Origin: Candidatus Nomurabacteria bacterium GW2011_GWB1_43_19
Lineage (GTDB): Bacteria > Patescibacteriota > Minisyncoccia > Phycocordibacterales > UBA9973
Assembly (NCBI GenBank): GCA_000999465.1
Contig: LCGB01000003.1
Location: 4,252 to 68,251 of the forward strand
Length of the DNA stretch: 64,000 nt
Reading direction: 5' to 3'
Shown here: positions 1-64,000 of the stretch, in pieces
How the letters are laid out: each line of letters begins with the position of its first letter
Numbering within the stretch: the stretch's first letter is position 1
Made by a program: the position numbers and the translations under genes
The notes under the pieces: generated by a model
Told to the model about the DNA's origin: nothing
The model's database searches: none
Seen by the model: the letters and a program-made list of their open reading frames with translations, nothing else

Positions 1-170
1 TGCCGTTTCCGGCGCTGGACGGCGGGCGGCTTTTTTTCCTGCTGATTGAAAAAATAAAGGGCTCGCGTATTAATCCGAAAGTCGCCAATACCGCCAACAT
101 GGTCGGCTTCGGGCTTCTGATATTCCTGATGCTCGTCATTACTTATCATGATGTAATAAAACTCCTTTAG
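1..170 (+). CDS. rseP: Site-2 (RIP) metalloprotease RseP family, C-terminal fragment (5' end outside window)
   Basis: Translation in frame from nt 3 reads ...PFPALDGGRLFFLLIEKIKGSRINPKVANTANMVGFGLLIFLMLVITYHDVIKLL*. It matches the conserved RseP C-terminus (P-x-LDGG-h-LhFhhIE motif plus last TM helix). Stop TAG at 168-170. Confidence 0.6.
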   Translation, partial: PFPALDGGRLFFLLIEKIKGSRINPKVANTANMVGFGLLIFLMLVITYHDVIKLL

Positions 171-195
171 TTCCCCTATGTCAGACATAGGGGAA
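171..195. repeat. Palindromic element, ATGTCWGACAT family (single unit TTCCCCTATGTCAGACATAGGGGAA)
   Basis: Perfect 25-nt palindrome immediately after the rseP stop. It overlaps the annotated start of the M24 peptidase ORF. Confidence 0.8.
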
Positions 196-933
196 AACAG
201 TAAATCTATGAAAACTACATTCATCCACGAAATCCGGGCGGTAAAAAATAAAAAAGAACTGGCAAATATAATCAGGGCGCAAAGAATCAGTGAAAAGGTA
301 CTGGGGCGCGTTTTGGCGAATTTAAAGACGGGAGTAAGCGAAATTGAGACAGCCAACCTGATTAAAAAAAGTTTCATTAAAGAAGGCGCCCCGGTGCTGT
401 CTTTTCCTCCGATTGTGGCGTTCGGTAAGAATTCCGCAAATATCCACCACATTCCCGGCAAAACCAAATTGAAAAAAGGGGATATGGTCATGTTTGACTT
501 CGGCTGCGCGGTTAGCCATTATTGTTCCGATATGACCCGGACATATTTCTGGGGTGAACCCTCTTTAAAACAGAAAAAAATTTATTTGGCGGTGCTGGAA
601 GCCCAGAACCGTGTTTTATCCTTGATTAAAAAAGGCGAGCGCCGCGCCGGAGTTATTGACGCAAGCGCGCGGAAATTTCTGGCTAAAAAATACAAAAATA
701 ACTTTAAGCACGGCCTGGGCCACGGGGTTGGCACCGTTATCCACGAATGGCCAAACTTCAAGCCGAAAAGTGAGGATATTCTACCGGTCGGCTCGGTAAT
801 GACCGTGGAACCGGGGCTTTACTTTAAGGATTGGGGCGGGGTGCGGATAGAGGATATGGTCTTGATTGCCCGAAAAGGGTATAAAAATTTAACCAACATC
901 CCCAAGGATTTATCAAGTGCGATTTTGAAATAA
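178..933 (+). CDS. M24 family metallopeptidase (Xaa-Pro aminopeptidase/prolidase-like catalytic domain only)
   Basis: Pita-bread motifs FDFGCAVSHYCSDMTRT, HGLGHGVGTVIHEWP, VEPGLY and GGVRIEDMVLI. Only 251 aa, so it lacks the N-terminal creatinase-like domain. The first 10 codons (MSDIGENSKS) are encoded by a palindromic repeat, so the true start may be M at nt 208. Confidence 0.75.
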   Translation: MSDIGENSKSMKTTFIHEIRAVKNKKELANIIRAQRISEKVLGRVLANLKTGVSEIETANLIKKSFIKEGAPVLSFPPIVAFGKNSANIHHIPGKTKLKKGDMVMFDFGCAVSHYCSDMTRTYFWGEPSLKQKKIYLAVLEAQNRVLSLIKKGERRAGVIDASARKFLAKKYKNNFKHGLGHGVGTVIHEWPNFKPKSEDILPVGSVMTVEPGLYFKDWGGVRIEDMVLIARKGYKNLTNIPKDLSSAILK

Positions 934-953
934 TTGGGGTATACTAGGATGTC

Positions 954-1922
954 ATGACTAGGAAGAAAATCAAAATCGGCGTGCTGTTCGGAGGTAAATC
1001 GGCGGAACATGATGTATCGCTGCAATCGGCTCGAAATGTTATAAATGCCCTTGATAAGAAAAAATATCAGGTGGTTCTCGTTAAAATCAACCGGAACGGA
1101 AAATTTAAATTTGATTCCATTAAAAATTTTGACGTTGTTTTCCCGGTCATGCACGGACCGTTTGGCGAAGACGGCAGTATGCAAGGGCTTTTGAAACTTG
1201 CCGGAGTGCCGTTTGTGGGTCCGAGCGTACTTGGGTCGGCAGTTGGAATGGATAAAGATGTGATGAAACGGCTTTTCCGGGATGCCGGGATTCCTATCGG
1301 CAGATTTATTGTCATCAAAGATAATGAGAAAATTAATTTTAATAAAGTTAAAAAAGAGCTTGGCCTGCCTGTTTTTGTGAAGCCGGTTAATATGGGCTCG
1401 TCGGTGGGGATAAATAAAGTTAGGAATGAAAAAGAGTTTAAAAAAGCGGTTAAAGAAGCCTTTAAGTTTGATACGAAAGTTATCATTGAAGAATTTATTT
1501 CCGGACGCGAGATAGAATGTTCGGTTTTGGGAAATAAAAAACCTACAGCTTCAATTCCCGGTGAAATTATTGCGAATCAGGAATTCTACTCCTATGATGC
1601 CAAATACATAGACGAGGGATCTGTTGCTGTTATTCCGGCCAAAATTGATAAAAAAACTACTAAAAAAATTCAGGAGTTGGCCATTCGGGTATTCAAAGTT
1701 CTTAATTGCGAAGGTATGGGGAGAGTGGATTTTTTTCTTAAAAAGAACGGAAGGGTGGTGGTAAATGAAATAAACACAATACCGGGATTTACAAAAATCA
1801 GCATGTACCCAAAATTATGGGAAGCGAGCGGAATGCCGTTTTCGAAACTTCTGGATAAATTGATAGAGCTTGCGATAGAGCGCTTTAAAAAAGAGCAGAA
1901 ACTAAAAACAACCGTAAATTAA
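954..1922 (+). CDS. ddl: D-alanine--D-alanine ligase
   Basis: N-terminus KIGVLFGGKSAEHDVSLQSA and an ATP-grasp domain with C-terminal NEINTIPGFT. Length 322 aa. Confidence 0.9.
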   Translation: MTRKKIKIGVLFGGKSAEHDVSLQSARNVINALDKKKYQVVLVKINRNGKFKFDSIKNFDVVFPVMHGPFGEDGSMQGLLKLAGVPFVGPSVLGSAVGMDKDVMKRLFRDAGIPIGRFIVIKDNEKINFNKVKKELGLPVFVKPVNMGSSVGINKVRNEKEFKKAVKEAFKFDTKVIIEEFISGREIECSVLGNKKPTASIPGEIIANQEFYSYDAKYIDEGSVAVIPAKIDKKTTKKIQELAIRVFKVLNCEGMGRVDFFLKKNGRVVVNEINTIPGFTKISMYPKLWEASGMPFSKLLDKLIELAIERFKKEQKLKTTVN

Positions 1923-1926
1923 AGTT

Positions 1927-2733
1927 ATGCGGAATACCAAAAACAACAGGCCAATCGGGGTTTTTGATTCAGGGGTAGGCGGGCTTTCGGTGCTTATTGA
2001 ACTCGAGAAGATACTGCCGAGAGAAAACTTTGTATTTTTAGCCGACCAATTACATGTTCCCTACGGCGAAAAAAGCAAAAGCGAACTCGTCGGCTTAGCT
2101 TACCGGATTGTCGATTTTTTTATAAATAAACACGATGCCAAAATGGTTGTTATCGCCTGCAATACCTCCACTTGTTATTCCATTGACGCTCTCCGTAGAA
2201 AATATTCGCTTCCGATTATCGGGACGGTTCCGGCGGTTAAACCGGCAAGTGAAAAAACCAAAAGTGGCGCTATCGCCGTGATTTCCACGCCGGCCACTTC
2301 AAAAAGCAGAGTATTAAAAAAACTGATTGAAGATAATTGCTGGGGGATGGAAGTGTTTAACGTCGGCTGCAAGAATCTGGAAAATGCCGTGGAAAAGGGG
2401 AATATAGATAATCCCCGGGTTCATATTTTACTCAAAAAGTACCTGAAAAAGATAAAAAATTCAAAAATTGATTACCTTGTTTTGGGCTGCACCCATTATC
2501 CGTTTCTTAAAAAATCCATCAGAAAATATGTAAAACCCCCGGTAAAACTTCTGGATGGAGGATTTTCTATCGCCAAAAGAGTCGGATTTTTATTAAAAAC
2601 CAATTTTTTAAAAACCGGCAAAAAAACGAAAGGGAAGACCCTTTATTTAACTACCGGAAATTCCGCCAAATTTTCCAAAGTCGCGGGGAAATTATTGAAT
2701 AAAACCATAAAATCTAAAACCGTTAAAATTTAA
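1927..2733 (+). CDS. murI: Glutamate racemase
   Basis: GVFDSGVGGLSVL, VIACNTS and LGCTHYP motifs. Adjacent to ddl. Confidence 0.9.
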   Translation: MRNTKNNRPIGVFDSGVGGLSVLIELEKILPRENFVFLADQLHVPYGEKSKSELVGLAYRIVDFFINKHDAKMVVIACNTSTCYSIDALRRKYSLPIIGTVPAVKPASEKTKSGAIAVISTPATSKSRVLKKLIEDNCWGMEVFNVGCKNLENAVEKGNIDNPRVHILLKKYLKKIKNSKIDYLVLGCTHYPFLKKSIRKYVKPPVKLLDGGFSIAKRVGFLLKTNFLKTGKKTKGKTLYLTTGNSAKFSKVAGKLLNKTIKSKTVKI

Positions 2734-2746
2734 ATTTTATAAAAAT

Positions 2747-2780
2747 ACTTAAAACTCTGTGATAGCAGAAAATGTAACAA
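2747..2780 (+). promoter_or_regulatory. Conserved promoter/operator-like motif (copy 1), upstream of rpmG
   Basis: ACTTAAAACTCTGTGATAGCAGAAAATGTAACAA. A -35-like TTAAAA, then a conserved 17-nt spacer with a CTGYGATMGCMG dyad, then a -10-like element. Confidence 0.5.
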
Positions 2781-2816
2781 TTTGCTTTTTATAATTTTTT
2801 ATACTAATCTATGCAT

Positions 2817-2975
2817 ATGTCACAAGAAAGATTAATCAAACTGGCCTGCGGAACCTGCAAACGCATCAATTACTGGTCCAGCAAGAACAAAAAACTCGTT
2901 ACCAAGAAAATAGAGCTTAAAAAATTCTGCAAATGGTGCCGCAAGCAGACCAAGCACAAGGAAGTCAAGAAGTAA
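2817..2975 (+). CDS. rpmG: 50S ribosomal protein L33
   Basis: Short ORF missed by the >=60 aa track: MSQERLIKLACGTCKRINYWSSKNKKLVTKKIELKKFCKWCRKQTKHKEVKK (C-x2-C ... C-x2-C zinc ribbon typical of L33). An alternative ATG lies at 2811. Confidence 0.8.
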   Translation: MSQERLIKLACGTCKRINYWSSKNKKLVTKKIELKKFCKWCRKQTKHKEVKK

Positions 2976-2992
2976 ATTTTTCCGCTTCTTTT

Positions 2993-3064
2993 GCGGGCGA
3001 TGAGGGAATCGGACCCCCGACATCGGTTTTGGAGACCGAAGTTATACCACTTAACTAATCGCCC
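2993..3064 (-). tRNA. tRNA-Trp (anticodon CCA)
   Basis: Reverse complement GGGCGATTAGTTAAGTGGTATAACTTCGGTCTCCAAAACCGATGTCGGGGGTCCGATTCCCTCATCGCCCG folds as a cloverleaf. Anticodon loop CTCCAAA; T-arm GGTCCGATTCC. Confidence 0.8.
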
Positions 3065-3147
3065 AACTTTCAAGAACGTAGGCTGATTATAACAAACTGA
3101 ATCAAAAATGGAAGAACACTTCCAAAACCTAGAAAAAGAGATTGAAC

Positions 3148-3969
3148 TCATAAAGCAGACGCATCAAACCACTTTATCTCTTTATCTCTTTTGAACCAAG
3201 TCATCTGCCTTTTGGCGTATTTTAAGGTTTCTTTAATTACTTTTTCCGGCGTCGGATTATTATATTCAAAACCAAACTCTTTTAATCTTTTATCGGACAC
3301 TCCCGCGCGCTTAAGTTTTTCTATTTCTTTCAAGAGTCCGTCTTTAAACATTTTTTTAACTCTTTGCTCCACTTTATTTTTTAGTTTATCAGGAGGCAAA
3401 TACAGCCCGATCTTGATGAATTGATAGGGAAGCGGATTAGCTTTTGGGCGAGGAACCTCGCCGAGATATTTGGCTATTTCAATCGCCCGAACCAGCCGGA
3501 CCTTATTTTTGGTATCGATATTTTTTGCGCGTTCCGGATCCATTTTTTTAAAATACTCAAATAATGCTATCGCTGATTTTGAGTATAATTCTTTACGCAG
3601 TTTAATATTTGGCGGGACCTCAGGGAAAACTATTCCCTTAGTTATGGCGTCAATATAGAAACCCGTTCCTCCGCAGATAATTGGAAACTTTCCTCGTTTT
3701 TGAATCTCCGCTATAACGTAGATTGCTTGCTTTTGATATTCAGCGACTGAAAACTTGGATTTTGGGTTAGCCACATCCAACAAATGGTGCAGCACACCTC
3801 GCATTTCTTTCTTGTCGATTTTACCCGTCCCTATGTTAAGTCCTTTATAAACCTGCCTGGAATCGGCGGAAATTATTTCACCTTTTAGTTTTTTAGCAAT
3901 ACTGACAGCCAAAGTGCTTTTGCCGGTTGCGGTTTGTCCCAGGATAACAATAATTTTCGGCTTAGACAT
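3148..3969 (-). CDS. miaA: tRNA dimethylallyltransferase
   Basis: P-loop ILGQTATGKST plus ISADSRQVYKGLNIGTGK, characteristic of MiaA. Confidence 0.9.
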   Translation of the reverse strand: MSKPKIIVILGQTATGKSTLAVSIAKKLKGEIISADSRQVYKGLNIGTGKIDKKEMRGVLHHLLDVANPKSKFSVAEYQKQAIYVIAEIQKRGKFPIICGGTGFYIDAITKGIVFPEVPPNIKLRKELYSKSAIALFEYFKKMDPERAKNIDTKNKVRLVRAIEIAKYLGEVPRPKANPLPYQFIKIGLYLPPDKLKNKVEQRVKKMFKDGLLKEIEKLKRAGVSDKRLKEFGFEYNNPTPEKVIKETLKYAKRQMTWFKRDKEIKWFDASAL

Positions 3970-5500
3970 ATGTTCCTTTTATTATTTTAATGTCCGCGCC
4001 AATAGAATTCAGCCTTTCCGCAATTTCTTCATAGCCGCGGTTTATCATATAAACATTGCGGAGAATGGAAATTCCGTTCGCTCCCAACATGGAAATGAGT
4101 ATAACCATGGACGGGCGCAGGGCGGGAGGGCAGACAACTTGCGCCGGTTTTAGCATTGTTCCGCCGTTTATATAAAGACGGTGGGGATCAGCAAGCGTTA
4201 TATCCGCTCCCAAGCGATTTAATTCGGTTAAATATATAGCGCGATTCTCATAAACCCAGTCGTGAATCATCGTTTGACCTTTTGCGCGTATTGCAATCGG
4301 AACAAAAAACGGCAAGTTATCAATGTTTATTCCCGGATAGGGGTTGGAGTGCAATTTATCGTGAAGAGCTTTCAGCTTGCTTGGGAGTATTTCCACATCC
4401 GCCAGTTTTGTCCGGCCGTTGAATGAGTTATATATTTTCGATATTTTGTATTTTAAATTCATTCTTTTTAATTTTTCAAGTTCCAGAGACATAAAATCTA
4501 TCGGCACACGGGTGACTTTAAGTCGGGAGTCTGTGACGATACAAGCGGAAATAAACATCATCGATTCTATCGGGTCTTCGCTGTTCCAATATTCGATATT
4601 TTTATTGATTTCTTTTATCCCGTGGACGGTCAGGTTGGCGGTGCCGATGCCGTCAATTTTTACTCCCAGCGCTTCCAGAAAAAAACATACTTCTTGTACC
4701 ATGTAATTGGCGCTGGCAAAACTTATTTTGGTAGTTCCTTCAATCAAGGCGGCGGCCGTGAGGACATTTTCACAGGCGGTATCTCCCGATTCATACATCA
4801 CTACATCTTTCGGCTTCAATTTTTTTGCGGTTATTTCGTAGTTTTTGACGGTCGTTTTTATTTTTACTCCAAATCGCTCAAGCGCGTAAATATGCGCGGC
4901 TATAGTGCGTTTTCCTAAGTGGCAACCATGCGCATGCGGGATAGAAAAGGAAGATAATTTGTGGATAAGAGGACCCATTAGCATAACAACGGAACGTGTT
5001 TTTAGGGCCGATTCTATATTAATATTTTCCAGGTTAAATTTGGCGGGTGGAGTTATTGTCAGTGTGTTTTGGTTAAGCCACTTTACCGCGACTCCGATAC
5101 TTTCCAAGATTTCAATTACCCGAAAAACTTCTTCGATCTTGGCGATGCCGTGCAGGGTCGTCGTCCCGCTGTTTATAAGCGAGGCGCACAGGAGACCGAC
5201 GGAGCCGTTTTTTGAAAAGTTGGTTTTAATCGTTCCGCTTAATTTCTTGCCGCCGTTCACTTGGAAATCAATGGAATCATTTATGGAAATAATCTGGTGG
5301 TCGAGAACATTGCTGATCTTTAAGAGAAGCTCGGTTGTAAAATTTTGTTCGCCTTTTTCCATACGGGGGATGGAGCTCTGTGATGTGTTGAGCGCTTTAG
5401 CGAACTCTGCCTGTGTCATCCCGCGATGTTCACGGAGTTCCCGGATAAAATACCCTATTTTTTCCTGCTCGGTTTGCACCGTTTCTTTTGTTTTAGTCAT
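3962..5500 (-). CDS. murA: UDP-N-acetylglucosamine 1-carboxyvinyltransferase with N-terminal HTH (XRE-type) domain fusion
   Basis: Residues ~15-70 (IRELREHRGMTQAEFAKALNTSQSSIPRMEKGEQNFTTELLLKISNVL) look like HTH_XRE. The rest is the MurA/EPT fold (GGKKLSGTIKT..., C-terminal NRGYEEIAERLNSIGADIKI). Single uninterrupted 512-aa ORF. Confidence 0.8.
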   Translation of the reverse strand: MTKTKETVQTEQEKIGYFIRELREHRGMTQAEFAKALNTSQSSIPRMEKGEQNFTTELLLKISNVLDHQIISINDSIDFQVNGGKKLSGTIKTNFSKNGSVGLLCASLINSGTTTLHGIAKIEEVFRVIEILESIGVAVKWLNQNTLTITPPAKFNLENINIESALKTRSVVMLMGPLIHKLSSFSIPHAHGCHLGKRTIAAHIYALERFGVKIKTTVKNYEITAKKLKPKDVVMYESGDTACENVLTAAALIEGTTKISFASANYMVQEVCFFLEALGVKIDGIGTANLTVHGIKEINKNIEYWNSEDPIESMMFISACIVTDSRLKVTRVPIDFMSLELEKLKRMNLKYKISKIYNSFNGRTKLADVEILPSKLKALHDKLHSNPYPGINIDNLPFFVPIAIRAKGQTMIHDWVYENRAIYLTELNRLGADITLADPHRLYINGGTMLKPAQVVCPPALRPSMVILISMLGANGISILRNVYMINRGYEEIAERLNSIGADIKIIKGTYV

Positions 5501-5513
5501 ATGTCAAATAGTA

Positions 5514-5531
5514 TATCTCATATATGAGATA
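5514..5531. promoter_or_regulatory. Perfect 18-nt palindrome TATCTCATATATGAGATA in the promoter of the HTH-murA fusion gene
   Basis: Located 14 nt upstream of the start codon (minus strand). It overlaps a TATACT -10-like box. A candidate operator for the fused XRE-type HTH. Confidence 0.5.
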
Positions 5532-5591
5532 ATGCAAGCATAGTGTATGATAAATTGATTTCCGCCTGCAATTAAAGTATTATTTGGACAT

Positions 5592-5678
5592 GCCCAGGTG
5601 GCGGAATTGGTAGACGCGATAGACTCAAAATCTATTGATGGCAACATCATGAGAGTTCGATTCTCTCCCTGGGCACCA
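5592..5678 (+). tRNA. tRNA-Leu (anticodon CAA), encoded CCA
   Basis: GCCCAGGTGGCGGAATTGGTAGACGCG...GACTCAAAATC... has a long variable arm. T-arm GGTTCGATTCT; 3' end GGGCACCA. Confidence 0.85.
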
Positions 5679-5756
5679 AAAAACATATTTTGTTTTGCAC
5701 TTGATATAAACATAAATATCGATTTTTATTTTTTGGAAGTGTGCTAAAATGTACTC

Positions 5757-6743
5757 ATGTCCAACTTATATTCCAATTCAATTTTTTGGATTGATACCGA
5801 TAAAATTAAACCGAATCCGCTCCAGCCGAGACGGGATTTTGACGAAGCGCGTTTACAGGACCTGGCTGATTCCATAAAGCAATACGGGGTTCTGCAGCCG
5901 TTGACCGTTTCTCGAATGGAAATGGAAAAAGAAAATGGTGGGCTGGTAACTGAGTATGAACTAATTGCCGGAGAGCGCCGGCTACGGGCTGCCAAGTTGG
6001 CACAAGTATCGCAGGTGCCCGTCATAATTCGCATCGGAGACACGGCCATTATGAAACTTGAACTGGCAATTATTGAGAATCTGCAACGCGAGGACTTAAA
6101 TGCGGTGGACCGCGCCAGAGCTTTTTTCCGGCTGGTCGGTGAATTTAAATTCACCCATAATGAAATTGCAAAAAAAATGGGCCGCAGCCGGGAATATGTT
6201 TCCAATTCTCTGCGTATTTTGACTCTGCCGGAAGAAATTTTAAACGGTCTTTCCGAAGGCAAAATTACCGAAGGGCATACTCGTCCGCTTCTTATGCTGG
6301 CAGACCATCCGGAAGAACAGTTGGTTTTATTCAAGGAAATTTTATACAAGAAAATTACCGTGCGCGAAGCCGAAAGACTGGCAAGAAAAATAGCTTACGA
6401 CCGGGTCCGGAAGAAAGAATTTATGCCCGACCCGGAAATAACCGAATTAGAAGAAGAGTTTCAGGAAAAACTCGGCACCCGGGTGCACATAGACAGAAAG
6501 GAACTGGGTGGACAGATTAAAATTGATTTCTTTTCCACAGAAGACCTGCGAACCATTTTGGATTTAATTCATAAAAGTGAATCCGAGAAAAAACCGGAAC
6601 AAATGCTTGAAAATTTTATCGCCAAGAATAATTCAAAAGAAGAAATTCCGACACTTGAAGAGACACCGGTGGATGACAGGACAAAAGAAGATATAAACAA
6701 GGACGACGCCGATTTATACAACATTTCCAATTTCAGCGTATAA
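5757..6743 (+). CDS. parB: Chromosome partitioning protein ParB/Spo0J
   Basis: ParB box LQPLTV...GERRLRAAKLA and an HTH region. No parA is adjacent. Confidence 0.85.
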   Translation: MSNLYSNSIFWIDTDKIKPNPLQPRRDFDEARLQDLADSIKQYGVLQPLTVSRMEMEKENGGLVTEYELIAGERRLRAAKLAQVSQVPVIIRIGDTAIMKLELAIIENLQREDLNAVDRARAFFRLVGEFKFTHNEIAKKMGRSREYVSNSLRILTLPEEILNGLSEGKITEGHTRPLLMLADHPEEQLVLFKEILYKKITVREAERLARKIAYDRVRKKEFMPDPEITELEEEFQEKLGTRVHIDRKELGGQIKIDFFSTEDLRTILDLIHKSESEKKPEQMLENFIAKNNSKEEIPTLEETPVDDRTKEDINKDDADLYNISNFSV

Positions 6744-6744
6744 A

Positions 6745-8214
6745 TCAGCTTCTTCCGAAGGATTTAAGTCTGGCAAGTAAGCTGTTTTTTTCCAAGTACG
6801 ATCTTATATGTTTTTTAGCAATGGAAGTTTTTACGAATTCCAACCATTTACTGGAAGGTTTGGAGTCCTTTTTGGTTACTATTTCCACGATATCTCCATT
6901 TTTTAACTTTGTGAAAAGTTGCACCATTTTGCCGTTAACTTTTGCGCCGAAAGTATGGTTTCCAATATCGGAATGAATGGAATAGGCAAAATCAAGCGGG
7001 CATGATTCTTCCGGCAGGTCTATAACATCTCCCTTGGGAGTAAAAACGAAAATACGATCATTAAAAAAATCCATTTTCAGGTGGTCAATAAATTTTTTCG
7101 GATCATCGGGTGAATATTTCAATTCCTTTAACTCCTCAACCCATTTAAATTTATTCTTATCATTTTTTACCTTTTTGTCTTTTTGTTCTTTGTAGGCGAA
7201 ATGCGCGGCAATACCGTAAGCGGCTTCGGCGTGCATTTCTTTTGTTTTTATTTGGATTTCCGCGACTCTTCCCAGCCCGGTAAAAATAGTCGTATGAATT
7301 GAACGGTAGCCGTTCGGCTTGGGGACAGCGATGTAGTCCTTAATTCTGCCCGGTAGGGGATTCCAGATGGAATGAATCAGCCCAAGAACCCGATAACACT
7401 CTTCCACAGTATTAACCACGACGCGCAGAGCCACGATGTCATATATTTTATCTATGTCTATGTCGTATTTCAGGAGCTTCTTGTATAAGCTGTATCTGTG
7501 CTTTATACGATAATCAATTTCCACGAATTTAATTTTGTTTTTCTTCAATTCTTTTTCAAGTTCGGTGCGGACTTCGGTCAGGTTTTTCTGGAAAGTGTCT
7601 TTTTTTTCTTTAATTATTTCTTCCACCTGGGCATATTCCGCGGGATAAGCATATGGAAAAGCGGCATCTTCAAGCTCGCCTTTAAGTTTTCCCATTCCAA
7701 GACGGTTCGCCAATGGCGCATAGACTTCAATGGACTCGATGGATATTCTTTCCCTCTTGTCTTCGCGCAAGAATTCAAGCGTGCGCAGATTATGTAGTCG
7801 GTCGGCAAATTTTATAATAACCACGCGCAAATCGTTTGCCATGGCGATAAAAAATTTACGCAGAGATTCCACATGCCTTTCATGCCCGCGGTATTTGAGA
7901 GTTCCCAACTTAGTCACGCCTTTTATCAAGAACAGGATATCGTCGCCGAATTCTCTTTTTATTTCTTCCTCTTTTATCTCGGTGTCTTCCAGTATGTCAT
8001 GCAGAAGCCCGGCGGCGATGGTCTTTGCATCCATTCCAAGCTGGGTCAGGATTTTAGCAGTTTCAAAAACGTGATTAAAATATGGTTCTCCGTTCATCCG
8101 TTTTTGCCCGGCATGCGCTTTTTCGGCAAATGCACAGGCCTTTTCAATGAGAACAGCATCTTTTTTGCATAAATCCCCGGTAATTAGGTCTATCATCTCT
8201 TTAATATTTGCCAT
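6745..8214 (-). CDS. (p)ppGpp synthetase/hydrolase, short Rel/SpoT homolog (HD + synthetase + TGS-like, no ACT)
   Basis: HD motif LLHDILEDT, synthetase region YRSIHTTI and a TGS-like C-terminus. 489 aa. Confidence 0.85.
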   Translation of the reverse strand: MANIKEMIDLITGDLCKKDAVLIEKACAFAEKAHAGQKRMNGEPYFNHVFETAKILTQLGMDAKTIAAGLLHDILEDTEIKEEEIKREFGDDILFLIKGVTKLGTLKYRGHERHVESLRKFFIAMANDLRVVIIKFADRLHNLRTLEFLREDKRERISIESIEVYAPLANRLGMGKLKGELEDAAFPYAYPAEYAQVEEIIKEKKDTFQKNLTEVRTELEKELKKNKIKFVEIDYRIKHRYSLYKKLLKYDIDIDKIYDIVALRVVVNTVEECYRVLGLIHSIWNPLPGRIKDYIAVPKPNGYRSIHTTIFTGLGRVAEIQIKTKEMHAEAAYGIAAHFAYKEQKDKKVKNDKNKFKWVEELKELKYSPDDPKKFIDHLKMDFFNDRIFVFTPKGDVIDLPEESCPLDFAYSIHSDIGNHTFGAKVNGKMVQLFTKLKNGDIVEIVTKKDSKPSSKWLEFVKTSIAKKHIRSYLEKNSLLARLKSFGRS

Positions 8215-8241
8215 CTAAGAATTATACATCCCGATAGAGTT

Positions 8242-10542
8242 TTATTCAATTTTTTTAATTTTATGCGGATTATGCATTGGACAGCTTTTATTTGAGCAAC
8301 GTTCGGGAATTGTTTTTGTGCCTTCCATCATTAAACTGCCACATTTTTCGCATGTTCGGCCCGTCGGCTTGGCTTTGATTGCGAATTTACAGTCCGGATA
8401 GTTAGAGCAGGAATAAAAGATACCGAAACGTCCGCGCCGTTCGGAAATGTCGCCCTTCTTACATAAAGGGCAGGTGACACCAGTGCGTTTCCTCGCTTCC
8501 TCGGCCTCGTCTTTTTTTATGAATTTGCATTTCGGATAGCGCGAGCAAGCGATGAATGTGCCGGAGCCGTCACGCCTCTCTTTGATGACCAGCTTGCCGT
8601 GTTCCTTCTCCTTTTTTCCTCGCCTTGCCGAAGTCTCGGACGAAGGCAGGTCTCCGCACAAAGGGCACACCTCACCAGTTTCTTTGGGTCCCTCTAGTTC
8701 TTTTCCGTCCAGCATCAGCGCGCCGTCACAGTCGGGATATTTGGAGCAAGAGTAAAATTTTCCTCCGCGCGCAAGTTTGATTATCATCAAACTGCCGCAT
8801 TTTGGGCATTTGATGGTTTTTGGGGCGTCGCCCAGATTAGTCGCTTTTTCCAGTTTTTCTTTTGATTTAATGTCTTTGGAAAAAGGAATGTAAAAATCCT
8901 TCAGCGTTTTCTCGTATTCGCGTTCCCCGCGGGAAATTTCGTCAAGTTCGTCTTCCATTTCGGCGGTGAAAGTGTCGGAAATATAATTGGCAAAATGCTT
9001 TTCCAGAAAATCCGAGACCACTTCGCCGACATCAGTGGGAAATAATGTTTTGCTTTCTTTTTTTATATACCCGCGTTCTTCGATTGTCCGCATAATAGAC
9101 GCATAAGTGGAAGGCCGACCGATACCCCGCTGCTCAAGTTCTTTAATCAGTCCCGCTTCGCTGTATCTCTCCGGCGGTTCGGTAAATTTTTCCTCGCTGG
9201 AGAGACCAAGTAGTTTTAATTTTTCTCCCTCTTTACACAAAGGCAGTTCCACGTCATTCCCGCGGGCGCCTTGATCGACAGCCAGCCATCCCGGAAAAAG
9301 CAAGCGTGAGCCGTTGGCCCGGAAGTCCGGGATTTCCCCACATGTCAGACATGTGGGAACCACATGTCTGACATGTGGGAACTCAACACGGGCGGTAATT
9401 TTTGTCTTCAGCAGTTTCGCGTCGGCCATCTGCGAAGACACGGCGCGTTCCCAGATGAGGCGGTAGAGGTGGTCTTGATCGTCGTGGCTCGTGTGCAGTT
9501 TGTCTATATGGGTGGGCCGGATGGCTTCATGCGCTTCTTGGGCGTTTTTTGATTTTGTTTTGTAAATTCTTCCTTCGGCATATTCATTTCCGTATTCCTT
9601 TTTTACGAAAGACAAAATTTGGGCCCGCGCGGCGGCGGATAAATTGGTGCTGTCGGTTCTCATGTAAGTAATGTGTCCCGCCTCATAGAGTTTCTGAGCT
9701 ATCTGCATCGTGCGCGAAGGGGAGTAGCCCAGGCGCGAACTGGCGGTCTGCTGCAGAGTGGAAGTGGTGAAAGGCGCGCGCGGCGAATGTTTCTGTTCCG
9801 ATTCTTTGACTCCGCTTATCAGCCAGGCGCCGGATTTTCCCGCCTCCATTATTTTTTCTACCAGTTTTTCGTCCCGAGGTTCTTCCGAGCATTCTAGAGT
9901 AATTTTTTCTTCTCTTGCTGTTTCAAACAAGCCCAGAATTTTCCAGAATTTTTCCGGAATAAAAGCGCGGATTTCCCGCTCGCGTTCCATTATTATGCGG
10001 AGGGCAGGGGACTGGACTCGTCCGGCCGAGAGCCCGTACCTGACCTTTTTCCAGATAAGTCCCGAAAGGTCGTAGCCGACAAGGCGGTCAAGCACCCGGC
10101 GCGCCTCTTGCGCTTTGCGAAGAGCCGTATCAATTTTCCGCGGATGCTTTAACGCTTCTTCCACCGCTTCTTTGGTAACTTCATAAAAAGTCACCCGTTC
10201 TATCGGGGCCCTGATCTTTTTATCCTGCTTTAAGAGGGTTTCTATATGCCAAGCGATGGCTTCTCCTTCGCGGTCGGGATCGGTTGCCAGGATTATTTCA
10301 CCGGCTTTTTCGGCGAGCATTTGGAGTTCATGCACGATTTTTTCCTTGCCTCTCGAAATCTCATAATGTGGAATAAATCCGCCTTCTATGTCTATGGCTT
10401 TTTTGTTTGACTTCGGCAGGTCGCGGATGTGCCCGACGGATGCGCGCACGGTAAACTTGTCCGCTTTCAGGGCAGACCCGTCATTCAGATATTTTTCAAT
10501 AGTTTTCGCTTTCGACGGCGATTCCACAATCAATAACTTCAT
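8242..10542 (-). CDS. topA: DNA topoisomerase I with C-terminal multiple zinc ribbons
   Basis: Toprim N-terminus MKLLIVESPSKAKTIEKYL, active-site Tyr region GRPSTYAS and four C4 zinc-ribbon repeats. It carries an in-frame palindromic insert at 9334-9382. Confidence 0.95.
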   Translation of the reverse strand: MKLLIVESPSKAKTIEKYLNDGSALKADKFTVRASVGHIRDLPKSNKKAIDIEGGFIPHYEISRGKEKIVHELQMLAEKAGEIILATDPDREGEAIAWHIETLLKQDKKIRAPIERVTFYEVTKEAVEEALKHPRKIDTALRKAQEARRVLDRLVGYDLSGLIWKKVRYGLSAGRVQSPALRIIMEREREIRAFIPEKFWKILGLFETAREEKITLECSEEPRDEKLVEKIMEAGKSGAWLISGVKESEQKHSPRAPFTTSTLQQTASSRLGYSPSRTMQIAQKLYEAGHITYMRTDSTNLSAAARAQILSFVKKEYGNEYAEGRIYKTKSKNAQEAHEAIRPTHIDKLHTSHDDQDHLYRLIWERAVSSQMADAKLLKTKITARVEFPHVRHVVPTCLTCGEIPDFRANGSRLLFPGWLAVDQGARGNDVELPLCKEGEKLKLLGLSSEEKFTEPPERYSEAGLIKELEQRGIGRPSTYASIMRTIEERGYIKKESKTLFPTDVGEVVSDFLEKHFANYISDTFTAEMEDELDEISRGEREYEKTLKDFYIPFSKDIKSKEKLEKATNLGDAPKTIKCPKCGSLMIIKLARGGKFYSCSKYPDCDGALMLDGKELEGPKETGEVCPLCGDLPSSETSARRGKKEKEHGKLVIKERRDGSGTFIACSRYPKCKFIKKDEAEEARKRTGVTCPLCKKGDISERRGRFGIFYSCSNYPDCKFAIKAKPTGRTCEKCGSLMMEGTKTIPERCSNKSCPMHNPHKIKKIE
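9334..9382. repeat. Palindromic element, ATGTCWGACAT family, tandem pair inside topA CDS
   Basis: TTTCCCCACATGTCAGACATGTGGGAACCACATGTCTGACATGTGGGAA. In-frame in topA, where it translates as ...FPHVRHVVPTCLTCGEIP.... Confidence 0.8.
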
Positions 10543-10631
10543 GATAGTGTGCTAAGTATTACATGAAATAGTTTTTTAATGCAAATCCATCCTGCCACAA
10601 CGCCTCGCACCGTCGTGCTCCGGCCTTGCGA

Positions 10632-11495
10632 TTAGGTATTTAATCTAATCTCACCCAATTCTTCCTTAATAAGTTCTTTTATTTCCATCACCGAAAGGAG
10701 CGCGTTTGCCGTAGGGACAGGCATTTTCATCGCGCGAATCAGATCGTCGCGGGGAACCGGTTCACGCAGTAAATTAACCACCGTTTTTTCCTCCGGTGAT
10801 AAATCTAAAAACAATTTCGCCTGTTTCTTTTCATCCTTTTCCATTTCAAAACCAAGCGCCTCCAGGACTTCTTCCGCCGAAGTTACCGGAGTGGCGCCCT
10901 GACGGAGCAGCTTGTTTGTGCCTTTTGAATTGGGGGAGAAAATGGGCCCGGGCACTGCTAAGACATCCCGATTGTATTCCGTGGCCAAGCGGGCGGTTAT
11001 CAGAGTGCCGGATTTCTCGGCCGCTTCTATAATAAGCGTTGCTTTGGAAATTCCCGCCATTAATCTGTTACGCATCGGAAAGCTCCACAGTGTTGCCTTA
11101 AAATCAGGAGCAAATTCGGAAATCAGACAACTTCCGCTTTCTATCAACTCTTCTGCCAGCCGGAGATTGGTTTTAGGGTACATCGCTTCTTTGCCGAGCC
11201 CCGAACCGGGAAAAATCAGAGTTTTTAGTCCGACCGAGAGGGCCTTCCTGTGAGCGATAGCGTCAATGCCCATCGCCAGACCGGAAACTATTACAATCGG
11301 ATAGCCTTTTAGTCCGGCAATAATTTTTTCACAGGCTTCACGCCCGTAAGAAGTGAATTTTCGCGAGCCGACAACACAAAGGTGTATCAAATTTTCGGAA
11401 GGAAGTTCCCCAATAATCCAGAGCTCCTTGGGGGGCTGGGGTATTTCTAAAAGCGCTTTCGGGAACTTTTCTCTCGGCAGTTTCTCAATTTGCAT
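10632..11495 (-). CDS. dprA: DNA processing protein DprA/Smf
   Basis: Rossmann-like core VVGSRKFTSYGREACEKII...IVSGLAMGIDAIAH. Confidence 0.85.
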   Translation of the reverse strand: MQIEKLPREKFPKALLEIPQPPKELWIIGELPSENLIHLCVVGSRKFTSYGREACEKIIAGLKGYPIVIVSGLAMGIDAIAHRKALSVGLKTLIFPGSGLGKEAMYPKTNLRLAEELIESGSCLISEFAPDFKATLWSFPMRNRLMAGISKATLIIEAAEKSGTLITARLATEYNRDVLAVPGPIFSPNSKGTNKLLRQGATPVTSAEEVLEALGFEMEKDEKKQAKLFLDLSPEEKTVVNLLREPVPRDDLIRAMKMPVPTANALLSVMEIKELIKEELGEIRLNT

Positions 11496-11531
11496 TTTGT
11501 AATTATATTAATTTTATTATATAATCACAAT

Positions 11532-12797
11532 ATGCTGGACATTAAATTTATCCGTGAAAATAAGGATGTTGTGCAGTCGGGCGCCAAGAAGAAACACATT
11601 GATGTGGATATTGACGCGCTTATCGGGCTTGATGATGAGCGCTTGAAAATATTGAAGGAAGTGGAAGAATTGAGAAGCGAGGTAAATAGGGTATCGAACG
11701 ACATCGCTCGCGACCAAGACCCGGCGCTTAAAATCCAGTTGATTGAAGAAATGCGCGCGGTTAAAGAAGAGATTAAAGGTAAAGAAGAAAAGCTAAAGGC
11801 AATTATGGATGATTGGCGCAAGTTCATGCTGCAAGTTCCCAATGTGCCGGATATTTCCGTGCCCGAAGGCAATAGTGATGCTGATAATCAGGAAGTAAAA
11901 GTTTGGGGCGATAAACCAGCATTTAATTTTGAACCGAAAGATCATATTGAAATAATGACTGCGCTGAAAATGGCTGACTTTGAGAGAGGCACGAAGGTGC
12001 ACGGATTTCGGGGATATTTTTTAATCAACGACGGGGTCTTGTTGTCTTTTGCCATCTGGAATTACGCAATGGATTTTTTCAGAACCAAAGATTTTTCCCC
12101 GGTTATTCCACCCGTAATCGTCCGTAAAGATTCATTCGTGGGAACCGGATACCTTCCGCAAGGAGAAGAAGATTTATATAAAACACAGGGCGGGGAGTAT
12201 CTGGCCGGTACATCGGAAGTGCCGATTATGGCTATACATGCGGGAGAAATTTTGGACAAGAACTCTTTTCCATTTAAATATCTGGGGTTTTCTCCATGTT
12301 TTAGGCGGGAGGCCGGAAGTCACGGCAAGGACGTCAAAGGCCTTATTCGAGTAAATGAATTTTATAAAGTGGAACAGGTGGTTTTATGCGAAGCCAGCCA
12401 TGAAATTTCGGTAAAATTTCACGAGGAAATAAACAGAAACATGGAAGAATTTATAGAGTCGTTGAAGATTCCATACCATACCGTCATAAATTGCGGAGGC
12501 GATTTAGGATTAGGCCAAGTGAAAAAATATGACGTTGAACTTTGGGTACCGAAAGAAAATAAATATCGGGAAATAGGTTCAGCTTCGTATTTTCATGATT
12601 TTCAAACCAGGCGTTTCGGTATTCGCTATAAAGACGAGGAAGGAAAAATAAATTATGCGCATTCCATGAACGCCACAGCCATAGCCACACCCCGTATTCT
12701 TGTTTCTTTAATTGAGAATTGTCAGCAGGCGGACGGTTCCGTAAAAATTCCGGAAGTTTTGCGTCCATATATGGGCGGAAAGGAAGTAATCAAATAA
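11532..12797 (+). CDS. serS: Seryl-tRNA synthetase
   Basis: MLDIKFIRENKD N-terminus and class II aaRS motifs (FRREAGS, GSASYFHDFQTRR). The track ORF starts at TTG 11490; ATG 11532 is preferred, with TATAAT 7 nt upstream. Confidence 0.9.
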   Translation: MLDIKFIRENKDVVQSGAKKKHIDVDIDALIGLDDERLKILKEVEELRSEVNRVSNDIARDQDPALKIQLIEEMRAVKEEIKGKEEKLKAIMDDWRKFMLQVPNVPDISVPEGNSDADNQEVKVWGDKPAFNFEPKDHIEIMTALKMADFERGTKVHGFRGYFLINDGVLLSFAIWNYAMDFFRTKDFSPVIPPVIVRKDSFVGTGYLPQGEEDLYKTQGGEYLAGTSEVPIMAIHAGEILDKNSFPFKYLGFSPCFRREAGSHGKDVKGLIRVNEFYKVEQVVLCEASHEISVKFHEEINRNMEEFIESLKIPYHTVINCGGDLGLGQVKKYDVELWVPKENKYREIGSASYFHDFQTRRFGIRYKDEEGKINYAHSMNATAIATPRILVSLIENCQQADGSVKIPEVLRPYMGGKEVIK

Positions 12798-12801
12798 AAC
12801 T

Positions 12802-13656
12802 ATGAGAAAAAATGTTTTAAATTCCCCGCGCCTTTCGGAATTAAAAAAGCGCCGTCAAAGGGTTTTTTTTGCTAAGATTTTAATCTCCGGACTGGGATTA
12901 CTGGTGATCTTTTTTTTATTGGCATATCTTTCGCGCCTGGAAAGCCTCAATATCGGTGAAATAAAAGTTTCCGGAAACCAATTCTTGGAAACAGAGACGC
13001 TCCGGGTGGCGATAGAAACAGAATTGGCTGGAAAATACTTGTGGCTTTTTCCAAAAACCAATATATTGTATTACTCCAAGAATAGTATTAAAAAAGGGTT
13101 GCAGGACAGATTTAAAAGGATTGGCGACATGACTTTTTCGATTAATGATAATGAAACTCTTGAAATATCTCTGACGGAAAGAACACCAAAGTATATCTGG
13201 TGCGGCATAGAGCCCAAAGAGACACCGGGCAACAAATGTTATTTTATGGATAAAAATGGATATATTTTTGACGAAGCGCCGTATTTTTCCGGCGAAGTTT
13301 ATTTTAAATTTTATGGCCGGACGGATACAGGCGAACCCCTCGGGGCTTATTTTTTAAAACAAAATTTCCGGCAGCTGGTCTGGTTTAAGGATTTTATGAT
13401 TGAACTCGGAATGAAGCCCACCGTCATTTACGCTACGGGCGAAGGAGATATAGAGATTTTCCTTTCCCGGGGCGGGACGCCGGCCGCGGCCCCCAAAATA
13501 CTTCTTCAGGCGGATGCCGATTTCCAAAATGCGGCGGAAAACCTGGAAACGGCGCTCTCCATCGAACCCCTGCAGTCAAAATTTAAAAAAAATTATTCCT
13601 CCCTGCAATACATTGATCTGCGTTTTGAAAACCGAGTAATTTATAAATTTCAATGA
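12802..13656 (+). CDS. Cell division protein FtsQ/DivIB-like (POTRA domain, single N-terminal TM)
   Basis: A basic N-terminus and a TM helix, followed by a POTRA-like region (IGEIKVSGNQFL...). Weakly conserved. Confidence 0.6.
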   Translation: MRKNVLNSPRLSELKKRRQRVFFAKILISGLGLLVIFFLLAYLSRLESLNIGEIKVSGNQFLETETLRVAIETELAGKYLWLFPKTNILYYSKNSIKKGLQDRFKRIGDMTFSINDNETLEISLTERTPKYIWCGIEPKETPGNKCYFMDKNGYIFDEAPYFSGEVYFKFYGRTDTGEPLGAYFLKQNFRQLVWFKDFMIELGMKPTVIYATGEGDIEIFLSRGGTPAAAPKILLQADADFQNAAENLETALSIEPLQSKFKKNYSSLQYIDLRFENRVIYKFQ

Positions 13657-14858
13657 ATAATTTCGGATTTTGGGAGAAACTAAAAAAACCTATTTTTGCT
13701 TTGGCTCCGATGGCAAATATCACCGACTGCGCTTTCCGGCAAATAATCGCCAAATACGGAAAACCAAATGTATTTTATACAGAGTTCGTTTCAGCCGACG
13801 GCCTGGCGCACCCTGTGGCGCAGGAGAAACTTCTGGTAGATTTGAAATACGGGGAAAACGAGCATCCGATTGTGGCGCAAATTTTCGGCGGAAAATCGGA
13901 GAACATCAAAATTGCTTCCGCCTTGTGCAAGGAACTCGGCTTTGACGGTATAGACATCAATATGGGCTGTCCGGACAGGTCGGTGGAAAAACAATGCGCC
14001 GGGGCGGCGATGATGAAAAATCCGAAACTGGCGCGGGAGGTAATCCGCGCGGCGAAGGAAGGCGCGAGCGGATTGCCTATCTCGGTAAAAACTCGCATCG
14101 GTTACAACCCGCCTCCGCCCAAGGGCTTCGGACGGGCAGGTAAAAACGATTATTTATTGGATAAAGAATGGATAAAAACTTTACTTGAGGAGGACTTGGC
14201 GGCGCTTATCATCCATCTGCGCACCCGTAAGGAAATGTCGGATGCGCCCGCACACTGGGAACTGATGCCGCGGATAGTCGCAATCCGAAATGAAATGAGT
14301 AAGAAAACTTTAATTCTAGGCAACGGCGATGCCGTAGATACTGATGATGCCAGAAAAAAGTGCAAAAAATACGGCTGCGACGGGGTAATGCTCGGCCGAG
14401 CGATTTTCGGCAACCCGTGGCTATTTGCCAATTTGGCTCGTGTGAAACACGATTGCCAAATTGAGCATCCCGTTTCAGATTCGCTAGTAAAAAAATCACA
14501 AATTTTAAATAAATTTAAAAAAATATTTTCTCTCGCAACACAGAGCCGGAATAGTGCCGAGCGGAGCGAGTGTGTTGCTGTTAGTAAAAAAAGCGAATCT
14601 GGGGCTGGGATAAGTATTCAGAAAAAATTAAGCGTCATGGTAGAGCACACCAAACTTTTTGAGAAAATGTTTGTAAGCAACCCCCTTCGCCAAGGCTCCG
14701 GCAGGCCAAGCAAGAACTTTGCCGTGATGAAAAAGCATTACAAGGCGTACGTCAACGGCTTCAATGGCGCCAAGGAGCTCCGTATCAAACTAATGGAAGC
14801 CGACAACGCCGAACAGGTGGAAAAAATAACTAATGATTTTTTAGCAAAAATAGAGTAG
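13653..14858 (+). CDS. tRNA-dihydrouridine synthase (with ~50-aa internal/C-terminal insertion)
   Basis: ALAPMANITDCAFRQI, FGG...DGIDINMGCP, GNGD and GRAIFGNPWLF motifs. 401 aa. Confidence 0.85.
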   Translation: MNNFGFWEKLKKPIFALAPMANITDCAFRQIIAKYGKPNVFYTEFVSADGLAHPVAQEKLLVDLKYGENEHPIVAQIFGGKSENIKIASALCKELGFDGIDINMGCPDRSVEKQCAGAAMMKNPKLAREVIRAAKEGASGLPISVKTRIGYNPPPPKGFGRAGKNDYLLDKEWIKTLLEEDLAALIIHLRTRKEMSDAPAHWELMPRIVAIRNEMSKKTLILGNGDAVDTDDARKKCKKYGCDGVMLGRAIFGNPWLFANLARVKHDCQIEHPVSDSLVKKSQILNKFKKIFSLATQSRNSAERSECVAVSKKSESGAGISIQKKLSVMVEHTKLFEKMFVSNPLRQGSGRPSKNFAVMKKHYKAYVNGFNGAKELRIKLMEADNAEQVEKITNDFLAKIE

Positions 14859-14867
14859 AATAACCGC

Positions 14868-15905
14868 ATGCATGATTTAGCCCTATATAGAAAGTACCGG
14901 CCGAAAAACTTCAGGGAAGTCCTGGGACAGGATCACATCGTCAAGGTGCTGGAAAGTTCGGTGGACACCAATAAGGTCTCGCATGCCTATCTCTTCGTCG
15001 GTTCGCGCGGGACGGGTAAGACAACCGTCGCCCGTATTTTTGCCGCCGAAATCGGCGTATCTGCCAATGATATGTATGAAATTGACGCCGCTTCCAACCG
15101 CGGGATTGAGGATATTAAAGAATTGCGCGAGGGGGCGCGGGTCTTGCCCTTTGATTCAAAATTCAAGGTCTACATTATTGACGAGGTGCATATGCTCTCC
15201 AAGGATGCCTGGGGCGCATTATTGAGGATACTGGAAGAACCTCCGAAGCATGTGATTTTCATTTTGGCGACGACCGAATTCCATAAAGTGCCGGAAACCA
15301 TCATTTCCCGTTGCCAGGTTTTTACTTTCAAGAAGCCAACCGAAGCGGTTTTGCGCAATCTTCTCGGGAGCGTGGCGGAGAAGGAAGAGTTTGAACTGGA
15401 CGCCGGCTCAGCCGAACTCCTGGCGATTTTAGCCGACGGTTCCTTCCGCGACGCGCTGGGAGAACTGCAAAAAATCCTGAATTTCAGCAAAAATAAGAAA
15501 ATAAAAAGAGAGGATGTGGAAAAACTGACCGGCGCGCCGAAAGCGACCCTAGTCAACGATTACATCTCTGCCATCGCCGAGAACGACCTGGAGAAGGGGA
15601 TTAGCGCCGTCCGGGCGGCGGCGGAAACCAATCTGGATATGAAATTGTATTTCAAACTTATAATCCAGAAATTCCGTGCGGCCATCATCTTGCGCTACGC
15701 ACCGAAACTGAAAAATAAAATGACCGGGGACTTAGGCGAAGCCGATTTAAAGTTTTTGGAGGGTCTGGTTAAAGAAGATAAAGACGGCATGCTCCGCTCG
15801 CAGGCGCTGGCGACTCTCCTGGGGTCCTATCAGGACATGGACAACGCCTTTATCGCGGAACTACCGCTAGAACTTGCGCTAGTCCGTATAATAAGTAAGG
15901 AGTAA
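14868..15905 (+). CDS. dnaX: DNA polymerase III subunit gamma/tau (short form)
   Basis: YRPKNFREVLGQDHI, Walker A GSRGTGKTT, DEVHML and SRCQ motifs. 345 aa. Confidence 0.85.
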   Translation: MHDLALYRKYRPKNFREVLGQDHIVKVLESSVDTNKVSHAYLFVGSRGTGKTTVARIFAAEIGVSANDMYEIDAASNRGIEDIKELREGARVLPFDSKFKVYIIDEVHMLSKDAWGALLRILEEPPKHVIFILATTEFHKVPETIISRCQVFTFKKPTEAVLRNLLGSVAEKEEFELDAGSAELLAILADGSFRDALGELQKILNFSKNKKIKREDVEKLTGAPKATLVNDYISAIAENDLEKGISAVRAAAETNLDMKLYFKLIIQKFRAAIILRYAPKLKNKMTGDLGEADLKFLEGLVKEDKDGMLRSQALATLLGSYQDMDNAFIAELPLELALVRIISKE

Positions 15906-15919
15906 AATACTTAATTAAA

Positions 15920-16312
15920 TTATTCTTTGACTTCTTTAAAAGGATAGACACATGCGTGCATATGCCAGTGTTTAGGGTAAGTGCCCAGTGTTACAAAAAA
16001 ATCGTAATCTCTCTTCCACACCAAAGAATACTTTCTTAATAAAAATTCTTTGAAGGTTTTTCTCATCATTGCCAATAAATAGGGGCTTGGTTCTTTTATG
16101 TGATTATGAGCAGAAACCGAGAATCTCTTTTTTACCTTGAATTTTTTTCCTTTAATTTTAATAAAACAAATAGGGTTAAGAACAAAAAAACCGTACCTAT
16201 TTTCAAAAAGAAAAGTATTTCTGAGTAAATTCCTTCTTTCACATAAATCGCAATTTTTCTTCTTCATAATAAAACTCCACTGTATTATTTCATGGGGCGG
16301 GGAATAAAACAA
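15920..16312 (-). CDS. HIT (histidine triad) family protein
   Basis: CDLCE zinc-binding N-terminal region and the histidine triad HWHMH near the C-terminus. The true start may be the internal Met (MKKKNCD). Confidence 0.6.
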   Translation of the reverse strand: MFYSPPHEIIQWSFIMKKKNCDLCERRNLLRNTFLFENRYGFFVLNPICFIKIKGKKFKVKKRFSVSAHNHIKEPSPYLLAMMRKTFKEFLLRKYSLVWKRDYDFFVTLGTYPKHWHMHACVYPFKEVKE

Positions 16313-16327
16313 TTCAACCCTTCAACT

Positions 16328-16366
16328 TAATAGTATAATAGATACGGCCGCTACCATTATACTATT
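16328..16366. repeat. AT-flanked GCGGCCGC-core palindromic element (copy 1)
   Basis: AATAGTATAATAGATACGGCCGCTACCATTATACTATTA. Lies between the HIT gene and tRNA-Gln. Confidence 0.7.
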
Positions 16367-16449
16367 ACTAGCAAAATGCTGAATTATTCAAGAAAATATG
16401 TTAATCTGGAATTATCAAGTTTGAAAAGTAAATGATTTGTCCGTAAAGC

Positions 16450-16520
16450 TGGGAGATCGTCTAATGGTAGGACTCCTCCCTTTGAAGGAGGCTATTTTGG
16501 TTCGAATCCAAATCTCCCAG
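16450..16520 (+). tRNA. tRNA-Gln (anticodon TTG)
   Basis: TGGGAGATCGTCTAATGGTAGGACTCCTCCCTTTGAAGGAGGCTATTTGGTTCGAATCCAAATCTCCCAG. Anticodon loop CTTTGAA; T-loop TTCGAAT. Confidence 0.75.
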
Positions 16521-16735
16521 CTTTGCGGATGAGTTGAAACTGTGAATCTTAGTTCGCCTGCCCGAAATGAATTTCATTAAACTTTTATTTTTAGTTCAAC
16601 TACAAAAGATTATTAAATTCCGAAGCGTTGAAGAAGGATAAGTTTGGGGTATAATATGGGTGCTCCGTAGTCTTGACGAAGGACACCAAGTCTTCCAGCC
16701 AGGTTTAAAAACTATATTTTTGATATAATTGCATC

Positions 16736-17194
16736 ATGGATAATTTTTTGTCCAAAATTTTAGAAGCGATTAAAAAGTTGGGAATAAAACCTATTATTTA
16801 TGGTTCATTTGGAGTAGTTAATTATCTCGGAAATTTTAAAAAATTTGAAGACATAGATATTTTAATTGATGATGAGTTTGTAAATAAAAGATGGGAAGAA
16901 TTTAAAAAACTTCTTGAGGGTAGTAATTTTAATTTAGTTGATGAAAATGAACATGAATTTGAGTTGGATAATAAAAAAGTAGGATTTGCTTCAAAAAATA
17001 TATTAATAAGAGATAAAATAATAAATGATTACTCAGAATTAATTCAATACAAAAATACCAATGCTTTGACTTTAAAGCCAGAAGATTTTCTAGTAGCATA
17101 TAAATTTAGTATAAAAGATGGTTATCGTATTAATACGAGGGAAAAGAAAGATAAAGATATCATAAATATGTTAGAAGCTTATCTTGTTCGTTAA
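16736..17194 (+). CDS. Minimal nucleotidyltransferase, Lnu(A)/LinA-like architecture (possible lincosamide/antibiotic nucleotidyltransferase)
   Basis: IIYGSFGVVNYLGNFKKFEDIDILID resembles a Pol-beta-type NTase GS...[DE]x[DE] motif. The ~150-aa size and C-terminal region parallel Lnu(A). It sits in the AT-rich islet. Leaderless promoter TTTGATATAAT lies 6 nt upstream. Confidence 0.55.
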   Translation: MDNFLSKILEAIKKLGIKPIIYGSFGVVNYLGNFKKFEDIDILIDDEFVNKRWEEFKKLLEGSNFNLVDENEHEFELDNKKVGFASKNILIRDKIINDYSELIQYKNTNALTLKPEDFLVAYKFSIKDGYRINTREKKDKDIINMLEAYLVR

Positions 17195-17249
17195 ATAAGT
17201 TCAAACTTCGCACCACACGCCCAACCAATGAATTTGATATAATCTAAAC

Positions 17250-17720
17250 ATGAAAGAGTCTAAGAAAAACTTCCATAACGCCGAAATATTATCAGTGATT
17301 TCTCGTGCAGTTGAATGGGCGGAGAAACAAGCGGATAGAATACTAAAAGAGGGAGAACCACTAAATCCATCAGAGGTTGAACTCGCTAGAATAGCCGGGG
17401 TCCGATGCCCAGAAAGAGTACGCATTCTTAAGGTCTCAAACATGCCGACACCCGAGGACCCTAAGTTTGCTGAAGCAGCTAAAGCAAATGGTTTCCTTTG
17501 GGAACAGATAAAAGGGTTAACGCTAGGATACGGAATTTATATTATGGAAGAGTATAAATCAGCCCGATTGGTATCTCACGAACTTCGTCATGTTTTTCAA
17601 TTTGAGCAGACAGGGTCACTCTCTATCTTTTTGCAAAAATACCTCCAACAACTTATATCATTTGGGTATGACAATGCACCCTTTGAAATAGATGCCCGGA
17701 AACACGAACAAGGTCACTAA
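17250..17720 (+). CDS. DUF4157-like HExxH zinc-metallopeptidase-domain protein
   Basis: SHELRHVFQFEQ matches the HExxHxxQ signature of DUF4157. An identical TTTGATATAAT box lies 7 nt upstream of the ATG. Confidence 0.5.
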   Translation: MKESKKNFHNAEILSVISRAVEWAEKQADRILKEGEPLNPSEVELARIAGVRCPERVRILKVSNMPTPEDPKFAEAAKANGFLWEQIKGLTLGYGIYIMEEYKSARLVSHELRHVFQFEQTGSLSIFLQKYLQQLISFGYDNAPFEIDARKHEQGH

Positions 17721-17743
17721 ACTATATTAATACGGTTATTAAA

Positions 17744-17786
17744 TGTTATAAATTCTGCGATAGCAGAAATTGTAACAAAAAAATTA
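17744..17786 (+). promoter_or_regulatory. Conserved promoter/operator-like motif (copy 2), upstream of GNAT gene
   Basis: GTTATAAATTCTGCGATAGCAGAAATTGTAACAAAAAAATTA. Confidence 0.45.
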
Positions 17787-17914
17787 TGTTAAGAGTGCAA
17801 TGAACCAAGCATATGCCCCCAATTACTTACGAAGATTTTACAAAGGAAAATATACGTATTCGTATACGTATATGAGTACGTATCTAAATATTTTTTGGTA
17901 TAATCAATTCCACA

Positions 17915-18430
17915 ATGGAAACAAAAATAATAATAGCCGGGCCGGAACATTGGCAGGAATACAAGACAATCAGGTTGAAGGCGCTAAAGGCCGACCCGAT
18001 TGCCTTCGGTGTTACATATGAGCAGGATGTTTTGCTGTCCGAAGAAGAATGGAAGGAAAGATTGTTCAACCCGTTTAGCCAGACCTACCTTGCCATGGCG
18101 AACGACAAGCCGGTAGCTCTAGCCACCGTGCGGCGCGAGAAAGCAAAAAATGTTGAACACCTGGCCACAATCAATTCCGTGTTCACTGATCCGGAATTTC
18201 GCCAACATGGGATTAGCTCCAAGATCCTTAAGAATATTCTTGATGACCTGCATGCCAACGATAAGACGGTGAAAGTCCGGCTCAGCGTGAATGTAGCCCA
18301 GGAATCTGCCCGAAAAATGTATGAAAAGAGTGGATTTTTCAAAGTGGCGATCCTGCCAAAAGAAATGAAAGTAAACGAAAAATACTACGACCAAATAGAA
18401 ATGGCGTATATATTTAAAGACAAGCTATAA
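17915..18430 (+). CDS. GNAT family N-acetyltransferase
   Basis: Acetyl-CoA binding motif region FRQHGISSKILKNILDD, and the 171-aa size. Confidence 0.8.
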   Translation: METKIIIAGPEHWQEYKTIRLKALKADPIAFGVTYEQDVLLSEEEWKERLFNPFSQTYLAMANDKPVALATVRREKAKNVEHLATINSVFTDPEFRQHGISSKILKNILDDLHANDKTVKVRLSVNVAQESARKMYEKSGFFKVAILPKEMKVNEKYYDQIEMAYIFKDKL

Positions 18431-18671
18431 AAATTATATATTTTAATACGTATTGGCGGGTTTTTACCCGGTATGGTAAAATAAGGTATGGCTTTTTTGG
18501 AATACATTAAAACACCGGAAGGATTTTTAAGTTTAAGCGGAGTTGTTCTTTCGTTGGTTACTATTTTAACCAGAATATTTGTTGGATTTAAATCTGACAA
18601 ATAATTTTTATTAGAAGAGAATGGCCTTATTGGCGCTTTCTTATGGTTGATAAAATGGTATAATTATTGTA

Positions 18672-18908
18672 ATGAAACATAAATACAAAATTCGTTTAAT
18701 TGAATTTTTTATTGTGGGTGTTTTGTTCGGCATTATCGAAGACTTAATTGCTATTACCATGGCGACAGAAGGAGTGTTTGAATGGAGATATCTTAGCACC
18801 GCCGCTATTGTCGCTATTCCTTTCGCCTTCATAAGTGAAATCGTAGTTGACCATCCTAATTTTTGGAAATATTTTCTACCAAAACATTGGTTCGTTACAG
18901 ATGATTAA
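18672..18908 (+). CDS. Hypothetical small membrane protein
   Basis: Two predicted TM helices. TGGTATAAT extended -10 lies 7 nt upstream of the ATG. Confidence 0.4.
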   Translation: MKHKYKIRLIEFFIVGVLFGIIEDLIAITMATEGVFEWRYLSTAAIVAIPFAFISEIVVDHPNFWKYFLPKHWFVTDD

Positions 18909-18927
18909 AATTTAATATACTATAAAA

Positions 18928-19074
18928 ATGAGTGTAAATAAAACTTTAAATAAATTTTCCGGCTATGCCCCGGTGGTCCTCCGCGTGGGACTCTCTTTAG
19001 TGTTTTTGTGGTTCGGTTCGGAGCAAATATGGAAGCGATGCCTGGTGCCTGGACAGATTTTTAAGCAAAATTGA
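18928..19074 (+). pseudogene. DoxX-family membrane protein, N-terminal fragment (truncated)
   Basis: MSVNKTLNKFSGYAPVVLRVGLSLVFLWFGSEQIW resembles a DoxX N-terminus. It terminates after 48 aa and overlaps the guaB start. Confidence 0.35.
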
Positions 19075-19106
19075 CTGATATAATTTTTCCGTGTATATTT
19101 GAGTTA

Positions 19107-20585
19107 ATGAAAAGAAATACTTCAATACCTAAAAATTTAGGACAGGGGCTGACTTTTGACGATGTATTACTCGTGCCGAATTACAGCGAAGTCCTGCCAA
19201 AAAACGTAATAACCGAAACCCGCCTGACCAAGAATATAAATCTCCATATTCCGTTCATGTCGGCGGCCATGGACACGGTCACCGAAGCCAGGATGGCGAT
19301 AGCCATAGCGGAGCAGGGCGGCATCGGCATCATTCATAAAAATCTTTCCATCGCCGACCAGGCGCGCGAAGTGGAAAAAGTCAAAAGATACGAATCCGGC
19401 CGGATTACCAATCCGGTGACAGTTTCGGCCGACGCGACAGCCGGCGACGTGTTTGCTATCCAGAAAAAATATCATTTCGGCGGCTTTCCGGTTTTGGATA
19501 AAAACGGATTTTTGGTGGGCATCGTTACCAACCGGGACATGCGCTTCCAGAAAGACGCTTTCGCTCCGATAGCGAAAATAATGACGACCAAACTCATAAC
19601 CGGCGGACCGCACACCACGGTAGAGGAAGCGAATAATTTATTCAACAAGCACGGCATAGAAAAGCTTCCATTGGTGGACAAAAACAACAAGTTGGTCGGA
19701 ATGATTACTTACCGGGATATCGCCAAAAGCAAGGAATACCCGAATGCCACCAAGGACAAGCTGGGCCGGCTCCGGGTCGGAGCCGCCATCGGCACGGGAG
19801 CCGACGCGCTCATCCAGGTGGACGCGCTGGTTAAGAACGACGTTGACGTGGTATGCGTGGATACCGCCCACGGGCATTCCAAAGGGGTGCTGGATGTGGT
19901 GAAAAAAATCCGCCGGGCCTACCCGAAGCTTGATATTATCGCCGGAAACGTGGCCACCGAAGAAGCGGCCCTGGCTCTGATTAAAGCGGGGGCTAACGCC
20001 ATTAAGGTCGGTATCGGCCCGGGTTCAATCTGCACCACCCGCATCGTTTCGGGAGTCGGCGTGCCGCAACTTTCAGCCGTGTCCACGGTCTACCGGGCCT
20101 GTAAAAATTTGAATATTCCGGTCATCGCCGACGGAGGTATCAAGCATAGCGGCGACGTGGTCAAGGCGCTGGCTTTCGGGGCCGATGCGGTTATGTCCGG
20201 GTCAATGTTTGCCGGCACCGATGAGTCCCCCGGTGACACGATTATAATAAATGACCAGAAATTCAAAAAGTACCGCGGGATGGGTTCGCTCGGAGCCATG
20301 CAAAGGGGCTCTAAAGACCGTTATTTCCAGGAAGACCAACATGATTTAACCAAGCTCGTTCCAGAAGGAGTTTCTGGACATGTGACCTACAAAGGCGCGC
20401 TTTCGGAAATTATCCATCAACATATCGGAGGGCTCCGCGCCGGCATGGGCTATCTGGGAGCATCCAATATTTCAAAATTACGCAATGCTTCTTTTTATAC
20501 CATTACCGGAGCGGGCTTAAATGAAAGTCATGTGCATGACATTTTTATGGTCAGCCCCGCTCCGAATTACAAAAAACAACATTAA
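19107..20585 (+). CDS. guaB: IMP dehydrogenase
   Basis: [13 protein letters not shown] pair, catalytic [11 protein letters not shown] loop and GGLRAGMGY. The track ORF starts at 19071; Met 19107 is preferred. Confidence 0.9.
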
Positions 20586-20589
20586 AAGG

Positions 20590-21453
20590 ATGCCTAACCC
20601 GGATAAAAACGCTAAAATTACCCCTCTTATCGGATTGCAATGGGGAGACGAAGGAAAGGGCAAGGGCGTGGCCCGCATCGCTTCCGGCTTAACGAAAAAT
20701 GATTTAATTGTCCGGTTCCAGGGAGGGAACAACGCCGGACACACCATCTGGCGGAGGGAAAAGGGCAAGGTGAAATGCTATGTTTTCCATCTTATTCCGT
20801 CCGGGGTCTTCGGCTCCGCCCAAATTCATCTGGGCGCCGGCATGGGCATTCCGCCGTCCCTAATCGGCTCCAGCATTGGAATTTTCAAGGCCTATGTGAC
20901 CAAAGTCGGCGAAGGGCCATTCCCGACCGAACTCGGAGGTGAACAATCCGCTCACTGGTGCCGGGACAAGAAATTTGCGGAAGAAAAAGCCAGATTTCCG
21001 AATCCCGACCCGAATAGTAAAAGCGAGTTTGAGCGGGGGATAGCGCTCCGCCGACTGGGAAGTGAAATCGGCGCGACAACCGGGCGCTTGCGCCGCACCG
21101 GCTGGCTGGACATCCCGCTCTTAAAATACGCCATCCGGATGAACGACGCGGACAAATTGGTGCTGACCAAGCTGGACATCCTGGATAATTTCAAGAAAAT
21201 AAAGGCGTGTACGCATTACCTTATCGGTAGTAAAAAAACTTCGGATATTCCTTTTGACCTGTCGCGAGAAAAAATAAAATGCGTTTATAAGTCCTTTCCT
21301 CTTTGGCAGGGGAAACTTTCCGACTACGGCCGTAAATTGCCGAAAGAGGCCCTGAACTACGTCAAATTTTTGGAAAAAGAACTGGGCGCCAAAATTATCT
21401 ATGTCGGCACCGGCCCGGAAGAACAGCACGTAGTGGAACGCTACTGGAGATAG
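20590..21453 (+). CDS. Adenylosuccinate synthetase-like protein, unusually short (288 aa)
   Basis: N-terminal GDEGKGK...GGNNAGHT and C-terminal GATTGRLRRTGWLD, LTKLDILD motifs of PurA are present. The central ~140 aa of canonical PurA are missing or diverged. Confidence 0.65.
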   Translation: MPNPDKNAKITPLIGLQWGDEGKGKGVARIASGLTKNDLIVRFQGGNNAGHTIWRREKGKVKCYVFHLIPSGVFGSAQIHLGAGMGIPPSLIGSSIGIFKAYVTKVGEGPFPTELGGEQSAHWCRDKKFAEEKARFPNPDPNSKSEFERGIALRRLGSEIGATTGRLRRTGWLDIPLLKYAIRMNDADKLVLTKLDILDNFKKIKACTHYLIGSKKTSDIPFDLSREKIKCVYKSFPLWQGKLSDYGRKLPKEALNYVKFLEKELGAKIIYVGTGPEEQHVVERYWR

Positions 21454-21968
21454 GGTTCTAAATTTTGTCCCGTATAAAGAATTGTTTTTAAGTTGGGAAA
21501 TTTTTTAAAATCCAGATCTGCGAAACGATCAGCCCTATCATCAATAAAAATCACTTCCTCGCCCTTATGTTTGGCGCATACTCTTTCTACGGCTTCTTTC
21601 TTGCTTCCTTGTATCACAATAATTTCGGAAAACAAGGGGGTTATCCCTGTTTTTTTTATTTTATCCAACTGATATTCTTTCTCTCCATGGGTTATCATGT
21701 AACAATTTTCCTTTCTTATTTTTTTTATTATTTCCAGCAACTCCGTATTTAAAAAATCGGGGCATTTGGACATAATTTTTTCATATATATGTTCTTTGCC
21801 AAAATGAGTCAAAAAATTTCTCAAGGAAAATTCATGGCGCACTTTTTTATAATACTCTACCGCGACATGAGAGGGCACCCCGGCATCTTCCAAGCATTCA
21901 TACATGTATTTCTTGAACTGTTCCGTGTTGTTAAACAAAACATCGTCAAAATCAAATATGTATTTCAT
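21441..21968 (-). CDS. HAD superfamily hydrolase
   Basis: DFDDVLF (DxD motif I) at the N-terminus and a C-terminal IFIDDR motif IV. Confidence 0.7.
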   Translation of the reverse strand: MKYIFDFDDVLFNNTEQFKKYMYECLEDAGVPSHVAVEYYKKVRHEFSLRNFLTHFGKEHIYEKIMSKCPDFLNTELLEIIKKIRKENCYMITHGEKEYQLDKIKKTGITPLFSEIIVIQGSKKEAVERVCAKHKGEEVIFIDDRADRFADLDFKKFPNLKTILYTGQNLEPYLQ

Positions 21969-22915
21969 GTTATTATTTTTGCGATAACTTTCGCTAATTT
22001 AAGCGAATCATGACGAATAAGGCTCCGCTTGACGCTGTCGTTATTATTCTGGGTGGAAATTTTATTTGACAGCAAATCCTCCCGGATTACCCGCGGACTA
22101 CCATATTCGTTTTTGATAAACACTTCCTCTCCGGCGTCCTTAAGATACCTCTCTTTCTGCTCTCCTGAAAACTCTCCCTTGTTTATTAAAATAAAATCCG
22201 CCTTCCTGCCTAAATATTTTTCAACAGTACTGATATATCTTTCTGTATTCCAGCCCATCGTATGTCCTTGTTTATTCACGAGATTTACCAGAAAAATTAT
22301 CTTCGCCTTGCTTGCTTGGATGGTTTCCTGGAAATTTTCGGCAATTAAATTAGGAATAATGGAACAATAAATATTGCCGGGGCCGATGATTATATAGTCG
22401 GCGGCTAAAATTGCGTCTCTCCCTAAGGGATTCAGTATGGTGTTTCTTTCATAAAAAATTCTTTCCAAGTTGTCTCCGCCATTTTCCGTTTGCAGGTCCG
22501 CCGTATCTATTTTGCTTTCTCCGGTAATTACTTCGCCGCCTTTGAGTTCCGCGCATAAAACAGCTGCGTCTTTTGTTATCGGTATGATTTTTCCCTTGGC
22601 ATTAAATACAAAAGAGAGGATTTTAAGGCCTCGGCTGAAGTCCCCGGTAATTTTTTCCATCACCGCCAAAAGAATATTGCCCAATTTGTGCCTTCCGACT
22701 CTCCGGTTGAGAAATTCTTTTCCGGAGAGGGCGACCAGGCATTGTCTGACGTCTCCCGGCGGCATAACACCCCATTTTCTCCGGAGAACTCCGGTTGACC
22801 CTCCGTCATCCGCCATAGAGACAAGAGCCGTCAAAAAAACATCCGGAAACGTTTTAAGCCCGGAGAGTACGGTATAGCTGCCTGTTCCGCCGCCCACCGT
22901 TACAATGTGTTTCAT
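21965..22915 (-). CDS. YvcK/CofD-family gluconeogenesis factor (UPF0052)
   Basis: VTVGGGTGSYTVLSGLK...DDGGSTGVLR signature. Confidence 0.8.
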   Translation of the reverse strand: MKHIVTVGGGTGSYTVLSGLKTFPDVFLTALVSMADDGGSTGVLRRKWGVMPPGDVRQCLVALSGKEFLNRRVGRHKLGNILLAVMEKITGDFSRGLKILSFVFNAKGKIIPITKDAAVLCAELKGGEVITGESKIDTADLQTENGGDNLERIFYERNTILNPLGRDAILAADYIIIGPGNIYCSIIPNLIAENFQETIQASKAKIIFLVNLVNKQGHTMGWNTERYISTVEKYLGRKADFILINKGEFSGEQKERYLKDAGEEVFIKNEYGSPRVIREDLLSNKISTQNNNDSVKRSLIRHDSLKLAKVIAKIIT

Positions 22916-22979
22916 AAAAGTGATTCTAGCAAATAAAGCGCCATTTGTCTTTAACTCCTTTATATTATATATTTACTAT

Positions 22980-25900
22980 ATGATTTCAAGGATATATGTG
23001 ACGCCCAAAGGCAAGGCAGATTTCATCAATTCCTACCTGATTGCGCACAAATTCTCAAAAGAGCGGATAGAAAAAATCGCCCAAGCTCTGACGAATCCCG
23101 TCCTTGAAAACTACTCCATAAACGAGTTCCCGAAAACAGAAAAGTTTTCGTATGCTATTGAGATCGGATTTAAGCCGGGGGTCACGGACAACGCCGGGCA
23201 TACGGCGGAAGAAACAATTTACGATTTATTTCATATTCCGTCGGGTGTTGGACACCGGGATTTCGGGTGTCCAACACCCGACGGAACTCTGGCGGTGTAC
23301 ACTTCCAAAATATTTTTAATACACGAAGCGGACCGCAAAGAGGCGGAACAAATCGCCCTTTCACTTCACAATCCGCTAATTGAACGCTCTTACATCGTCA
23401 GTCGGAAAGATTTGCAGAAAAATAAAAATTTGTTTTTAGAAGCGCCGCGGGTCATCTTGGAAAAACGCGTTCCGGTAATTAACATTTCGCTTGATGTGCT
23501 CGATGACGAACTCGTTAAAATCGGCCAGGAGGGGATAAGGGACGAGAAAGGCGACCGGCGGGGACCTTTGGCGCTGGACCTTGCGTCCATGAAAGCAATT
23601 CAGGAACATTTCCGGAAATTAAAAAGAAATCCGACGGATATTGAACTGGAGTCCTTGGCCCAAACCTGGTCCGAGCATTGCAAACACACCATTTTTGCCA
23701 ATCCGATAGACGACATACATGACGGTTTGTATAAAACTTACATCAAAGGAGCCACTAATTTAATTAGGAAAAATAAGGGCCGCCGCCTGGGCGGGGCAAG
23801 TAAAAACGACTTCTGCGTATCGGTATTTTCCGACAATTCCGGCGGCATAGTTTTTGACAAGAATTATCTCATAACCCACAAAGTGGAAACGCACAATAGC
23901 CCGTCCGCCCTGGACCCCTTCGGCGGGGCCATTACCGGTATCGTCGGAGTCAACCGCGACACCATTGGCTTCGGTCTGGGCGCCAAGCCGGTGGCGAATG
24001 TTTACGGCTTTTGTTTTGGCTATCCAGAGGACGAGCAAAAATTTTTTAAAGACAAAAACATGACACAATTAATGCTTCCGCCGAAAAGAATTATGAAAGG
24101 TGTAATTAAGGGAATCAATGTCGGGGGAAATTGTTCCGGCATTCCGACTCTTTCCGGTTTTTTGAAATTTGACGATAGATACCGCGCCAAGCCTTTGGTT
24201 TTCGCCGGCACCGTCGGAATTATCCCAAGGAAAATTAACGGTAAATTCTTACACACCAAAGAGGCAAAGGCGGGTGACTATATAGTAATGGTCGGAGGCA
24301 GAGTGGGTTTGGACGGTATCCACGGAGCGACTTTTTCTTCGGTAGCGATGGATGCGAATTCCCCGGCCACCGCAGTGCAAATCGGCGACCCGATAACCCA
24401 GAAAAAATTAAGCGACGCGATTGTCAAAGAAGCGCGAGACATGGGCTTATACAACAGCATCACCGACAACGGCGCCGGCGGGCTTTCCTGTTCGGTGGCG
24501 GAAATGGCCAAGGAGTGCGGCGGAGCGAAGGTGGCATTGGAAAAAGTTCCGTTAAAATATCCGGGGTTGTGCCCCTGGGAAATATGGATTTCCGAATCAC
24601 AAGAGCGCATGACTCTCTCTGTGCCAAAAAGTAAATGGAAAAAATTTGAAAATCTTATGGAAAGCCGAGGAGTGGAAGCGACGGTTATTGGCGAATTTAC
24701 CAAGGCGGAAAAATGCGTAGTCAAATACAAAGGAAAAAAAATAATGGATATTCCGATGGATTTCCTGCATAACGGACTGCCTAAGCATCATTTATACACC
24801 TCACCCCCAGCCTCTCTCCTTGAACCCCCTTACTCCCCCTTATCAGGGGGAAACCATTTGCCTCCCCTGATAAGGGGAGGTCGGGAGGGGTTGGAGGGGA
24901 TGGCCGAAAGGCCGGGTGAGATCTACACTAAAGATTTAGAGAATCTGCTTGGCAATAAAAATATCAGCGGATTTTCTTTTGTTTCGGAACAATACGACCA
25001 TGAAGTCCAAGCATCTTCCGTATTAAAGCCCCTCTCCGGAGCAGGGCGCATCAACACCGACGCGCAGATTTTCCGCCCGGTTTTGGACTCGCCCAAGGGA
25101 GTTGTGCTGACTTCCAGCGCTTATCCGTCATATGGAGACATCAGCGCTTACAATATGGCCGCCTGCGCGATTGATACGGCGGTCAGGAACATAATTTCGG
25201 CCGGCGGAACACTCTCGCACCTGGCCATCTTGGACAACTTTTGCTGGTGCTCATCCAATGACCCGAAACGCCTTGGCCAACTTGTAGGCGCGGTCAAGGC
25301 CTGTTATGACTGCGCGGTGGGATATGGAACTCCCTTTATCTCCGGCAAGGACAGCATGTTCAACGATTTCAAAGGATATGATGAAAGGGGAAACCCGGTG
25401 GATATTTCCATTCCGCCGACATTGCTAATTTCCGCTATCAGCGTAATGCCGGATTTGTATAAGGCCGTTTCGCCTGAATTCAAAAAAACCGGAGACATTA
25501 TTTACTTGCTGGGAGAAACGAACGACGAGATGGGAGGAGGGGAGTATTTAAAGTCGTTGGGCTTCGTAGGCAATAACACCCCGAAAGTTGATGTGAAAAA
25601 AAATATGAGAACTTATCTAGCGCTGGAGAAAGCGATTCAAGAAGGATTAGTATCGTCTTCGCTTTCGGTAACTTCTGGCGGGCTGGGCATCGCCCTGGCC
25701 AAAGCCGCTGTTGGGGGGATGATGGGGTGCAATATTTCTCTAAGCCCCATAGGCAAGACCTATGGGGTAGATGTAAAGCTTTTCTCCGAAAGCCAGGGCA
25801 GAATTCTTGTTTCGGTGCCGTCTAAAAATGTTTCCGCTTTTGAAAAAATAATCAAAAATATCTCTTTCGCTAAGTTGGGCAGAGTTGTCGGAGGCGGAAA

Positions 25901-25994
25901 GGTAGTTATTATGGACAAAAGCAAGATAGTTGAGACCAATGTGAAAAAATTACACAAAATTTATCATAAATTTTCAAATGAAAACCGAAACTAA
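22980..25994 (+). CDS. purL: Phosphoribosylformylglycinamidine synthase, PurS-PurL fusion with in-frame Pro/Gly-rich insertion
   Basis: N-terminal PurS-like region (RIYVTPKGKADF...KPGVTDNAGHT), then PurL AIRS domains (VETHNSPSALDPFGGAITG, GKDSM). Residues ~606-640 are encoded by a GC-rich palindromic element. Confidence 0.85.
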   Translation: MISRIYVTPKGKADFINSYLIAHKFSKERIEKIAQALTNPVLENYSINEFPKTEKFSYAIEIGFKPGVTDNAGHTAEETIYDLFHIPSGVGHRDFGCPTPDGTLAVYTSKIFLIHEADRKEAEQIALSLHNPLIERSYIVSRKDLQKNKNLFLEAPRVILEKRVPVINISLDVLDDELVKIGQEGIRDEKGDRRGPLALDLASMKAIQEHFRKLKRNPTDIELESLAQTWSEHCKHTIFANPIDDIHDGLYKTYIKGATNLIRKNKGRRLGGASKNDFCVSVFSDNSGGIVFDKNYLITHKVETHNSPSALDPFGGAITGIVGVNRDTIGFGLGAKPVANVYGFCFGYPEDEQKFFKDKNMTQLMLPPKRIMKGVIKGINVGGNCSGIPTLSGFLKFDDRYRAKPLVFAGTVGIIPRKINGKFLHTKEAKAGDYIVMVGGRVGLDGIHGATFSSVAMDANSPATAVQIGDPITQKKLSDAIVKEARDMGLYNSITDNGAGGLSCSVAEMAKECGGAKVALEKVPLKYPGLCPWEIWISESQERMTLSVPKSKWKKFENLMESRGVEATVIGEFTKAEKCVVKYKGKKIMDIPMDFLHNGLPKHHLYTSPPASLLEPPYSPLSGGNHLPPLIRGGREGLEGMAERPGEIYTKDLENLLGNKNISGFSFVSEQYDHEVQASSVLKPLSGAGRINTDAQIFRPVLDSPKGVVLTSSAYPSYGDISAYNMAACAIDTAVRNIISAGGTLSHLAILDNFCWCSSNDPKRLGQLVGAVKACYDCAVGYGTPFISGKDSMFNDFKGYDERGNPVDISIPPTLLISAISVMPDLYKAVSPEFKKTGDIIYLLGETNDEMGGGEYLKSLGFVGNNTPKVDVKKNMRTYLALEKAIQEGLVSSSLSVTSGGLGIALAKAAVGGMMGCNISLSPIGKTYGVDVKLFSESQGRILVSVPSKNVSAFEKIIKNISFAKLGRVVGGGKVVIMDKSKIVETNVKKLHKIYHKFSNENRN
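24796..24900. repeat. GC-rich nested palindromic element inserted in frame in purL
   Basis: Core CCCCCTTATCAGGGGG...CCCCTGATAAGGGG, flanked by CCTCTCTCC.../...GGAGGTCGGGAGGGG. About 65% GC. Encodes TSPPASLLEPPYSPLSGGNHLPPLIRGGREGLEG within PurL. Confidence 0.7.
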
Positions 25995-26625
25995 ACAATG
26001 CCAAAACTGTCCCGATTTCTTAAATTTCAAGCAACAACTTCGCGGCTGCTATGGACTTCGTAAAAAGTCTTACTGCATTTTGAATAAACAATACAGTAAG
26101 GAAACATATGAGAATTTGAAAGAAAAAATAATTGAAAGGATGAGAGCTGGCAGAGAATGGGGACAATTCTTCCCCAAAAGCATGAGTCCTTTCGCTTACA
26201 ACGAAGCAATTGCGAATGAATATATGCCGCTTTCTAAAGAGAAAGCTGCTGTTCAGGGTTTTCGCTGGCAAGACGATATACCGAGCACCAAAGGGCAGGG
26301 AACTATGGATAATTCAAAATTACCCGAAAATCCTAATGAATATAATGATAATTTAACACAGGAGATATTAACTTGTGAAAAATGCGAAAAAAACTATAAA
26401 CTCATAAAAAGAGAGATTGGTTTTTACAAGAAGAATAAATTACTTCCTCCCCGTCAATGTTTCAATTGCCGGCACGCCCTGCGGATGAGCAAGCGCAATT
26501 CCAGAAATCTTTGGGAGGGTGTTTGCGCTAAATGTGGTAATGTAATACTTACCTCTTACAAACCTGAAGATCAAAAGATTTATAAACTTTACTGCGAAAA
26601 ATGTTATCAGCAAGAAGTATATTAA
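25978..26625 (+). CDS. Cysteine-rich multi-zinc-ribbon protein, short paralog (family member D)
   Basis: It shares CILNKQY[ST]KE.Y, SPFAYNE, the C-terminal zinc-ribbon module (CEKC..Y..I..E..FYKK...P.RQCFNCR) and the terminal YCEKCYQQEVY with the 34811, 50052 and 51402 ORFs. Confidence 0.6.
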   Translation: MKTETKQCQNCPDFLNFKQQLRGCYGLRKKSYCILNKQYSKETYENLKEKIIERMRAGREWGQFFPKSMSPFAYNEAIANEYMPLSKEKAAVQGFRWQDDIPSTKGQGTMDNSKLPENPNEYNDNLTQEILTCEKCEKNYKLIKREIGFYKKNKLLPPRQCFNCRHALRMSKRNSRNLWEGVCAKCGNVILTSYKPEDQKIYKLYCEKCYQQEVY

Positions 26626-26670
26626 TTATCTATACTTAAAACTTAGCCATGGCATAAATTTGAGTATATT

Positions 26671-27492
26671 ATGAAAAAAAAGAAAAAATTAAAATTAAAA
26701 AAACCAAGAGTGATAATAATGTCCGGTTACGGGCTTAACTGCGAAGAGGAAACAAAATTCGCTTTTGAGAAAGCGGGAGCAAAAGAAAAGGTCAGCGCGG
26801 ACATCGTGCACATTAACGACCTGATAAAGAAGCCAAAAATGCTCTCGGAATACCAGATACTCGCTTTCCCGGGAGGATTTTCCTATGGTGACGATACGGG
26901 AAGCGGAAAGGCCTATGCTAATAAATTCAAGAATCATTTGTTAAAAGAACTGAAAGAATTTTTGTCCAGGGACACCCTAGCGATTGGCATTTGCAACGGA
27001 TTCCAAATTATGACGAATCTAGGTATTCTGCCGGGAGCTCTTTCCCAAAATAAGGGCGGAAAATATCTGGACAGATGGGTAGACCTGAAAGTTACGGGTC
27101 GGAGCCCTTGGCTCTCGGGCATTAAAAAAATCTCGGTTCCAATAGCCCACGGGGAGGGGTGCTATGTAATAAGAAAAAAGGAATATAAAAAAATGTCCGC
27201 CAAAGGCGGATCCGCCTCTGGCGGAAAAAACAATGGAGAAATTGCCCTCACTTACACCAAGGGAGATATTTGCCGTTTTCAAAATCTTGAAAAAAACCCG
27301 AACGGGTCGGCTTATGACATTGCCGGCGTGAACGCCTATAACGGCAGAGTCCTGGGGCTGATGCCCCATCCGGAACGGGCAATGTTTGTTTATCAAAGCC
27401 CTTTGTGGTATAAAAATAAAAAGGGCGATAAATCGGAAATGGGTCCCAGTTTGCGGATTTTTAAAAACGCAATCAAATACTTTATTAAATGA
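26671..27492 (+). CDS. purQ: Phosphoribosylformylglycinamidine synthase glutaminase subunit
   Basis: Class I GATase: FPGGFSYGDD, GICNGFQ and the HPE catalytic triad region. Confidence 0.85.
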   Translation: MKKKKKLKLKKPRVIIMSGYGLNCEEETKFAFEKAGAKEKVSADIVHINDLIKKPKMLSEYQILAFPGGFSYGDDTGSGKAYANKFKNHLLKELKEFLSRDTLAIGICNGFQIMTNLGILPGALSQNKGGKYLDRWVDLKVTGRSPWLSGIKKISVPIAHGEGCYVIRKKEYKKMSAKGGSASGGKNNGEIALTYTKGDICRFQNLEKNPNGSAYDIAGVNAYNGRVLGLMPHPERAMFVYQSPLWYKNKKGDKSEMGPSLRIFKNAIKYFIK

Positions 27493-28886
27493 GCGAAATT
27501 AAAGAAAAATGCGGAATAGTCGGTATATACGGCACCGGATTACCTATTGCCCGTTTAGCTTTTTTCGCTCTATTTGCGCTCCAACATAGAGGACAGGAAG
27601 CATCCGGCATCACTACCAACGACGGGAAAAAATTCCGTACTCACAAGGGCGCCGGGCTAGTATCCCAGGTTTACAAGGAAAAAGACATAAAAAAACTAAC
27701 GGGGCACATAGTCATAGGACACAACAGGTATTCAACATCAGGTGGTGGAGCCCTTAATCATGCCCAGCCGGTTGTGAATAACAATGCGTCTTTCGCTTTG
27801 GCACACAACGGAAATTTGCCAAGCGTAAAGGCTTTGAAAAAATTCCTTGCTTTAAACAAAGCGCTGCGCAAAAACCACTCGGACTCGGAACTAATAACCG
27901 ACGCCATTGATTTTTATATTAAAAAAGGCAACTCAATGGAGGCGGCGGTTATAAAAGTTTTTCCGCTCATGACCGGCGCCTTTTCCCTGGTAATGATGGA
28001 CAAGCATAATTTAATCGCTCTGCGTGATGCTTGTGGAATGCGTCCGCTGGCGCTCGGAAAAATCAAAAATGGCTATGTTGTCGCTTCGGAAACCTGCGCC
28101 CTTCAAACCATCGGCGCATCTTTCAAAAGGGAAGTGAGGCCCGGGGAAATGATTGTAATAAACAAAAAGGGACTAAAAAGCGTAAAACTGGCCAAGGCCA
28201 ACCCGAAACACGACATATTTGAATACGTTTATTTTTCCCGACCGGACAGTGTGCTTGCGGGTAAGCTAATTTATAATGTTAGGAAGAATTTCGGCAAGGC
28301 CCTGGCTCGCGAATGTAAATTAAAAATTGATGCGATAGTGCCGGTGCCCGATACGGCGACACCCGTCGCTTTAGGATACAGCCAGGTCTCCGGTATTCCA
28401 ATTGAAATGGCTTTAGTCAAAAATCGCTACGTGCATAGAACTTTCATAGAACCGGACCAAAAATCTCGCCGACGTAGCGTGGCTCTTAAACTCATACCTC
28501 TCCCGCAGGTCTTAAAAGGCAAAAAAATAGCGCTCATTGATGACTCTATAGTTAGAGGACATACATGTAAAAGATTGGTAAAAAGACTTTTTAAGGCAGG
28601 GGCTAAAGAAGTGCATCTATTAATCTCTTCTCCGCCCATACGTTTTCCGGACTTTTATGGCATGGATACTCCAAACCAAAATGAATTGATTGCATCTTTT
28701 AAAACCGTAGAAGAAATCCGTAAATTTATGGAAGCTACATCGTTACACTATCTTTCGCTTGAGGGGCTGATAAAATCCGTCGGCCTGCCGAAGACGCATC
28801 TTTCCACTTCATGCTTTACGGGTGTTTTTCCTATTGATTTAAAAGAAAGAAAAAATGAAGTAGATTATAATGTTTCAAGAAAATAA
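27489..28886 (+). CDS. purF: Amidophosphoribosyltransferase
   Basis: N-terminal nucleophile CGIVGIYG and a PRTase motif VPVPDTATP. Confidence 0.9.
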   Translation: MSEIKEKCGIVGIYGTGLPIARLAFFALFALQHRGQEASGITTNDGKKFRTHKGAGLVSQVYKEKDIKKLTGHIVIGHNRYSTSGGGALNHAQPVVNNNASFALAHNGNLPSVKALKKFLALNKALRKNHSDSELITDAIDFYIKKGNSMEAAVIKVFPLMTGAFSLVMMDKHNLIALRDACGMRPLALGKIKNGYVVASETCALQTIGASFKREVRPGEMIVINKKGLKSVKLAKANPKHDIFEYVYFSRPDSVLAGKLIYNVRKNFGKALARECKLKIDAIVPVPDTATPVALGYSQVSGIPIEMALVKNRYVHRTFIEPDQKSRRRSVALKLIPLPQVLKGKKIALIDDSIVRGHTCKRLVKRLFKAGAKEVHLLISSPPIRFPDFYGMDTPNQNELIASFKTVEEIRKFMEATSLHYLSLEGLIKSVGLPKTHLSTSCFTGVFPIDLKERKNEVDYNVSRK

Positions 28887-29487
28887 ATTAAAATTAACGG
28901 TCCTTATTTCCAATACCGGCATCGGCACCAACCTAAGGGCGATAATTGACGGAGTTGCTAAAGGCAAGATAAAAGCAGAGATTGTGGCGGTGATTTCCGA
29001 TACGACCGAAGCGCTTGGGCTGGAACACGCCAGAAAACATAATTTGGAAATTGAAATATGCGAAAAAAAAGAGAATTTGTTGCCGCTTTTACAAAAATTA
29101 AATCCGGATTATGTGTGTTTAGCCGGCTGGAAGCAAATTATTCTGGATGAAGTTATCTTGACATATCCCAATAAAATTTTAAACCTGCATCCGGGACTGG
29201 TTCCGAACACCACAGACGGAAGCGTTGAAAATCCTGATGAAACAGAAGGACTTTGGAATAAGGGCATGTTGACCGATAAAGCGATTCAAAACTTTTTAAA
29301 TAAAAAAAACACTTTTGCTGGCTCTTCTATCCATTTTCTCACTTTAAATTTTGATTTTGGGCCGGTTTTAGGAAGAACTTTTGAAAAAATTAAAGTCAGT
29401 GATACAATTGCATCGTTGTATGGAAGGTTGAAGAAAAAAGAAAATCAATTATATGTGGAAGTTTTAGAAAAACTGACTAATACTTAA
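28870..29487 (+). CDS. purN: Phosphoribosylglycinamide formyltransferase
   Basis: VLISNTGIGTNLRAII and NLHPGL motifs. It has a longer C-terminal half than E. coli PurN. Confidence 0.85.
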   Translation: MFQENKLKLTVLISNTGIGTNLRAIIDGVAKGKIKAEIVAVISDTTEALGLEHARKHNLEIEICEKKENLLPLLQKLNPDYVCLAGWKQIILDEVILTYPNKILNLHPGLVPNTTDGSVENPDETEGLWNKGMLTDKAIQNFLNKKNTFAGSSIHFLTLNFDFGPVLGRTFEKIKVSDTIASLYGRLKKKENQLYVEVLEKLTNT

Positions 29488-29518
29488 AACTCTGCAATCG
29501 CCGAAATTTAAGTAAAAT
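29483..29518 (+). promoter_or_regulatory. Conserved promoter/operator-like motif (copy 3), 5 nt upstream of purD ATG
   Basis: ACTTAAAACTCTGCAATCGCCGAAATTTAAGTAAAAT. Confidence 0.5.
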
Positions 29519-29522
29519 ATTT

Positions 29523-30809
29523 ATGCAGAAACAAAGAATTTTAATTATCGGAAGTGGAGGCAGAGAACACGCGATAGGATGGAAAATAAAGCAGTCTATT
29601 CGCGCTGAGCAGATATTTTTCGCGCCCGGAAATGGGGGTACAGGTAGAATCGGCATAAATATACCAATTAAAGCAACAGACATCCCCGCGCTACTTGATT
29701 TCGCAAAAAAAGAAAATATCACCTTGACACTAGCTCTGCCGGATGACCCGCTTGCGCTTGGAATAGTGAACGAATTTCAAAAAAAAGGCCTGCGCATTTG
29801 GGGCCCCACTAAGGAGGCGGCGCAGATTGAATGGTCAAAAACATTCTCCAAAGATTTCATGCGCAGGCACAATCTGCCTACCGCCAAATTTATGACCTTT
29901 TCTGACTACAAAATGGCTAAAAAATATATTACCGACCAAATATTTCCGATTGTCATTAAAGCGGACGGTCTGGCGCTCGGAAAAGGAGTAATCATCTGCG
30001 AAACGCGCGAGCAGGCATATGAAGCCCTGGAAAATATATTCATAAAGAAAATATTCGGGGAAGCGGGCAATGAAATAGTGGTGGAAAAATTTTTGGCCGG
30101 CCCGGAAATATCAATTCATGCTTTTTCTGACGGAAAAAATTATAAAATATTCCCGCCGTCGCAGGATCATAAAAAAATAGGCGAAGAAGACATCGGTCCC
30201 AATACCGGAGGAATGGGCACTATTGCGCCTCTTCCTTTTGTTTCCAATAATCTTTTCAAGGAAATCGAAAAAAACATTGTGGCACCGACTTTATCCGCGA
30301 TGAATTCTGATGGATATCCCTTTGTCGGTGTTATTTATCCCGGACTGGTCTTGCACAAAGACGGTCTGAAAATTTTGGAATACAACGCGCGCTTCGGCGA
30401 CCCGGAGACGCAAACCTACATGCGGCTTCTTGATACCGATATACTGGATATTTTTGACGCCTGCCTGGACGGAAAATTGAATGAAATAGAAATCATATGG
30501 AGAAACGCTTATGCCTGCACAATAATTCTCGCTTCGGGAGGCTACCCGGGAAATTACGAAAAAGGAAAAGTAGTTTCCGGCATCGACGACGCAGAAAGGG
30601 AGCTCGACATAATTGTATTTCATGCCGGCACGGCCGCGAAAGATGACAAATTTGTTACAAATGGAGGAAGAGTGCTCGGAGTTTCCGCCATCGGCATTAC
30701 TTTGGAAGAAACTCTCGCTAAAGCATATAAAGCCATAGAAAAAATTTCGTTTGAAGGTATGCAATACCGCAAAGACATCGGGAAATCCGCCCTTTTACTT
30801 TCAAAATAA
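29523..30809 (+). CDS. purD: Phosphoribosylamine--glycine ligase
   Basis: ILIIGSGGREHAIGWK N-terminus and an ATP-grasp domain. Confidence 0.9.
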   Translation: MQKQRILIIGSGGREHAIGWKIKQSIRAEQIFFAPGNGGTGRIGINIPIKATDIPALLDFAKKENITLTLALPDDPLALGIVNEFQKKGLRIWGPTKEAAQIEWSKTFSKDFMRRHNLPTAKFMTFSDYKMAKKYITDQIFPIVIKADGLALGKGVIICETREQAYEALENIFIKKIFGEAGNEIVVEKFLAGPEISIHAFSDGKNYKIFPPSQDHKKIGEEDIGPNTGGMGTIAPLPFVSNNLFKEIEKNIVAPTLSAMNSDGYPFVGVIYPGLVLHKDGLKILEYNARFGDPETQTYMRLLDTDILDIFDACLDGKLNEIEIIWRNAYACTIILASGGYPGNYEKGKVVSGIDDAERELDIIVFHAGTAAKDDKFVTNGGRVLGVSAIGITLEETLAKAYKAIEKISFEGMQYRKDIGKSALLLSK

Positions 30810-30897
30810 AGAGTACTTTGATGCGATGTCATTCAGATGTTGTCTGTAAGAATACTTACAGACACATCTTCGCTAATCGCAAAAAAAATGCTAAAAT

Positions 30898-31422
30898 ATG
30901 CCTATGAAAAATAACCCAAAAGTGGGCATAATTATGGGCTCGGACTCGGATTTGGAGGTAATGGCGGAAGCGGCAAAAATCCTTGAAGAATTCGGCGTAG
31001 GATACGAAATTACGGTGGGCTCCGCTCACCGTAGCCCCGAATTGATACACAAATACATAACAACTATACAAAAACAGGGAATCAAAATTATTATCGCGGG
31101 TGCTGGAGGCGCGGCGCATCTGGCTGGAGTAGCGGCTTCTTTAGCCACCTTGCCGGTCATAGGCATTCCAATCAAAGCCAAAACCCTGGATGGCTTGGAT
31201 TCGCTCCTTTCTACTGTCAATATGCCTCCGGGCGTGCCGGTGGCAACCGTCGGCATAAACGCCGGAAAAAACGCCGGACTGCTGGCCGTGCAGATGCTGG
31301 CCATATCGGACAAAGGCCTGGAAAATAAGCTGGCTGCTTATAAAAATAAATTAGCCAAGGATACGCAAGCCAAAGGGGAAAAACTCCTGAAAATCGGGTA
31401 TAAAAAATATCTGGGAAAATAA
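30898..31422 (+). CDS. purE: N5-carboxyaminoimidazole ribonucleotide mutase
   Basis: VGIIMGSDSDLEVM and AGGAAHLAGV motifs. Confidence 0.9.
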   Translation: MPMKNNPKVGIIMGSDSDLEVMAEAAKILEEFGVGYEITVGSAHRSPELIHKYITTIQKQGIKIIIAGAGGAAHLAGVAASLATLPVIGIPIKAKTLDGLDSLLSTVNMPPGVPVATVGINAGKNAGLLAVQMLAISDKGLENKLAAYKNKLAKDTQAKGEKLLKIGYKKYLGK

Positions 31423-32442
31423 ATGCAAAAATTATCATACAAAAACTCAGGGGTAAACATTGACGTTGCTAATAATACAAAAAGCGGCATAGCAAAAGTT
31501 TTGGATGGGCAAAACAAGAATGTGCTTAATAGAGTTGGGGCCTTTGCGACATTATATGACGGCACTTTTCCGGGGTATAAAAACCCTATTTTGGTTTTTA
31601 AAACAGAGGAGCCGGGAACCAAACAAAAATTGGCTATAGAAAATAACAGCCTGGAAACGATCGCCTATGATTTAATCGGCCATTTGATAAATGACACGGT
31701 TGTCATGGGAGCCAAACCGCTTTCCGTGCAGGATTGCATTGTTTGCGGAAAAATGGAAAAGAAAGTAATTTTAAAAATAGTTTCTTCTTTAGCGAAGGCC
31801 TGTAAAGAAAACGGCTGTCTGCTGACCGGAGGAGAAACATCCGAACAACCCGGAGTGGTTCCAAAAGGGATTTATATTCTTACAGCAAGCATTACTGGAG
31901 TAGTTGAAAAAGATTCAATCATTGACGGCTCAAAAATAAAAGAAGGGGATACGGTACTTGCTTTGGCTTCAAATGGCTTGCACACTAATGGCATTTCTTT
32001 AGTCAGGAAAATCATGGAACAAAACCCAAAAATCCTCAAAGAAAAAATAGGCGGGAAGTCATTTATTGAAAATGTTTTAACGCCGCATAGATGCTATTAT
32101 AACAGCTTGAAGGGCCTATTCAGAAATAAAGAATTAGTCGGCTTAGCACACATCACGGGTGGCGGCATTAAAGAAAATCTTAATCGGATCTTGCCCAAAA
32201 ATCTAGATGCAGTCATTGATGTAAACAAAATAAGGATTTTAAAGATATTTAAAACTTTGAAAAAATTTGGTAAACTGGAAGACGAGGAGATGTTCCGGGC
32301 ATTCAATATGGGAGTGGGCATAGCCGCCGTAGTTAAGAAAAACTTTGCTGGTAAAGCAAAAAAACATCTAAGGAAATTTGGGATAGATACTTATGAAATT
32401 GGTAAAATTATTAAAGGTAAGGGCAAAGTAATTTTAAAATAA
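31423..32442 (+). CDS. purM: Phosphoribosylformylglycinamidine cyclo-ligase
   Basis: AIRS N- and C-domains (DLIGHLINDTVVMGAKP, HITGGG). Confidence 0.9.
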   Translation: MQKLSYKNSGVNIDVANNTKSGIAKVLDGQNKNVLNRVGAFATLYDGTFPGYKNPILVFKTEEPGTKQKLAIENNSLETIAYDLIGHLINDTVVMGAKPLSVQDCIVCGKMEKKVILKIVSSLAKACKENGCLLTGGETSEQPGVVPKGIYILTASITGVVEKDSIIDGSKIKEGDTVLALASNGLHTNGISLVRKIMEQNPKILKEKIGGKSFIENVLTPHRCYYNSLKGLFRNKELVGLAHITGGGIKENLNRILPKNLDAVIDVNKIRILKIFKTLKKFGKLEDEEMFRAFNMGVGIAAVVKKNFAGKAKKHLRKFGIDTYEIGKIIKGKGKVILK

Positions 32443-32443
32443 A

Positions 32444-33376
32444 ATGAATATTTTAGAAAAAACGGATTTCAAGAACTTGGGGGAGAAATACACGGGGAAG
32501 GTAAGGGACGTTTACACCCAGAAAAACAAAGTTATTTTAATCTCCACCGACCGGTATTCCGCCTTTGACCGCAACCTGGCGCTGATACCCTGTAAAGGCC
32601 AAGTGTTGACACAAGTCAGTAAATTTTGGTTTGAGAACACAAAAGACATAGTCCAAAATCATGTGATAGATTTTCCCGACCCGAACGTAGTAGTGGGTAA
32701 AAAATGTGAAGTTCTGCCGATAGAAGTTGTACCCCGAGCATATATTACCGGAGTAACCGGAACTTCTTTATGGACTTTATACCAGAAGGGTCAGAGAGAT
32801 TTCGGAGATTTTACCCTGCCTGATGGCATGCATAAAAATCAAAAACCGGACAAAGTCGTGCTGACACCCACCACCAAGCGCGAGGAGCACGACCGGCCGC
32901 TCTCGGGCAAAGAGATAGTCGAAGGCGGCTACATGACCAAAGAGCAGTGGGAAAAAGTTGCGGACATTTCACTCAAACTATTCAAGCGCGGACAGGAAAT
33001 CGCTTTGCAAAAAGGCTTGATTCTGGTGGACTGCAAGTACGAATTCGGTTTGGATGAAAACGGGGAACTAACTCTGGTTGACGAAATTCATACTCCCGAT
33101 TCTTCGCGCTACTGGCAGGCAAATTCATACGAGGAACGGATTAATCAGGGACTGGAACCGGAAAACTTTGACAAGGAATTTCTGCGCCTATGGTTCAAAG
33201 AGCACTGCGACCCCTATAAGGACAAAGTGTTGCCGCCGGCCCCGCCGGAAATGATTGCGGAATTATCAAGGCGCTATGTGCAAATCTGCGAGCAAATTAC
33301 CGGGATTCCTTTCACCGTTGAAACGGGAGATATCGGAAAAAGGATAGAAAATAATCTTAAAAAATATCAAATATAA
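32444..33376 (+). CDS. purC: Phosphoribosylaminoimidazole-succinocarboxamide synthase (long form)
   Basis: GKVRDVY, STDRYSAFD and DCKYEFG motifs. 310 aa. Confidence 0.85.
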   Translation: MNILEKTDFKNLGEKYTGKVRDVYTQKNKVILISTDRYSAFDRNLALIPCKGQVLTQVSKFWFENTKDIVQNHVIDFPDPNVVVGKKCEVLPIEVVPRAYITGVTGTSLWTLYQKGQRDFGDFTLPDGMHKNQKPDKVVLTPTTKREEHDRPLSGKEIVEGGYMTKEQWEKVADISLKLFKRGQEIALQKGLILVDCKYEFGLDENGELTLVDEIHTPDSSRYWQANSYEERINQGLEPENFDKEFLRLWFKEHCDPYKDKVLPPAPPEMIAELSRRYVQICEQITGIPFTVETGDIGKRIENNLKKYQI

Positions 33377-33377
33377 T

Positions 33378-34766
33378 ATGCCTTTGAACTCAATTTCCCC
33401 AATAGACGGAAGATATGAAAAGTATACCAAGGATTTGGCTCCGTATTTCAGTGAAGCCGCCTCCATGAAGTATAAAGTCCTGATGGAATGCGAGTATCTG
33501 ATAGCGTTGTCGGAAACGGCCGGTATCGGAATGCGGAAGTTGAATACCCGAGAAAAAGCTTCAATAAGAAATTTGTATGCAAAATTTTCGCTTGAAGACG
33601 CGGAGACGATTAGTAATATTGAATTGAAGGGGTATAAAGGCATAAAAGCCACCAATCACGATTTCAAGGCGATTGAATATTTCATCAAGGATAAAATGGC
33701 GAAAACCGGCCTGAAGGATGTGCTGGAATTCGCGCATTTCGGCCTGACCAGCGAAGATGCCAGCAATATTGCCTACGCGTTGATGTTGTCGGATGCTTTG
33801 GAATATGTACTTATCCCTGAAATCAAAAAAATAGTGGAAGAATTGGACACTCTTGCGAAAAAATATAAAAATTTGCCGATGCTGGCCAGGACCCATGGAC
33901 AACCTGCTTCTCCGACCACTTTCGGCAAGGAAATGAAGGTTTTTGTTGCCAGAATTGAAAAAAGAATTGAGGGTCTTGAGAGTATAAAAATAGAAGTAAA
34001 GTTAAATGGAGCCACCGGTAACTATAATGCTCTTTATGTTGCATATCCCAAAATTGACTGGACGAAGTTTAGCCAAAAATTTATTGAAGGTTTTAATAAA
34101 AATCGTTCTCAAAAATTAAAAACAAACTTGATTACTACTCAGATAGAATGTCATGACAGTTATGTGGCTATCTTTGATACTTTAAGACAAATCAATACGA
34201 TTCTCTTGGGTTTCAATCAAGACATGTGGAGGTATGTTTCTGATGGCTGGGTTAGCCAAAGGCCGGTGGAAGGGGAGGTGGGTTCATCCACCATGCCGCA
34301 TAAAATTAATCCTTGGTTTCTGGAAAACAGCGAAGGCAATTTGGGAATGGCCAACGCCATGTTTGAATTTTTCGCGCGAAAGCTTCCCGTTTCCCGCCTG
34401 CAGAGGGACTTATCGGATTCCACCGTTTTACGCAATATTGGAACGGCCTTTGGTCACAGCTTGATTGGCTTCAAATACTTAAATAATCAGCTTGGCAGAG
34501 TTATTGTAAATAAGGAAAAAACGCTGGAGGACCTTAAAAACCATCCGGAAGTAATTACCGAGGCCATCCAGACAATCCTGCGGCGGGAAGGGGTAGCTAT
34601 GCCCTATGAAAAGTTAAAAGAACTGACTCGCGGTAAAAAAGTCACTCTTCAGGATATCCGTAAATTTATCAATGACCTGAAAGTCAGCGAAAAAGTAAAA
34701 AAGGAGCTCTTAAAGATTACTCCGGAAAATTATACCGGCCTGGCTTCCAAACTTGCTTCCAAATAA
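33378..34766 (+). CDS. purB: Adenylosuccinate lyase
   Basis: Fumarate lyase signature GSSTMPHKINP. 462 aa. Confidence 0.9.
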   Translation: MPLNSISPIDGRYEKYTKDLAPYFSEAASMKYKVLMECEYLIALSETAGIGMRKLNTREKASIRNLYAKFSLEDAETISNIELKGYKGIKATNHDFKAIEYFIKDKMAKTGLKDVLEFAHFGLTSEDASNIAYALMLSDALEYVLIPEIKKIVEELDTLAKKYKNLPMLARTHGQPASPTTFGKEMKVFVARIEKRIEGLESIKIEVKLNGATGNYNALYVAYPKIDWTKFSQKFIEGFNKNRSQKLKTNLITTQIECHDSYVAIFDTLRQINTILLGFNQDMWRYVSDGWVSQRPVEGEVGSSTMPHKINPWFLENSEGNLGMANAMFEFFARKLPVSRLQRDLSDSTVLRNIGTAFGHSLIGFKYLNNQLGRVIVNKEKTLEDLKNHPEVITEAIQTILRREGVAMPYEKLKELTRGKKVTLQDIRKFINDLKVSEKVKKELLKITPENYTGLASKLASK

Positions 34767-34768
34767 AA

Positions 34769-34807
34769 ACTTATAACTCCGCTATCGCAGAAATATAAGT
34801 AAGTAAT
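34769..34807 (+). promoter_or_regulatory. Conserved promoter/operator-like motif (copy 4), upstream of Cys-rich gene A
   Basis: ACTTATAACTCCGCTATCGCAGAAATATAAGTAAGTAAT. Ends 3 nt before the ATG. Confidence 0.5.
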
Positions 34808-34810
34808 AAA

Positions 34811-36583
34811 ATGAAAGGGGAAAGCGAAAATAGAATACATTCAGTAGACTCAGTATCTACGACGTGCCAGAACTGCAAGGGTTCATTCACGATTGAGCCG
34901 GACGATTTCGGATTCTATGAAAAGATCAAGGTTCCGCCGCCAACTTTTTGTTTTGATTGCCGGCTACAAAGAAAACTAACTTTCGTCAACGAACGGGCGC
35001 TTTTTAAAAGAAAATGCGATAATTGCGGCAAAGACACCATAACAATGTATTCACCCAGAAACCCTTTTAGAGTTTTCTGCACTAGTTGTTACAATGATAG
35101 GAGAAACTGCCTGGAATACGGGATAGATTTAGATTTCTCAAAACATTTTCTCGCGCAATTTTATGAGCTTTTTAAAAAGGTCCCGCGGCTTCATTTGATG
35201 CACAAAAACAACAACGGCGAAGGGTGCGAGTATGCTAACCATATTTACCGCAGTCGTAGAGTTTATCTATCTTATACGATAGTAAAATCCGAAGACATTT
35301 ATTACTCCAAACAAGGCCTAGAGGGAAATAAAATTTGCTTAGATAGCTTTAATATGAAACATAGCGAGAGGGGTTATGAATTGGTCTATGTTTCAAGGGC
35401 CTATAATTCAAGATTTCTAATCCATTCTAGCCGTTGCATTGATAGTCAGTATCTTTTGCATTGCGGTGATTGTAATAATTGCTTCATGTCTCATAATCTC
35501 CGACATAAAAGCTATGTTTTTAGAAATCAACAATTGACTAGAGAAGAGTATTTCAAGGAGATGAAAAAAATTAAACTTGATTCCTATACCGAACAAGAAA
35601 AGTTAAAAAAAGAATTTTCTGAATTACCTAGAATGACAGGCCCAGCCCAAGTCAAGGCGGTTGTAAATGTAACCGGCGACTTTATTGGTCATTCAAAAAA
35701 CGCTAAATACTGTTTTAGCAATGTTGATACAGAAAATTCTAAATATATTGTTTTTGGTGTAAATACTATTCGAGATTGTTATGATCTAATGTTTGCTGGC
35801 CGGAGTGAACTTTGTTACGAATGTGCTGGTAGCGGCGCTCAAAATAATAATGTTTCTTTCTCTCTTGATATAGGAGCAAATCATGAGATTAATTATTGTA
35901 TTTCTACTAACAATTGCGGATACTGTTTTGGTTGTGTCGGTATAACCAATCAAAATTATTGCATTCTCAATAAACAGTACACCAAAGAAGAATACGAAAA
36001 GCTGGTGCCGAAAATTATTAAGCACATGAATCAAATGCCCTATGTGAGCAAAATAGGGAGGGTGTATAAATACGGCGAATTTTTTCCAGAAGAATTCTCA
36101 CCTTTCGCTTATAATGAAAGTTTGGCCTACGAAGAATTTTCAATGACGAAAGAAGAAGTTTTAAAAGAGGGCTACGAGTGGCGGGACTTGGAGGAGAAGC
36201 AGTATAAAACCACTATTGATAATAGAGATTTACCTGATAGTGTTAATGATGTCAAGGACAGTATTCTTGAAGAAGTAATTGCTTGTCCCAATCAGGGTCA
36301 GACCGAGACCAAGTGCACCTACGGCTTTAGAATTGTGCCAGATGAACTTAGATTTTATCGTTTAATGAAGATACCACTGCCTAGACTTTGTCCAAACTGC
36401 CGCTATTATGAACGTCGTAAGTGGCTTAACCCGTGGAAACTCTGGCATCGGCAATGTATGTGCAGTAAAAAGAATCACTTTCACGGAGTGGAAAAGTGTG
36501 AGGTGGAATTTGAGACGTCATACGCCCCGGAGAGGCCGGAAATTGTTTACTGCGAAAAATGCTACCAGGCGGAGATGTATTAA
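34811..36583 (+). CDS. Cysteine-rich multi-zinc-ribbon protein, long paralog (family member A)
   Basis: N-terminal CQNCKGSFTIEPDDFGFYEKIKVPPPTFCFDCRLQR, a second ribbon KRKCDNCGK...FCTSCY, a Cys-rich core (CIDSQYLLHCGDCNNC..., CYECAGSG...CGYCFGCVGITNQNYCILNKQYTKEEY), SPFAYNES, a C-terminal ribbon CPNCRYYERRKWLNPWKLWHRQCMC and terminal ETSYAPERPEIVYCEKCYQAEMY. No signal peptide or TM. Confidence 0.7.
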   Translation: MKGESENRIHSVDSVSTTCQNCKGSFTIEPDDFGFYEKIKVPPPTFCFDCRLQRKLTFVNERALFKRKCDNCGKDTITMYSPRNPFRVFCTSCYNDRRNCLEYGIDLDFSKHFLAQFYELFKKVPRLHLMHKNNNGEGCEYANHIYRSRRVYLSYTIVKSEDIYYSKQGLEGNKICLDSFNMKHSERGYELVYVSRAYNSRFLIHSSRCIDSQYLLHCGDCNNCFMSHNLRHKSYVFRNQQLTREEYFKEMKKIKLDSYTEQEKLKKEFSELPRMTGPAQVKAVVNVTGDFIGHSKNAKYCFSNVDTENSKYIVFGVNTIRDCYDLMFAGRSELCYECAGSGAQNNNVSFSLDIGANHEINYCISTNNCGYCFGCVGITNQNYCILNKQYTKEEYEKLVPKIIKHMNQMPYVSKIGRVYKYGEFFPEEFSPFAYNESLAYEEFSMTKEEVLKEGYEWRDLEEKQYKTTIDNRDLPDSVNDVKDSILEEVIACPNQGQTETKCTYGFRIVPDELRFYRLMKIPLPRLCPNCRYYERRKWLNPWKLWHRQCMCSKKNHFHGVEKCEVEFETSYAPERPEIVYCEKCYQAEMY

Positions 36584-36587
36584 CATA

Positions 36588-36626
36588 ACACAATTTCGCG
36601 ATCGCGAAATTGTGTTAAAAAATTAC
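36588..36626 (+). promoter_or_regulatory. Variant of the conserved motif as a perfect 28-nt palindrome downstream of Cys-rich gene A
   Basis: ACACAATTTCGCGATCGCGAAATTGTGTTAAAAAATTA. Compare copy 2: TCTGCGATAGCAGAAATTGTAACAAAAAAATTA. Confidence 0.45.
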
Positions 36627-36663
36627 ATCTACGTTAAAGTGTAGATACAAAAAACTGAAATAA

Positions 36664-36697
36664 CGCTATGGTAGCGGCCGCTACTATTGTATTATTA
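36664..36697. repeat. AT-flanked GCGGCCGC-core palindromic element (copy 2)
   Basis: CGCTATGGTAGCGGCCGCTACTATTGTATTATT. Lies downstream of Cys-rich gene A. Confidence 0.7.
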
Positions 36698-36738
36698 TGT
36701 GTTTTTTTATTTCAACTATAATCTGCTATAATTGTTCT

Positions 36739-37599
36739 ATGAACTTTAAGAAAATCGGAATTGTCTTATTTTTGATACTTTTTTTGTTTCCAATAAATAG
36801 AATATTAGCCCAAACGACGAATGCTGGCTTTGTGCCAGCTAATATCTGGTATTCGCAGGACCCGTTTGAAGAAGGGGATAAGGTAAAAATATATACGGTA
36901 ATTTTCAACCCCGATTCCAGGCAATTATCGGGAAGCGTGATTTTTTTTGATAACAGCGTTTTTTTGGGCAAAAAGGACTTTACGGCCGAAACGAAAAGCG
37001 TCAAGGATGTATATCTGGACTGGACGGCCACCGTCGGAGAGCATAGTATTTTCGGCAAAATTGAAAATGCTAAATTCTTGGTCTCCCTGGGAAAATATGA
37101 GGAAGTTTATCTGGCGGAAAACGAAACGAGCAAAAGTTTGCGTACGGTAAGCAAAAAAATAATCACGGTAGCCGACACGACTGACCCAAGCGCAATTACA
37201 AATCCAATATTGAATATTGTAAATGCTGTCAGTTTCGAGCCGATTAAAAATATTGGGAAAATAATAGGAGATAACACGCCGGAGTTTATAGCCCAACCCA
37301 CAATTTCAACCGCCAATATGGTTGAAGAGTTGCGCATTAATGCAGGCATCGTCCTAGAAACCAAAAGAAAAGAAGTCAAAGAAAACATCCGGGCGCTGGA
37401 TCCAAGCACGGAAGAAGCAGCTCCGGGGTCAAATTCTCCCGAGGCAGAGCCGAGTAAATTCTTAAAACCTTTTAAATATGCGGAGCTTTTTGCCTTGGCC
37501 CTGTTTTCGACCACTTTTAATAATAAACTCATTTTCTATACGGTCCTCATTTTGATTATTTTCTTTTTGTTGCGTTATATAATGAAGCGTGTAAGATAA
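36739..37599 (+). CDS. Hypothetical secreted/membrane-anchored protein (signal peptide + C-terminal TM)
   Basis: Hydrophobic N-terminus MNFKKIGIVLFLILFLFPINRILAQ and C-terminal helix LIFYTVLILIIFFLL. No recognisable domain. The track ORF starts at 36697. Confidence 0.5.
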   Translation: MNFKKIGIVLFLILFLFPINRILAQTTNAGFVPANIWYSQDPFEEGDKVKIYTVIFNPDSRQLSGSVIFFDNSVFLGKKDFTAETKSVKDVYLDWTATVGEHSIFGKIENAKFLVSLGKYEEVYLAENETSKSLRTVSKKIITVADTTDPSAITNPILNIVNAVSFEPIKNIGKIIGDNTPEFIAQPTISTANMVEELRINAGIVLETKRKEVKENIRALDPSTEEAAPGSNSPEAEPSKFLKPFKYAELFALALFSTTFNNKLIFYTVLILIIFFLLRYIMKRVR

Positions 37600-37603
37600 A
37601 GTT

Positions 37604-37867
37604 ATGATGTTTAGAATTTTGGCTTCTGTTTTGTTATTATTTTCAATACTTTTTATGCCTTTTTGGGTGTCGGTTATCTTAGCGCTCGGAGCAATGATTT
37701 ATTTTAACGTTTTTTGGGAAGCGATTTTTTTATTTCTTTTGTCGGATTTGCTCTATGGAGTAAAAGGGGGGAAATTTTTTAGTATAATTTTTCTTTCCTT
37801 TGTCGTGTCAGCCGTCGTTTTGGTTTTGCTAGAATTTACAAAAAGAAAACTGAAGTTCTACAAATAA
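37604..37867 (+). CDS. Hypothetical small membrane protein (possibly MreD-like)
   Basis: 87 aa, three hydrophobic segments, located immediately upstream of PBP2. Confidence 0.4.
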   Translation: MMFRILASVLLLFSILFMPFWVSVILALGAMIYFNVFWEAIFLFLLSDLLYGVKGGKFFSIIFLSFVVSAVVLVLLEFTKRKLKFYK

Positions 37868-39610
37868 ATGATTATTAGAATAATTAAAAAAAATAAAACA
37901 AAAAACGGGAGTTTTTTCGTGGAACCGGACGAGATTTTTCTGGACTCCAAAAATCTGCAAAACTTTAACCGTCAACAGTTTGAAGGACGAATAGAAAGGC
38001 CGATTTCCAAAAAAACAATTTATTTTCTTGGTTTCTTGTTTTTGTTTTTTATTGGAATTTTTGGAATCCGCCTGGTCTATCTTCAAATCCAAAAAGGCGA
38101 GACATATTTTGCACGAAGCCAAAATAATTTTTTGGAAAAAGCGATTATTTTTACCAACAGGGGAATAATTTATGACCGTAACAAGATAGAGTTGGCCTGG
38201 AATAAACCTGCCCGCGATGCTACACAAACCGTAGCAGATGAAAAGACGGAAGAAAAAACAGACGAGACGACAATTCCAATACGCGCATATTTATCGTCCG
38301 GATTTTCGCATTTATTGGGTTATATCAGCTATCCGACCCGAGACAAAGGAGGTAATTATTGGCAAAGTGAATTTATAGGCATAAATGGACTGGAAAAAGA
38401 ATATAACGAAAAACTTAAAGGAGAAAATGGGTCAAAAATAATAGAAACGGATGCGTTGGGAAAAATATATTCGGAAAATATTGTGAATGCTCCCAAACAG
38501 GGGACTGACTTAATAACAACTATTGACGTGCGAATACAAAAAGAACTTTTTGATTTTATAAAAAATTTATCGGAAAATAATTCTTTTGTAGGCGGAGGAG
38601 GTGTGCTTCTTGATGTTCGAAATGGAGAAGTGATAGCTTCTACCAATTTTCCGGAATATAATTCCGAAATTTTATCTCTGGGAAAAGATAGTGAGAAAAT
38701 TAACGGCTATATAAATGATAAAAGAAAATTTTTCCTGGATAGAGTTGTTTCGGGGCTCTATACTCCGGGTTCAATTGTTAAGCCATTTTTTGCCTTGGGC
38801 GCTTTGACGGAAGGTGTGATCGACCCGTATAAAAAAATTCTTTCAATCGGCTCTATTTCAATCCCGAATCCTTATTTTCCGGATCAAAAAACCATTTTTA
38901 AAGATTGGAAAATTCACGGTTGGACCGATATGGCGCAAGCGCTGGCTGTCTCTTCAGATGTATATTTTTATTCAATCGGAGGGGGATATGAAGAACAAAA
39001 TGGACTTGGTATCGTAAAATTGGAAAAATACGTCAGGCTTTTTGGTATTGGAGAGAAAACCGAAATTGACCTGCCAAATGAAACACGAGGTGTAATTCCA
39101 AGTCCGGAATGGAAGATAAAAAACTTTCCGGACGATCCATGGCGCATCGGGAACACTTACCATACCGCTATCGGACAGTATGGATTTCAAGTCACTCCGA
39201 TGGAAATGGTGCGCGCAATAGGAGCTATCGCAAATAACGGCAAATTACTGACTCCGCATTTAATATTGGGTGATGTTGAAAAAGAAAATAAAGTTTCTAT
39301 GATAGATATAGAGAAAGAATATTTTGATGTGGTGCATAAAGGAATGAGACAAGCCGTGACTTACGGTACGGCTGTGGCGCTTGATGTGCCATATGTGCAA
39401 GTTGCTGCTAAAACCGGTACGGCCCAACTGGGTGTCGCAAAAAATAAAGTAAACTCATGGGTAATTGGTTTCTTTCCATACGAAAATCCCAAATATGCAT
39501 TTGTGGTAATGATGGAATCCGGTCCCGCCTCGGGTAATGTCGGCGCAACTTCCGTTATGCGAGCGCTTCTGGATTGGATGTCCATCAACACACCGGAATA
39601 TTTTGAATAA
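37868..39610 (+). CDS. Penicillin-binding protein 2 / peptidoglycan D,D-transpeptidase
   Basis: N-terminal TM and the transpeptidase motifs SIVKP (SxxK), SSD (SxN) and KTGTA (KTG). Confidence 0.85.
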   Translation: MIIRIIKKNKTKNGSFFVEPDEIFLDSKNLQNFNRQQFEGRIERPISKKTIYFLGFLFLFFIGIFGIRLVYLQIQKGETYFARSQNNFLEKAIIFTNRGIIYDRNKIELAWNKPARDATQTVADEKTEEKTDETTIPIRAYLSSGFSHLLGYISYPTRDKGGNYWQSEFIGINGLEKEYNEKLKGENGSKIIETDALGKIYSENIVNAPKQGTDLITTIDVRIQKELFDFIKNLSENNSFVGGGGVLLDVRNGEVIASTNFPEYNSEILSLGKDSEKINGYINDKRKFFLDRVVSGLYTPGSIVKPFFALGALTEGVIDPYKKILSIGSISIPNPYFPDQKTIFKDWKIHGWTDMAQALAVSSDVYFYSIGGGYEEQNGLGIVKLEKYVRLFGIGEKTEIDLPNETRGVIPSPEWKIKNFPDDPWRIGNTYHTAIGQYGFQVTPMEMVRAIGAIANNGKLLTPHLILGDVEKENKVSMIDIEKEYFDVVHKGMRQAVTYGTAVALDVPYVQVAAKTGTAQLGVAKNKVNSWVIGFFPYENPKYAFVVMMESGPASGNVGATSVMRALLDWMSINTPEYFE

Positions 39611-39636
39611 GCGTATTTGTTGCGTTTTATCCGTTT

Positions 39637-39918
39637 TTGGAATACAATATGTGTATGCGTAAAGCAAGAATACTTTTGATTTTGGGAATTTGGATTGCAG
39701 TATTGCCATATTTGGGTTTTCCGTATTCATGGAAAGATGTTCTGTTTACTCTTTCCGGATTGGGGCTCATTTGGTTTAGTTATATGTTATATAGAGGACA
39801 CAAAAAGGAAGAAGGTCAGGGAGAAACCTTCGATAATTTTAAAGAAAATGGCGCTTTTGGCAACAACGAAAACAAAAATGACGTGGCGACGGGAGAATCG
39901 CAAGAACACATAAAATAA
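39637..39918 (+). CDS. Hypothetical small membrane protein
   Basis: Two TM helices followed by a charged tail. No known domain. Confidence 0.4.
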   Translation: MEYNMCMRKARILLILGIWIAVLPYLGFPYSWKDVLFTLSGLGLIWFSYMLYRGHKKEEGQGETFDNFKENGAFGNNENKNDVATGESQEHIK

Positions 39919-39931
39919 AAAATCTAAAAAT

Positions 39932-41143
39932 ATGGAACATTTTTCTAAAACAAAGTATGTTGCGGCTACTGTTTTGTTTATAGCTTTATTTTTTATTTTC
40001 GGCGTCTATGTCGGAGACCAAAATCGCCCGGCAATAGATAAAGTTCTTGGTATTTCCGGCAAAGAAACGGCTGTTGAGACCCAAACGGATTTTTCCCCGT
40101 TTTGGAAAGTTTGGAATACCATTAATGAAAAACACCCAACCGCGAGCAAAACAACCGATCAAGACAGGGTTTATGGGGCAATTTCAGGGTTGGTAGGCTC
40201 GCTAAACGACCCATATAGCGTGTTTTTAACCCCAGAAGAGGCAAAATCATTTGGAGACGAAATAGCCGGCAACTTTGACGGAATTGGCATGGAAATCGGC
40301 ATAAAAAATAAAGTGCTCACCGTCATCGCTCCGCTTAAAGACACTCCCGCCTATAGGGCCGACATTAAATCCGGTGATAAAATTATTAGAATTGATAAAA
40401 CAGACACAATAGATTTAAGCGTTGAAGAGGCAATTAAGTTAATTCGGGGACCAAAAGGAACAGTTGTTACTCTTACCATTCTCCGCGAAGGAACAGAGCA
40501 ACCAAAAGAAATAAAAATTACCAGAGACACTATAAATATACCGACTTTAGACACAGAGTTGAGAGAAGACGGTATTTTTGTAATCAAACTTTATAGTTTT
40601 TCCGCCAATTCCGCCGGTCTTTTCCGTAATGCGATAGAACAATTTGCAGAGGCAAAAACAGACAAACTTCTCCTTGATTTGCGGGGCAACCCGGGCGGAT
40701 ATCTGGAAGCATCCGTAAACATGGCCAGTTGGTTTCTGGAAGGAGGGAAAGTCGTTGTGACCGAGGACTACGGTAACGGCAGGAAGGCGCACGTTTACCG
40801 AAGCAAAGGCTATGATATATTCAATGACAAATTAAAATTCGTAGTTCTGATAGACGGCGGCTCCGCTTCGGCTTCGGAGATACTAGCTGGTGCCCTGCAG
40901 GACCACAGACGCGCTAAACTGGTGGGGGAGAACAGCTTCGGCAAAGGTTCCGTCCAGCAAGTGGTGGATATAACTTCGGATACTATCCTTAAAATCACTG
41001 TCGCTAAATGGCTGACTCCGAACGGAATTTCCATTTCGGAAAAAGGCCTGACTCCGGACTACTTCGTTGAAATAACGGAAAAAGACATCAAGGCGAAAAG
41101 AGATCCGCAAATGGATAAAGCGGTGGAGTTATTATTAAAATAG
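39932..41143 (+). CDS. ctpA: Carboxy-terminal processing protease (S41 family, PDZ domain)
   Basis: A PDZ region, LDLRGNPGG and the catalytic GSASASEI...K arrangement. Confidence 0.85.
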   Translation: MEHFSKTKYVAATVLFIALFFIFGVYVGDQNRPAIDKVLGISGKETAVETQTDFSPFWKVWNTINEKHPTASKTTDQDRVYGAISGLVGSLNDPYSVFLTPEEAKSFGDEIAGNFDGIGMEIGIKNKVLTVIAPLKDTPAYRADIKSGDKIIRIDKTDTIDLSVEEAIKLIRGPKGTVVTLTILREGTEQPKEIKITRDTINIPTLDTELREDGIFVIKLYSFSANSAGLFRNAIEQFAEAKTDKLLLDLRGNPGGYLEASVNMASWFLEGGKVVVTEDYGNGRKAHVYRSKGYDIFNDKLKFVVLIDGGSASASEILAGALQDHRRAKLVGENSFGKGSVQQVVDITSDTILKITVAKWLTPNGISISEKGLTPDYFVEITEKDIKAKRDPQMDKAVELLLK

Positions 41144-41144
41144 G

Positions 41145-41192
41145 TCCATAAGTCAGACATATAGGGATTCCCACATGTCTGACTTATGGGAA
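41145..41192. repeat. Palindromic element, ATGTCWGACAT family, composite tandem pair upstream of rplI
   Basis: TCCATAAGTCAGACATATAGGGATTCCCACATGTCTGACTTATGGGAA. Lies between the ctpA stop and the rplI start. Confidence 0.75.
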
Positions 41193-41198
41193 ATAAAG

Positions 41199-41663
41199 AT
41201 GAAAGTAATATTTTTACAAGACGTAGTACGGGTAGGAAAGAGGCACGACATAAAGGAAGTCAACGACGGCTACGCTATGAATTTTTTGATTCCAAGAAAA
41301 TTAGCCGAACTTGCCACCCCGAGAGCGACCGCCGAACTGGAAAAGAGAATGAAAAATATAACTATTGAAAAAGAAGTGCAGGAAGACCTTTTGATGAAAA
41401 ATCTGGAAGAAATAAAAGGTAAAATTGTTCATATTCAGGCCAAAACGGACGAAAAAGGGCATCTGTTTTCTAAAATTCACGACAAAGACATCGTAGAAGC
41501 GATGAAAAACGAACATCATGCTGATATTAGTAAAGAATTTATCGTTCTAGAAAAGCCAATTAAAGAAATAGGGGAGTTCGATATCCCGATTGAAATACCT
41601 GCCCCGTCCGTGGCGGGGAAGGGCAAAAAATCATCATTCAAGCTTATCATTGAGAAAGAATAG
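41199..41663 (+). CDS. rplI: 50S ribosomal protein L9
   Basis: MKVIFLQDVVRVGKRHDIKEVNDGYAMNFLIPRKLA matches the L9 N-domain. The track ORF starts at 41175 inside a palindromic repeat (MSDLWEIK). Confidence 0.85.
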   Translation: MKVIFLQDVVRVGKRHDIKEVNDGYAMNFLIPRKLAELATPRATAELEKRMKNITIEKEVQEDLLMKNLEEIKGKIVHIQAKTDEKGHLFSKIHDKDIVEAMKNEHHADISKEFIVLEKPIKEIGEFDIPIEIPAPSVAGKGKKSSFKLIIEKE

Positions 41664-41672
41664 ACGATGAAT

Positions 41673-41698
41673 AAAAAATCCCCATTCGGGGATTTTTT
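41673..41698. terminator. Bidirectional rho-independent terminator between rplI and rpmA
   Basis: AAAAAATCCCCATTCGGGGATTTTTT: a GC stem flanked by an A-run on one side and a T-run on the other. The flanking genes are convergent. Confidence 0.8.
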
Positions 41699-41700
41699 AT

Positions 41701-41973
41701 TCATATTATGTTTACTGTTTTTTTGACTATAATTCTGCCATGGAAGGAGGTCTTGCGCTTGGAACCGAATTTGACGGTGCCATCTTTTAGGGAAAAAAGG
41801 GTATGGTCCCGGCCGGTTGATACGTTATTACCCGCCATAATGGGCGTTCCGCGCTGGCGGACGATAATAGACCCGGACTGGGCCTTTTGGCCGTCGGCCA
41901 GCTTAATACCGAGGTATTTTGGGTTTGAGTCCCTTAAGTTTTTGGCGGTACCGCCGGCTTTTCTATGTGCCAT
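41701..41973 (-). CDS. rpmA: 50S ribosomal protein L27
   Basis: [24 protein letters not shown]...GRDHTLF is the L27 signature. Confidence 0.9.
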
Positions 41974-42041
41974 ATTGTTTTTATGTTAAAATAAAATGCA
42001 ATAGATGAGTAATCTATTACTTAATAAGTATATATCGATAT

Positions 42042-42401
42042 ATGCAAAAAATCAAGCGATTTTGGGAAAGCGAGAAGGGGAAGGATATTCTGATAGTTAT
42101 TATCGTGATTTTAGTAGGCCTGGGATCGTTTGAACTGGGTCGGCTATCCAAAGAAAGCGCCCAGGGAGGCCTAAAAATAGAGTATCCGGGCCTAAATGGG
42201 GCTCAAGAGGCCAATGTGATTTCGACGGCCGCACCCGCAGAAAGATTCGGAAAAAATTTCTTCGCTTCAAATCGGGGAACTAAATATTACTCAATCGGCT
42301 GTTCCGGCGGCAAAACCATCAAAGAAGAAAATAGGGTTTGGTTTTGGACAGGGGAGGAAGCCGAAGAGGCCGGATATGCGCTTTCCGCCTCGTGTCAGTA
42401 A
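42042..42401 (+). CDS. Hypothetical membrane-anchored protein with Ada-type metal-binding-like C-terminal motif
   Basis: N-terminal TM. The C-terminal YYSIGCSGGKTIKEENRVWFWTGEEAEEAGYALSASC resembles the Ada_Zn_binding pattern (F..seeEA..AGYRPC). Confidence 0.45.
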   Translation: MQKIKRFWESEKGKDILIVIIVILVGLGSFELGRLSKESAQGGLKIEYPGLNGAQEANVISTAAPAERFGKNFFASNRGTKYYSIGCSGGKTIKEENRVWFWTGEEAEEAGYALSASCQ

Positions 42402-42559
42402 TCTATATCCACGTCGCACAATATATGTTTGCGGCCACCTTTAGTGTATCTCAAACATTACGTAGATTGTACGTACGTTAAAACGTCGTACAATCTACTT
42501 CAATAATTCATTATTTATTCACAATATGCTGCTCTGCGGCCTATGTGTGCCTCCTTAAT

Positions 42560-42886
42560 TCACTGCGGAAGTTTCAGAGCGTCGCCCGCTTTATCAAAAT
42601 CCGTAGGTTGGCCGTCGCGGATGCGCTCCATGTTGGAAATGAATCCTTTCCAAAAAATATCTATCCAAACATCATTCCAGAGATATGAGACCGGCTCGGC
42701 CAAATAGGCCGTCCATAAGCTTTTAGTGCCTCCGGCGACATAATTTATGTTTTCCTGCCCTGTGGGGCTCTCCACGACGGCTTTGATGCTGATATTGAAA
42801 TAGCTAAGCACTAAAATGATTATAACGGCTAAGACCAGAACTCCAATGATGCTTATCCCCTTTTGGTTGTTGTCCAATTTTTTCAT
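42560..42886 (-). CDS. Hypothetical small membrane protein
   Basis: N-terminal hydrophobic helix GISIIGVLVLAVIIILVL. No classic prepilin G-F-T-L-E motif. Confidence 0.4.
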   Translation of the reverse strand: MKKLDNNQKGISIIGVLVLAVIIILVLSYFNISIKAVVESPTGQENINYVAGGTKSLWTAYLAEPVSYLWNDVWIDIFWKGFISNMERIRDGQPTDFDKAGDALKLPQ

Positions 42887-42923
42887 TTGATTTTAAAAAA
42901 TCACCTACTGGGTCGGGTTATTT

Positions 42924-43073
42924 TTATTGAAAAACTCCGCTAAAAAATGACACAAACCAATTCCAAACTCCGGAAACGGTTACTCCCAAGAATTTCATTA
43001 TGAGTAAAGCAATGATAATGAAAATAATTATTTGCAAAAATCCTTTTTCTTTGTTTTTCATTTTATTTATCAT
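42924..43073 (-). CDS. Possible 49-aa membrane peptide
   Basis: MINKMKNKEKGFLQIIIFIIIALLIMKFLGVTVSGVWNWFVSFFSGVFQ. Below the ORF-track cutoff, with no homology support. Confidence 0.25.
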   Translation of the reverse strand: MINKMKNKEKGFLQIIIFIIIALLIMKFLGVTVSGVWNWFVSFFSGVFQ

Positions 43074-43116
43074 ATGTATATTTTACCACAAATTACCAAA
43101 TCAGGGCAATATTATC

Positions 43117-44394
43117 TTAGCGGAGTGAATAAAGAGGCAAGTAAAGCATTGGATCAAGATGTGCATTGATTGCTGACACTCTAGGTTGAACTAAAGTTTT
43201 ACCGGGATAAGCCCTACTCTCAAAAGAATCCACCTGGACCCCGCTCGATACATACAGCGAAACGTGCAAATGAGGCCCCGTAGAAGAGCCGGTATTGCCA
43301 CTGTAGCCCACCACCTCTCCTCTTCCGACTTTTTGTCCTTCTCTCACGCTAATTAGCGAAAGATGCCCGTAAGCGCTGGAAAGGCCGTTATTGTATTCTA
43401 TAAATATCCACTTGCCGAAAGACGCGCCGGGACAACATATATCCGTATCCCCTATTCCTCTGACCGTACCCTCCGCCATAGCTTTTACCGGAGTTCCAAC
43501 CGCCGCGCGAAAATCAGTACCACGATGAAATCCTCCCCACCTAGGAGCATAAGGCGAAGTAACATAGATACTATCAAGAGGCCAACTCAATAATCGACCT
43601 TTTGGTATTTGTGAAGGGTCTAGAATAAGTTGAAGCTGGGCTTCGTAATCCTGCAATTCTTTTTCAAAAGCGTCCCTTTGGGCGATCCGGTCTTTTAATA
43701 ATTTTTGGTAATTGGCTTCGTTATTTTTTGTCTGCGTTAAAAGCTTATTCTTTTCATTTGTGTTTTGCACGACTATCTTCTGTTGGTCTGAAAGCTGGGA
43801 CTTGAGCTTGGTTAGTTCGTTTTTTGCGTCAATGGTCACCTTTCTGGTATCTTCCAACGCGCCCTTCATTTGTTTCAACTCAACTATATCTGCCCTGATT
43901 CTCTCGCGCACCGCAATCATACTATCTATATCATTCCAAATAACAGAAAAATCATTGTCGGATAATATGGTTTCCACAATGCCTGCCTGTTCAAATTCAT
44001 TGATGTTTTTAATTCCAAGTTTAATGGAATCTATATTGTTTCCTATGGAATTTTCTTTACTGTTTATATCCGAACTCAGGCTTTGTATTTTGAGATTGGT
44101 TTTATCTATTTTGTTTTGCGTTATGGAAATATCCGCATTTAATTTTTTTTTGGTTATATCCAGTTCTTTCAAAGATTTACTTAAAGAACTTTTTTGTTGT
44201 TCTAGACCGTTAAGTTGCGTTTGGTAAGCGGCAATTTCCTGCTCCAACTTCCGGATGTCAGAATCTTTTTCCGATATTTTATTCCGTATCTCGGTGGCCG
44301 TCTGCGCATGGGAAAAAACAACGGGCACCGCCAAAAGAACTGCCAGTAAAACAACAATATTAAACAGCTTTTTGTAGTCGGGATATGGTTTCAT
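43117..44394 (-). CDS. M23 family peptidoglycan DD-metalloendopeptidase with N-terminal coiled coil (EnvC-like)
   Basis: A long coiled-coil region followed by HRGTDF...GNTGSSTGPHLHVSLY (LytM/M23 motifs). Confidence 0.85.
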   Translation of the reverse strand: MKPYPDYKKLFNIVVLLAVLLAVPVVFSHAQTATEIRNKISEKDSDIRKLEQEIAAYQTQLNGLEQQKSSLSKSLKELDITKKKLNADISITQNKIDKTNLKIQSLSSDINSKENSIGNNIDSIKLGIKNINEFEQAGIVETILSDNDFSVIWNDIDSMIAVRERIRADIVELKQMKGALEDTRKVTIDAKNELTKLKSQLSDQQKIVVQNTNEKNKLLTQTKNNEANYQKLLKDRIAQRDAFEKELQDYEAQLQLILDPSQIPKGRLLSWPLDSIYVTSPYAPRWGGFHRGTDFRAAVGTPVKAMAEGTVRGIGDTDICCPGASFGKWIFIEYNNGLSSAYGHLSLISVREGQKVGRGEVVGYSGNTGSSTGPHLHVSLYVSSGVQVDSFESRAYPGKTLVQPRVSAINAHLDPMLYLPLYSLR

Positions 44395-45778
44395 TTTTTC
44401 CTAAAATCTCAGCGATAATAAAAGGGTCCGGGGATTTATCAAGACCCGATAACGCGAAACGGAGAGGGTGTAACAGTCCTCCCCTGCTCTCCAGTTTGTC
44501 CGCAAGAACCATTAACGCTGTTTTAATTTTCTCCTGTTTGAAATCTTTCTCATCCAAAACTTGGAGAATATCTATCGCTTGTTTTAAATTCTCCGATATT
44601 TTTTGAGGTGAAGCATTTTTAAAAATCAGTTTTTCTTTTCCGTATTTCGGCTGCTTGAAAAAGAAATCTAGCTCTCCTTTCCCAGTCATGTCTTTAACAT
44701 CTCCCCACTTGGAAATTCTTTCCAAAATTACCGGAACCAGTTTGGAGTTTTGCATTTCTTTCGGTAAATATTCTAAAATATTTTTTTCTACCTCTTTCGG
44801 CGGGAGCAGTTTGATATGTTCCTTGTTCATCCAATCCAATTTCTCGTCATTCCACTGCGCGCCGGAGCGTTGGATTTTGGCAAGGTCAAAAACTTTAATC
44901 AGTTCCCCGCGGGTGTATATTTCTTTTTCCCCGCCCGGGTTAAAGCCGAGAAATGCCAAATAATTTATCATTGTGTCCGGCAAATATCCTTCCTTCTTGT
45001 ATTCCAAAATATCTTTCGCGCCGTCTCGCTTGCTTAATTTCTTTTTCCCGTCGGCCGCCATAATCGGAGGCGTGGTGACGAAAAAAGGCGGCAGAACACC
45101 GAATGCTTCGTATAAAGACAGGAATTTCGGAGTAGAAGCGATGAATTCCTGCCCCCGCACCACATGGGTCACTTTCATTTCTATGTCGTCCACCACATGC
45201 GCGAAATTATAGGTCGGGTAGCCGTCGCTTTTTATTAAAATAAAATCTTCCAGCGCTTCCTCGCCGGCGGAAAGCTCTCCCCAGACAATATCGTTCCAGA
45301 CCGTGCGCTTGAGTTCCGCTATTTTGAACCGAAGCGGCCGAGTCCCGTCCCAGGCGGGAGGATTCTCCGGCCGGTGTTTCCGGTATAAAAACGGCTTTTT
45401 TTCTTCCTCCGCTTTTTTCCGGAATTCCTCAATCTCATTCTCCGCGTAAGGATCCGCGTAAGCCAGGCCTTTTTGAATGAGCGTCTCCGCGTATTTTTTA
45501 TATAGTTCTAGGCGCTCCGACTGGACATAGGGCGCGTGGGGCCCTCCGATGTCCGGACCCTGGTCCCAATCCAAACCAAGCCATTTGAGCGATTCCTGGA
45601 TGTGTAGAATTGAGCCCTCCACTTCCCTCTCCTTGTCCGTGTCCTCAATCCGCAGGACAAATTGGCCGTTATTTTTCCTGGCGAAAAGCCACGCATAGAG
45701 CGCGGTCCTGACCCCGCCCACATGCATAAACCCTGTCGGCGAAGGCGCAAATCTGGTTACGACTTTTTTATCGGGCAT
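44360..45778 (-). CDS. gltX: Glutamyl-tRNA synthetase
   Basis: HVGG motif region RFAPSPTGFMHVGGVRTALY and KMSKR-like KLSKR. Confidence 0.9.
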   Translation of the reverse strand: MPDKKVVTRFAPSPTGFMHVGGVRTALYAWLFARKNNGQFVLRIEDTDKEREVEGSILHIQESLKWLGLDWDQGPDIGGPHAPYVQSERLELYKKYAETLIQKGLAYADPYAENEIEEFRKKAEEEKKPFLYRKHRPENPPAWDGTRPLRFKIAELKRTVWNDIVWGELSAGEEALEDFILIKSDGYPTYNFAHVVDDIEMKVTHVVRGQEFIASTPKFLSLYEAFGVLPPFFVTTPPIMAADGKKKLSKRDGAKDILEYKKEGYLPDTMINYLAFLGFNPGGEKEIYTRGELIKVFDLAKIQRSGAQWNDEKLDWMNKEHIKLLPPKEVEKNILEYLPKEMQNSKLVPVILERISKWGDVKDMTGKGELDFFFKQPKYGKEKLIFKNASPQKISENLKQAIDILQVLDEKDFKQEKIKTALMVLADKLESRGGLLHPLRFALSGLDKSPDPFIIAEILGKNETISRLQKAV

Positions 45779-45821
45779 AGTGCCATTTTAGCACTTATTT
45801 CCTTATTTTGAAAATTAAAAA

Positions 45822-46952
45822 TTATTTCTCGTGGCTCAAGGCCATATCCACCAACTCTTGGGCGATTTTCTCGGCTGCGCCGCTCTTGCTAAAAGCCTTG
45901 GCATTTTGCGACATTTTTTCATAGTCCGTTTTGTTTTCCGTTATTCTTTCAATTTCCGAACTAAGAATATTGGCGGTCATGTTCATTTCTTCCACGACGC
46001 TGCAGGCGCCCGCCCGCGCGTAATTGAAAGCATTTTTTCTGGAATGGTCGGCATTTGAATTGGTAAAAGGAACCAAAATTGACGGCACTCCCCAGCCGGC
46101 TATCTCAAACAAAGTTGAACCGGCGCGGGAAACAATGACGGTCGCCGCCCCGGCCGCCATTTTCATTTGTAACGAATTTAAATAAGCAACGGGTCGATAT
46201 CTTGGCTTATATTTATCAACAGTAAGCGCAACCTCGGCTTGTCCGGAAACAACTCTAAAGTTTTTTATGCCGGTTTGATGAATGATTTGGTAATTTTTCG
46301 TCAACCTCGGCAACGCGTCAAGAACGGTATTGTTTATCAATTCCGCGCCTTGAGAGCCCCCTAAAATTAAAATTACAGGCACTTTCGGTTCCATTTTAAA
46401 ATACTCCAGCGCTTCTTCGCGTGTTGCCTTATGTTCTATTTCAGCCATTATTGGTTGACCCGTCCAGGCAACAACTTTTTTTGGAAAGTAAGCAGCCGCC
46501 TCGGGAAAAGAAACAGCGACTTTTTTGGCAAAATGTCCGGCCCATTTATTCACCCGCCCGGGAACGGAATCAGATTCGTGAATTATCACGGGAATGCGCA
46601 AAATCCTGGCGGCAAAAATCGTGGGAAACGACGCATATCCCCCTTTACCGAAAACGACATCGGGGTAAATTGAAAACAATTTAAAAATTGCGTTAATAAC
46701 GCCAAAAAAAACTTTCAAGCCATCGGAAAAATTTTTAAATGAAAAATAGGTGCGCATTTTCCCGGTTTTTATTTTTTCAAAATGAAGCCCGTTTTCAATA
46801 AGTATTTCTTTGTCGTAAGGATCGTCGGAAATATAGAAGAGTTTGGCTCCGATGATATGTTCTTTGTCTATTGTCTGATTCACTTTCTGAGCAACGGCGA
46901 TAAGCGGGTAAAAATGTCCGCCTGTTCCGCCGCCCGTAAAAACTATTTTCAT
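45822..46952 (-). CDS. murG: Undecaprenyldiphospho-muramoylpentapeptide beta-N-acetylglucosaminyltransferase
   Basis: MKIVFTGGGTGGHFYPLIAV N-terminus, GT28 fold. Confidence 0.9.
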   Translation of the reverse strand: MKIVFTGGGTGGHFYPLIAVAQKVNQTIDKEHIIGAKLFYISDDPYDKEILIENGLHFEKIKTGKMRTYFSFKNFSDGLKVFFGVINAIFKLFSIYPDVVFGKGGYASFPTIFAARILRIPVIIHESDSVPGRVNKWAGHFAKKVAVSFPEAAAYFPKKVVAWTGQPIMAEIEHKATREEALEYFKMEPKVPVILILGGSQGAELINNTVLDALPRLTKNYQIIHQTGIKNFRVVSGQAEVALTVDKYKPRYRPVAYLNSLQMKMAAGAATVIVSRAGSTLFEIAGWGVPSILVPFTNSNADHSRKNAFNYARAGACSVVEEMNMTANILSSEIERITENKTDYEKMSQNAKAFSKSGAAEKIAQELVDMALSHEK

Positions 46953-48049
46953 ATATGTTTTTGGAATTTAGATATGTTAAGCACTATGCCCACGGCCATC
47001 AGATATACCATAAGCGAGGTTCCCCCTTGGCTCATAAACACCAGCGGAACACCTGTTAACGGAAAAACTCCGGTAACGGAGGCAATATGCATAAATGATT
47101 GCGCCGTAATGAGTATAACAATTCCATAGACTAAAAGTCCACTAAAATTATCGGGAGTCCGACCGGCAATCCGAAATCCGCGCAGAATAAAAAGAATATA
47201 AAGAAAGATGGTAACAAAGGCACCCGCGAAACCCAATTCCTCTCCTAAAACAGCAAAAATGGAGTCGCCTTGCGGTTCCGGAAGATAACTGAATTTCTGA
47301 ACGCTTTGTCCGAACCCCCGACCAAAGACCCCGCCGGAACCGAGCGTAATAAGTGATTGTTGAATTTGATAAGAAGCCCCCTGCGCGTCTTGGGATGGAT
47401 TAATAAAAGTTTCCACCCGTTTTTGAAGATAAGGCGTAGAATAAACCAGAGCTCCGAGTAAAATTGCCAGCCCGAGACCGGCACCTAAAATATATCTAAT
47501 GGGAACACCGGAAACAAAAAGCATTGATACGCCGGTAACAGCAATTAAAATGAAGTTTTTAGTATCGGGTTGTTTGAGTAAAATTAAAGCGATAACCGCA
47601 AGCATTATCCCAAGCGGCAAAATACCGAATCTAAAATCTTGCACTTTATTTTTTACCCAAGACAACCACGCCGCAAAATAAATCACGAATCCGAATTTTA
47701 AGAATTCTACCGGTTGAAATCTGGCAAAACCAAGATCTATCCATCTTTCCGCCCCGCCATGACTCCATCCTAGAGAAGGGATAAAAACCGCCGCCGTCAA
47801 TAATATTGATCCGAAAAAAATCAAAAAAGAATATTTGCGCCAGAATTTATAATCAATTTTTAGGCATAAATACATTCCTACAAGACCTAACCCAAGTCCC
47901 AAAATTAATTGGCTAAAAAGTATTGAGTAAAAAGTTTTTTCATTTTTAGCCAGGACTCCGAGCGACGCCGAAATAAACATGGCAACTCCGACGGCCAGCA
48001 AGAGACCGACAATTATCAGAAAAAACTTATCTACTTTTTTTTCTTTCAT
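46949..48049 (-). CDS. SEDS family peptidoglycan glycosyltransferase FtsW/RodA
   Basis: Ten-TM SEDS protein carrying the PEPQGDSIFA and GGTS motifs. Confidence 0.85.
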   Translation of the reverse strand: MKEKKVDKFFLIIVGLLLAVGVAMFISASLGVLAKNEKTFYSILFSQLILGLGLGLVGMYLCLKIDYKFWRKYSFLIFFGSILLTAAVFIPSLGWSHGGAERWIDLGFARFQPVEFLKFGFVIYFAAWLSWVKNKVQDFRFGILPLGIMLAVIALILLKQPDTKNFILIAVTGVSMLFVSGVPIRYILGAGLGLAILLGALVYSTPYLQKRVETFINPSQDAQGASYQIQQSLITLGSGGVFGRGFGQSVQKFSYLPEPQGDSIFAVLGEELGFAGAFVTIFLYILFILRGFRIAGRTPDNFSGLLVYGIVILITAQSFMHIASVTGVFPLTGVPLVFMSQGGTSLMVYLMAVGIVLNISKFQKHI

Positions 48050-48065
48050 TGCTTTTTCCCGTCTT

Positions 48066-49121
48066 CTATCTGCTGATAATGGCTAAAATTATGCCGATAA
48101 TGGCAAAAACCACCGAGAGAATCCAGAAACGCATTGTTACTTTGTATGGTGACCAGCCGATGGCTTCAAAATGGTGGTGTATGGGCGCTAACCTAAAAAT
48201 TCTTTTACCTCCACGTAATTTCTTTGAAACAAGTTGTAAAATAACCGAACCGGATGTAATAACGAGTGGTAGAGCGACAACGGGAAGGATTAGGACCGAA
48301 TCGGTAAGGAATGCTAAGGTCGCCAGGGTGATAGTGAGCCCCATGACACCCGTCTCTCCCATATAAAATCTAGCCGGCGGAATATTGAACCAAAGAAAGG
48401 CTAGGATGGCGCCGGTTATAACTCCAGAAAAGGCGGCAATGTCTATTTGGTTGTTGGCATAAGCTATCGCCGAATAAGCGGTAAATATGGCGGCCAGCAC
48501 TCCGCCCGAGAGCCCGTCAATGCCGTCAATAACCCCGCCGGAAAAAGTGGCAAGCGCAACAATCATGAAAAACGGAATAATCAGAATGTCCAGGTAAATT
48601 TCCCCGCCGAAAGGAATATGGAGAGAAGTCATGCCCAGCTTATAGAAAAACCAGAGGCCTATCAAAAAAGAAATCAGAGCGATGAGAAAGGCCTTCCATT
48701 TGCGCCAGGATTTGTCGTCGCGAGCAAATTTTCCAGTACCATAAATTTGAATCAAGTCATCCCATAGACCTATCAATGAACCGACTAAAAGTGTGAAAAG
48801 TGGTATGAATGTCTGATTACGGCTCAAAAAATTCATTTTCTCCGTATAGAGAGTTGGAAACATTATTGAAACGAGATAAAAAATAAGCGTGGTGAAGAGA
48901 ACACCCATCCAGATTATTATTCCGCCTGCGCGAGGAGTTCGGAGTTCCGCTTCCTCGTTGTGAATTTTCGGAAAGTCGGAAGTGTTTATATTGGTGTTCC
49001 GGGAATACTTCTTCCACATCCTGTATTTGTAGAAAAAATGCGTCGCAACCGGGGTCAATAAAAGGCCCATAAAAAAGGCCACAGTCGTCGGCAGAAAGAT
49101 TTTAATCAGGTCCAAATACAT
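48066..49121 (-). CDS. mraY: Phospho-N-acetylmuramoyl-pentapeptide transferase
   Basis: GLWDD and the DGIDGL motif (as VIDGIDGLSGG). Confidence 0.9.
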   Translation of the reverse strand: MYLDLIKIFLPTTVAFFMGLLLTPVATHFFYKYRMWKKYSRNTNINTSDFPKIHNEEAELRTPRAGGIIIWMGVLFTTLIFYLVSIMFPTLYTEKMNFLSRNQTFIPLFTLLVGSLIGLWDDLIQIYGTGKFARDDKSWRKWKAFLIALISFLIGLWFFYKLGMTSLHIPFGGEIYLDILIIPFFMIVALATFSGGVIDGIDGLSGGVLAAIFTAYSAIAYANNQIDIAAFSGVITGAILAFLWFNIPPARFYMGETGVMGLTITLATLAFLTDSVLILPVVALPLVITSGSVILQLVSKKLRGGKRIFRLAPIHHHFEAIGWSPYKVTMRFWILSVVFAIIGIILAIISR

Positions 49122-49175
49122 AGGATGAGTATAGCATTTTTTGATTAAAATGCATCCGTGTGTTATTGTCTTTAA

Positions 49176-49988
49176 GTGAATAATCTAACTTTCAAACACA
49201 TATTGCCGGTCGCCGTATTAATCCTGCTATGTATTCCGATAGCGACTTCTTCGCTTCTGGACTTGGAGCAAAAAAGAGAAAATGAATTGCTTTTGGAGCA
49301 AGAGCGGATTCAAAAAGAGGCCGAATTGAAAATTTACCTGATGGGTAAATTTGAACCGGCAGAAAGGAAGGATTTTTCCTTGATACCCGAGAAATACAAT
49401 GTCGGAGGATACGGGATGTATTTACGGACGGAAACCCTGGATGCATTCTCGCAGATGGCGAACCAAGCGGAGCAAGACGGGGTAAATTTAAGAATCGCTT
49501 CCGCCACCCGGAACTTTACCTATCAAAAAAGCATCTGGGAAAACAAGTGGACCGGTGTGGCCTATGTGGACGGAGAAAATCTTACGAAAAGCATTCCGAA
49601 TGGACTGGAAAGGTTCAAAAAGATATTGGAATATAACTCCGTTCCGGGCATTTCGCGCCATCATTGGGGTACCGATATAGATATCAATAACGCGAACCTC
49701 TCGTATTTCGGGACGAAAGAAGGTAAAAAGGTGTATGAGTGGCTGGTAAATAATGCTTGGATGTTCGGCTTTTGCCAGCCCTATAATTTAAAAGGGAGCG
49801 AACGGCTGACCGGCTACAATGAAGAAAAATGGCATTGGTCCTATCTTCCACTTGCCCAAAATTTTACGCAAGAATATAAAAATTTAATCAAGACAGAAGA
49901 CATCAACGGCTTCCTGGGCGCTGAATATGGTCCGGGAATAAATTTAATCAGCGACTACGTCCTCGGAATTAATCCGGAGTGCCTCTAA
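49176..49988 (+). CDS. M15 family D-alanyl-D-alanine carboxypeptidase (VanY-like)
   Basis: Signal peptide plus SRHHWGTDIDI and a W..NAW.FGF tail, typical of M15B peptidases. Confidence 0.75.
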   Translation: MNNLTFKHILPVAVLILLCIPIATSSLLDLEQKRENELLLEQERIQKEAELKIYLMGKFEPAERKDFSLIPEKYNVGGYGMYLRTETLDAFSQMANQAEQDGVNLRIASATRNFTYQKSIWENKWTGVAYVDGENLTKSIPNGLERFKKILEYNSVPGISRHHWGTDIDINNANLSYFGTKEGKKVYEWLVNNAWMFGFCQPYNLKGSERLTGYNEEKWHWSYLPLAQNFTQEYKNLIKTEDINGFLGAEYGPGINLISDYVLGINPECL

Positions 49989-50008
49989 TCTACGCTATGG
50001 CGTAGATT
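49987..50008 (+). terminator. Hairpin after M15 peptidase gene
   Basis: AATCTACGCTATGGCGTAGATT is followed by a T-rich tract. Confidence 0.5.
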
Positions 50009-50012
50009 GATT

Positions 50013-50051
50013 TATGTTATCACTTTTGGACGGCCGTCAAATTTGATAACA
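50013..50051. repeat. Conserved 3' block of Cys-rich paralogs (copy at gene B) containing palindrome TTTGACGGCCGTCAAA
   Basis: TTATCACTTTTGGACGGCCGTCAAATTTGATAACATTAA is near-identical to 51362-51401 downstream of gene C. Confidence 0.75.
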
Positions 50052-51356
50052 TTAATACATCTCTGCCTGGTAGCACTTTTCGCAATATACAATTTCCGGC
50101 CTATCCGGAGCATAAGAGGTCTCAAATTCCACCGGGCACCTTGCCCCGCCCTGGCGCGGGTCCCCCGCCCCGTGGAAATGATTTTCTTTCTTACACATAC
50201 ATGAACGGTGCCAAAGTTTGAAAGGGTTGGTTCGTTTAACCCGCGCCTGGTGCCGGCAATGAAAACATCTCCTCGGAATAGGTATGTTCATTTTCTTATA
50301 AAAATTCAGTTCGTTCGAGACAATCTTGTAATTTCTCTTGCAGTTTGTGCACGCCAAAATTTCTTCCAGAATTGAATCGCCGACATCATCGATTGATTCG
50401 GGAATTTTTCCCGGCAATAAAGTTTCTTTGCCGGTAGTTTTTTGTATGTTGTTTTGCCAATTATACCCCGCTTCATTTGCTTCTTTTTTCGCAAGCGGAA
50501 ATTGTTCCATAGCGCAAGATTCGTTATAGCCGAAATATGAAAGTTCTACCGGAAAATATTCCCCGTATGAATACTTATTACCTTTTTTATCTAAAAAAGG
50601 CATGGTATCCATGTGCTCCATAATTTTAGGCATAAGTTCCCCATATTGTTCTTTGGTATATTGTTTATTAAAAATGCAATAATTCGTATTGCGTAGCCCC
50701 ACACAGCCGAAAACATGCTTGCAGTTGTGGCAATCGTAAAGAAATTGCGAGTCAACGCAGGCCAAGCAGATTTCCGAATATTTGGTCTGATATGACTTAC
50801 TACAAAGAATGCATTCATATATCCAATTGCTCTCTGACCGGATATTCATGCAGTCCACAATATCTTTGCCTTTCAATATGAAGAAGCTGTACATGACATT
50901 TTCCACGTACCATCCGGAAAAGCACATATAGCAATTCTTGGAAAACCACCAGTCGTGGGTGTATTCGCAGTTCAAGCTGGCAATCCCGTCGTCATTAACA
51001 ATTGCCATGTGCGGGACTCTTTTCATCAACTCAATGAATTGGGCAAAAAATGGCTTTGAAAAATCATAGTCAACCCCGTAACTTTTCGGATCCCATTTAT
51101 CACTCCACCAGCATTTATTGCAGTACACAATAATCCCGGAATCCGGATGGTAAATGGAAATAATTCCTTTGCCGCACAGGTCACATTTGCGATTATAAAG
51201 GGACATATTGTTCCTCCAGGCCCAACGCCTCTGCCTCCGGCAGTCCGGACAAAAGGTTGGCGGGGGAACCTTTATTTTCTCGTAAAATCCGAAATCATCC
51301 GGTTCTATAGTAAAATTCTTTTTGCAATTAACACAATTTTTTATATCCTGTTTCAT
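50052..51356 (-). CDS. Cysteine-rich multi-zinc-ribbon protein, paralog (family member B)
   Basis: Same modules as the 34811 ORF: CVNCKKNFTIEPDDFGFYEKIKVPPPTFCPDCRRQRR ... CVDSQFLYDCHNCKHVFGCVGLRNTNYCIFNKQYTKEQY ... CTNCKRNYKIV..FYKKMNIPIPRRCFHCR ... ETSYAPDRPEIVYCEKCYQAEMY. Confidence 0.7.
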   Translation of the reverse strand: MKQDIKNCVNCKKNFTIEPDDFGFYEKIKVPPPTFCPDCRRQRRWAWRNNMSLYNRKCDLCGKGIISIYHPDSGIIVYCNKCWWSDKWDPKSYGVDYDFSKPFFAQFIELMKRVPHMAIVNDDGIASLNCEYTHDWWFSKNCYMCFSGWYVENVMYSFFILKGKDIVDCMNIRSESNWIYECILCSKSYQTKYSEICLACVDSQFLYDCHNCKHVFGCVGLRNTNYCIFNKQYTKEQYGELMPKIMEHMDTMPFLDKKGNKYSYGEYFPVELSYFGYNESCAMEQFPLAKKEANEAGYNWQNNIQKTTGKETLLPGKIPESIDDVGDSILEEILACTNCKRNYKIVSNELNFYKKMNIPIPRRCFHCRHQARVKRTNPFKLWHRSCMCKKENHFHGAGDPRQGGARCPVEFETSYAPDRPEIVYCEKCYQAEMY

Positions 51357-51361
51357 TTTAT

Positions 51362-51401
51362 TTATATTATCACTTTTGGACGGCCGTCAAATTTGATAAC
51401 A
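51362..51401. repeat. Conserved 3' block of Cys-rich paralogs (copy at gene C) containing palindrome TTTGACGGCCGTCAAA
   Basis: Same sequence as 50013-50051. It directly abuts the start codon of gene B. Confidence 0.75.
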
Positions 51402-53132
51402 TTAATACACTTCTGCCTGATAGCATTTCTCGCAGTATATGATTTCCGGTCGGTTGGGGGCGTAGGATGTTTCAAATTTGTTAAGGCAACCCTTTTTCAT
51501 ACATTTGCGGTGCCAGAGTTTACGTGGGTTACGCAAGACAAACCTGTCTTGTCTGCGACATGAAAAACATTTTTCTGGAATAGGTAGGTTGAGTATTTTG
51601 CATAATGAAAGTTCTAAAGGAATAATTTTGAAAGCGGTTATGCATAAGGGATATTTTTCTTTTTCACTGGAGGAGTTTTGTGAAGAGCATTGAATTGTTT
51701 CTTTTGCAAGATTTTCCTTTATATCGCTAAAAGTTTTCGGCAGATTTTTAGTCAGAAGCGTTATTTGATAATCGCGGGGTGGCCGGTCATACCAGGTGTA
51801 ACCCTTTTTAAGGACTTCATTTTTGGTTAGGGGGAAATAATCTTGCGCCATTGACTCGTTGTAGGCAAACGGTGAGACCCGCGCCGGGAAATATTCCCCC
51901 CATTCCTTTGTCTTCCTCATGTGCTCAATTATCTCACTTTTGAGTTTGGTATATTGCTCCTTTGTGTATTGCTTGTTTAATATGCAGTATTGCCCTTTTT
52001 TAAGACCAAAACATCCAAAACAATTATCCGTTGTAAAGCACATATCGCAGTAACATGAATCCGTTATGCTGTTAAAACAACTTCTGATAAACATTGACCG
52101 GTGCGGCGACTCAACCCCTTGAACTTCATACGATAATTCACCAATAATTACTTCCGTGCAATCCTGACAATCAGCCGTCTTAAACCACACATCTTGCATA
52201 TACGCAGTATCTTTAAGAAGATGACAATTAAATACACGTCGTGCTCGTTGCGTACTTCCTATATAATCTCCTGTCGAATTTTGAATTTTTGAACCATGAT
52301 AATATTTTACCGGAGTACTAATGTTAAGTTCCATAACTTTTTTTTTCGATTCTTCTATGGAACTCCTATTAAATGAAAATTTTTTTAATTTTTCTTCATA
52401 TTGCGTTTTTGTAAGAGCTTTATTAAACCAATAATACTGCCTCTTGCGGAGACCCACACATCCAAAACAATTCAAACATCCCCTACAATCAATACAAAAT
52501 TCAAGTCCGACAGAATCAAAACAATCTTGACACCATACACATTTAGAACACCTTGCAATATTCATACATTCATAACAAAACTCACTTTTAAAGGCCATGT
52601 AGCAGTCGCTTAAAAAGTGACTGTCATGACACCAGCTTCCATACATACACTTTTCATTTGAGCCGCTGGTAACCAGCATATAACACTCCTTGTTGTCCTG
52701 AGACTGGTTTGTGTACTCGCTGTTAACGCTGTTTGAATTAACCATCGCCAGATGTGGCACTTCACGGCGAAGCTCTTCATACTGTTCAAAAAAGGACCGG
52801 CTAAAATCAAAGTCTCGCCCGTAATCCTTGGCATCAAAGGCGTCGGATTTCCAATATTCCTGCTCATACACCGAGAATGGAGCATCTGGGCGATAAATAG
52901 AAATAATGTCTTTTCCTGTAGCGTCGCATTTTCTTTTATAAAAGTTATATTCGTTTCTGTCTAACAAGCGCCTGATGTATCGACAATCCGGGCAAAAGGT
53001 TGGCGGGGGAACCTTTATTTTCTCGTAAAATCCGAAATCATCCGGCTCGATTATAAAATTGCCCTTACAATTCTGACACACCACATTTTGTGATTTATAT
53101 TCCATAACTTTTTTGTCCCGATTCTGATTCAT
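51402..53132 (-). CDS. Cysteine-rich multi-zinc-ribbon protein, paralog (family member C)
   Basis: N-terminal CQNCKGNFIIEPDDFGFYEKIKVPPPTFCPDCRYIRR. The core is richer in CxxC (CSKCVWCQDCFDSVGLEFCIDCRGCLNCFGCVGL; CYCDMCFTTDNCFGCFGL...CILNKQYTKEQY). Also SPFAYNES and C-terminal ETSYAPNRPEIIYCEKCYQAEVY. Confidence 0.7.
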   Translation of the reverse strand: MNQNRDKKVMEYKSQNVVCQNCKGNFIIEPDDFGFYEKIKVPPPTFCPDCRYIRRLLDRNEYNFYKRKCDATGKDIISIYRPDAPFSVYEQEYWKSDAFDAKDYGRDFDFSRSFFEQYEELRREVPHLAMVNSNSVNSEYTNQSQDNKECYMLVTSGSNEKCMYGSWCHDSHFLSDCYMAFKSEFCYECMNIARCSKCVWCQDCFDSVGLEFCIDCRGCLNCFGCVGLRKRQYYWFNKALTKTQYEEKLKKFSFNRSSIEESKKKVMELNISTPVKYYHGSKIQNSTGDYIGSTQRARRVFNCHLLKDTAYMQDVWFKTADCQDCTEVIIGELSYEVQGVESPHRSMFIRSCFNSITDSCYCDMCFTTDNCFGCFGLKKGQYCILNKQYTKEQYTKLKSEIIEHMRKTKEWGEYFPARVSPFAYNESMAQDYFPLTKNEVLKKGYTWYDRPPRDYQITLLTKNLPKTFSDIKENLAKETIQCSSQNSSSEKEKYPLCITAFKIIPLELSLCKILNLPIPEKCFSCRRQDRFVLRNPRKLWHRKCMKKGCLNKFETSYAPNRPEIIYCEKCYQAEVY

Positions 53133-53258
53133 CAGAATCGTGGATCCTCGATTTTTTAAATTTCAAGAAATCGGGACAATTCTGGCATATTTTTGTTTCA
53201 CTTTGCATATTTTTCTATTCTATAATTCTATAGAATATTAGAATACCGAGCAATGTAA

Positions 53259-53846
53259 TTAATTTTCTTCTTTGCTTTCTTCTTCCAAATTTTTGGCGGC
53301 GATTTCTATGGAACCGTTCACTTCTGCCCAGTCCGGCAGTTCTTCCAAAGATTTTATTCCCATATACGACATCAGCTCAAAGCTTGGCTTGTAGATATAC
53401 CGCCGGTTGTCTTTCGGGTCCGTTTCCCTTTCCACCAGTCCGCGCACCGAAAGAGCCCGTAAAATAAAGCTTGAATTGACTCCCCGGATATAGTCAATTT
53501 CCGACCGGCTGATGCCGTTCTTGTAAAGAATGATTGACAGGGTCTCCAAACTGGCCTTGGAAAGTTCTTTATTTAACTCTTCCTTTTGCAGTTTTTCAAT
53601 CAGCGGGCTCAATTCCGGGGCGGTGCCGAGCGTGATTTCGTCGTCCTTTTCAATCAGGACTATTCCCCTATTCTTCAAATTCTCTTTCAATTTTTCTATC
53701 GCTTCGTTTATCTCTAACTGCCCTATCCTTCCTTGTCCGTCCGAAGCCTTAGCGGAGGAGGATAAAATCTCCGCCAGCCTTTTCCGCGACATGGGCTCCC
53801 CTTTCCAGAACAATATGGCTTCAATTTTATTTTGTAAATTACTCAT
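53259..53846 (-). CDS. scpB: Segregation and condensation protein B
   Basis: Winged-helix pair KIEAILFWKGEPMSRKRLAEIL... The track ORF starts at 53894; Met 53846 avoids overlap with scpA. Confidence 0.8.
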   Translation of the reverse strand: MSNLQNKIEAILFWKGEPMSRKRLAEILSSSAKASDGQGRIGQLEINEAIEKLKENLKNRGIVLIEKDDEITLGTAPELSPLIEKLQKEELNKELSKASLETLSIILYKNGISRSEIDYIRGVNSSFILRALSVRGLVERETDPKDNRRYIYKPSFELMSYMGIKSLEELPDWAEVNGSIEIAAKNLEEESKEEN

Positions 53847-54570
53847 TATTTTTACTAATAATAATATCTCCCGCGTGCATTTCCTGGGTCGCATCCACTA
53901 TTCCCTGCCGGATAAGTTCCAACATGGCCAGGAATCCCACAATCATGACTATCTTTTCTTCGCGCGTAGCCGAGGCGACCAGCTGTCCGTTGAAATCTTT
54001 GAAATTCATTTTTAAAGAATTTTTTATCCGATCCGTCAGTTTGTTTATCATCTCTTCAATGCTTACCACTTTTCTCACTTCCACTTCCGGCATTAAAATC
54101 TTTTTCGGCATTGCCCCCAAGACATTCCGGGCAAAAGTCATTATGCTTTTTTTGGTGATTTGTTCATCCGGTAAGAATATCAGGAAATTATTTTTCCGTT
54201 CCAAAGGCGCGAAGATTATTCTCCTGCCGAATTGGCTTTTTATATTTCCTCCCAATTTGGTAAAAAGTTCGTATAAACGCAGCCGCTCTTCTAAATTTTT
54301 TATGTCGCCCTCTTCTTCCCCGGTCAGATCCAGATTGGGCAGGAGCGACTTGGACTTGATTAAAAGCAGGGTGGAGGCCACTAGAATAAAACTGGCAATC
54401 TCGGCCGGGGGCAATCCCCCTAATTTATTCATGTATTTCAAATAGTCCTCGGTAACGGCCGCCAGAGACACGTCGTTGATGAAAAGCTTGCGCTTCTCCA
54501 CCAGTTCTAACAACAGGGCAAACGGACCCTCAAATCCGGAGGTCTTTATTTTATAACTTTGGGTTTCCAC
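53839..54570 (-). CDS. scpA: Segregation and condensation protein A
   Basis: FEGPFALLLELVEKRKLFINDVSL kleisin N-terminus. It lies upstream of scpB. Confidence 0.8.
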   Translation of the reverse strand: METQSYKIKTSGFEGPFALLLELVEKRKLFINDVSLAAVTEDYLKYMNKLGGLPPAEIASFILVASTLLLIKSKSLLPNLDLTGEEEGDIKNLEERLRLYELFTKLGGNIKSQFGRRIIFAPLERKNNFLIFLPDEQITKKSIMTFARNVLGAMPKKILMPEVEVRKVVSIEEMINKLTDRIKNSLKMNFKDFNGQLVASATREEKIVMIVGFLAMLELIRQGIVDATQEMHAGDIIISKNNE

Positions 54571-54615
54571 CCTTGTATATTAGCATTTTTTAAGGAAAAA
54601 GATATAATAAAACTC

Positions 54616-55956
54616 ATGAAAAGAAAATCCACTGCAAAAAGAACCACACGCTCTGCCGCCTACGAACCCAGTAAAATAATCCTTGACCGCTACGCTAAAG
54701 TCCTGGTCCGTTTCGCTCTGGGCGGCGGCAAAGGCATAAAGAAGGGTGATGTCGTCCAGGTCAGCAGTTCCGAGTCCGCCCGCAGGCTTTATTTTGCCGT
54801 ATGTAATGCCATTATTGATGCCGGTGGCCATGTATTGCCGAACTATTCGCCTGACGCAGAACGGGGGGATCGCCGTCGCAGTGAGAGTTTTACCAGATAT
54901 TTTTACGAACACGCGCAGGACCACCAGATGGACCACTTTCCCCATAAATATCTTAAGGGGTTAGTGGACCAGATGGACCATTCTGTTTTTATTCTGGCGG
55001 ATGCCGACCCTCATGCGCTCCGGGGTGTGAACCCAAAAAAAATCATGCGCCGCGGCGTCGCACTCAAGCGCTTTATGGACTGGCGTCATGAGAAGGAATG
55101 GCAGGGTAAATTTACCTGGACCATCGCCTTGTACGGCACATCGGCAATGGCCCGTGAGGCAGGACTGGGCGAGCGCGAATACTGGAGACAAATTATCAAG
55201 GCCTGTTTTCTGGACGAAAAAGACCCAATCAAAAAATGGAAAGATGTGTATCGTAAAATGGAGCACTACCGCACTCGCCTAAACCGGCTGGCTCCAAAGA
55301 CCGACCGGATTTATGTCGTCGGCCCGGATGTGAATCTCTGGGTAAAGCTCGGAGAAAAACGAAACTGGCTTGGGGGCAGCGGCCGCAATATTCCTTCCTT
55401 TGAATTGTTTACTTCGCCGGACTGGCGCGGGACTTCCGGCTGGATTCGCTTCAATCAGCCCCTTTATCGGTATAGTAATAAAATAATCGGCATTGAACTC
55501 GTGTTTGAAAATGGCAGAGTCGTTAAATCCAAGGCCAAAACTAATGAAAAGTTGCTAAAAGAAATGATCGCCACAAAGGGCGCAGATAAGATCGGAGAAT
55601 TTTCTTTGACTGACCGTAGATTTTCGCGCATTACTAAATTCATGGCTGAAACCCTTTTCGACGAGAACATGGGCGGCCCGCACGGCAATACCCACATTGC
55701 AGTAGGTATGTCTTATCGCGACACCTACGCCGGCGATGCCTCCAAACTTTCTAAAAAAGAGGCCGAGGCCTTGGGCTTTAATGATTCCTCAGTGCATACG
55801 GATATGATTTCAACCGCGCCCCGCACCGTTACCGCCCACCTCAAAAACGGCCCCGGCGCCTCTCGGGTTATCTCCCAGGTCCTGGAACGCCTGGAAGGTA
55901 ATATTGCATGGCTGAAAAAGGATGAGAAAAAAATTGAGGGGTTTTTAGAAAAATAA
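54616..55956 (+). CDS. M29 family aminopeptidase (AmpS/PepS-like)
   Basis: N-terminal region YAKVLVRFALGGGKGIKKGDVVQV and overall length are consistent with thermophilic metalloprotease M29. The assignment is moderate. Confidence 0.6.
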   Translation: MKRKSTAKRTTRSAAYEPSKIILDRYAKVLVRFALGGGKGIKKGDVVQVSSSESARRLYFAVCNAIIDAGGHVLPNYSPDAERGDRRRSESFTRYFYEHAQDHQMDHFPHKYLKGLVDQMDHSVFILADADPHALRGVNPKKIMRRGVALKRFMDWRHEKEWQGKFTWTIALYGTSAMAREAGLGEREYWRQIIKACFLDEKDPIKKWKDVYRKMEHYRTRLNRLAPKTDRIYVVGPDVNLWVKLGEKRNWLGGSGRNIPSFELFTSPDWRGTSGWIRFNQPLYRYSNKIIGIELVFENGRVVKSKAKTNEKLLKEMIATKGADKIGEFSLTDRRFSRITKFMAETLFDENMGGPHGNTHIAVGMSYRDTYAGDASKLSKKEAEALGFNDSSVHTDMISTAPRTVTAHLKNGPGASRVISQVLERLEGNIAWLKKDEKKIEGFLEK

Positions 55957-55957
55957 T

Positions 55958-56290
55958 TTAATTGCGCGCGTCTACTTTCGCCGCAACGATAAAATCATTC
56001 TCGGAGAGTCCGCCGATGGCGTGGGTGGAAAGCGAAAGCAGCACTTTGCTGTAGTTTATTTTTATGTCCGGGTGGTGGCCTTCGGATTCGGCGATTTCGG
56101 CCACATTGTTGACGAAATTGATCGCTCCGATGAAATCCTTGAATTTGAATTGTTTGGAAATTTGTTTCGCCCCTTCGTTCAATTCCCAATCCGGTACATC
56201 CCCCATATATTTTAACGCCTCATCTTTGGAGAGCGGCACCGCTCCCCCTTCGCACGGCACGCATTTTTTCTTTAGTAAATCCATTTGCAA
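55958..56290 (-). CDS. Pterin-4-alpha-carbinolamine dehydratase
   Basis: EGHHPD signature (EGHHPDIKINYSKV). 110 aa. Confidence 0.8.
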   Translation of the reverse strand: MQMDLLKKKCVPCEGGAVPLSKDEALKYMGDVPDWELNEGAKQISKQFKFKDFIGAINFVNNVAEIAESEGHHPDIKINYSKVLLSLSTHAIGGLSENDFIVAAKVDARN

Positions 56291-56321
56291 TAATTATACC
56301 ATAAATAAGTGACAAAGAATT

Positions 56322-57560
56322 CTAAAGCTCGTCTAAATTTAGAAATATGTGCCCCATTTTATTACGCTTTGTGATAAGGTAATTTTTATTATATTCGTTT
56401 GATTTTATTTCTATCGGAACATTCTCTACAATTTCAAAACCATATCCCGTAAGACCAGCGCGTTTTTTGGGATTGTTTGTCAAGAGACGAATTTTAGAAA
56501 CACCCAGATCCCTCAAAATCTGCGCCCCAATGCCGTAGTCCCTTTCATCCATTTTGAAACCAAGTTTCAAATTTGCTTCTACCGTGTCAAAACCTTGTTC
56601 TTGTAGTTTGTAAGCTTTTAATTTATTTAAAAGACCTATTCCTCTGCCTTCTTGATTCATATATACAATCACACCCTTACCTGCAATACTTATGAGCTCC
56701 ATCGCCCTCTCAAGCTGAGGTCCGCAGTCGCACCTAAAAGACCCAAAAACATCTCCAGTAATGCAAGAAGAATGCATCCGCACCAAAATAGGTTCGTTTT
56801 CCCCCCAGACACCTTTAACCAAAGCCAGATTTTCTTCGCCCGTATTTTGGTGGCGATAGATGTAAAGATTAAAATCTCCCCATTTTGTTGGCAATTTTAC
56901 TTGTACTTCTTTTTTTATAAGAGTCTCTTTCTTTAATCTATAACGTATTAAATCTTCTATGCTAATTATTTTTAATTTAAATTTTTTTGCGATTTTAAAT
57001 AATTCCGGCAGCCGCGCCATCGCGCCATCTTTCTTCATAATCTCTACCAGAATACCTGCCGGCTCCATACCCGCCAAGCGCGCCAAATCTACAGCCGCCT
57101 CCGTATGCCCGGCTCTTCTTAAAATTCCACCGTCCATGGCTTGAATAGGGAAAATATGCCCTGGTCGGCCAAGATTGTTGGGTTTTATTGAAGGATCAAC
57201 TAAAGCTTGTATTGTCTTTGCTCTATCATGAGCAGAAATACCTGTTGTACAACCGTGTCCAAGCAGGTCAACTGAAATAGTGAAAGATGTGGAATGAAAA
57301 GACGTATTTTTAGAAGACATCATAGGAAGCTCCAGCTCTCTACACCTCTCTTCTGTAAGAGATACACAAACGAGGCCACGCCCATGGGTTGTCATAAAAT
57401 TGATTATTTCGGGTGTCGCATTTTTAGCAGCCGTTACAAAATCTCCTTCATTTTCGCGATTTGCGTCATCCACTACGATTACAATTTTGCTGGACTTTAT
57501 GTCTGAAATAGCGTCTTCTATAGAATTTAATTTAAATTCAGTTTTTTGATTTTTTTTCAT
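56322..57560 (-). CDS. ribBA: Bifunctional 3,4-dihydroxy-2-butanone-4-phosphate synthase / GTP cyclohydrolase II
   Basis: [12 protein letters not shown] (DHBP synthase) and [20 protein letters not shown] (GTP cyclohydrolase II zinc site). Confidence 0.9.
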
Positions 57561-58003
57561 CTTAATAAAACAAGTTCAAGCGCAGCCAAGGATGCTTCAC
57601 CTCCGACGTGAATTCTTTTTCGGGCTTGTTTGATATTGTTTACTGTAAGCACTCCGAAGCCAACAGGAATGCTATCTTCAATCATAACCTTCAAAACGCC
57701 TTCTTGTGCCATTTTGCAAACATAATCAAAGTGTGGCGTTTCTCCACGAATTACGCACCCAAGCACCACTAGAAAATCATATTTATTAGTTAATGCCAGT
57801 TTGTGTAAAGCAAAAGGAAGTTCAACCGAACCGGCAACATGTACTGTTCTTATATTTTTTTCAACCACTCCGCTTTTCTTTAAGGCAGACAAAGCAGACT
57901 TTAAAAGTTTTTCAGTAACTTCACTATTCCAACGAGCCAGCACAATCCCAGCTTTCAACTCTTTGCCATTTAAATATTTAATCTTTGTATTTTTTACTTG
58001 CAT
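57557..58003 (-). CDS. ribH: 6,7-dimethyl-8-ribityllumazine synthase
   Basis: GIVLARWN and a GETPHFDYV-like motif. Confidence 0.9.
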
Positions 58004-58565
58004 GCGCGTATTTGGCTAGTATATCAAATTCTAAATTAACAAAATCACCCTTTCTTTTATGTTTAATATTTGTATATTTCAAGGTATGTGGAATAATTTT
58101 GACAAAAAAAGAATTTTTTGAAATTCTTGTAACGGTTAAACTGACCCCTTCTACTGTGACTGCTCCCTTGTAAACTAAAAATTGTCTGAAATTTTTAGCG
58201 GGTATTTTTATTTCAAATACTTGTGAATTTCCCTCTTTTCTTATATTTAGTATTTCACCCTTTCCATCAACATGTCCAAGCACTATATGCCCGCTTATGC
58301 TGTCACCCAGGCGCATTGATGGTTCAATATTTACTGTATCACCTTTCTTTAAAAAACTTAAATTGGTAAGACTGAGAGTTTCTGGCATATATTCAAAAGA
58401 AATATTTTTATTTAACTTTTTAACAGTAGAACAGACACCATTTACGGAAATACTTTCTCCTAATTTTACCTTTCCCAGAGTATTTGCAATATCCAAAGAC
58501 ATTCCGCCATGGGCGGATTTTATGTTTTTAACTTTTGCAGTTTTAGAAATTATACCTGTGAACAT
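57978..58565 (-). CDS. ribE: Riboflavin synthase alpha subunit
   Basis: MFTGII...G.SI.V.GVCST N-barrel, duplicated in the C-barrel (GHIVLGHVDG). Confidence 0.85.
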   Translation of the reverse strand: MFTGIISKTAKVKNIKSAHGGMSLDIANTLGKVKLGESISVNGVCSTVKKLNKNISFEYMPETLSLTNLSFLKKGDTVNIEPSMRLGDSISGHIVLGHVDGKGEILNIRKEGNSQVFEIKIPAKNFRQFLVYKGAVTVEGVSLTVTRISKNSFFVKIIPHTLKYTNIKHKRKGDFVNLEFDILAKYAHASKKYKD

Positions 58566-58885
58566 ATTTTTAAATCTTCCTCAATCTGTCTTATTAACTC
58601 TTCTTCAGTATTAAATTTTTTATAATTTCGTAAAAATTCTTTAGTTTCGAGTATAACTGTATTGCCGTAAGCATCTCCACTATATCCAAGCAAATGCACT
58701 TCCACTTTACCGCTAGGGTTTATGAGAATACCCGCTCTGTAACTTTTATTGTTCATTATCGCATTTCCGGTATACACCCCAGCAGGAGGCAATGTGTCGC
58801 TAGTTTCTAAATTCACCGTCGGAAAACCAAGCTTCTTGCCATAGCCATCCCCTTTTATCACCTTCCCAGAAAGTATATAGTGCAT
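58550..58885 (-). CDS. Riboflavin kinase domain protein (monofunctional flavokinase-like)
   Basis: GDGYGKKLGFPTVN matches the RibF C-terminal kinase motif (G.G.G..LGFPTAN). There is no FAD-synthetase domain. Confidence 0.65.
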   Translation of the reverse strand: MHYILSGKVIKGDGYGKKLGFPTVNLETSDTLPPAGVYTGNAIMNNKSYRAGILINPSGKVEVHLLGYSGDAYGNTVILETKEFLRNYKKFNTEEELIRQIEEDLKICSQV

Positions 58886-58888
58886 TTA

Positions 58889-60331
58889 TTATTTACCCAA
58901 TTTTATACCAAGCTCTTTCAGCTGTTTTTCGGAGACTTCGGCCGGTGAATTCATCATTAAGTCCTTGCCTTCGCCGGTCTTCGGGAAAGCGATAACTTCG
59001 CGGATATTCGGCTCGTTTTCCAGGAGCATCATCAGGCGGTCAAAGCCCCAGGCAATGCCTCCGTGCGGCGGACAGCCGGAGCCGAGCGCTTCCAGCATAT
59101 GCCCGAAGTTTTTCTCAATTCGCTCGGATGCATAGCCCATAATTTCAAAGACCTTCCGAAGTGCCTCCGGCTGGTGGTTGCGGATACTACCTCCGCCTAT
59201 CTCCGAGCCGTTTAAGACCACGTCGTATTGGGTGGTCAGAATGTTCCCGATATCTTTCTTATTCATCAGCATTTCCATATGCTCGTCCTGCGGGCGGGAA
59301 AAAGGATTGTGGGTGAAGGTCCACTCGCCTTCGGCCAGCGGATTATCGGATTTGTCGGTTCTTTCAAAGAAAGGAAAATCTACCACCCAGACGAAGGCGA
59401 GCAAATTTTTGTTTTCTTTGTCTTTGCGGAGGTCCGGCCGGTCAGTGCCGTATTTCTCCATCACTTCTTTGTAAGAAATCCGCGGGAACGGAATTTCCTG
59501 AATCTTTTTCTCCGGATACAAATTTTCTACAATACTGATAAGCAACGCCTCGTTAAGCGCCATCACGTCCTCGCGCTTTACGAAACTCATTTCCAGGTCC
59601 AACTGGGTAAATTCCGGCTGGCGGTCGCCGCGGGTGTCTTCGTCGCGCATGCAACGAGCAATTTGGAAATACTTTTCCGCGCCGGCAGCCATCAAGAGTT
59701 GTTTGTATTGCTGGGGCGACTGCGGCAGAGCGTAAAAAGTCCCCGGCCAGATGCGGGACGGCACGATATAGTCGCGGGCGCCTTCGGGGGTGGATTTGGT
59801 CAGTATCGGGGTTTCAACCTCAATAAAATTTTCCTTATCCAGATAGTCCCGGATAAATTTAACCACTTTGTGCCGGTAGCGGATATTTTTTTGCATTCGC
59901 GTCCGGCGCAAATCAATATATCGGTACTTTAAGCGGTGCTCTTCGCCTATTTCATATCCGTCGGTGGTTACCTCTATCGGCGGGGTCTCCGCTTTGTTCA
60001 AAATTTCAATATTTAAGACCTCCAGTTCCACATCTCCATTTAAGACCCCCTCCTTTACATTTTTGTCCGGACGCTTATTGACGACACCGGAAATTTTTAG
60101 GACCCATTCGGGGCGGATTTTCCCGGCAATCTCCGTTGCCGAGGATCCGCGACCTTCGGTCGGGACTTTTTCCTTACCTGGTAAGGCCACGCACTGCACC
60201 CGGCCGGTCATATCCCGCATATCAAAAAATATCATTTTCCCCTGGTCGCGCCGGACATCCACCCATCCAGCCAAAATTACTTCCTTTCCGATATTGTCTT
60301 TCAAATCTTTGATATAAATGCGGTTTTTCAT
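58889..60331 (-). CDS. aspS: Aspartyl-tRNA synthetase (compact, no GAD insertion)
   Basis: N-terminal OB fold (GWVDVRRDQGKMIFFDMRD) and class II motifs (FRDEDTRGDRQPEFTQLD, GGGSIR). Confidence 0.9.
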   Translation of the reverse strand: MKNRIYIKDLKDNIGKEVILAGWVDVRRDQGKMIFFDMRDMTGRVQCVALPGKEKVPTEGRGSSATEIAGKIRPEWVLKISGVVNKRPDKNVKEGVLNGDVELEVLNIEILNKAETPPIEVTTDGYEIGEEHRLKYRYIDLRRTRMQKNIRYRHKVVKFIRDYLDKENFIEVETPILTKSTPEGARDYIVPSRIWPGTFYALPQSPQQYKQLLMAAGAEKYFQIARCMRDEDTRGDRQPEFTQLDLEMSFVKREDVMALNEALLISIVENLYPEKKIQEIPFPRISYKEVMEKYGTDRPDLRKDKENKNLLAFVWVVDFPFFERTDKSDNPLAEGEWTFTHNPFSRPQDEHMEMLMNKKDIGNILTTQYDVVLNGSEIGGGSIRNHQPEALRKVFEIMGYASERIEKNFGHMLEALGSGCPPHGGIAWGFDRLMMLLENEPNIREVIAFPKTGEGKDLMMNSPAEVSEKQLKELGIKLGK

Positions 60332-60574
60332 CCCATTAGAAAATTTAAATAATAAAACTTATTTTTATACAAGTCCGCTGATTTTCTAACGGGACAAGTA
60401 TTGAAATATTTTAGCACAAAATCAAAAGAAAAACAGCCTAAATAAAGGTGGGGCTGATCGCGATAGTCCGCGAACAGCCCCAAAAACGATGCGGTGGGCC
60501 AAGTCGCACTACCTTTCAAGCCCTAACTAAACTAAACCATTCCCCACACGGGCATCACCTCCCTTCAAGGTGAT

Positions 60575-60625
60575 AAAAAGAACAAACACCAGCTAGAGGG
60601 CTGGTGTTTGGGTTGTAGTTTATTT
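60575..60625. terminator. Bidirectional terminator-like hairpin
   Basis: CACCAGCTAGAGGGCTGGTG is followed by TTTGGGTTGTAGTTTATTTT on the plus strand. On the minus strand it is followed by TTTGTTCTTTTTATC. Confidence 0.55.
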
Positions 60626-60745
60626 TAGTTAGTTTTTACAGCGCAAAGATCAGCTCTCTAATTTGAGGGCTGAAAAAGAAAACATTGCTGATTTGCATTA
60701 TATTTTTGTTCACTTGCACCTTTTGTTTCATTGCTTCAAATCATA

Positions 60746-60780
60746 ATAATATAATAGCAGCGGCCGCTTTTATTATACTA
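60746..60780. repeat. AT-flanked GCGGCCGC-core palindromic element (copy 3)
   Basis: ATAATATAATAGCAGCGGCCGCTTTTATTATACTA, immediately after the trpA stop. Confidence 0.7.
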
Positions 60781-60788
60781 TTTAGGTA

Positions 60789-61568
60789 TTAATAATTTAA
60801 GTTCTTTAAGAAATTAATCAGGGTTTGGGGATTGTTTGTGTTTGATTTTTGAATCAGCTTAATTAAGCTGCTCCCGATGATTACCCCGTCAGCCCCGTTT
60901 ATTTTTAGTTTTTTAACTTGAGATAAATTTGATATTCCGAATCCCACGGCAATAGGTAGCCTGGTCTGCCGTTTTATTTGTTTAATATATTGCAATGTCT
61001 TTCTGGGTATATCCTTCTGAGTCCCTGTAATTCCCACCACAGAGGTCAGATAAAGATATCCTTGAGCAACTTTGGTAATTTTATTTAGCCGGCGCGGAGT
61101 AGTCGTAGTTGCAATCAAATAAATATTATCAATATTGTATTTCTTAGCTGCTTTCAAAAATATGCTTATTTCTTCAAAAGGCACATCGGGAATTAAGACG
61201 CCGTCTATACCAGCATTACGCGCATCGCGGTAGAATTTTTCTATTCCACGCTGATATACTAAATTTGCATACACTAAGACCGTAATGGGGATTTCGGTGG
61301 TTAGTCTAAGATTTTTAATGAGTTCAAATACTTTGCTTGTTGTTGAACCGGCTTTAAGGGCAACCTGATCCGCTTTTTGTATTACGGGTCCATCCGCCAA
61401 AGGATCGGAATAAGGAAAACCGATTTCCAACAGGTCGGAATGTTGAGAAAGAACTTTTAATATTTTTAACGACTGGCTAAAATTAGGAAATCCCGCAACT
61501 AAAAATGGCATCATGGCCAGTTTCCCTTCTTTTTTTATATGTGTAAATGCGGTTTCGATTCTGTTCAT
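60789..61568 (-). CDS. trpA: Tryptophan synthase alpha chain
   Basis: FLVAGFP, the active-site region [13 protein letters not shown] and the GFGIS phosphate loop. Confidence 0.9.
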
Positions 61569-62731
61569 ATTTTCAGTCCTTTTTCCATTTCCGGCAAATC
61601 TTTATCGCCTCTGCCGGATAAATTTATTATTATTAATTTTTTATTTGGAAGTTTTTTTGCCAACTTAAGCGCATAGGCTACCGCATGGGCCGATTCAAGC
61701 GCCGGGATAATCCCTTCTGTTTCGGATAGGTAGCGGAATGCGGAAAGGGCTTCTTCATCTGTCGCAGAAACGTATTTAATGCGTCCCAACTCGCGCAGGA
61801 AAACATGCTCGGGACCGATGCTCGGGTAGTCTAGGCCCGCAGAAATGCTGTGCGTTTCGGTAATTTGGCCGTCGGCATTCTGTAAAACAAATGACTTCGT
61901 GCCGTGCAAAATGCCTTCCCGCCCCCCGGCAAACCTAGCCGCATGTTTTCCGCTCCGAATTCCATATCCACCAGCTTCTACGCCAATCATTTTTACTTTT
62001 GAATCATTGATAAATTGATGGAATAATCCTACAGAGTTACTGCCGCCGCCGACACAAGCTACCAAGTAATCCGGCAGCCTGCCTTCCGATGATAAAATTT
62101 GGGATCGAGCTTCCCGCCCGATTACTGCTTGGAAATCTCTGACGATTGTCGGGTAAGGATGCGGACCCAGAACCGAACCTATCATGTAATGAGTGGTTTC
62201 AATATTCGTAATCCAGTCACGGATAGCTTCATTAATCGCATCTTTAAGGGTTCGGCTCCCTGATGTAACCGGGACAACTTTTGCTCCTAGCAATCTCATG
62301 CGTATTACATTGGGTTGCTGCCGCTCCATATCTACCTCGCCCATATAAACAACGCACTCCAGTCCCAGCTTTGCACAGGCCGCAGCGGTGGCAACCCCGT
62401 GTTGTCCAGCACCTGTTTCCGCAATTATTCGGCTCTTCCCCATAAATTTTGCCAAAAGACCCTGGCCAATCGCGTTATTGATTTTGTGCGCGCCGGTATG
62501 GGCCAGGTCTTCTCGTTTCAAATAAATTTTTTGGCCGGTGGCTTTGGACATTCTTTCGGCAAAATATAAGGAAGTGGGCCGTCCAATAAAATCCCTCTGT
62601 AATTTTTTTAACTCAGCCTGCATTGATTCATTCTTTTTAAATCTTTCATAAGCTTTTTCCAACTCTAAAAGAGAAGGCATTAATGTCTCCGGTACGAACT
62701 GTCCGCCAAATTTTCCAAAATATGATTTCAT
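61565..62731 (-). CDS. trpB: Tryptophan synthase beta chain
   Basis: GRPT..Y.AE...[19 protein letters not shown]-lysine region and GGGSN. Confidence 0.9.
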
Positions 62732-62811
62732 GTGTATGTAATCTTAAAATAAATATAGCGGGTAGGCAACAATTCGGATTCCTCCGCCCTGTTGCCTGCC
62801 GCTTGAGATGA

Positions 62812-62976
62812 TCACAGTCCGTTCGGACTGTTGAAGATCAGCGTATACTGACCTTCCTTCCATGGAACGACGAGCATCACGCCCACCGCGACCCAGCCCT
62901 TCACTTTCTCTGGATCTTCTCCGGTAGCTTGTGCATGGTCGGCCACCGCTTTTGCCACCTGTACGTCCTTGCTCAT
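62812..62976 (-). CDS. Hypothetical 54-aa GC-rich small ORF between trp leader and trpB
   Basis: MSKDVQVAKAVADHAQATGEDPEKVKGWVAVGVMLVVPWKEGQYTLIFNSPNGL. The RBS AAAAGGGGTG is spaced 5 nt from the ATG. It is in the same frame as the upstream small ORF, separated by one TGA plus one codon. About 55% GC versus ~40% in the surroundings. Confidence 0.35.
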   Translation of the reverse strand: MSKDVQVAKAVADHAQATGEDPEKVKGWVAVGVMLVVPWKEGQYTLIFNSPNGL

Positions 62977-62979
62977 CTG

Positions 62980-63180
62980 TCACCCCTTTTCTGATTTGGT
63001 CGCCAGGAGGATTTCACCGTCCCTGACCCTGATGGGGACGAGTTGCCCTTCAGCTACCATGCTGAAGATAACCTCGATTTTCGTTCCAGTGGATGCGCTG
63101 TGACGTTTGATCGCCCCAGCCAGATCCTTTGCGGTAACAGGTTCCCCCGTAGTCGCAACTTGGAGTTTAACGATTTGCAT
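62980..63180 (-). CDS. Hypothetical 66-aa GC-rich small ORF, first gene after trp leader
   Basis: MQIVKLQVATTGEPVTAKDLAGAIKRHSASTGTKIEVIFSMVAEGQLVPIRVRDGEILLATKSEKG. There is no confident homology. The faint TRAP/dodecin-like beta-rich pattern is speculative. Confidence 0.35.
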   Translation of the reverse strand: MQIVKLQVATTGEPVTAKDLAGAIKRHSASTGTKIEVIFSMVAEGQLVPIRVRDGEILLATKSEKG

Positions 63181-63392
63181 GGTTTTTTCTCAAAGAACGA
63201 CCGGCAATTTGGTTGCGCCGGTACAATGAACAAACAGCGCACTTTATGTGCGCTGTTTGGTGGATTCCTTGGAATTAGTTTCTAGTGATTAGTTGTTAGG
63301 GGTTGGTAGAAATCAATGAAAGAGCGCACAAGAGAATTTGCGCTCCACCAATAGTTTAATAATTTATTTGTTTGTAAATTTCTCAATATCAT

Positions 63393-63414
63393 CATACTAG
63401 TATGCTAGTATATG
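63393..63414. promoter_or_regulatory. TrpR-type operator-like site (CATACTAGTATGCTAGTATATG) upstream of trp leader/trpBA
   Basis: It contains two CTAG cores 8 bp apart, as in the E. coli trp operator (ACTAGTtaACTAGT), and embeds the perfect palindrome CATACTAGTATG. Confidence 0.55.
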
Positions 63415-63443
63415 TAAAAATAAAAAGCAAGGGCACTATTTGC

Positions 63444-63731
63444 TTATCTGTGGATAACTTTTAAAGCCCTTCTAAAACCGCCTTCTTTCTTCCGCATTTC
63501 ACGGGAACCTCTGGTAATCGTAGCCACCCCCACATGCAAATTCTCCGCAATGGCTATGTGGTGCTCCCCTTTCCCGAGACGTTTGACTATTTGCCACCTG
63601 ACTCCCACATTTTCAAATTCCCTTGGCGTCAATATGTCCCTGATAAAATCGGCAAGGAGTTGCTTGTCTTTCGCGATTTTATGAATCACTTCAATTACTT
63701 CTTTTTTATATTGATCAATATTATTTTTCAT
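63444..63731 (-). CDS. Trp-repressor-like DNA-binding protein (TrpR/YerC/YecD family)
   Basis: LTPREFENVGVRWQIVKRL...HHIAIAENLHVGVATITRGSREM matches the Trp_repressor fold pattern. CTAG-containing palindromes flank it on both sides. Confidence 0.7.
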   Translation of the reverse strand: MKNNIDQYKKEVIEVIHKIAKDKQLLADFIRDILTPREFENVGVRWQIVKRLGKGEHHIAIAENLHVGVATITRGSREMRKKEGGFRRALKVIHR

Positions 63732-63752
63732 AATATTCTCTATATTATACTA

Positions 63753-63774
63753 CCATACTAGTATGCTGACATAT
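63753..63774. promoter_or_regulatory. Second TrpR-type operator-like site (CCATACTAGTATGCTGACATAT) in the trpR-like gene promoter
   Basis: It shares the 14-mer CATACTAGTATGCT with the site at 63393. It lies between the trpS stop and the trpR-like start. Confidence 0.55.
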
Positions 63775-63788
63775 TTGCTTGTAAAATT

Positions 63789-64000
63789 TTAATACACATC
63801 CACCCCAATTTTTTCCCGGACTTCTTCCATCTTTGCATTAGCGACTTTTTTAGCTTTTTCGCCACCTTCTTTTAAGATTTGCAGGGCTCGCGGAATATCT
63901 TTTTCAAATTTTTTCCGGCGTTCGCGGAGCGGCGCGATGAATTTTTCCAGATCTTCAATCAGAAGTTCTTTCAGTTCTTTATATTTTCCCGCCTTGCTTT
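63789..64000 (-). CDS. trpS: Tryptophanyl-tRNA synthetase, C-terminal fragment (5' part beyond window)
   Basis: The minus-strand translation ...ELKELLIEDLEKFIAPLRERRKKFEKDIPRALQILKEGGEKAKKVANAKMEEVREKIGVDVY* matches the TrpRS C-terminal anticodon-binding helix region. Confidence 0.7.
   Translation of the reverse strand, partial: SKAGKYKELKELLIEDLEKFIAPLRERRKKFEKDIPRALQILKEGGEKAKKVANAKMEEVREKIGVDVY

Follow-up and report, generated by a model that had tools for sequence, protein, structure and literature searches.

Mobile DNA next to tRNA genes forms hot spots of a known type, and among the described systems, tRNA-linked islands with tandem, repeated tRNA 3' ends come closest to the locus analyzed here. 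The closest counterparts of its proteins are the aminoglycoside nucleotidyltransferase ANT(2'')-Ia and the lincosamide nucleotidyltransferase LnuA, the MenT toxins, which are small nucleotidyltransferases (PMC10435456), and DUF4157 domains, which are tied to T6SS and eCIS toxins (PMC6899460, PMC8213781).

The window, i.e., the whole stretch of DNA analyzed (64 kb), belongs to a Candidatus Nomurabacteria (Patescibacteria) genome, and every locus compared was metagenome-assembled. An islet at 15906-19075 is present as an identical copy in several samples of the same species. With a probability of about 0.7, we regard this islet as a species-specific mosaic in a hypervariable hot spot 3' of dnaX–tRNA-Gln, composed of solitary genes with probable leaderless expression and putative functions. 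The stretch is real, yet fairly ordinary, and combines small accessory genes with remnants of genes in a patchwork specific to the species.

Gene content and composition of the islet

All ORFs listed in the initial annotation, the tRNA-Gln gene, the motifs and the TTTGATATAAT and TGGTATAAT boxes were found in their places. The genes and gene remnants are:

15920-16267 (115 aa) or, from TTG 16312, 15920-16312 (130 aa), minus strand: possible HIT-like ORF in the variable slot between dnaX and tRNA-Gln
16450-16521, plus strand: tRNA-Gln(UUG), conserved anchor and attachment site of integrative elements in relatives
16736-17194, plus strand: minimal nucleotidyltransferase (NTase), 152 aa, unnamed family with the ANT(2'')-Ia/LnuA/MenT1 fold
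17250-17720, plus strand: stand-alone HExxH zincin, 156 aa, DUF4157/VgrG2b C-terminal fold
17812-17907, plus strand: remnant of a tRNA_bind (CsaA-like) gene, with 11 codons (MPPITYEDFTK), a palindromic terminator and the next promoter
17915-18430, plus strand: GNAT N-acetyltransferase, 171 aa (PF00583/PF13673)
18672-18908, plus strand: orphan small membrane ORF, 78 aa, two helices, with a TGGTATAAT box at 18656-18664
18928-19074, plus strand: DoxX pseudogene remnant, 48 aa, ancestral guaB neighbour and not cargo

The GNAT assignment is solid, as 45.4 and 45.9 bits were reached against cut-offs of 20.7 and 23.6 for PF00583 and PF13673, respectively; no specific NCBIfam equivalog was reached. 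The minus-strand ORF, initially called a HIT protein, possesses a C-terminal HWHMHAC (HxHxH) motif, but its only model match (DcpS_C, E 0.018) was below threshold, and no relative of solved structure was found in the PDB. The small membrane ORF had no match in the relatives. The truncated DoxX fragment is present as described, but represents a decayed ancestral gene: an internal deletion of ~270 bp has fused its N-terminal ~33 codons, out of frame, with the final ~45 nt. The tRNA_bind remnant gave blastn matches to L007 (13566-13610 and 13913-13973), and its homologue in L071 matches the Pfam model tRNA_bind. The promoter TGGTATAAT at 17896-17904 is located at the 3' end of this remnant, 5' of the GNAT gene.

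The claimed AT-richness was confirmed for the islet as a whole (GC 0.35, flanks 0.47-0.53), but it is uneven. The NTase gene (0.24), the HIT-like ORF (0.30), the small ORF (0.35) and the spacers (0.28-0.36) are low in GC, whereas the HExxH gene (0.42) and the GNAT gene (0.45) are close to the mean of the window (0.424), and equally AT-rich 1-kb stretches are present elsewhere in the window. With a GC3 of 0.15, the minimum among 63 ORFs, the NTase gene is the sole strong compositional outlier of the islet. Since the GC content of the HExxH and GNAT genes is host-like, a recent foreign origin is unsupported for either.

These values bear on the idea of one compact resistance or defence island, in which NTase, DUF4157 protein and GNAT were gained together at tRNA-Gln. 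The genes are adjacent, on the same strand and missing from relatives, in line with this idea; however, their GC contents are sharply unlike, and they are separated by the tRNA_bind remnant and an att-like module. Moreover, the trio never occurs together elsewhere: the NTase contexts, 73 HExxH loci and the few GNAT relatives have no common neighbours. The initial view of one islet from one acquisition was not upheld, as DoxX and tRNA_bind are decayed ancestral genes and two of the supposed cargo genes match the host in composition.

Integration at tRNA-Gln

The order ftsQ-like–dus–dnaX–tRNA-Gln is kept across 80 related species (DnaX 72-84% identical), with tRNA-Gln directly 3' of dnaX in nearly all of them. 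In contrast, the NTase, HExxH, GNAT, small membrane and HIT-like genes were found within 10 kb downstream in none of the 80 relatives. Thus, the islet is accessory and without core status; neither a core gene order nor a housekeeping NTase, both incompatible with the initial annotation, was found. The downstream region is hypervariable, its 622 ORFs falling into 390 clusters, and the widest family is present at no more than 16 loci.

Large serine recombinases (Resolvase, Recombinase and Zn_ribbon_recom) are encoded at nine loci, and in four relatives (L033, L034, L041 and L060) the 3' end of the recombinase gene abuts or overlaps tRNA-Gln. L041 is an occupied site with an element of ~7 kb, the terminus of which consists of the intergenic module described below and a tRNA 3' remnant, and L013 is the matching empty site. 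A further trace lies in the window itself:

16534-16556, plus strand: decayed direct repeat of the tRNA-Gln 3' half (anticodon loop to T arm), att-type remnant

This repeat matches the L071/L053-type tRNA-Gln at 20 of 23 positions (0 matches in 100 shuffles), and the same tandem arrangement of tRNA and 3'-half repeat was observed in L053, L020 and L015. It is decayed and sits on the tRNA-proximal side only. The search for a boundary repeat proposed earlier yielded this 3'-half copy, but no second copy of the exact 3'-terminal 23-mer of tRNA-Gln. Long tRNA-end repeats were absent within 10 kb downstream in the relatives, and large serine recombinases need no long repeats. No recombinase, integrase, transposase or phage gene was found in the islet or the window. 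Taken together, the recombinases and repeats identify tRNA-Gln as a genuine integration site within the clade, and to this extent the proposed acquisition at a tRNA holds, but not as one event, and an integrase is lacking. The repeats of att type are short and degenerate, with the tRNA-adjacent one also occurring in other species, and give no date for the acquisition of the genes now present.

A different history would be that the block already existed in the ancestor of the clade and disappeared repeatedly instead of being gained, the variability reflecting genome reduction and not integration. Three nearby genes (DoxX, tRNA_bind and purA) are visibly decaying, in L097, a distant Paceibacteria genome, the HExxH gene likewise lies right behind dnaX–tRNA-Gln, and the host-like GC of the HExxH and GNAT genes fits as well. 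On the other hand, not even fragments of four islet genes were retained at this locus in any of the 80 relatives (tblastn, E 1e-2), the NTase occurs elsewhere in genomes of the same relatives (P0008 near the start of the contig carrying L034) and is a compositional outlier in every host, and both recombinases and att remnants occur at the site. Repeated loss is therefore considered highly improbable, and a mosaic built by integration is preferred.

Predicted promoters of the islet genes

Two sequence elements were assigned putative promoter roles:

16719-16729, plus strand: extended -10 box TTTGATATAAT, ending 6 nt 5' of the NTase ATG
16329-16366, no strand: palindrome AATAGTATAAT...CGGCCG...ATTATACTATT with two opposed TAGTATAAT boxes and a CGGCCG core

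Only two copies of TTTGATATAAT exist in the window, starting at 16719 and 17233, and both end 6 nt before an ATG, while TGGTATAAT ends 7 nt 5' of the ATG at 18672. Five of the nine TGNTATAAT sites of the window are located within 16721-19076. The TTTGATATAAT box 5' of the NTase gene is predicted to be a leaderless promoter, and the palindrome, similar ones of which occur at about 36675 and 60761, probably serves as a promoter in both directions, for the HIT-like ORF on one side and tRNA-Gln on the other. A TAnnnT box 6 or 7 nt before the ATG, with almost no SD, is a genome-wide pattern. Thus, the boxes lie 6-7 nt before the ATGs as noted initially, but since predicted leaderless -10 promoters prevail throughout the window, such boxes do not mark the islet.

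The nucleotidyltransferase and its family

The NTase carries the motifs G23-S24 and D39-I-D41 (YGSFG...EDIDIL), and G-S (G23, S24), D-x-D (D39, D41) and E72 are conserved in its family. The best structural matches of the AF2 model (pLDDT 91) were ANT(2'')-Ia, MenT1 and LnuA, with TM values of 0.62-0.68. The solved ANT(2'')-Ia structures 5kqj, 5cfs and 4wqk matched with E 7e-5 to 9e-4 (TM 0.62-0.63), and LnuA (4fo1_A) with E 1.7e-3 (TM 0.62; 18% identity). As regards sequence, PF10706 (Aminoglyc_resit) was matched by the N-terminal half only, with 19.3 bits (cut-off 21; E 1.4e-3), and by only 8 of 80 family members at E up to 0.01. No NCBIfam Lnu or ANT model matched at E up to 1, and the PDB gave no sequence match even with an 80-sequence profile. 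Hence, the resemblance to Lnu/ANT enzymes claimed initially extends to the fold, but all Lnu/ANT sequence models failed.

The family is small (266 clusters), and its named hits are mostly Paceibacteria. At least 9 of the 39 long relatives are fused to GNAT, and further fusions involve NUDIX, ASCH, P-loop kinase, alpha/beta hydrolase, phosphatase and beta-lactamase-family domains. The homologues are far more AT-rich than their own host loci, and the gene neighbourhood differed in every relative examined. Nucleotide similarity to other NTase loci starts 9-21 nt 5' of the ATG (16715 to 16727) in three of four cases.

The match to MenT1 (TM 0.66-0.68, E 1.4e-3) is about as good as those to the antibiotic enzymes, so the fold does not fix the substrate class. 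It raises the possibility that the NTase is a toxin of the MenT type, acting by nucleotide addition to the acceptor ends of tRNAs, and that a neighbour such as the HExxH protein is its antitoxin. The small size, as in MenT toxins (PMC10435456), and the position next to a tRNA gene would agree with such a role. Nevertheless, a conserved partner is missing, as the neighbours vary in every context and the HExxH family is solitary; neither the NTase nor its 80 relatives matched DUF1814/AbiEii in Pfam; the fusion partners are not of the antitoxin type; the family is mildly acidic (median pI 5.5); and no PADLOC model matched. A toxin of this kind is thus quite unlikely.

The folds of NTase and GNAT are typical of antibiotic-modifying enzymes, and the GNAT domains fused to NTase relatives might speak for a jointly gained resistance island, but the islet GNAT is unrelated to those domains, and neither PADLOC nor AMR (NCBIfam) models matched. 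For want of such a match, the resistance or defence cargo proposed initially stays a guess, and joint gain of the trio appears rather improbable compared with the mosaic.

The HExxH protein

HELRHVFQ comprises residues 110-117 of the 156-aa protein, the fold of which resembles the VgrG2b C-terminal domain (PDB 6h56). PF13699 (eCIS_core) was touched by residues 92-120 only, with 15.3 bits at a cut-off of 22, and by 18 of 31 relatives at E up to 0.1 (best 3e-5). The DUF4157 identity given initially is thus supported by the VgrG2b-like fold, but the model score is below cut-off, and across 73 HExxH loci no conserved neighbour, immunity-like gene, eCIS/T6SS or toxin partner was found; the window contains no such partner either. 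The family resides mostly on high-GC, non-CPR contigs.

It could be argued that the protein serves as an antibacterial effector, in the manner of the VgrG2b C-terminal metallopeptidase, directed against the host bacterium or competitors. The invariance of H110, E111, H114 and E119 in the family and the known ties of DUF4157 domains to toxins favour this view. However, the protein lacks both a signal peptide and a delivery domain, secretion and injection systems are absent from its surroundings, and an immunity-like gene is not conserved next to it. In the same-species contig L101, a 19-bp deletion in the HExxH gene removes the motif, which indicates that the gene is dispensable. Together with the low PF13699 score, this makes an effector function very doubtful.

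An intergenic module between the NTase and HExxH genes

17197-17242, plus strand: recurrent intergenic module (AAGTTCAAACTTCGCACCACACGCCCAACCAATGAATTTGATATAA)

A conserved arm (GGTTCCAACnTCGCACCAnAC), a pseudo tRNA acceptor end and TTTGATATAAT make up the module, which reaches into the HExxH promoter box (17233-17243) and takes in its first 10 bases. In nhmmer searches (E up to 1), 24 matches were obtained from 18 sources, namely the window and 17 relatives, and 23 of the matches lie downstream of dnaX. In L071, the 3' part of the module is identical at 24 of 25 positions to the tRNA-Gln end and the promoter downstream of it. The frame 'tRNA-Gln – one ORF – module – one ORF' is filled by unrelated genes in four species (NTase/HExxH, SET/membrane protein, DsrE/tRNA_bind and LapA_dom/MazG-like). 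The module is probably an att remnant. Since its 5' half has no resemblance to tRNA and could instead be a regulatory or recombinase-binding sequence, this origin is one that we infer.

One further reading is that the tRNA-Gln locus of Nomurabacteria is a cassette array, in which the ~46-nt module marks the junctions and supplies a leaderless promoter to promoterless ORFs. Single genes such as NTase and HExxH could then be swapped at module junctions and expressed at once, and the array would be functionally akin to an integron, but based on a tRNA att site and serine recombinases. No inverted repeat was found in the module or its flanks. We consider such an array unlikely.

Proposed origin and functions

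According to the mosaic model, mobile elements with large serine recombinases would insert at tRNA-Gln. Rounds of insertion and partial deletion, together with recombination between conserved intergenic segments, may have left a row of unrelated single genes, parted by tRNA 3' ends in decay and by likewise decayed copies of the promoter natively located behind the tRNA. The NTase gene lies between the tRNA-Gln 3'-half remnant (16534-16556) and the module (17197-17242), and the HExxH gene behind the promoter of the module. Deletion has cut the tRNA_bind gene and DoxX down to stubs, and the GNAT gene is located behind a promoter that drives another gene in a relative. Transcription of each gene on its own is probably driven by a TGnTATAAT box located 6-10 nt 5' of the ATG and gives leaderless or near-leaderless mRNA, which appears to be the normal promoter style of the organism.

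Like ANT(2'')-Ia and LnuA, the NTase most likely uses a hydroxyl group on a small molecule as the acceptor for a nucleotide, which is probably AMP. The GNAT may acetylate an amine, and the HExxH protein may be a small cytoplasmic zinc peptidase. The genes would act as independent, solitary units and not as an operon or paired system.

Comparison with known systems

Compared to integron cassette arrays, the locus lacks an IntI tyrosine integrase, and the module has no attC-like inverted repeat. The HExxH protein shares the HExxH core with DUF4157/PF13699 and VgrG2b, and more than half of its family touches PF13699 (18/31), but it is a stand-alone protein of 150 aa without toxin domain, VgrG/PAAR carrier, eCIS locus or immunity gene. 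With MenT1 (Rv0078A), a tRNA nucleotidyltransferase toxin, the NTase has a comparable fold match in common, but it differs by its fusion partners and by lacking a cognate antitoxin and the DUF1814 signature (motifs III-IV). Like ANT(2'')-Ia and LnuA, it combines an N-terminal pol-beta NTase domain bearing G-S and D-x-D motifs with a C-terminal helical domain at a size of ~150-180 aa, and its relatives are often fused to or located next to GNAT, APH and glyoxalase-type genes; identity is only 12-18%, the PF10706 score is below the cut-off, and the NCBIfam AMR and PDB sequence searches gave no match.

The tRNA-linked islands differ from the locus in that the copy in the window is only about 2.4 kb and without integrase, its units are single genes instead of multi-gene islands, the recombinases in relatives are large serine recombinases, and the repeated module carries a working-looking leaderless promoter. 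In both, a conserved tRNA gene serves as anchor and the DNA downstream of it varies greatly. Further common traits are recombinase genes directly next to the tRNA, here in relatives, direct repeats of the tRNA 3' part in a decayed state and a cargo gene, here the NTase gene, of atypical composition.

Gene content and composition of the islet

ORF listing, ARAGORN and direct reading of the islet (window positions 15906-19075) located all features described in the initial annotation.

Features of the islet and its borders (window coordinates)
end at 15905: dnaX
15920-16267/16312, minus strand: HIT-like ORF with C-terminal HWHMHAC (ORF listing)
16329-16366: palindrome
16450-16521: tRNA-Gln(UUG) (ARAGORN)
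16736-17194: nucleotidyltransferase (NTase), 152 aa
17250-17720: HELRHVFQ protein (HExxH protein), 156 aa
17915-18430: GNAT
18672-18908: two-helix ORF, 78 aa
18928-19074: DoxX-like ORF, 48 aa
start at 19107: guaB

The AT-richness ascribed to the islet was confirmed for the mean, with GC down to 0.35, but the drop was uneven. The NTase gene, with a GC of 0.24 and a GC3 of 0.15, was the lowest among 63 ORFs, while the HExxH gene (0.42) and the GNAT gene (0.45) were level with the window mean. Of HIT-family signs, the HIT-like ORF carries only an HxHxH motif and a DcpS_C match under threshold; a solved relative was not found. The GNAT was clearly assigned to its family, matched no specific equivalog in NCBIfam and has only six relatives, from Patescibacteria wherever named. 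The 78-aa ORF is an orphan that matched no family. When the spacers of the islet were searched for structured RNAs in Rfam, the tRNA alone passed.

The islet is a species-specific patch at a tRNA integration hot spot

Exact copies of the proteins came from Candidatus Nomurabacteria (Patescibacteria) assemblies, and the islet was identical in several samples. A DnaX scan of species-representative genomes yielded 80 loci (72-84% identity). The order ftsQ-like–dus–dnaX was kept in these loci, and tRNA-Gln followed dnaX almost everywhere. The NTase, HExxH, GNAT, small ORF and HIT-like genes were found within 10 kb in none of the 80 loci (tblastn, E 1e-2). In a subset, guaB–purA–HAD–cofD came next, 0.8 to 7.8 kb away. 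The 622 downstream ORFs fell into 390 clusters, the commonest family being present in at most 16 loci. Since a conserved core order of the islet genes was looked for in the 80 loci and not found, the region is accessory, as had been proposed.

In a same-species assembly (L002 2788-4123, corresponding to window 13653-14858), dus is split into 107-aa and 300-aa parts; it is whole in the window. Compared with the 467-aa protein of the related locus L007, the window purA (20521-21453) lacks ~150 aa through an internal deletion that keeps the frame. Residues about 104-254 are missing, with the junction at a repeat that resembles HLIPSGVFG...GAGMGIPPSLIG. This purA is probably non-functional, the neighbouring guaB being intact.

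Large serine recombinases (Resolvase, Recombinase and Zn_ribbon_recom) are encoded in nine related loci, and in four of them (L033, L034, L041, L060) the 3' end of the recombinase gene adjoins or overlaps that of tRNA-Gln. In L041, ~7 kb separate the tRNA from HAD–cofD and terminate in a decayed tRNA 3' copy; in L013, HAD–cofD follows immediately after the tRNA. The dnaX–tRNA gap, filled by the HIT-like ORF in the window, is occupied in other species by GIY-YIG genes or by an ORF of 231-235 aa without a match in Pfam. The latter is conserved in eight species (L017 9625-10332 and seven related loci), and its motif LIGVALYWAEGSK resembles the LAGLIDADG homing-endonuclease motif. GIY-YIG genes lie beside the tRNA in eight further species.

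A direct repeat of the tRNA-Gln 3' end had been suggested as a boundary mark. The terminal copy was not found: neither the 3'-terminal 23-mer (up to 3 mismatches) nor shorter ends recurred in the window or in the nine recombinase-bearing loci. A different 3'-half repeat was present at 16534-16556 (TTGAAACTGTGAATCTTAGTTCG). It agrees at 20/23 positions with the tRNA-Gln allele of L071 and L053, in the segment that runs from the anticodon loop to the T arm, and was matched by 0 shuffles. The repeat emerged from cross-species comparison alone. The layout of a tRNA plus a 3'-half copy was also seen in L053, L020 and L015. The site is a genuine tRNA integration hot spot, and the islet is a species-specific accessory patch.

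In L020 (2264-2340), the T loop of the 3'-half pseudo-copy is interrupted by a palindromic insertion of 18 nt (CCTGCATGCGCAGGCATG), and the window remnant (GTTCGCCTGCCCG...) seems to derive from such a form. The acceptor stem of the window tRNA-Gln, whose gene encodes no CCA, is lengthened by ~9 complementary flanking bases, TCCGTAAAG / CTTTGCGGA (16440-16457, 16512-16529), which may form a pre-tRNA processing stem. The downstream flank TTTGCGGAT is kept in several relatives.

A recurrent intergenic module separates slots with unrelated genes

The NTase and HExxH genes are separated by a module of ~46 nt (17197-17242) that contains the first 10 bases of the HExxH promoter box TTTGATATAAT. At E up to 1, an nhmmer profile built on four copies matched 24 times, in the window and in 17 relatives (18 sources altogether); 23 of these matches lie downstream of dnaX. 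In L071, the 3' part of the module is 24/25 identical to the end of tRNA-Gln plus the promoter directly after it; L050 has a 28-nt repeat that is 26/28 identical. The frame "tRNA-Gln – one ORF – module – one ORF" recurred with unrelated genes in four species, and L079 shows a near-empty state with tRNA, module and guaB in order.

Genes in the two slots of the frame
window: slot 1 NTase; slot 2 HExxH
L050: slot 1 SET domain; slot 2 membrane protein
L071: slot 1 DsrE; slot 2 tRNA_bind
L081: slot 1 LapA_dom; slot 2 MazG-like

The module is probably an att-type remnant. A less ordinary reading, in which the promoter-bearing module makes the locus a cassette array, appears unlikely.

The islet combines gene gain and gene decay

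Acquisition of the islet as a single cargo had been considered, and this is contradicted by remnants of older genes. The DoxX-like ORF retains ~33 N-terminal codons from a DoxX gene found before guaB in L007, L027, L070 and L071, fused out of frame to the last ~45 nt of that gene with ~270 bp deleted. At 17812-17907, a tRNA_bind gene is reduced to its first 11 codons; as in L007, its palindromic terminator and then the next promoter come after it. The GNAT gene stands behind this promoter, a place taken in L007 by an unrelated ORF of 141 aa. Given both remnants and the position of the GNAT gene behind this promoter, the islet is a mosaic rather than one insertion, put together piecemeal from solitary genes and remnants. 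At this tRNA, the gain of small enzymes can be read beside the decay of older genes, and an active gene-exchange hot spot is kept even in sub-megabase, reduced CPR genomes. For specialists this is hardly surprising. The feature is of a known kind, and the functions of its proteins are inferred at the level of the fold only.

Predicted leaderless promoters are not specific to the islet

Own leaderless promoters had been described for the islet genes. The boxes are present: TTTGATATAAT has only two copies in the window, each ending 6 nt before an ATG (NTase and HExxH), and TGNTATAAT has nine sites in the 64 kb, five of them within 16721-19076. However, many first genes throughout the window (dnaX, serS, cofD) lack a Shine-Dalgarno sequence and have a TAnnnT box 6-7 nt ahead of the ATG, e.g., at starts 5757, 10632(-), 11532, 14868, 22915(-), 45778(-), 49121(-) and 54616. 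Therefore, predicted leaderless starts are a habit of the organism and were discarded as an islet signature. Shine-Dalgarno sequences are almost absent across the window, and the pattern suggests genome-wide leaderless initiation. What is peculiar to the islet is the succession of four or five near-consensus boxes, i.e., one predicted promoter per gene. Literature searches on leaderless promoters in CPR bacteria and on Patescibacteria prophages with serine recombinases turned up no work of direct relevance.

Palindromes built of a CGGCCG core and opposed TATAAT-like boxes recur between genes at 16329-16366, about 36660-36700 and about 60745-60785. Such palindromes also lie at 50012-50060 and 51362-51410, and two near-identical copies (ttatcacttttggaCGGCCGtcaaatttgataaca) are 1350 nt apart. 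These elements are possibly bidirectional promoters or a common operator.

The HExxH protein

DUF4157 is described as an HExxH domain of ~80 residues that occurs in effectors of the T6SS and in proteins associated with eCIS toxins (PMC6899460, PMC8213781). Its model PF13699 scored 15.3 bits with the HExxH protein, under the cut-off of 22, and touched 18 of 31 relatives. Residues H110, E111, H114 and E119 are invariant. The nearest relative beyond the species is 57% identical; most members of the family are ~45-50% identical and come from contigs of high GC, Proteobacteria among them. Three matches were found in IMG/VR and one, unannotated, in PHROG. A conserved neighbour was sought across 73 loci and not found. 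The other Patescibacteria copies found lie 19 nt after tRNA-Gln, itself just past dnaX (L097 3909-4441), and 50 nt after tRNA-Gly (L094 3877-4453 and the similar L095). In roughly 80 other, non-CPR loci, no tRNA lies within 300 nt.

In the same-species contig L101 (position 2433, corresponding to window 17579-17597), a 19-bp deletion of exactly CGAACTTCGTCATGTTTTT, the HELRHVF codons, causes a frameshift, all neighbouring genes being 99-100% identical. The deletion reflects a natural knockout, which would make the gene dispensable, or else a faulty assembly.

The NTase and known nucleotidyltransferases

The NTase has 111 close relatives (53-81% identity), the named ones mostly from Paceibacteria, and its family comprises only 266 clusters among 1.84 billion representatives. 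Residues D39, D41, Y122 and D139 are invariant, and G23, S24, G26, E72, Y130 and R131 nearly so. PF10706 scored 19.3 bits, under the cut-off of 21; among 80 diverse members, 14 touched PF14907 and eight PF10706. Profiles of 26 and 80 NTase sequences and of the HExxH protein gave nothing meaningful against PDB sequences. An AF2 model of the NTase (pLDDT 91) was compared with known structures.

Structural matches of the NTase model (TM-score)
MenT1: 0.66-0.68
ANT(2'')-Ia: 0.62-0.63
LnuA: 0.62
TM1012: 0.57

The gene context differed in every relative examined: one has an APH fragment, a nucleoside deoxyribosyltransferase and radical SAM nearby, a second has NUDIX, phosphatases and a GNAT, and a third has glyoxalase and HAD. 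At least nine of 39 long relatives are fused to a GNAT, and further ones to NUDIX, ASCH, P-loop kinase, alpha/beta hydrolase, Tyr phosphatase or beta-lactamase-family domains. The family pI is mildly acidic, and in each host the gene is far AT-richer than its locus.

Several assignments were discarded. For a phage origin of the NTase, IMG/VR and PHROG gave 0 matches. A functional NTase/GNAT pair was rejected, as the window GNAT was unlike all 148 NTase-family representatives searched, GNAT-fused ones included. An MNT–HEPN or toxin–antitoxin pair was dismissed, since a conserved partner was found for neither the NTase nor the HExxH protein. The UniRef/GenBank name of the NTase (P0001), "phosphoribosylanthranilate isomerase", found no support in the analyses here. 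A partial homologue (P0100, 71% identical) is assigned to a Nanoarchaeota MAG; transfer or mistaken binning could explain this.

MenT1, among the best structural matches, is a tRNA nucleotidyltransferase toxin. Because no conserved partner lies beside the NTase, and from the preceding evidence, a small-molecule nucleotidyltransferase is favoured at roughly 55%; a MenT-type toxin is unlikely, the remainder falling to neither. The substrate of such a small-molecule nucleotidyltransferase would reveal which small molecules episymbionts must neutralise or tag.

Resistance or defence cargo, as initially suggested, gained no supporting evidence: PADLOC returned no known defence system for any of the six proteins, the NTase included, and NCBIfam with its AMR models no match for the NTase. 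The family stands outside Pfam and NCBIfam, frequently occurs in fusions with GNAT, NUDIX or hydrolase domains and has a fold known from antibiotic-modifying enzymes of clinical importance. With ANT(2'')-Ia and LnuA, the NTase shares this fold, yet it falls short of their sequence models.

What the first reader, a model, noticed from the sequence alone, without database searches (positions are those of the whole stretch)
24796..24900. About 105-nt GC-rich nested palindromic element inserted in frame into purL
Within otherwise AT-rich purL there is a segment of about 65% GC with inner inverted repeat CCCCCTTATCAGGGGG/CCCCTGATAAGGGG and outer inverted repeat CCTCTCTCC.../...GGAGGTCGGGAGGGG. It encodes a Pro/Gly-rich peptide (SPPASLLEPPYSPLSGGNHLPPLIRGGREGLEG). 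This is unlike any conserved PurL region. It is a second example of an in-frame palindromic insertion in an essential enzyme.
Basis: seen in the sequence. Interest (0 to 1): 0.55.

Follow-up and report, generated by a model that had tools for sequence, protein, structure and literature searches.

The report
Nested mobile hairpin repeats inside purL
A purine-synthesis gene (purL) of a groundwater Candidatus Nomurabacteria bacterium carries, in frame, two nested copies of small palindromic "selfish" DNA repeats, and the inner repeat belongs to an apparently undescribed family whose core is letter-for-letter identical in at least seven bacterial phyla.

Summary
Window 24798-24923 is a 126-nt (42-codon), 62% GC palindromic block in frame in purL (47% GC). 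It folds far better than shuffles (z = -5.1).

It is absent from most of 120 PurL orthologues. It lies in a hypervariable linker after the first AIRS_C domain. 51 of 121 sequences have a non-basal linker there; 26 carry a recognisable hairpin-type peptide.

The block is a composite.
- **Element B** is a 60-nt repeat seen only in CPR-like DNA. Elsewhere it sits in frame in polA and ychF.
- **Element A** (24823-24892) sits in B's first hairpin loop.

A is arms AACCCC…GGGGTT around two inverted stem-loops, CCCC-TTATCA-GGGG and CCCC-TGATAA-GGGG. Covariation supports two separate hairpins, not one long one.

The exact A core hit the scan's 120-locus limit. Hosts span Pseudomonadota, Geobacter relatives, Nitrospirota, Nitrospinota, Bacteroidota, Chloroflexota and several CPR lineages. 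Most copies lie just after stop codons. About 17% are in frame inside real genes (mfd, uvrA, ligA, gatB, copA, trpE, mobA).

Best reading: a REP/REPIN-like repeat translated as a tolerated Pro/Gly loop, like Rickettsia palindromic elements. No transposase, target duplication, Rfam family or paper was found. The insert is fixed in the species, so it is not an assembly artefact.

The parts
22980..25994 (+). purL, a PurS-like N domain + linker + FGAM synthase II fusion of 1004 aa. The ORF is open from 22905. This is the host gene.
   Evidence: Pfam finds FGAR-AT_linker, AIRS and AIRS_C. Solved PurL chains match at E = 2e-63. 120 orthologues begin at MISRIYV.
24798..24923 (+). The whole composite palindromic insert. 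It is 126 nt = 42 codons (residues 607-648 of the 1004-aa protein), 62% GC, and encodes TSPPASLLEPPYSPLSGGNHLPPLIRGGREGLEGMAERPGEI.
   Evidence: It replaces the basal linker of about 18 aa seen in most orthologues.
24798..24822 (.). Element B, 5' part: ACCTCACCCCCAGCC TCTCTCCTT G. This holds the outer-stem strand ACCTCACCC and the 5' strand of B's first hairpin.
   Evidence: It is nearly identical to ACCTCACCCCCAGCCCCTCTCCTT in the purL of P0016 and P0100, and to copies in polA and ychF on metagenome contigs.
24823..24892 (.). Element A, the 70-nt cross-phylum repeat: AACCCCCTTAC - HP1 - spacer - HP2 - GTCGGGAGGGGTT.
   Evidence: Covariance model R1 scores 65 bits, E = 2e-20, and this is the only copy in the 64-kb window. 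More than 125 copies share the same two cores in other genomes.
24834..24851 (.). Stem-loop HP1: TC-CCCC-TTATCA-GGGG-GA. Read as P-L-S-G-G.
   Evidence: The closing pairs covary across 123 copies. At columns 20-35 the counts are CG 83, UA 35 and unpaired 1.
24852..24861 (.). Variable spacer between the two stem-loops (AACCATTTGC). It is 6-30 nt long across the family.
24862..24879 (.). Stem-loop HP2: CT-CCCC-TGATAA-GGGG-AG. Read as P-L-I-R-G-G.
   Evidence: The closing pairs covary. At columns 65-80 the counts are CG 60, UA 56 and unpaired 4.
24893..24923 (.). Element B, 3' part: GGAGGGGA (3' strand of B's first hairpin), the GGCC-GAAA-GGCC mini-hairpin (24902-24913) and the outer-stem strand GGGTGAGAT.
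   Evidence: There is an exact 19-nt match GGCCGAAAGGCCGGGTGAG to P0100's purL.

Best explanation
The segment is a fixed, translated, in-frame insertion of two nested, non-autonomous palindromic DNA repeats.

**The two elements.**
- Element B (the outer element) is a 60-nt, 20-codon hairpin repeat found only in CPR-type DNA in this sample.
- Element A is a REP-dimer/REPIN-like repeat and sits in the loop of B's first hairpin. It consists of arms AACCCC…GGGGTT around two inverted 6-7-bp stem-loops, with loops TTATCA and TGATAA.

**Why the gene survives (inferred).**
- The insert lies in a poorly constrained linker between the two halves of PurL.
- It lacks stop codons in the frame that is read.
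- It adds a whole number of codons.
- It is therefore read through as a Pro/Gly-rich loop.

**Effect on PurL (inferred).** On this reading it is passenger (selfish or neutral) DNA and not an adaptation of PurL.

**How the elements spread (inferred, not shown).** The likely route is single-stranded-DNA hairpin recognition by a factor acting in trans, of the HUH/RAYT kind that leaves no target duplication. The invariant hairpin cores would be the recognition sites.
For: **Shown: it is an insertion.**
- It is absent from most of 120 orthologues.
- The nearest relatives of element-bearing orthologues have the basal linker. P0016 carries B, while P0033 at 90% identity does not.

**Shown: the DNA is younger or more constrained than the gene.** Third-codon-position identity is 0.86 inside the shared element. 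It is 0.40-0.48 in the rest of purL.

**Shown: the site is a hotspot.**
- 51 of 121 linkers are non-basal.
- A-type peptides occur in three separate clades: the window lineage, P0024 and P0040.
- P0024's DNA holds element A without B.

**Shown: B occurs independently.** It is in frame in DNA polymerase I (between the 5'-3' exonuclease and polymerase domains) and in YchF, always read as TSPPAPLLxKERVAERPGEV.

**Shown: A is a repeat family.**
- The scan for the exact core pair stopped at its 120-locus limit.
- Hosts are Pseudomonadota (alpha, beta, gamma), Geobacteraceae/Desulfuromonadales, Nitrospirota, Nitrospinota, Bacteroidota, Chloroflexota and several CPR lineages. They include complete long-read chromosomes with many copies.

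**Shown: A is placed like REPs.**
- Intergenic copies split into 44 between same-direction genes, 24 between convergent genes and 10 between divergent genes.
- For the same-direction copies, the median distance from the upstream stop codon is 18 nt.
- Only about 26% of copies lie in ORFs, although the loci are about 88% coding.

**Shown: other copies are tolerated in frame.** Pfam domains lie on both sides of the copy in mfd, gatB, a nitrogenase component, copA, trigger factor, trpE, ligA, mobA, a hydrolase and uvrA.

**Shown: A has two hairpins.** Covariation supports them, not one long hairpin.

**Shown: no target-site duplication**.

**Shown: fixed in the species, not an artefact**.

**Literature.** REP monomers and dimers inside ORFs are documented. 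They encode 20-30 aa and often sit in DNA-repair genes (PMC3733652). Rickettsia palindromic elements are the classic in-frame case (PMC10969869).
Against: **Mobility is not demonstrated.**
- No transposase or RAYT gene was found next to any copy, neither in neighbour clustering nor in a crude HUH-Y motif scan of about 0.9 Mb of flanks.
- No presence/absence polymorphism of A in purL was found within the species. Insertion is therefore inferred from comparison between species only.
- The window holds only one copy of A in 64 kb, so A is not visibly proliferating in this genome.

**Direction of the nesting is not settled.** A into B is not proven. B-only orthologues could be deletion derivatives of an extended A. 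CPR copies L068, L100 and L106 share the CTCCTTG…GGAGAGGG flanks.

**Translation is inferred** from frame conservation only. There are no proteomic data.

**Structure is uninformative here.** The AlphaFold model was too poor (mean pLDDT 53) to show that the insert is a surface loop.

**Core invariance is partly by construction.** The copies were collected with an exact-core pattern. Even so, about 92% of all doublets in the fetched loci have exact cores.
Confidence: 0.75

Rival explanations
1. The hairpin is a functional cis-acting RNA or DNA structure selected in purL. It might act as a translational pause between the two halves of PurL, an mRNA-stability or processing signal, or a protein-binding site. 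On this reading it is not passenger DNA.
For: - Nucleotide identity in the element far exceeds that at synonymous sites in the rest of the gene.
- Stem pairs covary.
- The predicted RNA structure is very stable.
- Copies in other genes also fall between domains.
- In Gallionellaceae, copies lie beside the conserved pth-ychF gene cluster. Their arms have diverged but their cores are intact. Their exact positions were read by eye, not computed.
Against: - Most PurL orthologues lack any such structure, or carry unrelated ones at slightly different points in the linker.
- The same element occurs in unrelated genes and mostly in intergenic DNA. It is dyad-symmetric, so it presents the same hairpins on both strands.
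- Domain-boundary placement is what purifying selection against disruptive insertions would leave in any case.
- No Rfam family matches.
Confidence: 0.1
2. The Pro/Gly-rich peptide is an adaptive protein linker. It might give flexibility or a new interaction surface. The palindromic DNA would be incidental or a by-product of its origin.
For: - The insert is fixed in the species and shared with an 86-89% identical relative.
- B is read in the same frame in four independent gene contexts.
- The linker is repeatedly remodelled.
Against: - In other genes the same DNA is read in different frames: PLSG, PYQG or PLIRG for the first hairpin, PLIRG or PDKG for the second. MobA of two relatives does this at the same site. 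Selection is therefore not on one peptide.
- Conservation is at the DNA level, including third codon positions.
- Most family members are non-coding.
Confidence: 0.07
3. The segment is an intervening sequence removed before or during translation, such as a small intron, a translational bypass or an intein-like element. PurL protein would then lack it.
For: A very stable hairpin inside a coding region recalls bypass or hop elements. This resemblance rests on general knowledge only.
Against: - All in-gene copies keep the reading frame open and in register. A removed element would not need that.
- At 70-126 nt it is too small for group I or II introns.
- There are no intein motifs.
- There is no match to any Rfam family, ribozymes and introns included.
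Confidence: 0.03
4. The segment is an assembly chimera or other sequencing artefact.
For: All genomes involved are metagenome-assembled. GC-rich palindromes are hard to sequence.
Against: - The identical protein is on 41 contigs from independent assemblies and archives.
- The frame is preserved.
- The family is present in complete long-read chromosomes.
- Arms and spacers are lineage-specific.
Confidence: 0.01

Closest known systems
REP / BIME / REPIN elements (repetitive extragenic palindromes, including REP dimers inside ORFs; Di Nocera et al. 2013, PMC3733652; Bertels and Rainey, PMC3337134)
   Same: - Short GC-rich imperfect palindromes.
- Two units in inverted orientation with a spacer, as in a REPIN or head-to-head dimer.
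- Placement just downstream of stop codons.
- Regions between convergent or same-direction genes preferred over divergent ones.
- No target duplication.
- Occasional in-frame copies encoding 20-30 aa, often in DNA-repair genes. Here they are in uvrA, mfd and ligA (Pfam-confirmed) and, by inspection of the translated ORFs only, in uvrD and recJ.

   Different: - No GTAG or CGTC tag in most copies.
- The stem is 6-7 bp with an invariant 6-nt loop.
- No RAYT gene was seen near any copy.
- The same 14-nt cores recur in at least seven phyla. REPIN populations are described as lineage-specific and vertically inherited (abstracts listed).
- Copy number in the window genome appears low.
Rickettsia palindromic elements (RPE; Ogata et al. 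2000, as summarised in PMC10969869 and PMC3733652)
   Same: Palindromic repeats inserted in frame into unrelated housekeeping genes of a small-genome bacterium. They are translated as extra loops compatible with protein function. Several families coexist in one genome.
   Different: - The host is a groundwater CPR bacterium, not Rickettsia.
- The elements here are GC-rich and shorter (60-70 nt against about 100-150).
- No sequence relation to RPEs was tested or is claimed.
- The inner element is shared across phyla.
MITEs with intragenic copies (ERIC, Correia/NEMIS, Coxiella QMITE; PMC10969869, PMC5896051)
   Same: Small non-autonomous repeats with inverted ends. They can create in-frame fusions.
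   Different: - No target-site duplication.
- No parent insertion sequence was identified.
- The ends are short (AACCCC/GGGGTT), and the conserved part is internal hairpins rather than terminal inverted repeats.
Multicopy nucleotide sequences of subsurface Geobacter (Aklujkar et al., PMC2996986, PMC2700814)
   Same: The habitat is the same, and one of the host clades is the same. [quoted passage not shown]
   Different: The supplementary alignments held for that paper contain none of the four core strings searched. The published family is therefore apparently a different one.

Membership tests
REP / REPIN-RAYT system | Short (20-40 bp) imperfect palindrome able to form a stem-loop | tested here: met
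   There are two 18-nt stem-loops with covarying closing pairs.
REP / REPIN-RAYT system | [quoted passage not shown] | tested here: met
   131 of 146 doublets in the fetched loci are TTATCA + TGATAA pairs with a 6-30-nt spacer.
REP / REPIN-RAYT system | Many copies per genome, mostly intergenic and close to 3' ends of genes | tested here: inconclusive
   Met in other hosts: there are several loci per Nitrospirales chromosome, the median distance from the upstream stop is 18 nt, and convergent regions outnumber divergent ones. Not met in the window genome, which has one copy in 64 kb.
REP / REPIN-RAYT system | Unpaired GTAG or CGTC tag at one end of the palindrome | tested here: not met
   Tags occur beside only 7-9 of 123 copies, in two minor subfamilies.
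REP / REPIN-RAYT system | Cognate single-copy RAYT (HUH-Y1) gene flanked by the REPs | tested here: inconclusive
   None was found in about 0.9 Mb of flanks, by neighbour clustering or by a crude motif scan. Whole genomes could not be scanned.
Rickettsia palindromic elements | Membership of one of the RPE sequence families of Rickettsia | not tested
   No RPE consensus sequences were available in the tools. The resemblance is in behaviour only.
Rickettsia palindromic elements | In-frame insertion in unrelated housekeeping genes without loss of the reading frame | tested here: met
   Here the insertions are in purL and topA. A occurs in 10 Pfam-verified genes elsewhere, and B in polA and ychF.
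MITE (DDE-transposase dependent) | Target-site duplication flanking the terminal inverted repeats | tested here: not met
   Direct repeats of 2-4 nt at the ends are at shuffle level. A 5-nt match occurs in only 2 of 107 copies.
MITE (DDE-transposase dependent) | Parent insertion sequence sharing the ends | tested here: inconclusive
   Only a lineage-specific IS481/IS3-like gene was found, at variable distance in Nitrospirales. In L004 it appears to interrupt a copy.
Curated structured-RNA family (Rfam 15) | Score at or above a family's gathering threshold | tested here: not met
   The best hit is a generic miRNA-precursor hairpin at 32 bits against a gathering score of 63.
Intrinsic terminator | GC-rich hairpin followed by a run of T | tested here: not met
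   The 3' arm ends in GGGGTT followed by varied sequence. There is no T-run in the window copy or in the family consensus.

The most novel reading that the evidence does not exclude
Element A is an undescribed palindromic replicator that spreads horizontally across phyla.
- Its two invariant hairpins, CCCC-TTATCA-GGGG and CCCC-TGATAA-GGGG, would be recognition sites for a widely shared single-strand-DNA enzyme or host factor that has not yet been identified.
- This would contrast with the lineage-specific, vertically inherited REPIN-RAYT systems known so far.
- CPR episymbionts, which take up foreign DNA, would acquire it from neighbouring groundwater bacteria and fix it inside essential genes, because they have almost no intergenic space.
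Probability: 0.3. Interest if true: 0.75.

Novelty: new member of a known kind. Interest (0 to 1): 0.55.

Why it matters
**For annotation.** Pro/Gly-rich low-complexity stretches in CPR proteins can be recognised as repeat-derived. Examples are PLSGG…PLIRGG, PPDKGG and TSPPAPLLxKERVAERPGEV. They should be masked in alignments, phylogenies and structure prediction.

**For genome biology.**
- Genomes of about 1 Mb, known for having few mobile elements, still accumulate palindromic repeats.
- They do so by placing them in permissive inter-domain linkers of essential enzymes. Here these are PurL (twice), TopA and PurQ. In relatives they are PolA, YchF, LigA, UvrA, RecJ and trigger factor.
- The PurL linker is a natural experiment. 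51 of 121 orthologues have a non-basal linker there.

**For mobile-DNA research.** A repeat whose 28 core bases are identical from Geobacter and Gallionella to Nitrospira, Nitrospina, a Rickettsiales genome and many CPR lineages is unexpected for REP-type elements. It offers a defined sequence with which to look for the mobilising enzyme or binding factor.

Tried and rejected
1. **One long hairpin as the conserved structure: rejected.** Columns next to the cores pair within each core in 91-96% of copies, with CG<->UA swaps. They pair across the cores in only 44-52%.
2. **Kissing-loop covariation between the two loops: not supported.** The loop variants TTGTCA and TGACAA mix freely with TTATCA and TGATAA.
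3. **A generally sits in the centre of larger palindromes, or targets hairpin loops: not supported.** Flanks beyond AACCCC/GGGGTT are no more complementary than shuffled pairs. Nesting is seen only in the CPR subfamily.
4. **Target-site duplications: none**.
5. **RAYT or IS200-like neighbour: none found.**
   - Neighbour clustering and a motif scan were negative.
   - The 540-bp stretch between two copies in L054 holds no such gene.
6. **IS481-like gene in Nitrospirales loci:** its distance from the element varies, so it is a coincidental or secondary insertion.
7. **Phage vector:** only 4 of 2.9 million viral contigs carry the core pair. One of them, L125, looked Mu-like by eye, with copies between genes.
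8. **Rfam:** no family.
9. **Literature:**
   - There were no papers with the core sequences.
   - There were no relevant papers with the encoded peptides; two unrelated human-genetics papers contain one of the strings by chance.
   - The supplements held for the G. bemidjiensis paper lack the core.
10. **AlphaFold2 of PurL with 62 orthologues:** mean pLDDT was 53 and the C-terminal half was unusable. The only usable point is that the first hairpin insert (residues 89-102) is a low-confidence loop in an otherwise confident N-terminal domain.
11. **Searching the protein database with the 43-aa insert peptide** returned nothing because of the word index. The search was wasted.
12. **Presence/absence polymorphism within the species:** none found.
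Full report
**What is there**

Window 24798-24923 is a 126-nt block with 62% GC. The rest of the gene has 47% GC and the window 42%.

The block lies in frame in a 1004-codon gene, 22980..25994 on the + strand. The gene is purL:
- Pfam finds FGAR-AT_linker, AIRS and AIRS_C.
- Solved PurL chains match, the best at E = 2e-63.

The gene sits in a purine operon. It is followed by a small ORF, then purQ, then purF.

The block encodes TSPPASLLEPPYSPLSGGNHLPPLIRGGREGLEGMAERPGEI. As RNA it folds to -75.8 kcal/mol, with z = -5.1 against 200 shuffles.

**Organism and authenticity**

The closest PurL proteins are all from Patescibacteria/CPR. The identical protein is named from Candidatus Nomurabacteria genomes (RIFOXYC2_FULL_43_16 and related GW2011 records). 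It is on record from 41 contigs in four archives. Every cluster member that spans the site has the insert. An assembly chimera is excluded, and the insert is fixed in this species.

**It is an insertion in a hotspot**

I aligned 120 orthologues of 67-86% identity. Most have a basal linker of about 18 aa (T-S-P-VIHKNxEPxLKTKKS) between ...FLHNGLPKHxLYT and YTKxLExLL. This is roughly 25 residues after the end of the first AIRS_C domain.
- 51 of 121 sequences have a longer or different linker.
- 26 of them carry recognisable hairpin-type peptides: PLLxKERG, SPPAPLLxKERVAERPGEV, or PLSGG…PLIRGG.
- Element-bearing orthologues are not each other's closest relatives. P0016 carries an element, but P0033 at 90% identity has the basal linker.
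- A second hotspot lies in the N-terminal PurS-like domain. There the window gene carries another perfect 21-bp inverted repeat (23236-23286), and five orthologues have related DVGR…RRPTS peptides.

**Two nested elements**

I compared the DNA of three orthologues. P0016 and P0100 have a 60-nt element, which I call B:

ACC TCA CCC CCA GCC CCT CTC CTT nnn AAG GAG AGG GTG GCC GAA AGG CCG GGT GAG GT

B has three structural parts:
- an outer stem, ACCTCACCC/GGGTGAGGT;
- an inner hairpin, CCCTCTCCTT/AAGGAGAGGG;
- a second inner hairpin, GGCC-GAAA-GGCC.

The window has the same B with a further 70-nt element, A (24823-24892), in the loop of the first inner hairpin. P0024 has A without B.

Between orthologues, third-codon-position identity is 0.86 inside the shared element. 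It is 0.40-0.48 elsewhere in purL. The element DNA is therefore much younger or much more constrained than the gene.

A metagenome scan found B in frame in other genes, always read as TSPPAPLLxKERVAERPGEV:
- DNA polymerase I, between the 5'-3' exonuclease and polymerase domains. Three contigs carry it, in two versions of the gene.
- YchF.

Within the DNA fetched, B-like hairpins occurred only in CPR loci.

**Element A is a cross-phylum family**

The pattern CCCCTTATCAGGGG-N6-30-CCCCTGATAAGGGG has 28 specified bases, so none is expected by chance. It hit the 120-locus limit of the species-representative genome collection. Hosts are:
- Geobacteraceae, Desulfuromonadales and Desulfobacterales;
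- Gallionellaceae and Zoogloeaceae;
- Thiothrix, Pseudomonadales and Ca. Spongiihabitans;
- a Rickettsiales MAG and Dongiaceae;
- Nitrospirales, Troglogloeales and Thermodesulfovibrionales;
- Nitrospinota;
- Paludibacter;
- Chloroflexota;
- CPR lineages Paceibacterota/Nomurabacteria, Uhrbacteria, Magasanikbacteria, Saccharibacteria, Peribacteria and Absconditabacteria.

Several hosts are complete long-read chromosomes with many copies. Only 4 viral contigs have the pattern.

The consensus is AACCCCyCnnnn-xy-CCCC-TTATCA-GGGG-y'x'-spacer-uv-CCCC-TGATAA-GGGG-v'u'-nnnnGrGGGGTT.

**Structure of A**

On 123 distinct copies, the two base pairs flanking each core covary within that core:

| Columns | CG | UA | Unpaired |
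|---|---|---|---|
| 20-35 | 83 | 35 | 1 |
| 65-80 | 60 | 56 | 4 |

The same columns paired across the element, as one long hairpin, are unpaired in 23-44 copies. The conserved unit is therefore two separate 6-7-bp stem-loops with invariant 6-nt loops, joined by outer arms. This is the architecture of a REP dimer or REPIN.

- The loop variants TTGTCA and TGACAA occur and mix freely with the main loops.
- Arms and spacers are lineage-specific. 100 of 123 copies have their nearest relative in the same phylum-level group, against 18% expected.
- The window copy is closest to a Saccharibacteria copy, L068.

**Placement of A**

I classified the 124 copies by position.

| Position | Copies |
|---|---|
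| Deep inside long ORFs | 21 |
| Within 60 nt of an ORF end | 11 |
| Between same-direction genes | 44 |
| Between convergent genes | 24 |
| Between divergent genes | 10 |
| At locus edges | 14 |

For copies between same-direction genes, the median distance to the upstream stop codon is 18 nt. The loci are about 88% coding. This is the REP pattern described by Di Nocera et al. (PMC3733652).

Ten in-ORF hosts were checked with Pfam. All have domains on both sides of the copy: Mfd, GatB, a nitrogenase component, CopA, trigger factor, TrpE, LigA, MobA, an alpha/beta hydrolase and UvrA.

Further hosts were judged only by inspecting the translated ORFs. They are RecJ, UvrD, an RND pump, a PKS, and a methyltransferase with three copies.

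The same DNA is read in different frames in different genes. The first hairpin gives PLSG, PYQG or PLIRG. The second gives PLIRG or PDKG, and its third frame is closed by TGA TAA. Selection therefore acts on an open frame and not on a particular peptide.

**Mechanism**

Shown:
- absence from relatives;
- occurrence in unrelated genes and in intergenic DNA;
- DNA-level conservation;
- stem covariation;
- REP-like placement;
- no target duplication;
- sharp palindrome boundaries at AACCCC/GGGGTT.

Inferred: mobilisation through single-strand hairpins by a factor acting in trans. HUH/RAYT-type transposition leaves no duplication. Purifying selection would then leave only copies that fall in permissive linkers in an open frame.

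Not found: any candidate enzyme. Whole genomes could not be scanned.

In the window genome A is single-copy in 64 kb. It may therefore be a relic or a horizontally acquired copy and not an active resident.

**Comparison with what is known**

The behaviour matches two known cases: intragenic REPs and REP dimers (PMC3733652), and Rickettsia palindromic elements (PMC10969869).

The family differs from described REPs in four ways:
- it lacks GTAG or CGTC tags;
- it has an invariant 6-nt loop;
- no RAYT gene is evident;
- its cores are identical across phyla.

I found no Rfam family. No paper contains the core sequences, and no relevant paper contains the encoded peptides. A Geobacter paper reports a different multicopy family inserted into genes.

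**Verdict**

This is a genuine in-frame, nested palindromic-repeat insertion. It is a new member of a known kind, with one unusual property, cross-phylum core identity, that deserves follow-up.

Noticed in passing
window 23236-23286 (inside purL): A second in-frame palindrome lies in the same gene: a perfect 21-bp inverted repeat with a 9-nt loop (TTCCGTCGGGTGTTGGACACC / GGTGTCCAACACCCGACGGAA). It encodes IPSGVGHRDFGCPTPDGT in a loop of the N-terminal PurS-like domain. Most orthologues have a short H-L-K-NNS-D-LA loop there. Five orthologues (P0004, P0015, P0017, P0022, P0026) have related DVGR…RRPTS peptides. AlphaFold gives pLDDT below 50 for residues 89-102 inside an otherwise confident domain.
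   Followed up: partly
   Followed up: partly
window 41146-41189: A related copy of the topA palindrome family (CCATAAGTCAGACATATAGG / CCCACATGTCTGACTTATGG) lies just upstream of the ribosomal protein L9 gene (41196..41660). That family therefore has both an intergenic and an intragenic copy in this window.
   Followed up: partly
window 27196-27225 (inside purQ-like ORF 26671..27492): A small GC-rich overlapping palindrome, TCCGCCAAAGGCGGATCCGCCTCTGGCGGA, is read in frame as SAKGGSASGGK inside the GATase_5 protein. It may be another short hairpin insertion.
   Followed up: no
window 36570-36721 and 60745-60782: AT-rich intergenic palindromes lie here. Those at 36675 and 60759 are centred on GCGGCCGC, and the one at 36601 on TCGCGATCGCGA. 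Their function is unknown.
   Followed up: no
L128, L129, L133 (polA) and L131 (ychF), metagenome contigs: Element B (TSPPAPLLxKERVAERPGEV, 60 nt) is inserted in frame between the 5'-3' exonuclease and polymerase domains of DNA polymerase I. It is also inserted between the GTPase and C-terminal domains of YchF. It has the same orientation and frame in all four gene contexts.
   Followed up: yes
L008 2738-2781 and L117 2882-2927: Two Gallionellaceae genomes carry element A at the same position in mobA. The first hairpin is read in different frames (PPYQGG against PLSGE) and the second in the same frame (SPDKGRLGGV). Compensating indels have therefore kept the gene open.
   Followed up: partly
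L026 5128, L039 1206, L077 1701: Three Gallionellaceae genomes share the same gene cluster (pth, ychF, rplY, prs). Each carries a copy of A, which by eye lies in the pth-ychF intergenic region. Arms and spacers have diverged but the cores are intact. This suggests long persistence under constraint, or homogenisation.
   Followed up: partly
L004 4444-4510 and 4552-5714: In a Nitrospirales chromosome, the 3' arm of an A copy is replaced by unrelated sequence about 75 nt from an IS481/IS3-like integrase gene. This looks like an insertion sequence landing in the repeat, as known for REP-targeting IS elements.
   Followed up: partly
L005 (Paludibacter MAG contig, 1973 bp): A single DNA-methyltransferase-like ORF holds three separate A-type hairpin peptides (HPPLSGGLDNAPPDKGELEGV, PPYPPYQGGIESPPDKGGGG…, PPHPPLSGGLISSSPFSGGL). 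The contig is short and has high coverage, so its binning is uncertain.
   Followed up: no
P0002 versus the window PurL: P0002 is about 89% identical overall and has the identical composite insert. Its N-terminal domain is much more divergent and lacks the 23236 hairpin. This could mean recombination within purL, or that the N-terminal hairpin was gained later.
   Followed up: no

What the first reader, a model, noticed from the sequence alone, without database searches (positions are those of the whole stretch)
50013..51401. Conserved stop-codon-proximal palindromes shared by the Cys-rich paralogs
Genes B and C each end with ...TGCTAYCAGGCAGARRTGTATTAA. This is followed by the identical 3' block TGTTATCAAATTTGACGGCCGTCCAAAAGTGATAA (minus-strand sense), which carries the perfect 16-nt palindrome TTTGACGGCCGTCAAA. 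The block after gene C abuts gene B's start codon. Gene A ends with the same peptide, then a different perfect 28-nt palindrome (ACACAATTTCGCGATCGCGAAATTGTGT). These are not intrinsic terminators of the usual kind: the stem is perfect with no loop and no U-tract. A conserved dimeric-protein binding site or RNA processing site at the 3' end of each paralog is more likely.
Basis: seen in the sequence. Interest (0 to 1): 0.5.

Follow-up and report, generated by a model that had tools for sequence, protein, structure and literature searches.

The report
Palindromic promoter–hairpin cassette after Cys-rich genes
The repeats after these cysteine-rich genes are real, but they belong to a family of short quasi-palindromic spacer elements in a tiny uncultured bacterium (Nomurabacteria) that most likely cap one gene's message and carry the start signal for the next gene; this is a compact variant of known signals rather than a new kind of system.

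Summary
The 35-nt block is present twice and is identical in both copies. The gene-A palindrome is real and is 32 nt long. The claimed "perfect 16-nt palindrome" is a misreading: the sequence is TTTGACGGCCGTCCAAA, with an extra C. The block is the core of a 39-nt quasi-palindrome whose 9-bp outer arms are ATGTTATCA and TGATAAYAT.

The same block occurs in at least 8 other Paceibacteria assemblies. It nearly always lies 0-3 nt after the stop codon of a family gene or of a decayed remnant, even where the paralogs are only 35-48% identical. Its 3' arm, TGATAAYAT, matches the extended -10 motif TGnTAnnnT. In these genomes that motif peaks sharply 15-17 nt before start codons, which implies leaderless mRNAs. 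In all 8 copies followed by a gene, the arm sits at -14 to -17.

Two contigs with identical coding sequence carry different palindromes from the third stop-codon base onward, so the slot turns over quickly. Related hairpins follow unrelated genes and a fourth paralog.

Best reading (confidence 0.45): a palindromic terminator/promoter spacer cassette with REP-like turnover. An operator for an unknown regulator is not excluded. The result is moderately interesting and is a new variant of a known kind.

The parts
51364..51402 (-). Block copy 1: a 39-nt quasi-palindrome between gene C and gene B. The identical 35-nt core is 51367-51401.
   Evidence: Exact repeat. Fold: 9-bp outer stem, 2x2 loop, inner stem with bulged C; -11.4 kcal/mol, z = -3.2. 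CM R1 score 73 bits.
51364..51372 (-). TGATAATAT, an extended -10-like element (TGnTAnnnT) in the 3' arm. It lies 7 nt before gene B's ATG (51354-51356), implying a leaderless promoter for gene B.
   Evidence: TGnTAnnnT peaks at -15/-16/-17 before start codons: 7+2 of 63 genes in the window, and 29+7+2 of 142 in related loci. Gene B is listed at -16.
50014..50052 (-). Block copy 2, after gene B at a convergent junction with vanY. There is no downstream gene, so it is probably a relic or a hairpin only.
   Evidence: (-12.7 kcal/mol, z = -3.8). Homology with copy 1 continues 10 nt past the block and stops where the ATG would be.
49987..50008 (-). Hairpin 2 (type II): AATCTACGCCATAGCGTAGATT, between gene B and the convergent vanY.
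   Evidence: The same palindrome type follows family-gene stops in W_A, L009 and L073.
36586..36617 (+). Gene A hairpin 1: a perfect 32-nt palindrome, homologous column by column to the block but without a -10 motif.
   Evidence: -19 kcal/mol, z = -6.3. Alignment to the B/C flanks. The 88% ortholog L066 has an imperfect version.
36627..36646 (+). Gene A hairpin 2 (type II): ATCTACGTTAAAGTGTAGAT.
   Evidence: Absent from the close relative L066.
36668..36687 (+). Gene A hairpin 3: a GTAGCGGCCGCTAC palindrome followed by a T-rich tail, which makes it terminator-like.
   Evidence: Absent from L066.
51402..53132 (-). Gene C, a Cys-rich family member of 576 aa.
   Evidence: The AlphaFold2 model is a beta-solenoid plus zinc ribbons. 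No Pfam, NCBIfam or PDB match.
50052..51356 (-). Gene B, an internally shortened paralog of 434 aa.
   Evidence: Identity is 48% to C and 47% to A.
34811..36583 (+). Gene A, a 590-aa paralog and the last gene of the purine-biosynthesis cluster.
25978..26625 (+). Gene D, a fourth, truncated paralog of 215 aa that ends ...CEKCYQQEVY*.
26632..26669 (+). Hairpin W9, after gene D: ACTTAAAACTTAGCCATGGCATAAATTTGAGT.
34767..34804 (+). Hairpin W4, between purB and gene A: ACTTATAACTCCGCTATCGCAGAAATATAAGT.
29480..29517 (+). Hairpin W3, between purN and purD. Its 5' arm contains the purN stop codon.
17743..17780 (+). Hairpin W2, after an unrelated 156-aa gene: AATGTTATAAATTCTGCGATAGCAGAAATTGTAACA. Its arms resemble those of the block.
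2745..2782 (+). Hairpin W1, after a racemase gene at a convergent junction.

Best explanation
The block is the core of a roughly 39-nt quasi-palindromic spacer cassette that is physically tied to the 3' ends of the Cys-rich gene family in Nomurabacteria/Paceibacteria.

Shown:
- It is conserved almost base for base across species and across deeply diverged paralogs.
- It starts 0-3 nt after the stop codon.
- Its 3' arm TGATAAYAT is an instance of the genome's dominant promoter signal, the extended -10 TGnTAnnnT placed so that 5-8 nt separate it from the ATG. Wherever a gene follows, the arm sits at that distance.
- The slot is exchanged between near-identical strains.

Inferred:
- The 3' arm fires a leaderless transcript of the downstream gene (gene B here).
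- The inverted repeat folds into a stem-loop on the upstream mRNA. That stem-loop would act as a U-tract-less terminator, insulator or 3'-end protector, so that each tandem paralog is its own transcription unit.
- Because both arms read TGATAAC outward, the cassette works in either orientation.
- The copy after gene B is a promoter-less relic or plain 3' hairpin.
- The perfect palindrome after gene A is a diverged homolog that was 'corrected' to perfection and lost the -10.
- Turnover occurs by short-patch gene conversion anchored in the conserved ...CYQxEVY* codons and by quasi-palindrome template switching. This gives the elements REP-like dynamics.
For: 1. Exact duplication and fold.
2. Cross-species conservation. 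The block is found in L005/L062, L037, L044, L048 (two copies), L049, L052, L053, L057 and L067. Of 11 distinct copies (W_C, W_B, L005/L062, L037, L044, L048a, L048b, L049, L052, L053, L057; L067 is counted separately), 9 abut a family stop codon or a relic of the last codons. In the context-blind metagenome scan the figure is 5 of 7 Paceibacteria hits.
3. The paralogs that carry it are only 35-48% identical, yet the B and C copies match 35/35, and L048a differs from the window copy by 1 nt in 38.
4. Promoter statistic. TGnTAnnnT peaks at -15 (29 of 142 genes), -16 (7) and -17 (2) in related loci, and at -15 (7) and -16 (2) of 63 genes in the window. The block arm sits at -16 (gene B, L005, L048a), -17 (L037, L044, L052), -15 (L053, tgt) and -14 (L048b). 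This includes two non-family downstream genes and two flipped copies.
5. The other members of the hairpin family covary: 9 of 13 pairs change on both sides, 89% of cells are paired, and 0 of 500 shuffles reach this.
6. All family-type hairpins lie at co-directional or convergent junctions and none at a divergent junction.
7. Turnover. L066 and L067 have identical CDS (1457/1457 nt) but different palindromes from the third stop-codon base onward. W has two extra hairpins relative to L066. L053 has the block at the mreC|tgt junction, where L074 has two family genes. L071 and W_A are 'perfected' in opposite directions.
8. Frames differ between copies (TAA, then 0 or 1 nt, then the block), so the block is not coding.
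Against: - There is no U-tract, and the stems are weak in several orthologs (-5 to -7 kcal/mol), so terminator activity is unproven.
- There is no covariation within the block set.
- The sense/antisense wobble test is inconclusive.
- Three copies (W_B, L057, L049) have no gene to drive.
- The TTGACG in the centre is only 15 nt from the -10, and -35 boxes are weak in these genomes, so conservation of the centre and the 5' arm is not explained by the promoter alone.
- Intergenic spacers are so short here that closeness to the next ATG is partly trivial: W3, W4 and W9 are equally close without a -10 motif.
- Conservation in the metagenome hits is partly imposed by the search pattern.
- No transcript data exist.
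Confidence: 0.45

Rival explanations
1. The block is an operator. A dimeric or tetrameric DNA-binding regulator recognises the central palindrome TTGACGGCCGTCAA and/or the half-sites TGTTATCA and TGATAACA. It overlaps the leaderless promoter and controls the downstream paralog.
For: - Sequence-level conservation without covariation.
- The centre is retained even where the arms have decayed (L029).
- The element tolerates flipping (L052, L053), as a symmetric site would.
- Another palindrome type found after family stops (ACTTTAGTTAACTAAAGT) also occurs in tandem next to a Trp_repressor-family gene in a divergent promoter region (L041). It resembles the E. coli trp operator ACTAGTTAACTAGT (sequence co-cited with trp repressor in PMC2504314).
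- In L068/L069 an ArsR/SmtB-type HTH gene overlaps the start of a family gene.
Against: - No regulator gene is linked to any block copy.
- No Fur-, ArsR- or TrpR-like protein was found among the 20 window ORFs that were scanned against Pfam for this purpose.
- The half-site is not enriched outside the blocks: 0.35 per kb in intergenic sequence against 0.20 per kb in coding sequence, and nearly all intergenic hits are the blocks themselves.
- Three copies lie at convergent junctions and none at a divergent one.
- A 21-bp spacer between half-sites is unusual for a dimer.
- The slot is freely replaced by unrelated palindromes in near-identical strains.
Confidence: 0.2
2. The elements are purely RNA-level 3' stem-loops. 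They would act as a factor-dependent or U-tract-less terminator, an exonuclease block like REP stabilisers, or an RNase III processing site. They would have no promoter role, and the -10 match would be a coincidence of AT-rich arms.
For: - All members lie 0-22 nt downstream of a stop codon, in sense orientation, including at convergent junctions.
- The wider family covaries.
- Gene A's version keeps the hairpin but not the -10.
- Family 3' flanks fold better than those of other genes: 44% against 17% reach -10 kcal/mol or lower, p = 4e-4.
- Several copies sit inside the pur operon, where only an intercistronic RNA role makes sense.
Against: - Block orthologs do not compensate their substitutions, and some fold at only -5 kcal/mol.
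- The exact -14 to -17 placement of TGnTAnnnT in 8 of 8 gene-preceding copies, including flipped copies and non-family downstream genes, is hard to ascribe to chance.
- Perfect palindromes can arise by template switching without selection.
Confidence: 0.2
3. The elements are selfish or neutral small palindromic repeats, REP/MITE-like. They would spread by an unknown transposition mechanism or by gene conversion, prefer the conserved ...TAYTAA end of the family genes, and have no function for the host.
For: - The same sequence is found at non-orthologous loci and in different species, while different palindromes occupy orthologous sites.
- There is a presence/absence and replacement polymorphism between contigs with identical CDS.
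- Copies occur in both orientations.
- TAA/TAAG is found on both sides of several copies.
Against: - Copy number is low: 2 blocks and 6 related hairpins in 64 kb. CM searches of about 300 kb found no further copies.
- No transposase or RAYT-like gene was seen near any copy.
- No block was found in viral contigs.
- The flanking 'duplications' are not independent and are trivial in AT-rich DNA.
- The conserved asymmetry and promoter spacing argue for host use.
Confidence: 0.15

Closest known systems
REP/BIME elements of enterobacteria (repetitive extragenic palindromes)
   Same: Both are imperfect palindromes of 35-40 nt. Both are extragenic, often lie just after stop codons or between cistrons, form sequence families shared between related species, occur in either orientation, and show rapid gain and loss. 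REPs are thought to stabilise upstream mRNA.
   Different: Copy number here is very low, and there is a strong preference for one gene family. The 5' GTAG/GTGG signature is absent, and no RAYT transposase was seen. The arms carry a promoter motif, which REPs do not.
Correia (CREE) elements of Neisseria
   Same: Both are small elements bounded by inverted repeats whose ends create outward-facing -10 promoters. Both fold into hairpins in read-through RNA, and Correia hairpins are RNase III targets or terminators.
   Different: Correia elements are 100-155 bp with 26-bp terminal repeats and a TA target duplication, and they number in the hundreds per genome. The block is 39 nt and shows no clear target duplication.
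Intrinsic (Rho-independent) terminators, including bidirectional ones
   Same: Both are stem-loops directly downstream of a stop codon, found at co-directional and convergent junctions.
   Different: The block has no U-tract, an AT-rich outer stem with an internal loop and a bulge, and a primary sequence conserved across species. Canonical terminators with T-tracts exist elsewhere in the same window (for example 41667-41704).
Extended -10 (TGnTATAAT) promoters driving leaderless mRNAs, as described in Actinobacteria, Deinococcus and others
   Same: The motif is TGnTAnnnT, it ends 6-7 nt before the ATG, there is no Shine-Dalgarno sequence, and the -35 is weak.
   Different: Here the -10 is embedded in one arm of a conserved inverted repeat that begins at the previous gene's stop codon.
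Integron attC sites
   Same: Both are imperfect palindromes at the 3' end of each gene in a tandem array. Both have an outer stem, an unpaired spacer, an inner stem with an extrahelical base, and a variable centre.
   Different: The polarity of the conserved arms is opposite: 5'-GTTATCA...TGATAAC-3' here against 5'-RYYYAAC...GTTRRRY-3' in attC. The length is 39 nt against 57-141 nt. No integrase was seen.
CIRCE / HrcA operator
   Same: Both are conserved inverted repeats with a spacer that could act both as DNA (operator at a promoter) and as RNA (hairpin).
   Different: The sequence and spacing are unrelated, and no cognate repressor was identified.

Membership tests
Intrinsic terminator | Stable G+C-rich stem-loop directly downstream of a gene | tested here: inconclusive
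   Gene A's hairpin folds at -19 kcal/mol (z = -6.3). The block folds at -11 to -13 kcal/mol with an AT-rich outer stem, an internal loop and a bulge. Orthologs fall as low as -5 kcal/mol.
Intrinsic terminator | U-tract immediately 3' of the stem | tested here: not met
   The stems are followed by AUAAAUAAAAUG, AUAAAUCAAUC and AAAAAAUUAC. The consensus scan does not call them.
Sigma-70 extended -10 promoter (leaderless type used in this genome) | TGnTAnnnT motif | tested here: met
   The arm reads TGATAATAT or TGATAACAT in both window copies and in most orthologs. Exceptions are L053 (TGATAACAA) and L049 (TGATAACCA).
Sigma-70 extended -10 promoter (leaderless type used in this genome) | Position relative to the start codon matches the genome-wide peak | tested here: met
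   The genome-wide peak is at -15/-16/-17. The block arm is at -14 to -17 in all 8 copies that precede a gene.
Sigma-70 extended -10 promoter (leaderless type used in this genome) | Mapped transcription start | not testable with these tools
   No transcript data are available.
REP elements | Imperfect palindrome of 20-40 nt, extragenic, in multiple dispersed copies | tested here: inconclusive
   Size and extragenic position are met. Only 2 block copies and 6 related hairpins occur in 64 kb, and no extra copies were found in about 300 kb of related loci.
REP elements | Conserved 5' GT[A/G]G head and an associated RAYT (Y1 transposase); this definition is recalled from the literature | tested here: not met
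   The block starts with TGTTATCA. No Y1-transposase family appears in any locus gene table. Whole genomes were not scanned.
Integron attC | R'' RYYYAAC ... R' GTTRRRY core sites with that polarity, and length 57-141 bp | tested here: not met
   The arms read 5'-GTTATCA...TGATAAC-3' on both strands, and the length is 39 nt.
Integron attC | Integron integrase (IntI) nearby | not tested
   Only part of the window's ORFs were scanned against Pfam.
Transcription-factor operator | Palindromic site with a cognate regulator, recurring in promoter regions of a regulon | tested here: inconclusive
   The site is palindromic and conserved in sequence. No regulator was identified, no copies lie in divergent promoter regions, and 3 lie at convergent junctions.
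Described RNA family (Rfam 15) | Match at or near the gathering score | tested here: not met
   In the whole window only tRNAs reach the gathering score. E-value searches of both regions give only chance hairpin hits at 13-21 bits against cut-offs of 37-130 bits.

The most novel reading that the evidence does not exclude
The block and its sister palindromes are portable, orientation-independent 'promoter-hairpin' modules specific to Patescibacteria. They are actively moved, by site-specific insertion or targeted conversion at the TAYTAA stop region, among members of a Cys-rich beta-solenoid gene family. This creates and dissolves independent leaderless transcription units in tandem paralog arrays. 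That would be a new class of miniature mobile regulatory element in ultra-small genomes, possibly bound by a dedicated regulator.
Probability: 0.12. Interest if true: 0.65.

Novelty: new variant of a known kind. Interest (0 to 1): 0.36.

Why it matters
Gene regulation in Candidate Phyla Radiation bacteria is almost unstudied because they are uncultured. This locus gives three concrete, testable pieces of information.
1. These genomes appear to use extended -10 promoters placed 6-7 nt before the ATG, which implies leaderless mRNAs.
2. A 45-nt spacer can hold both a 3' stem-loop and the next promoter within a single palindrome.
3. Such palindromes are exchanged between near-identical strains at the exact stop-codon boundary.

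The locus also flags a very large, uncharacterised Cys-rich beta-solenoid/zinc-ribbon family (more than 8000 database hits) with rapid birth and death of tandem copies. If the palindromes turn out to be mobile or regulator-bound, they would be a handle on how reduced genomes rewire transcription units.

Tried and rejected
- **Read-through or overlapping ORF** (TAA TGT TAT CAA ATT TGA, and the 37-aa +1-frame ORFs): rejected. The offset between stop codon and block varies by 0-3 nt among orthologs, so no frame is conserved.
- **Known RNA family**: none found.
- **attC site**: rejected on arm polarity and length.
- **Zur/Fur-box idea** (ATGTTAT/ATAACAT half-sites next to Zn-rich proteins): no Fur-family gene among the window ORFs that were scanned, half-sites 23 nt apart, and no enrichment elsewhere.
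- **-35 role for the central TTGACG**: the spacer is 15 nt, and -35 boxes are weak in 52 predicted promoters.
- **Wobble-asymmetry test for the transcribed strand**: inconclusive (3 G·U against 3 A·C outside the internal loop).
- **The family protein as the mobilising enzyme or binder**: the AlphaFold2 model (pLDDT 81) matches only beta-solenoids. There is no nuclease, recombinase or HTH fold.
- **Phage origin**: the single viral-contig hit is a chance match inside a coding region.
- **Assembly chimera for L067**: judged unlikely. The record name suggests a k=141 assembly, in which a chimeric join would need a shared 140-mer that the paralog 3' ends do not have. This is inference, not a test.
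- **CM R2 for the generic hairpins**: it found no new members outside its training set, so the 'genome-wide' extent beyond this window is unknown.
Full report
**Source and genes.** The window comes from a Candidatus Nomurabacteria (Patescibacteria/CPR) population. Gene B's product is identical to a protein of GCA_001786405.1 and of several metagenome contigs. There are four genes of the Cys-rich family in the window, not three:
- A: 34811-36583 (+), 590 aa.
- B: 50052-51356 (-), 434 aa.
- C: 51402-53132 (-), 576 aa.
- D: 25978-26625 (+), 215 aa. This is a truncated paralog that ends ...LYCEKCYQQEVY*.

**Check of the observation.**
- The 35-nt block is present twice and is identical in both copies.
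- The shared C-terminal codons are there.
- The gene-A palindrome is real. It is a perfect 32-mer and by far the longest in the window.
- The 'perfect 16-nt palindrome' is not in the sequence. An extra C makes it TTTGACGGCCGTCCAAA, and only GACGGCCGTC is perfect.

**Relation between the three flanks.** In an alignment of the 3' ends, B's coding end is A-like, its block is identical to C's, and the following hairpin (ATCTACG..GTAGAT) is again A-like. Gene A's palindrome aligns column by column with the block (AATTT-core-AAA-GTG). In A the internal loop is closed and the bulge is removed. 'Hairpin 1' is therefore one homologous slot in all three genes.

**Relatives elsewhere.**
- The block recurs after family genes in L005/L062 (76% ortholog of C), in L037 (70% ortholog of B, between tandem paralogs), and in L044, L048 (twice), L052, L057 and L067. 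It also occurs in L049 and L053.
- The metagenome scan was blind to gene context. Of its 7 Paceibacteria-type hits, 5 abut a family stop codon or a short relic of the last codons, such as ..QEMY* in L048a and ..IENCYKQEVY* in L057.
- The one clear non-family site is L053, between mreC and tgt. A related species has two family genes at exactly that junction (L074), so it looks like a leftover.
- Within the block set nothing covaries. The sequence is simply conserved, although 7 of the 10 sequences were found with a pattern that fixes both arms.
- L052, L053 and L029 carry the element flipped.
- The offset to the stop codon varies by 0-3 nt, so the block is not coding.

**Not private to the family.** The same window holds sequence-related hairpins:
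- after a racemase gene (2745-2782),
- after an unrelated 156-aa gene (17743-17780, with arms AATGTTAT.../...GTAACA like the block),
- between purN and purD (29480-29517),
- between purB and gene A (34767-34804),
- after paralog D (26632-26669).

Together with gene A's palindrome and two copies from other genomes, they align without gaps. They show 9 of 13 pairs with changes on both sides and 89% pairing, which 0 of 500 shuffles reach. I selected these sequences as hairpins, so the test is not blind. Two further conserved palindrome types also sit at family 3' ends in several species:
- ATCTACGyCATrGCGTAGAT in W_A, W_B, L009 and L073.
- ACTTTAGTTAACTAAAGT in L012, L029 and L038.

Family 3' flanks fold better than those of neighbouring genes: 44% against 17% reach -10 kcal/mol or lower, p = 4e-4. 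This is partly because many other genes have no spacer at all.

**Promoter signal.**
- In this window and in 18 related loci, the extended -10 motif TGnTAnnnT piles up at one position before start codons. In the related loci it is at -15 in 29 of 142 genes, at -16 in 7 and at -17 in 2. In the window it is at -15 in 7 and at -16 in 2 of 63 genes. Other positions show only scattered single hits.
- No Shine-Dalgarno sequence is visible at these genes. The predominant architecture is therefore a leaderless mRNA starting at or next to the ATG. This is inference from position; no TSS data exist.
- The block's 3' arm TGATAAYAT is such a motif. It sits at -16 before gene B, at -16 in L005 (before a peptidase gene) and L048a, at -17 in L037, L044 and L052, at -15 in L053 (before tgt), and at -14 in L048b. 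That is every copy followed by a gene, including flipped copies and two non-family genes.
- The -35 region is weak genome-wide, and the central TTGACG lies 15 nt from the -10. The promoter alone therefore does not explain why the centre and the 5' arm are conserved.

**Turnover.**
- L066 and L067 encode the same A-type protein with 1457/1457 identical nucleotides and 300 identical upstream bases. From the third base of the stop codon onward, L066 has an A-type quasi-palindrome and L067 has the block.
- The window has about 75 nt, containing two extra hairpins, that L066 lacks.
- At the orthologous junction between the family gene and the convergent vanY, three species have three different palindromes.
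- L071 and W_A are 'perfected' to opposite halves of the quasi-palindrome. This is what template-switch correction of quasi-palindromes produces (established mutational mechanism). It means that perfect symmetry and covariation here need not reflect selection.
- The family itself shows internal-deletion relics, such as the L029 mini-gene and C-terminal 'echoes' in Peribacteria loci.

**Interpretation.** The best-supported reading is a palindromic spacer cassette.
- The 3' arm is the -10 of a leaderless promoter for the next gene.
- The inverted repeat gives the upstream mRNA a terminal stem-loop, acting as an insulator, terminator or stabiliser.
- The element is inherited with family 3' ends and exchanged among them.
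- The copy after gene B lies at a convergent junction, and its homology to the C copy ends where the ATG would be. That copy and gene A's palindrome are promoter-less relatives.

I give this reading 0.45. Three rivals remain and overlap with it:
- An operator for an unidentified regulator (0.2). This is helped by the sequence conservation and by the TrpR-like and ArsR-like links of sister loci. It is hurt by the lack of any linked regulator and by the junction statistics.
- A purely RNA-level hairpin (0.2).
- A functionless REP/MITE-like repeat (0.15).

**Comparison with known systems.** The element works most like a cross between a REP or Correia-type small palindromic element and an extended -10 leaderless promoter.
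- It fails the defining tests for a canonical intrinsic terminator (no U-tract), for attC (arm polarity and length) and for RAYT-linked REPs (no GTAG head, no transposase seen).
- It matches no Rfam family.
- No paper in the searchable library describes such elements in Patescibacteria.

I rate it a new variant of a known kind, of moderate interest.

Noticed in passing
window 25978-26625 (+): A fourth, truncated member of the Cys-rich family (215 aa). It consists of about 12 N-terminal residues fused to the C-terminal module. It lies between purL and purQ and overlaps purL's end by 17 nt. Gene A is the last gene of the same purine-biosynthesis cluster.
   Followed up: partly
window-wide, e.g. 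5742-5750, 16721-16729, 17235-17243, and 45785-45793, 49128-49136, 54577-54585 on the - strand: The extended -10 motif TGnTAnnnT sits exactly 15-16 nt before many start codons that lack a Shine-Dalgarno sequence. The same is true in 18 related Paceibacteria loci (38 of 142 genes at -15 to -17). This suggests that leaderless transcription is the main mode in these genomes.
   Followed up: yes
window 171-195, 9335-9381, 41146-41172; L037 13556-13602: There is another conserved palindrome family, TTCCCCnnnGTCnGACnnnGGGGAA, sometimes in tandem. One copy lies inside or next to coding sequence, and one follows a family gene in L037.
   Followed up: no
window 16335-16372, 36664-36690, 60795-60830: These hairpins have a GCGGCCGC/ACGGCCG centre and arms containing TATAAT/ATTATA (AGTATAAT...ATTATACT). 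One lies in a divergent region upstream of a tRNA gene, so this type is not simply a terminator.
   Followed up: no
L041/L042 596-631; L012 2467-2502; L029 4216-4233; L038 9076-9093; L052 3993-4010: An 18-nt palindrome, ACTTTAGTTAACTAAAGT, resembles the E. coli trp operator core ACTAGTTAACTAGT. It occurs in tandem directly upstream of a Trp_repressor-family gene, where it supplies that gene's TGCTAAAGT -10 at position -15. It also occurs right after, or in one case before, family genes in four other genomes.
   Followed up: partly
L068 554-826, L069 172-444: A 90-aa ArsR/SmtB-type HTH_5 gene (a family of metal-sensor repressors) overlaps by 4 nt the start of an A-type family gene. This hints that the Cys-rich proteins are metal-related and regulated in some lineages.
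   Followed up: no
L029 4240-4345; L022, L023, L030, L034 (about 50-100 nt after family stops): The family shows decay products. L029 has a mini-gene in which about 22 N-terminal codons are joined to the last 15 codons. Peribacteria loci have short 'echoes' encoding ..GEECYLKEVY* about 70 nt after the real stop. These imply frequent internal deletions between CxxC-coding repeats.
   Followed up: partly
window 60332-60788: This is a 457-nt ORF-free spacer with several strong G+C-rich hairpins (e.g. 60449-60482 and 60583-60610). It has no Rfam match at E <= 0.01 and no tmRNA call. It may be an unannotated structured RNA.
   Followed up: partly
L046 682-718, L055 134-169, L059/L060 around 1187-1240: Non-Paceibacteria contigs, some phage- or plasmid-like, carry clusters of TGTTATCA/TGATAACA half-sites, including a perfect 20-nt palindrome TGTTATCAAATTTGATAACA. 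These are probably operators or iterons of unrelated systems.
   Followed up: no
window 49122-49175: The 54-nt divergent spacer between mraY and vanY is one long inverted repeat (GGATG...GCATTTT..AAAATGC..CATCC) that contains both -10 elements. The vanY promoter sequence is conserved across at least 5 species.
   Followed up: no
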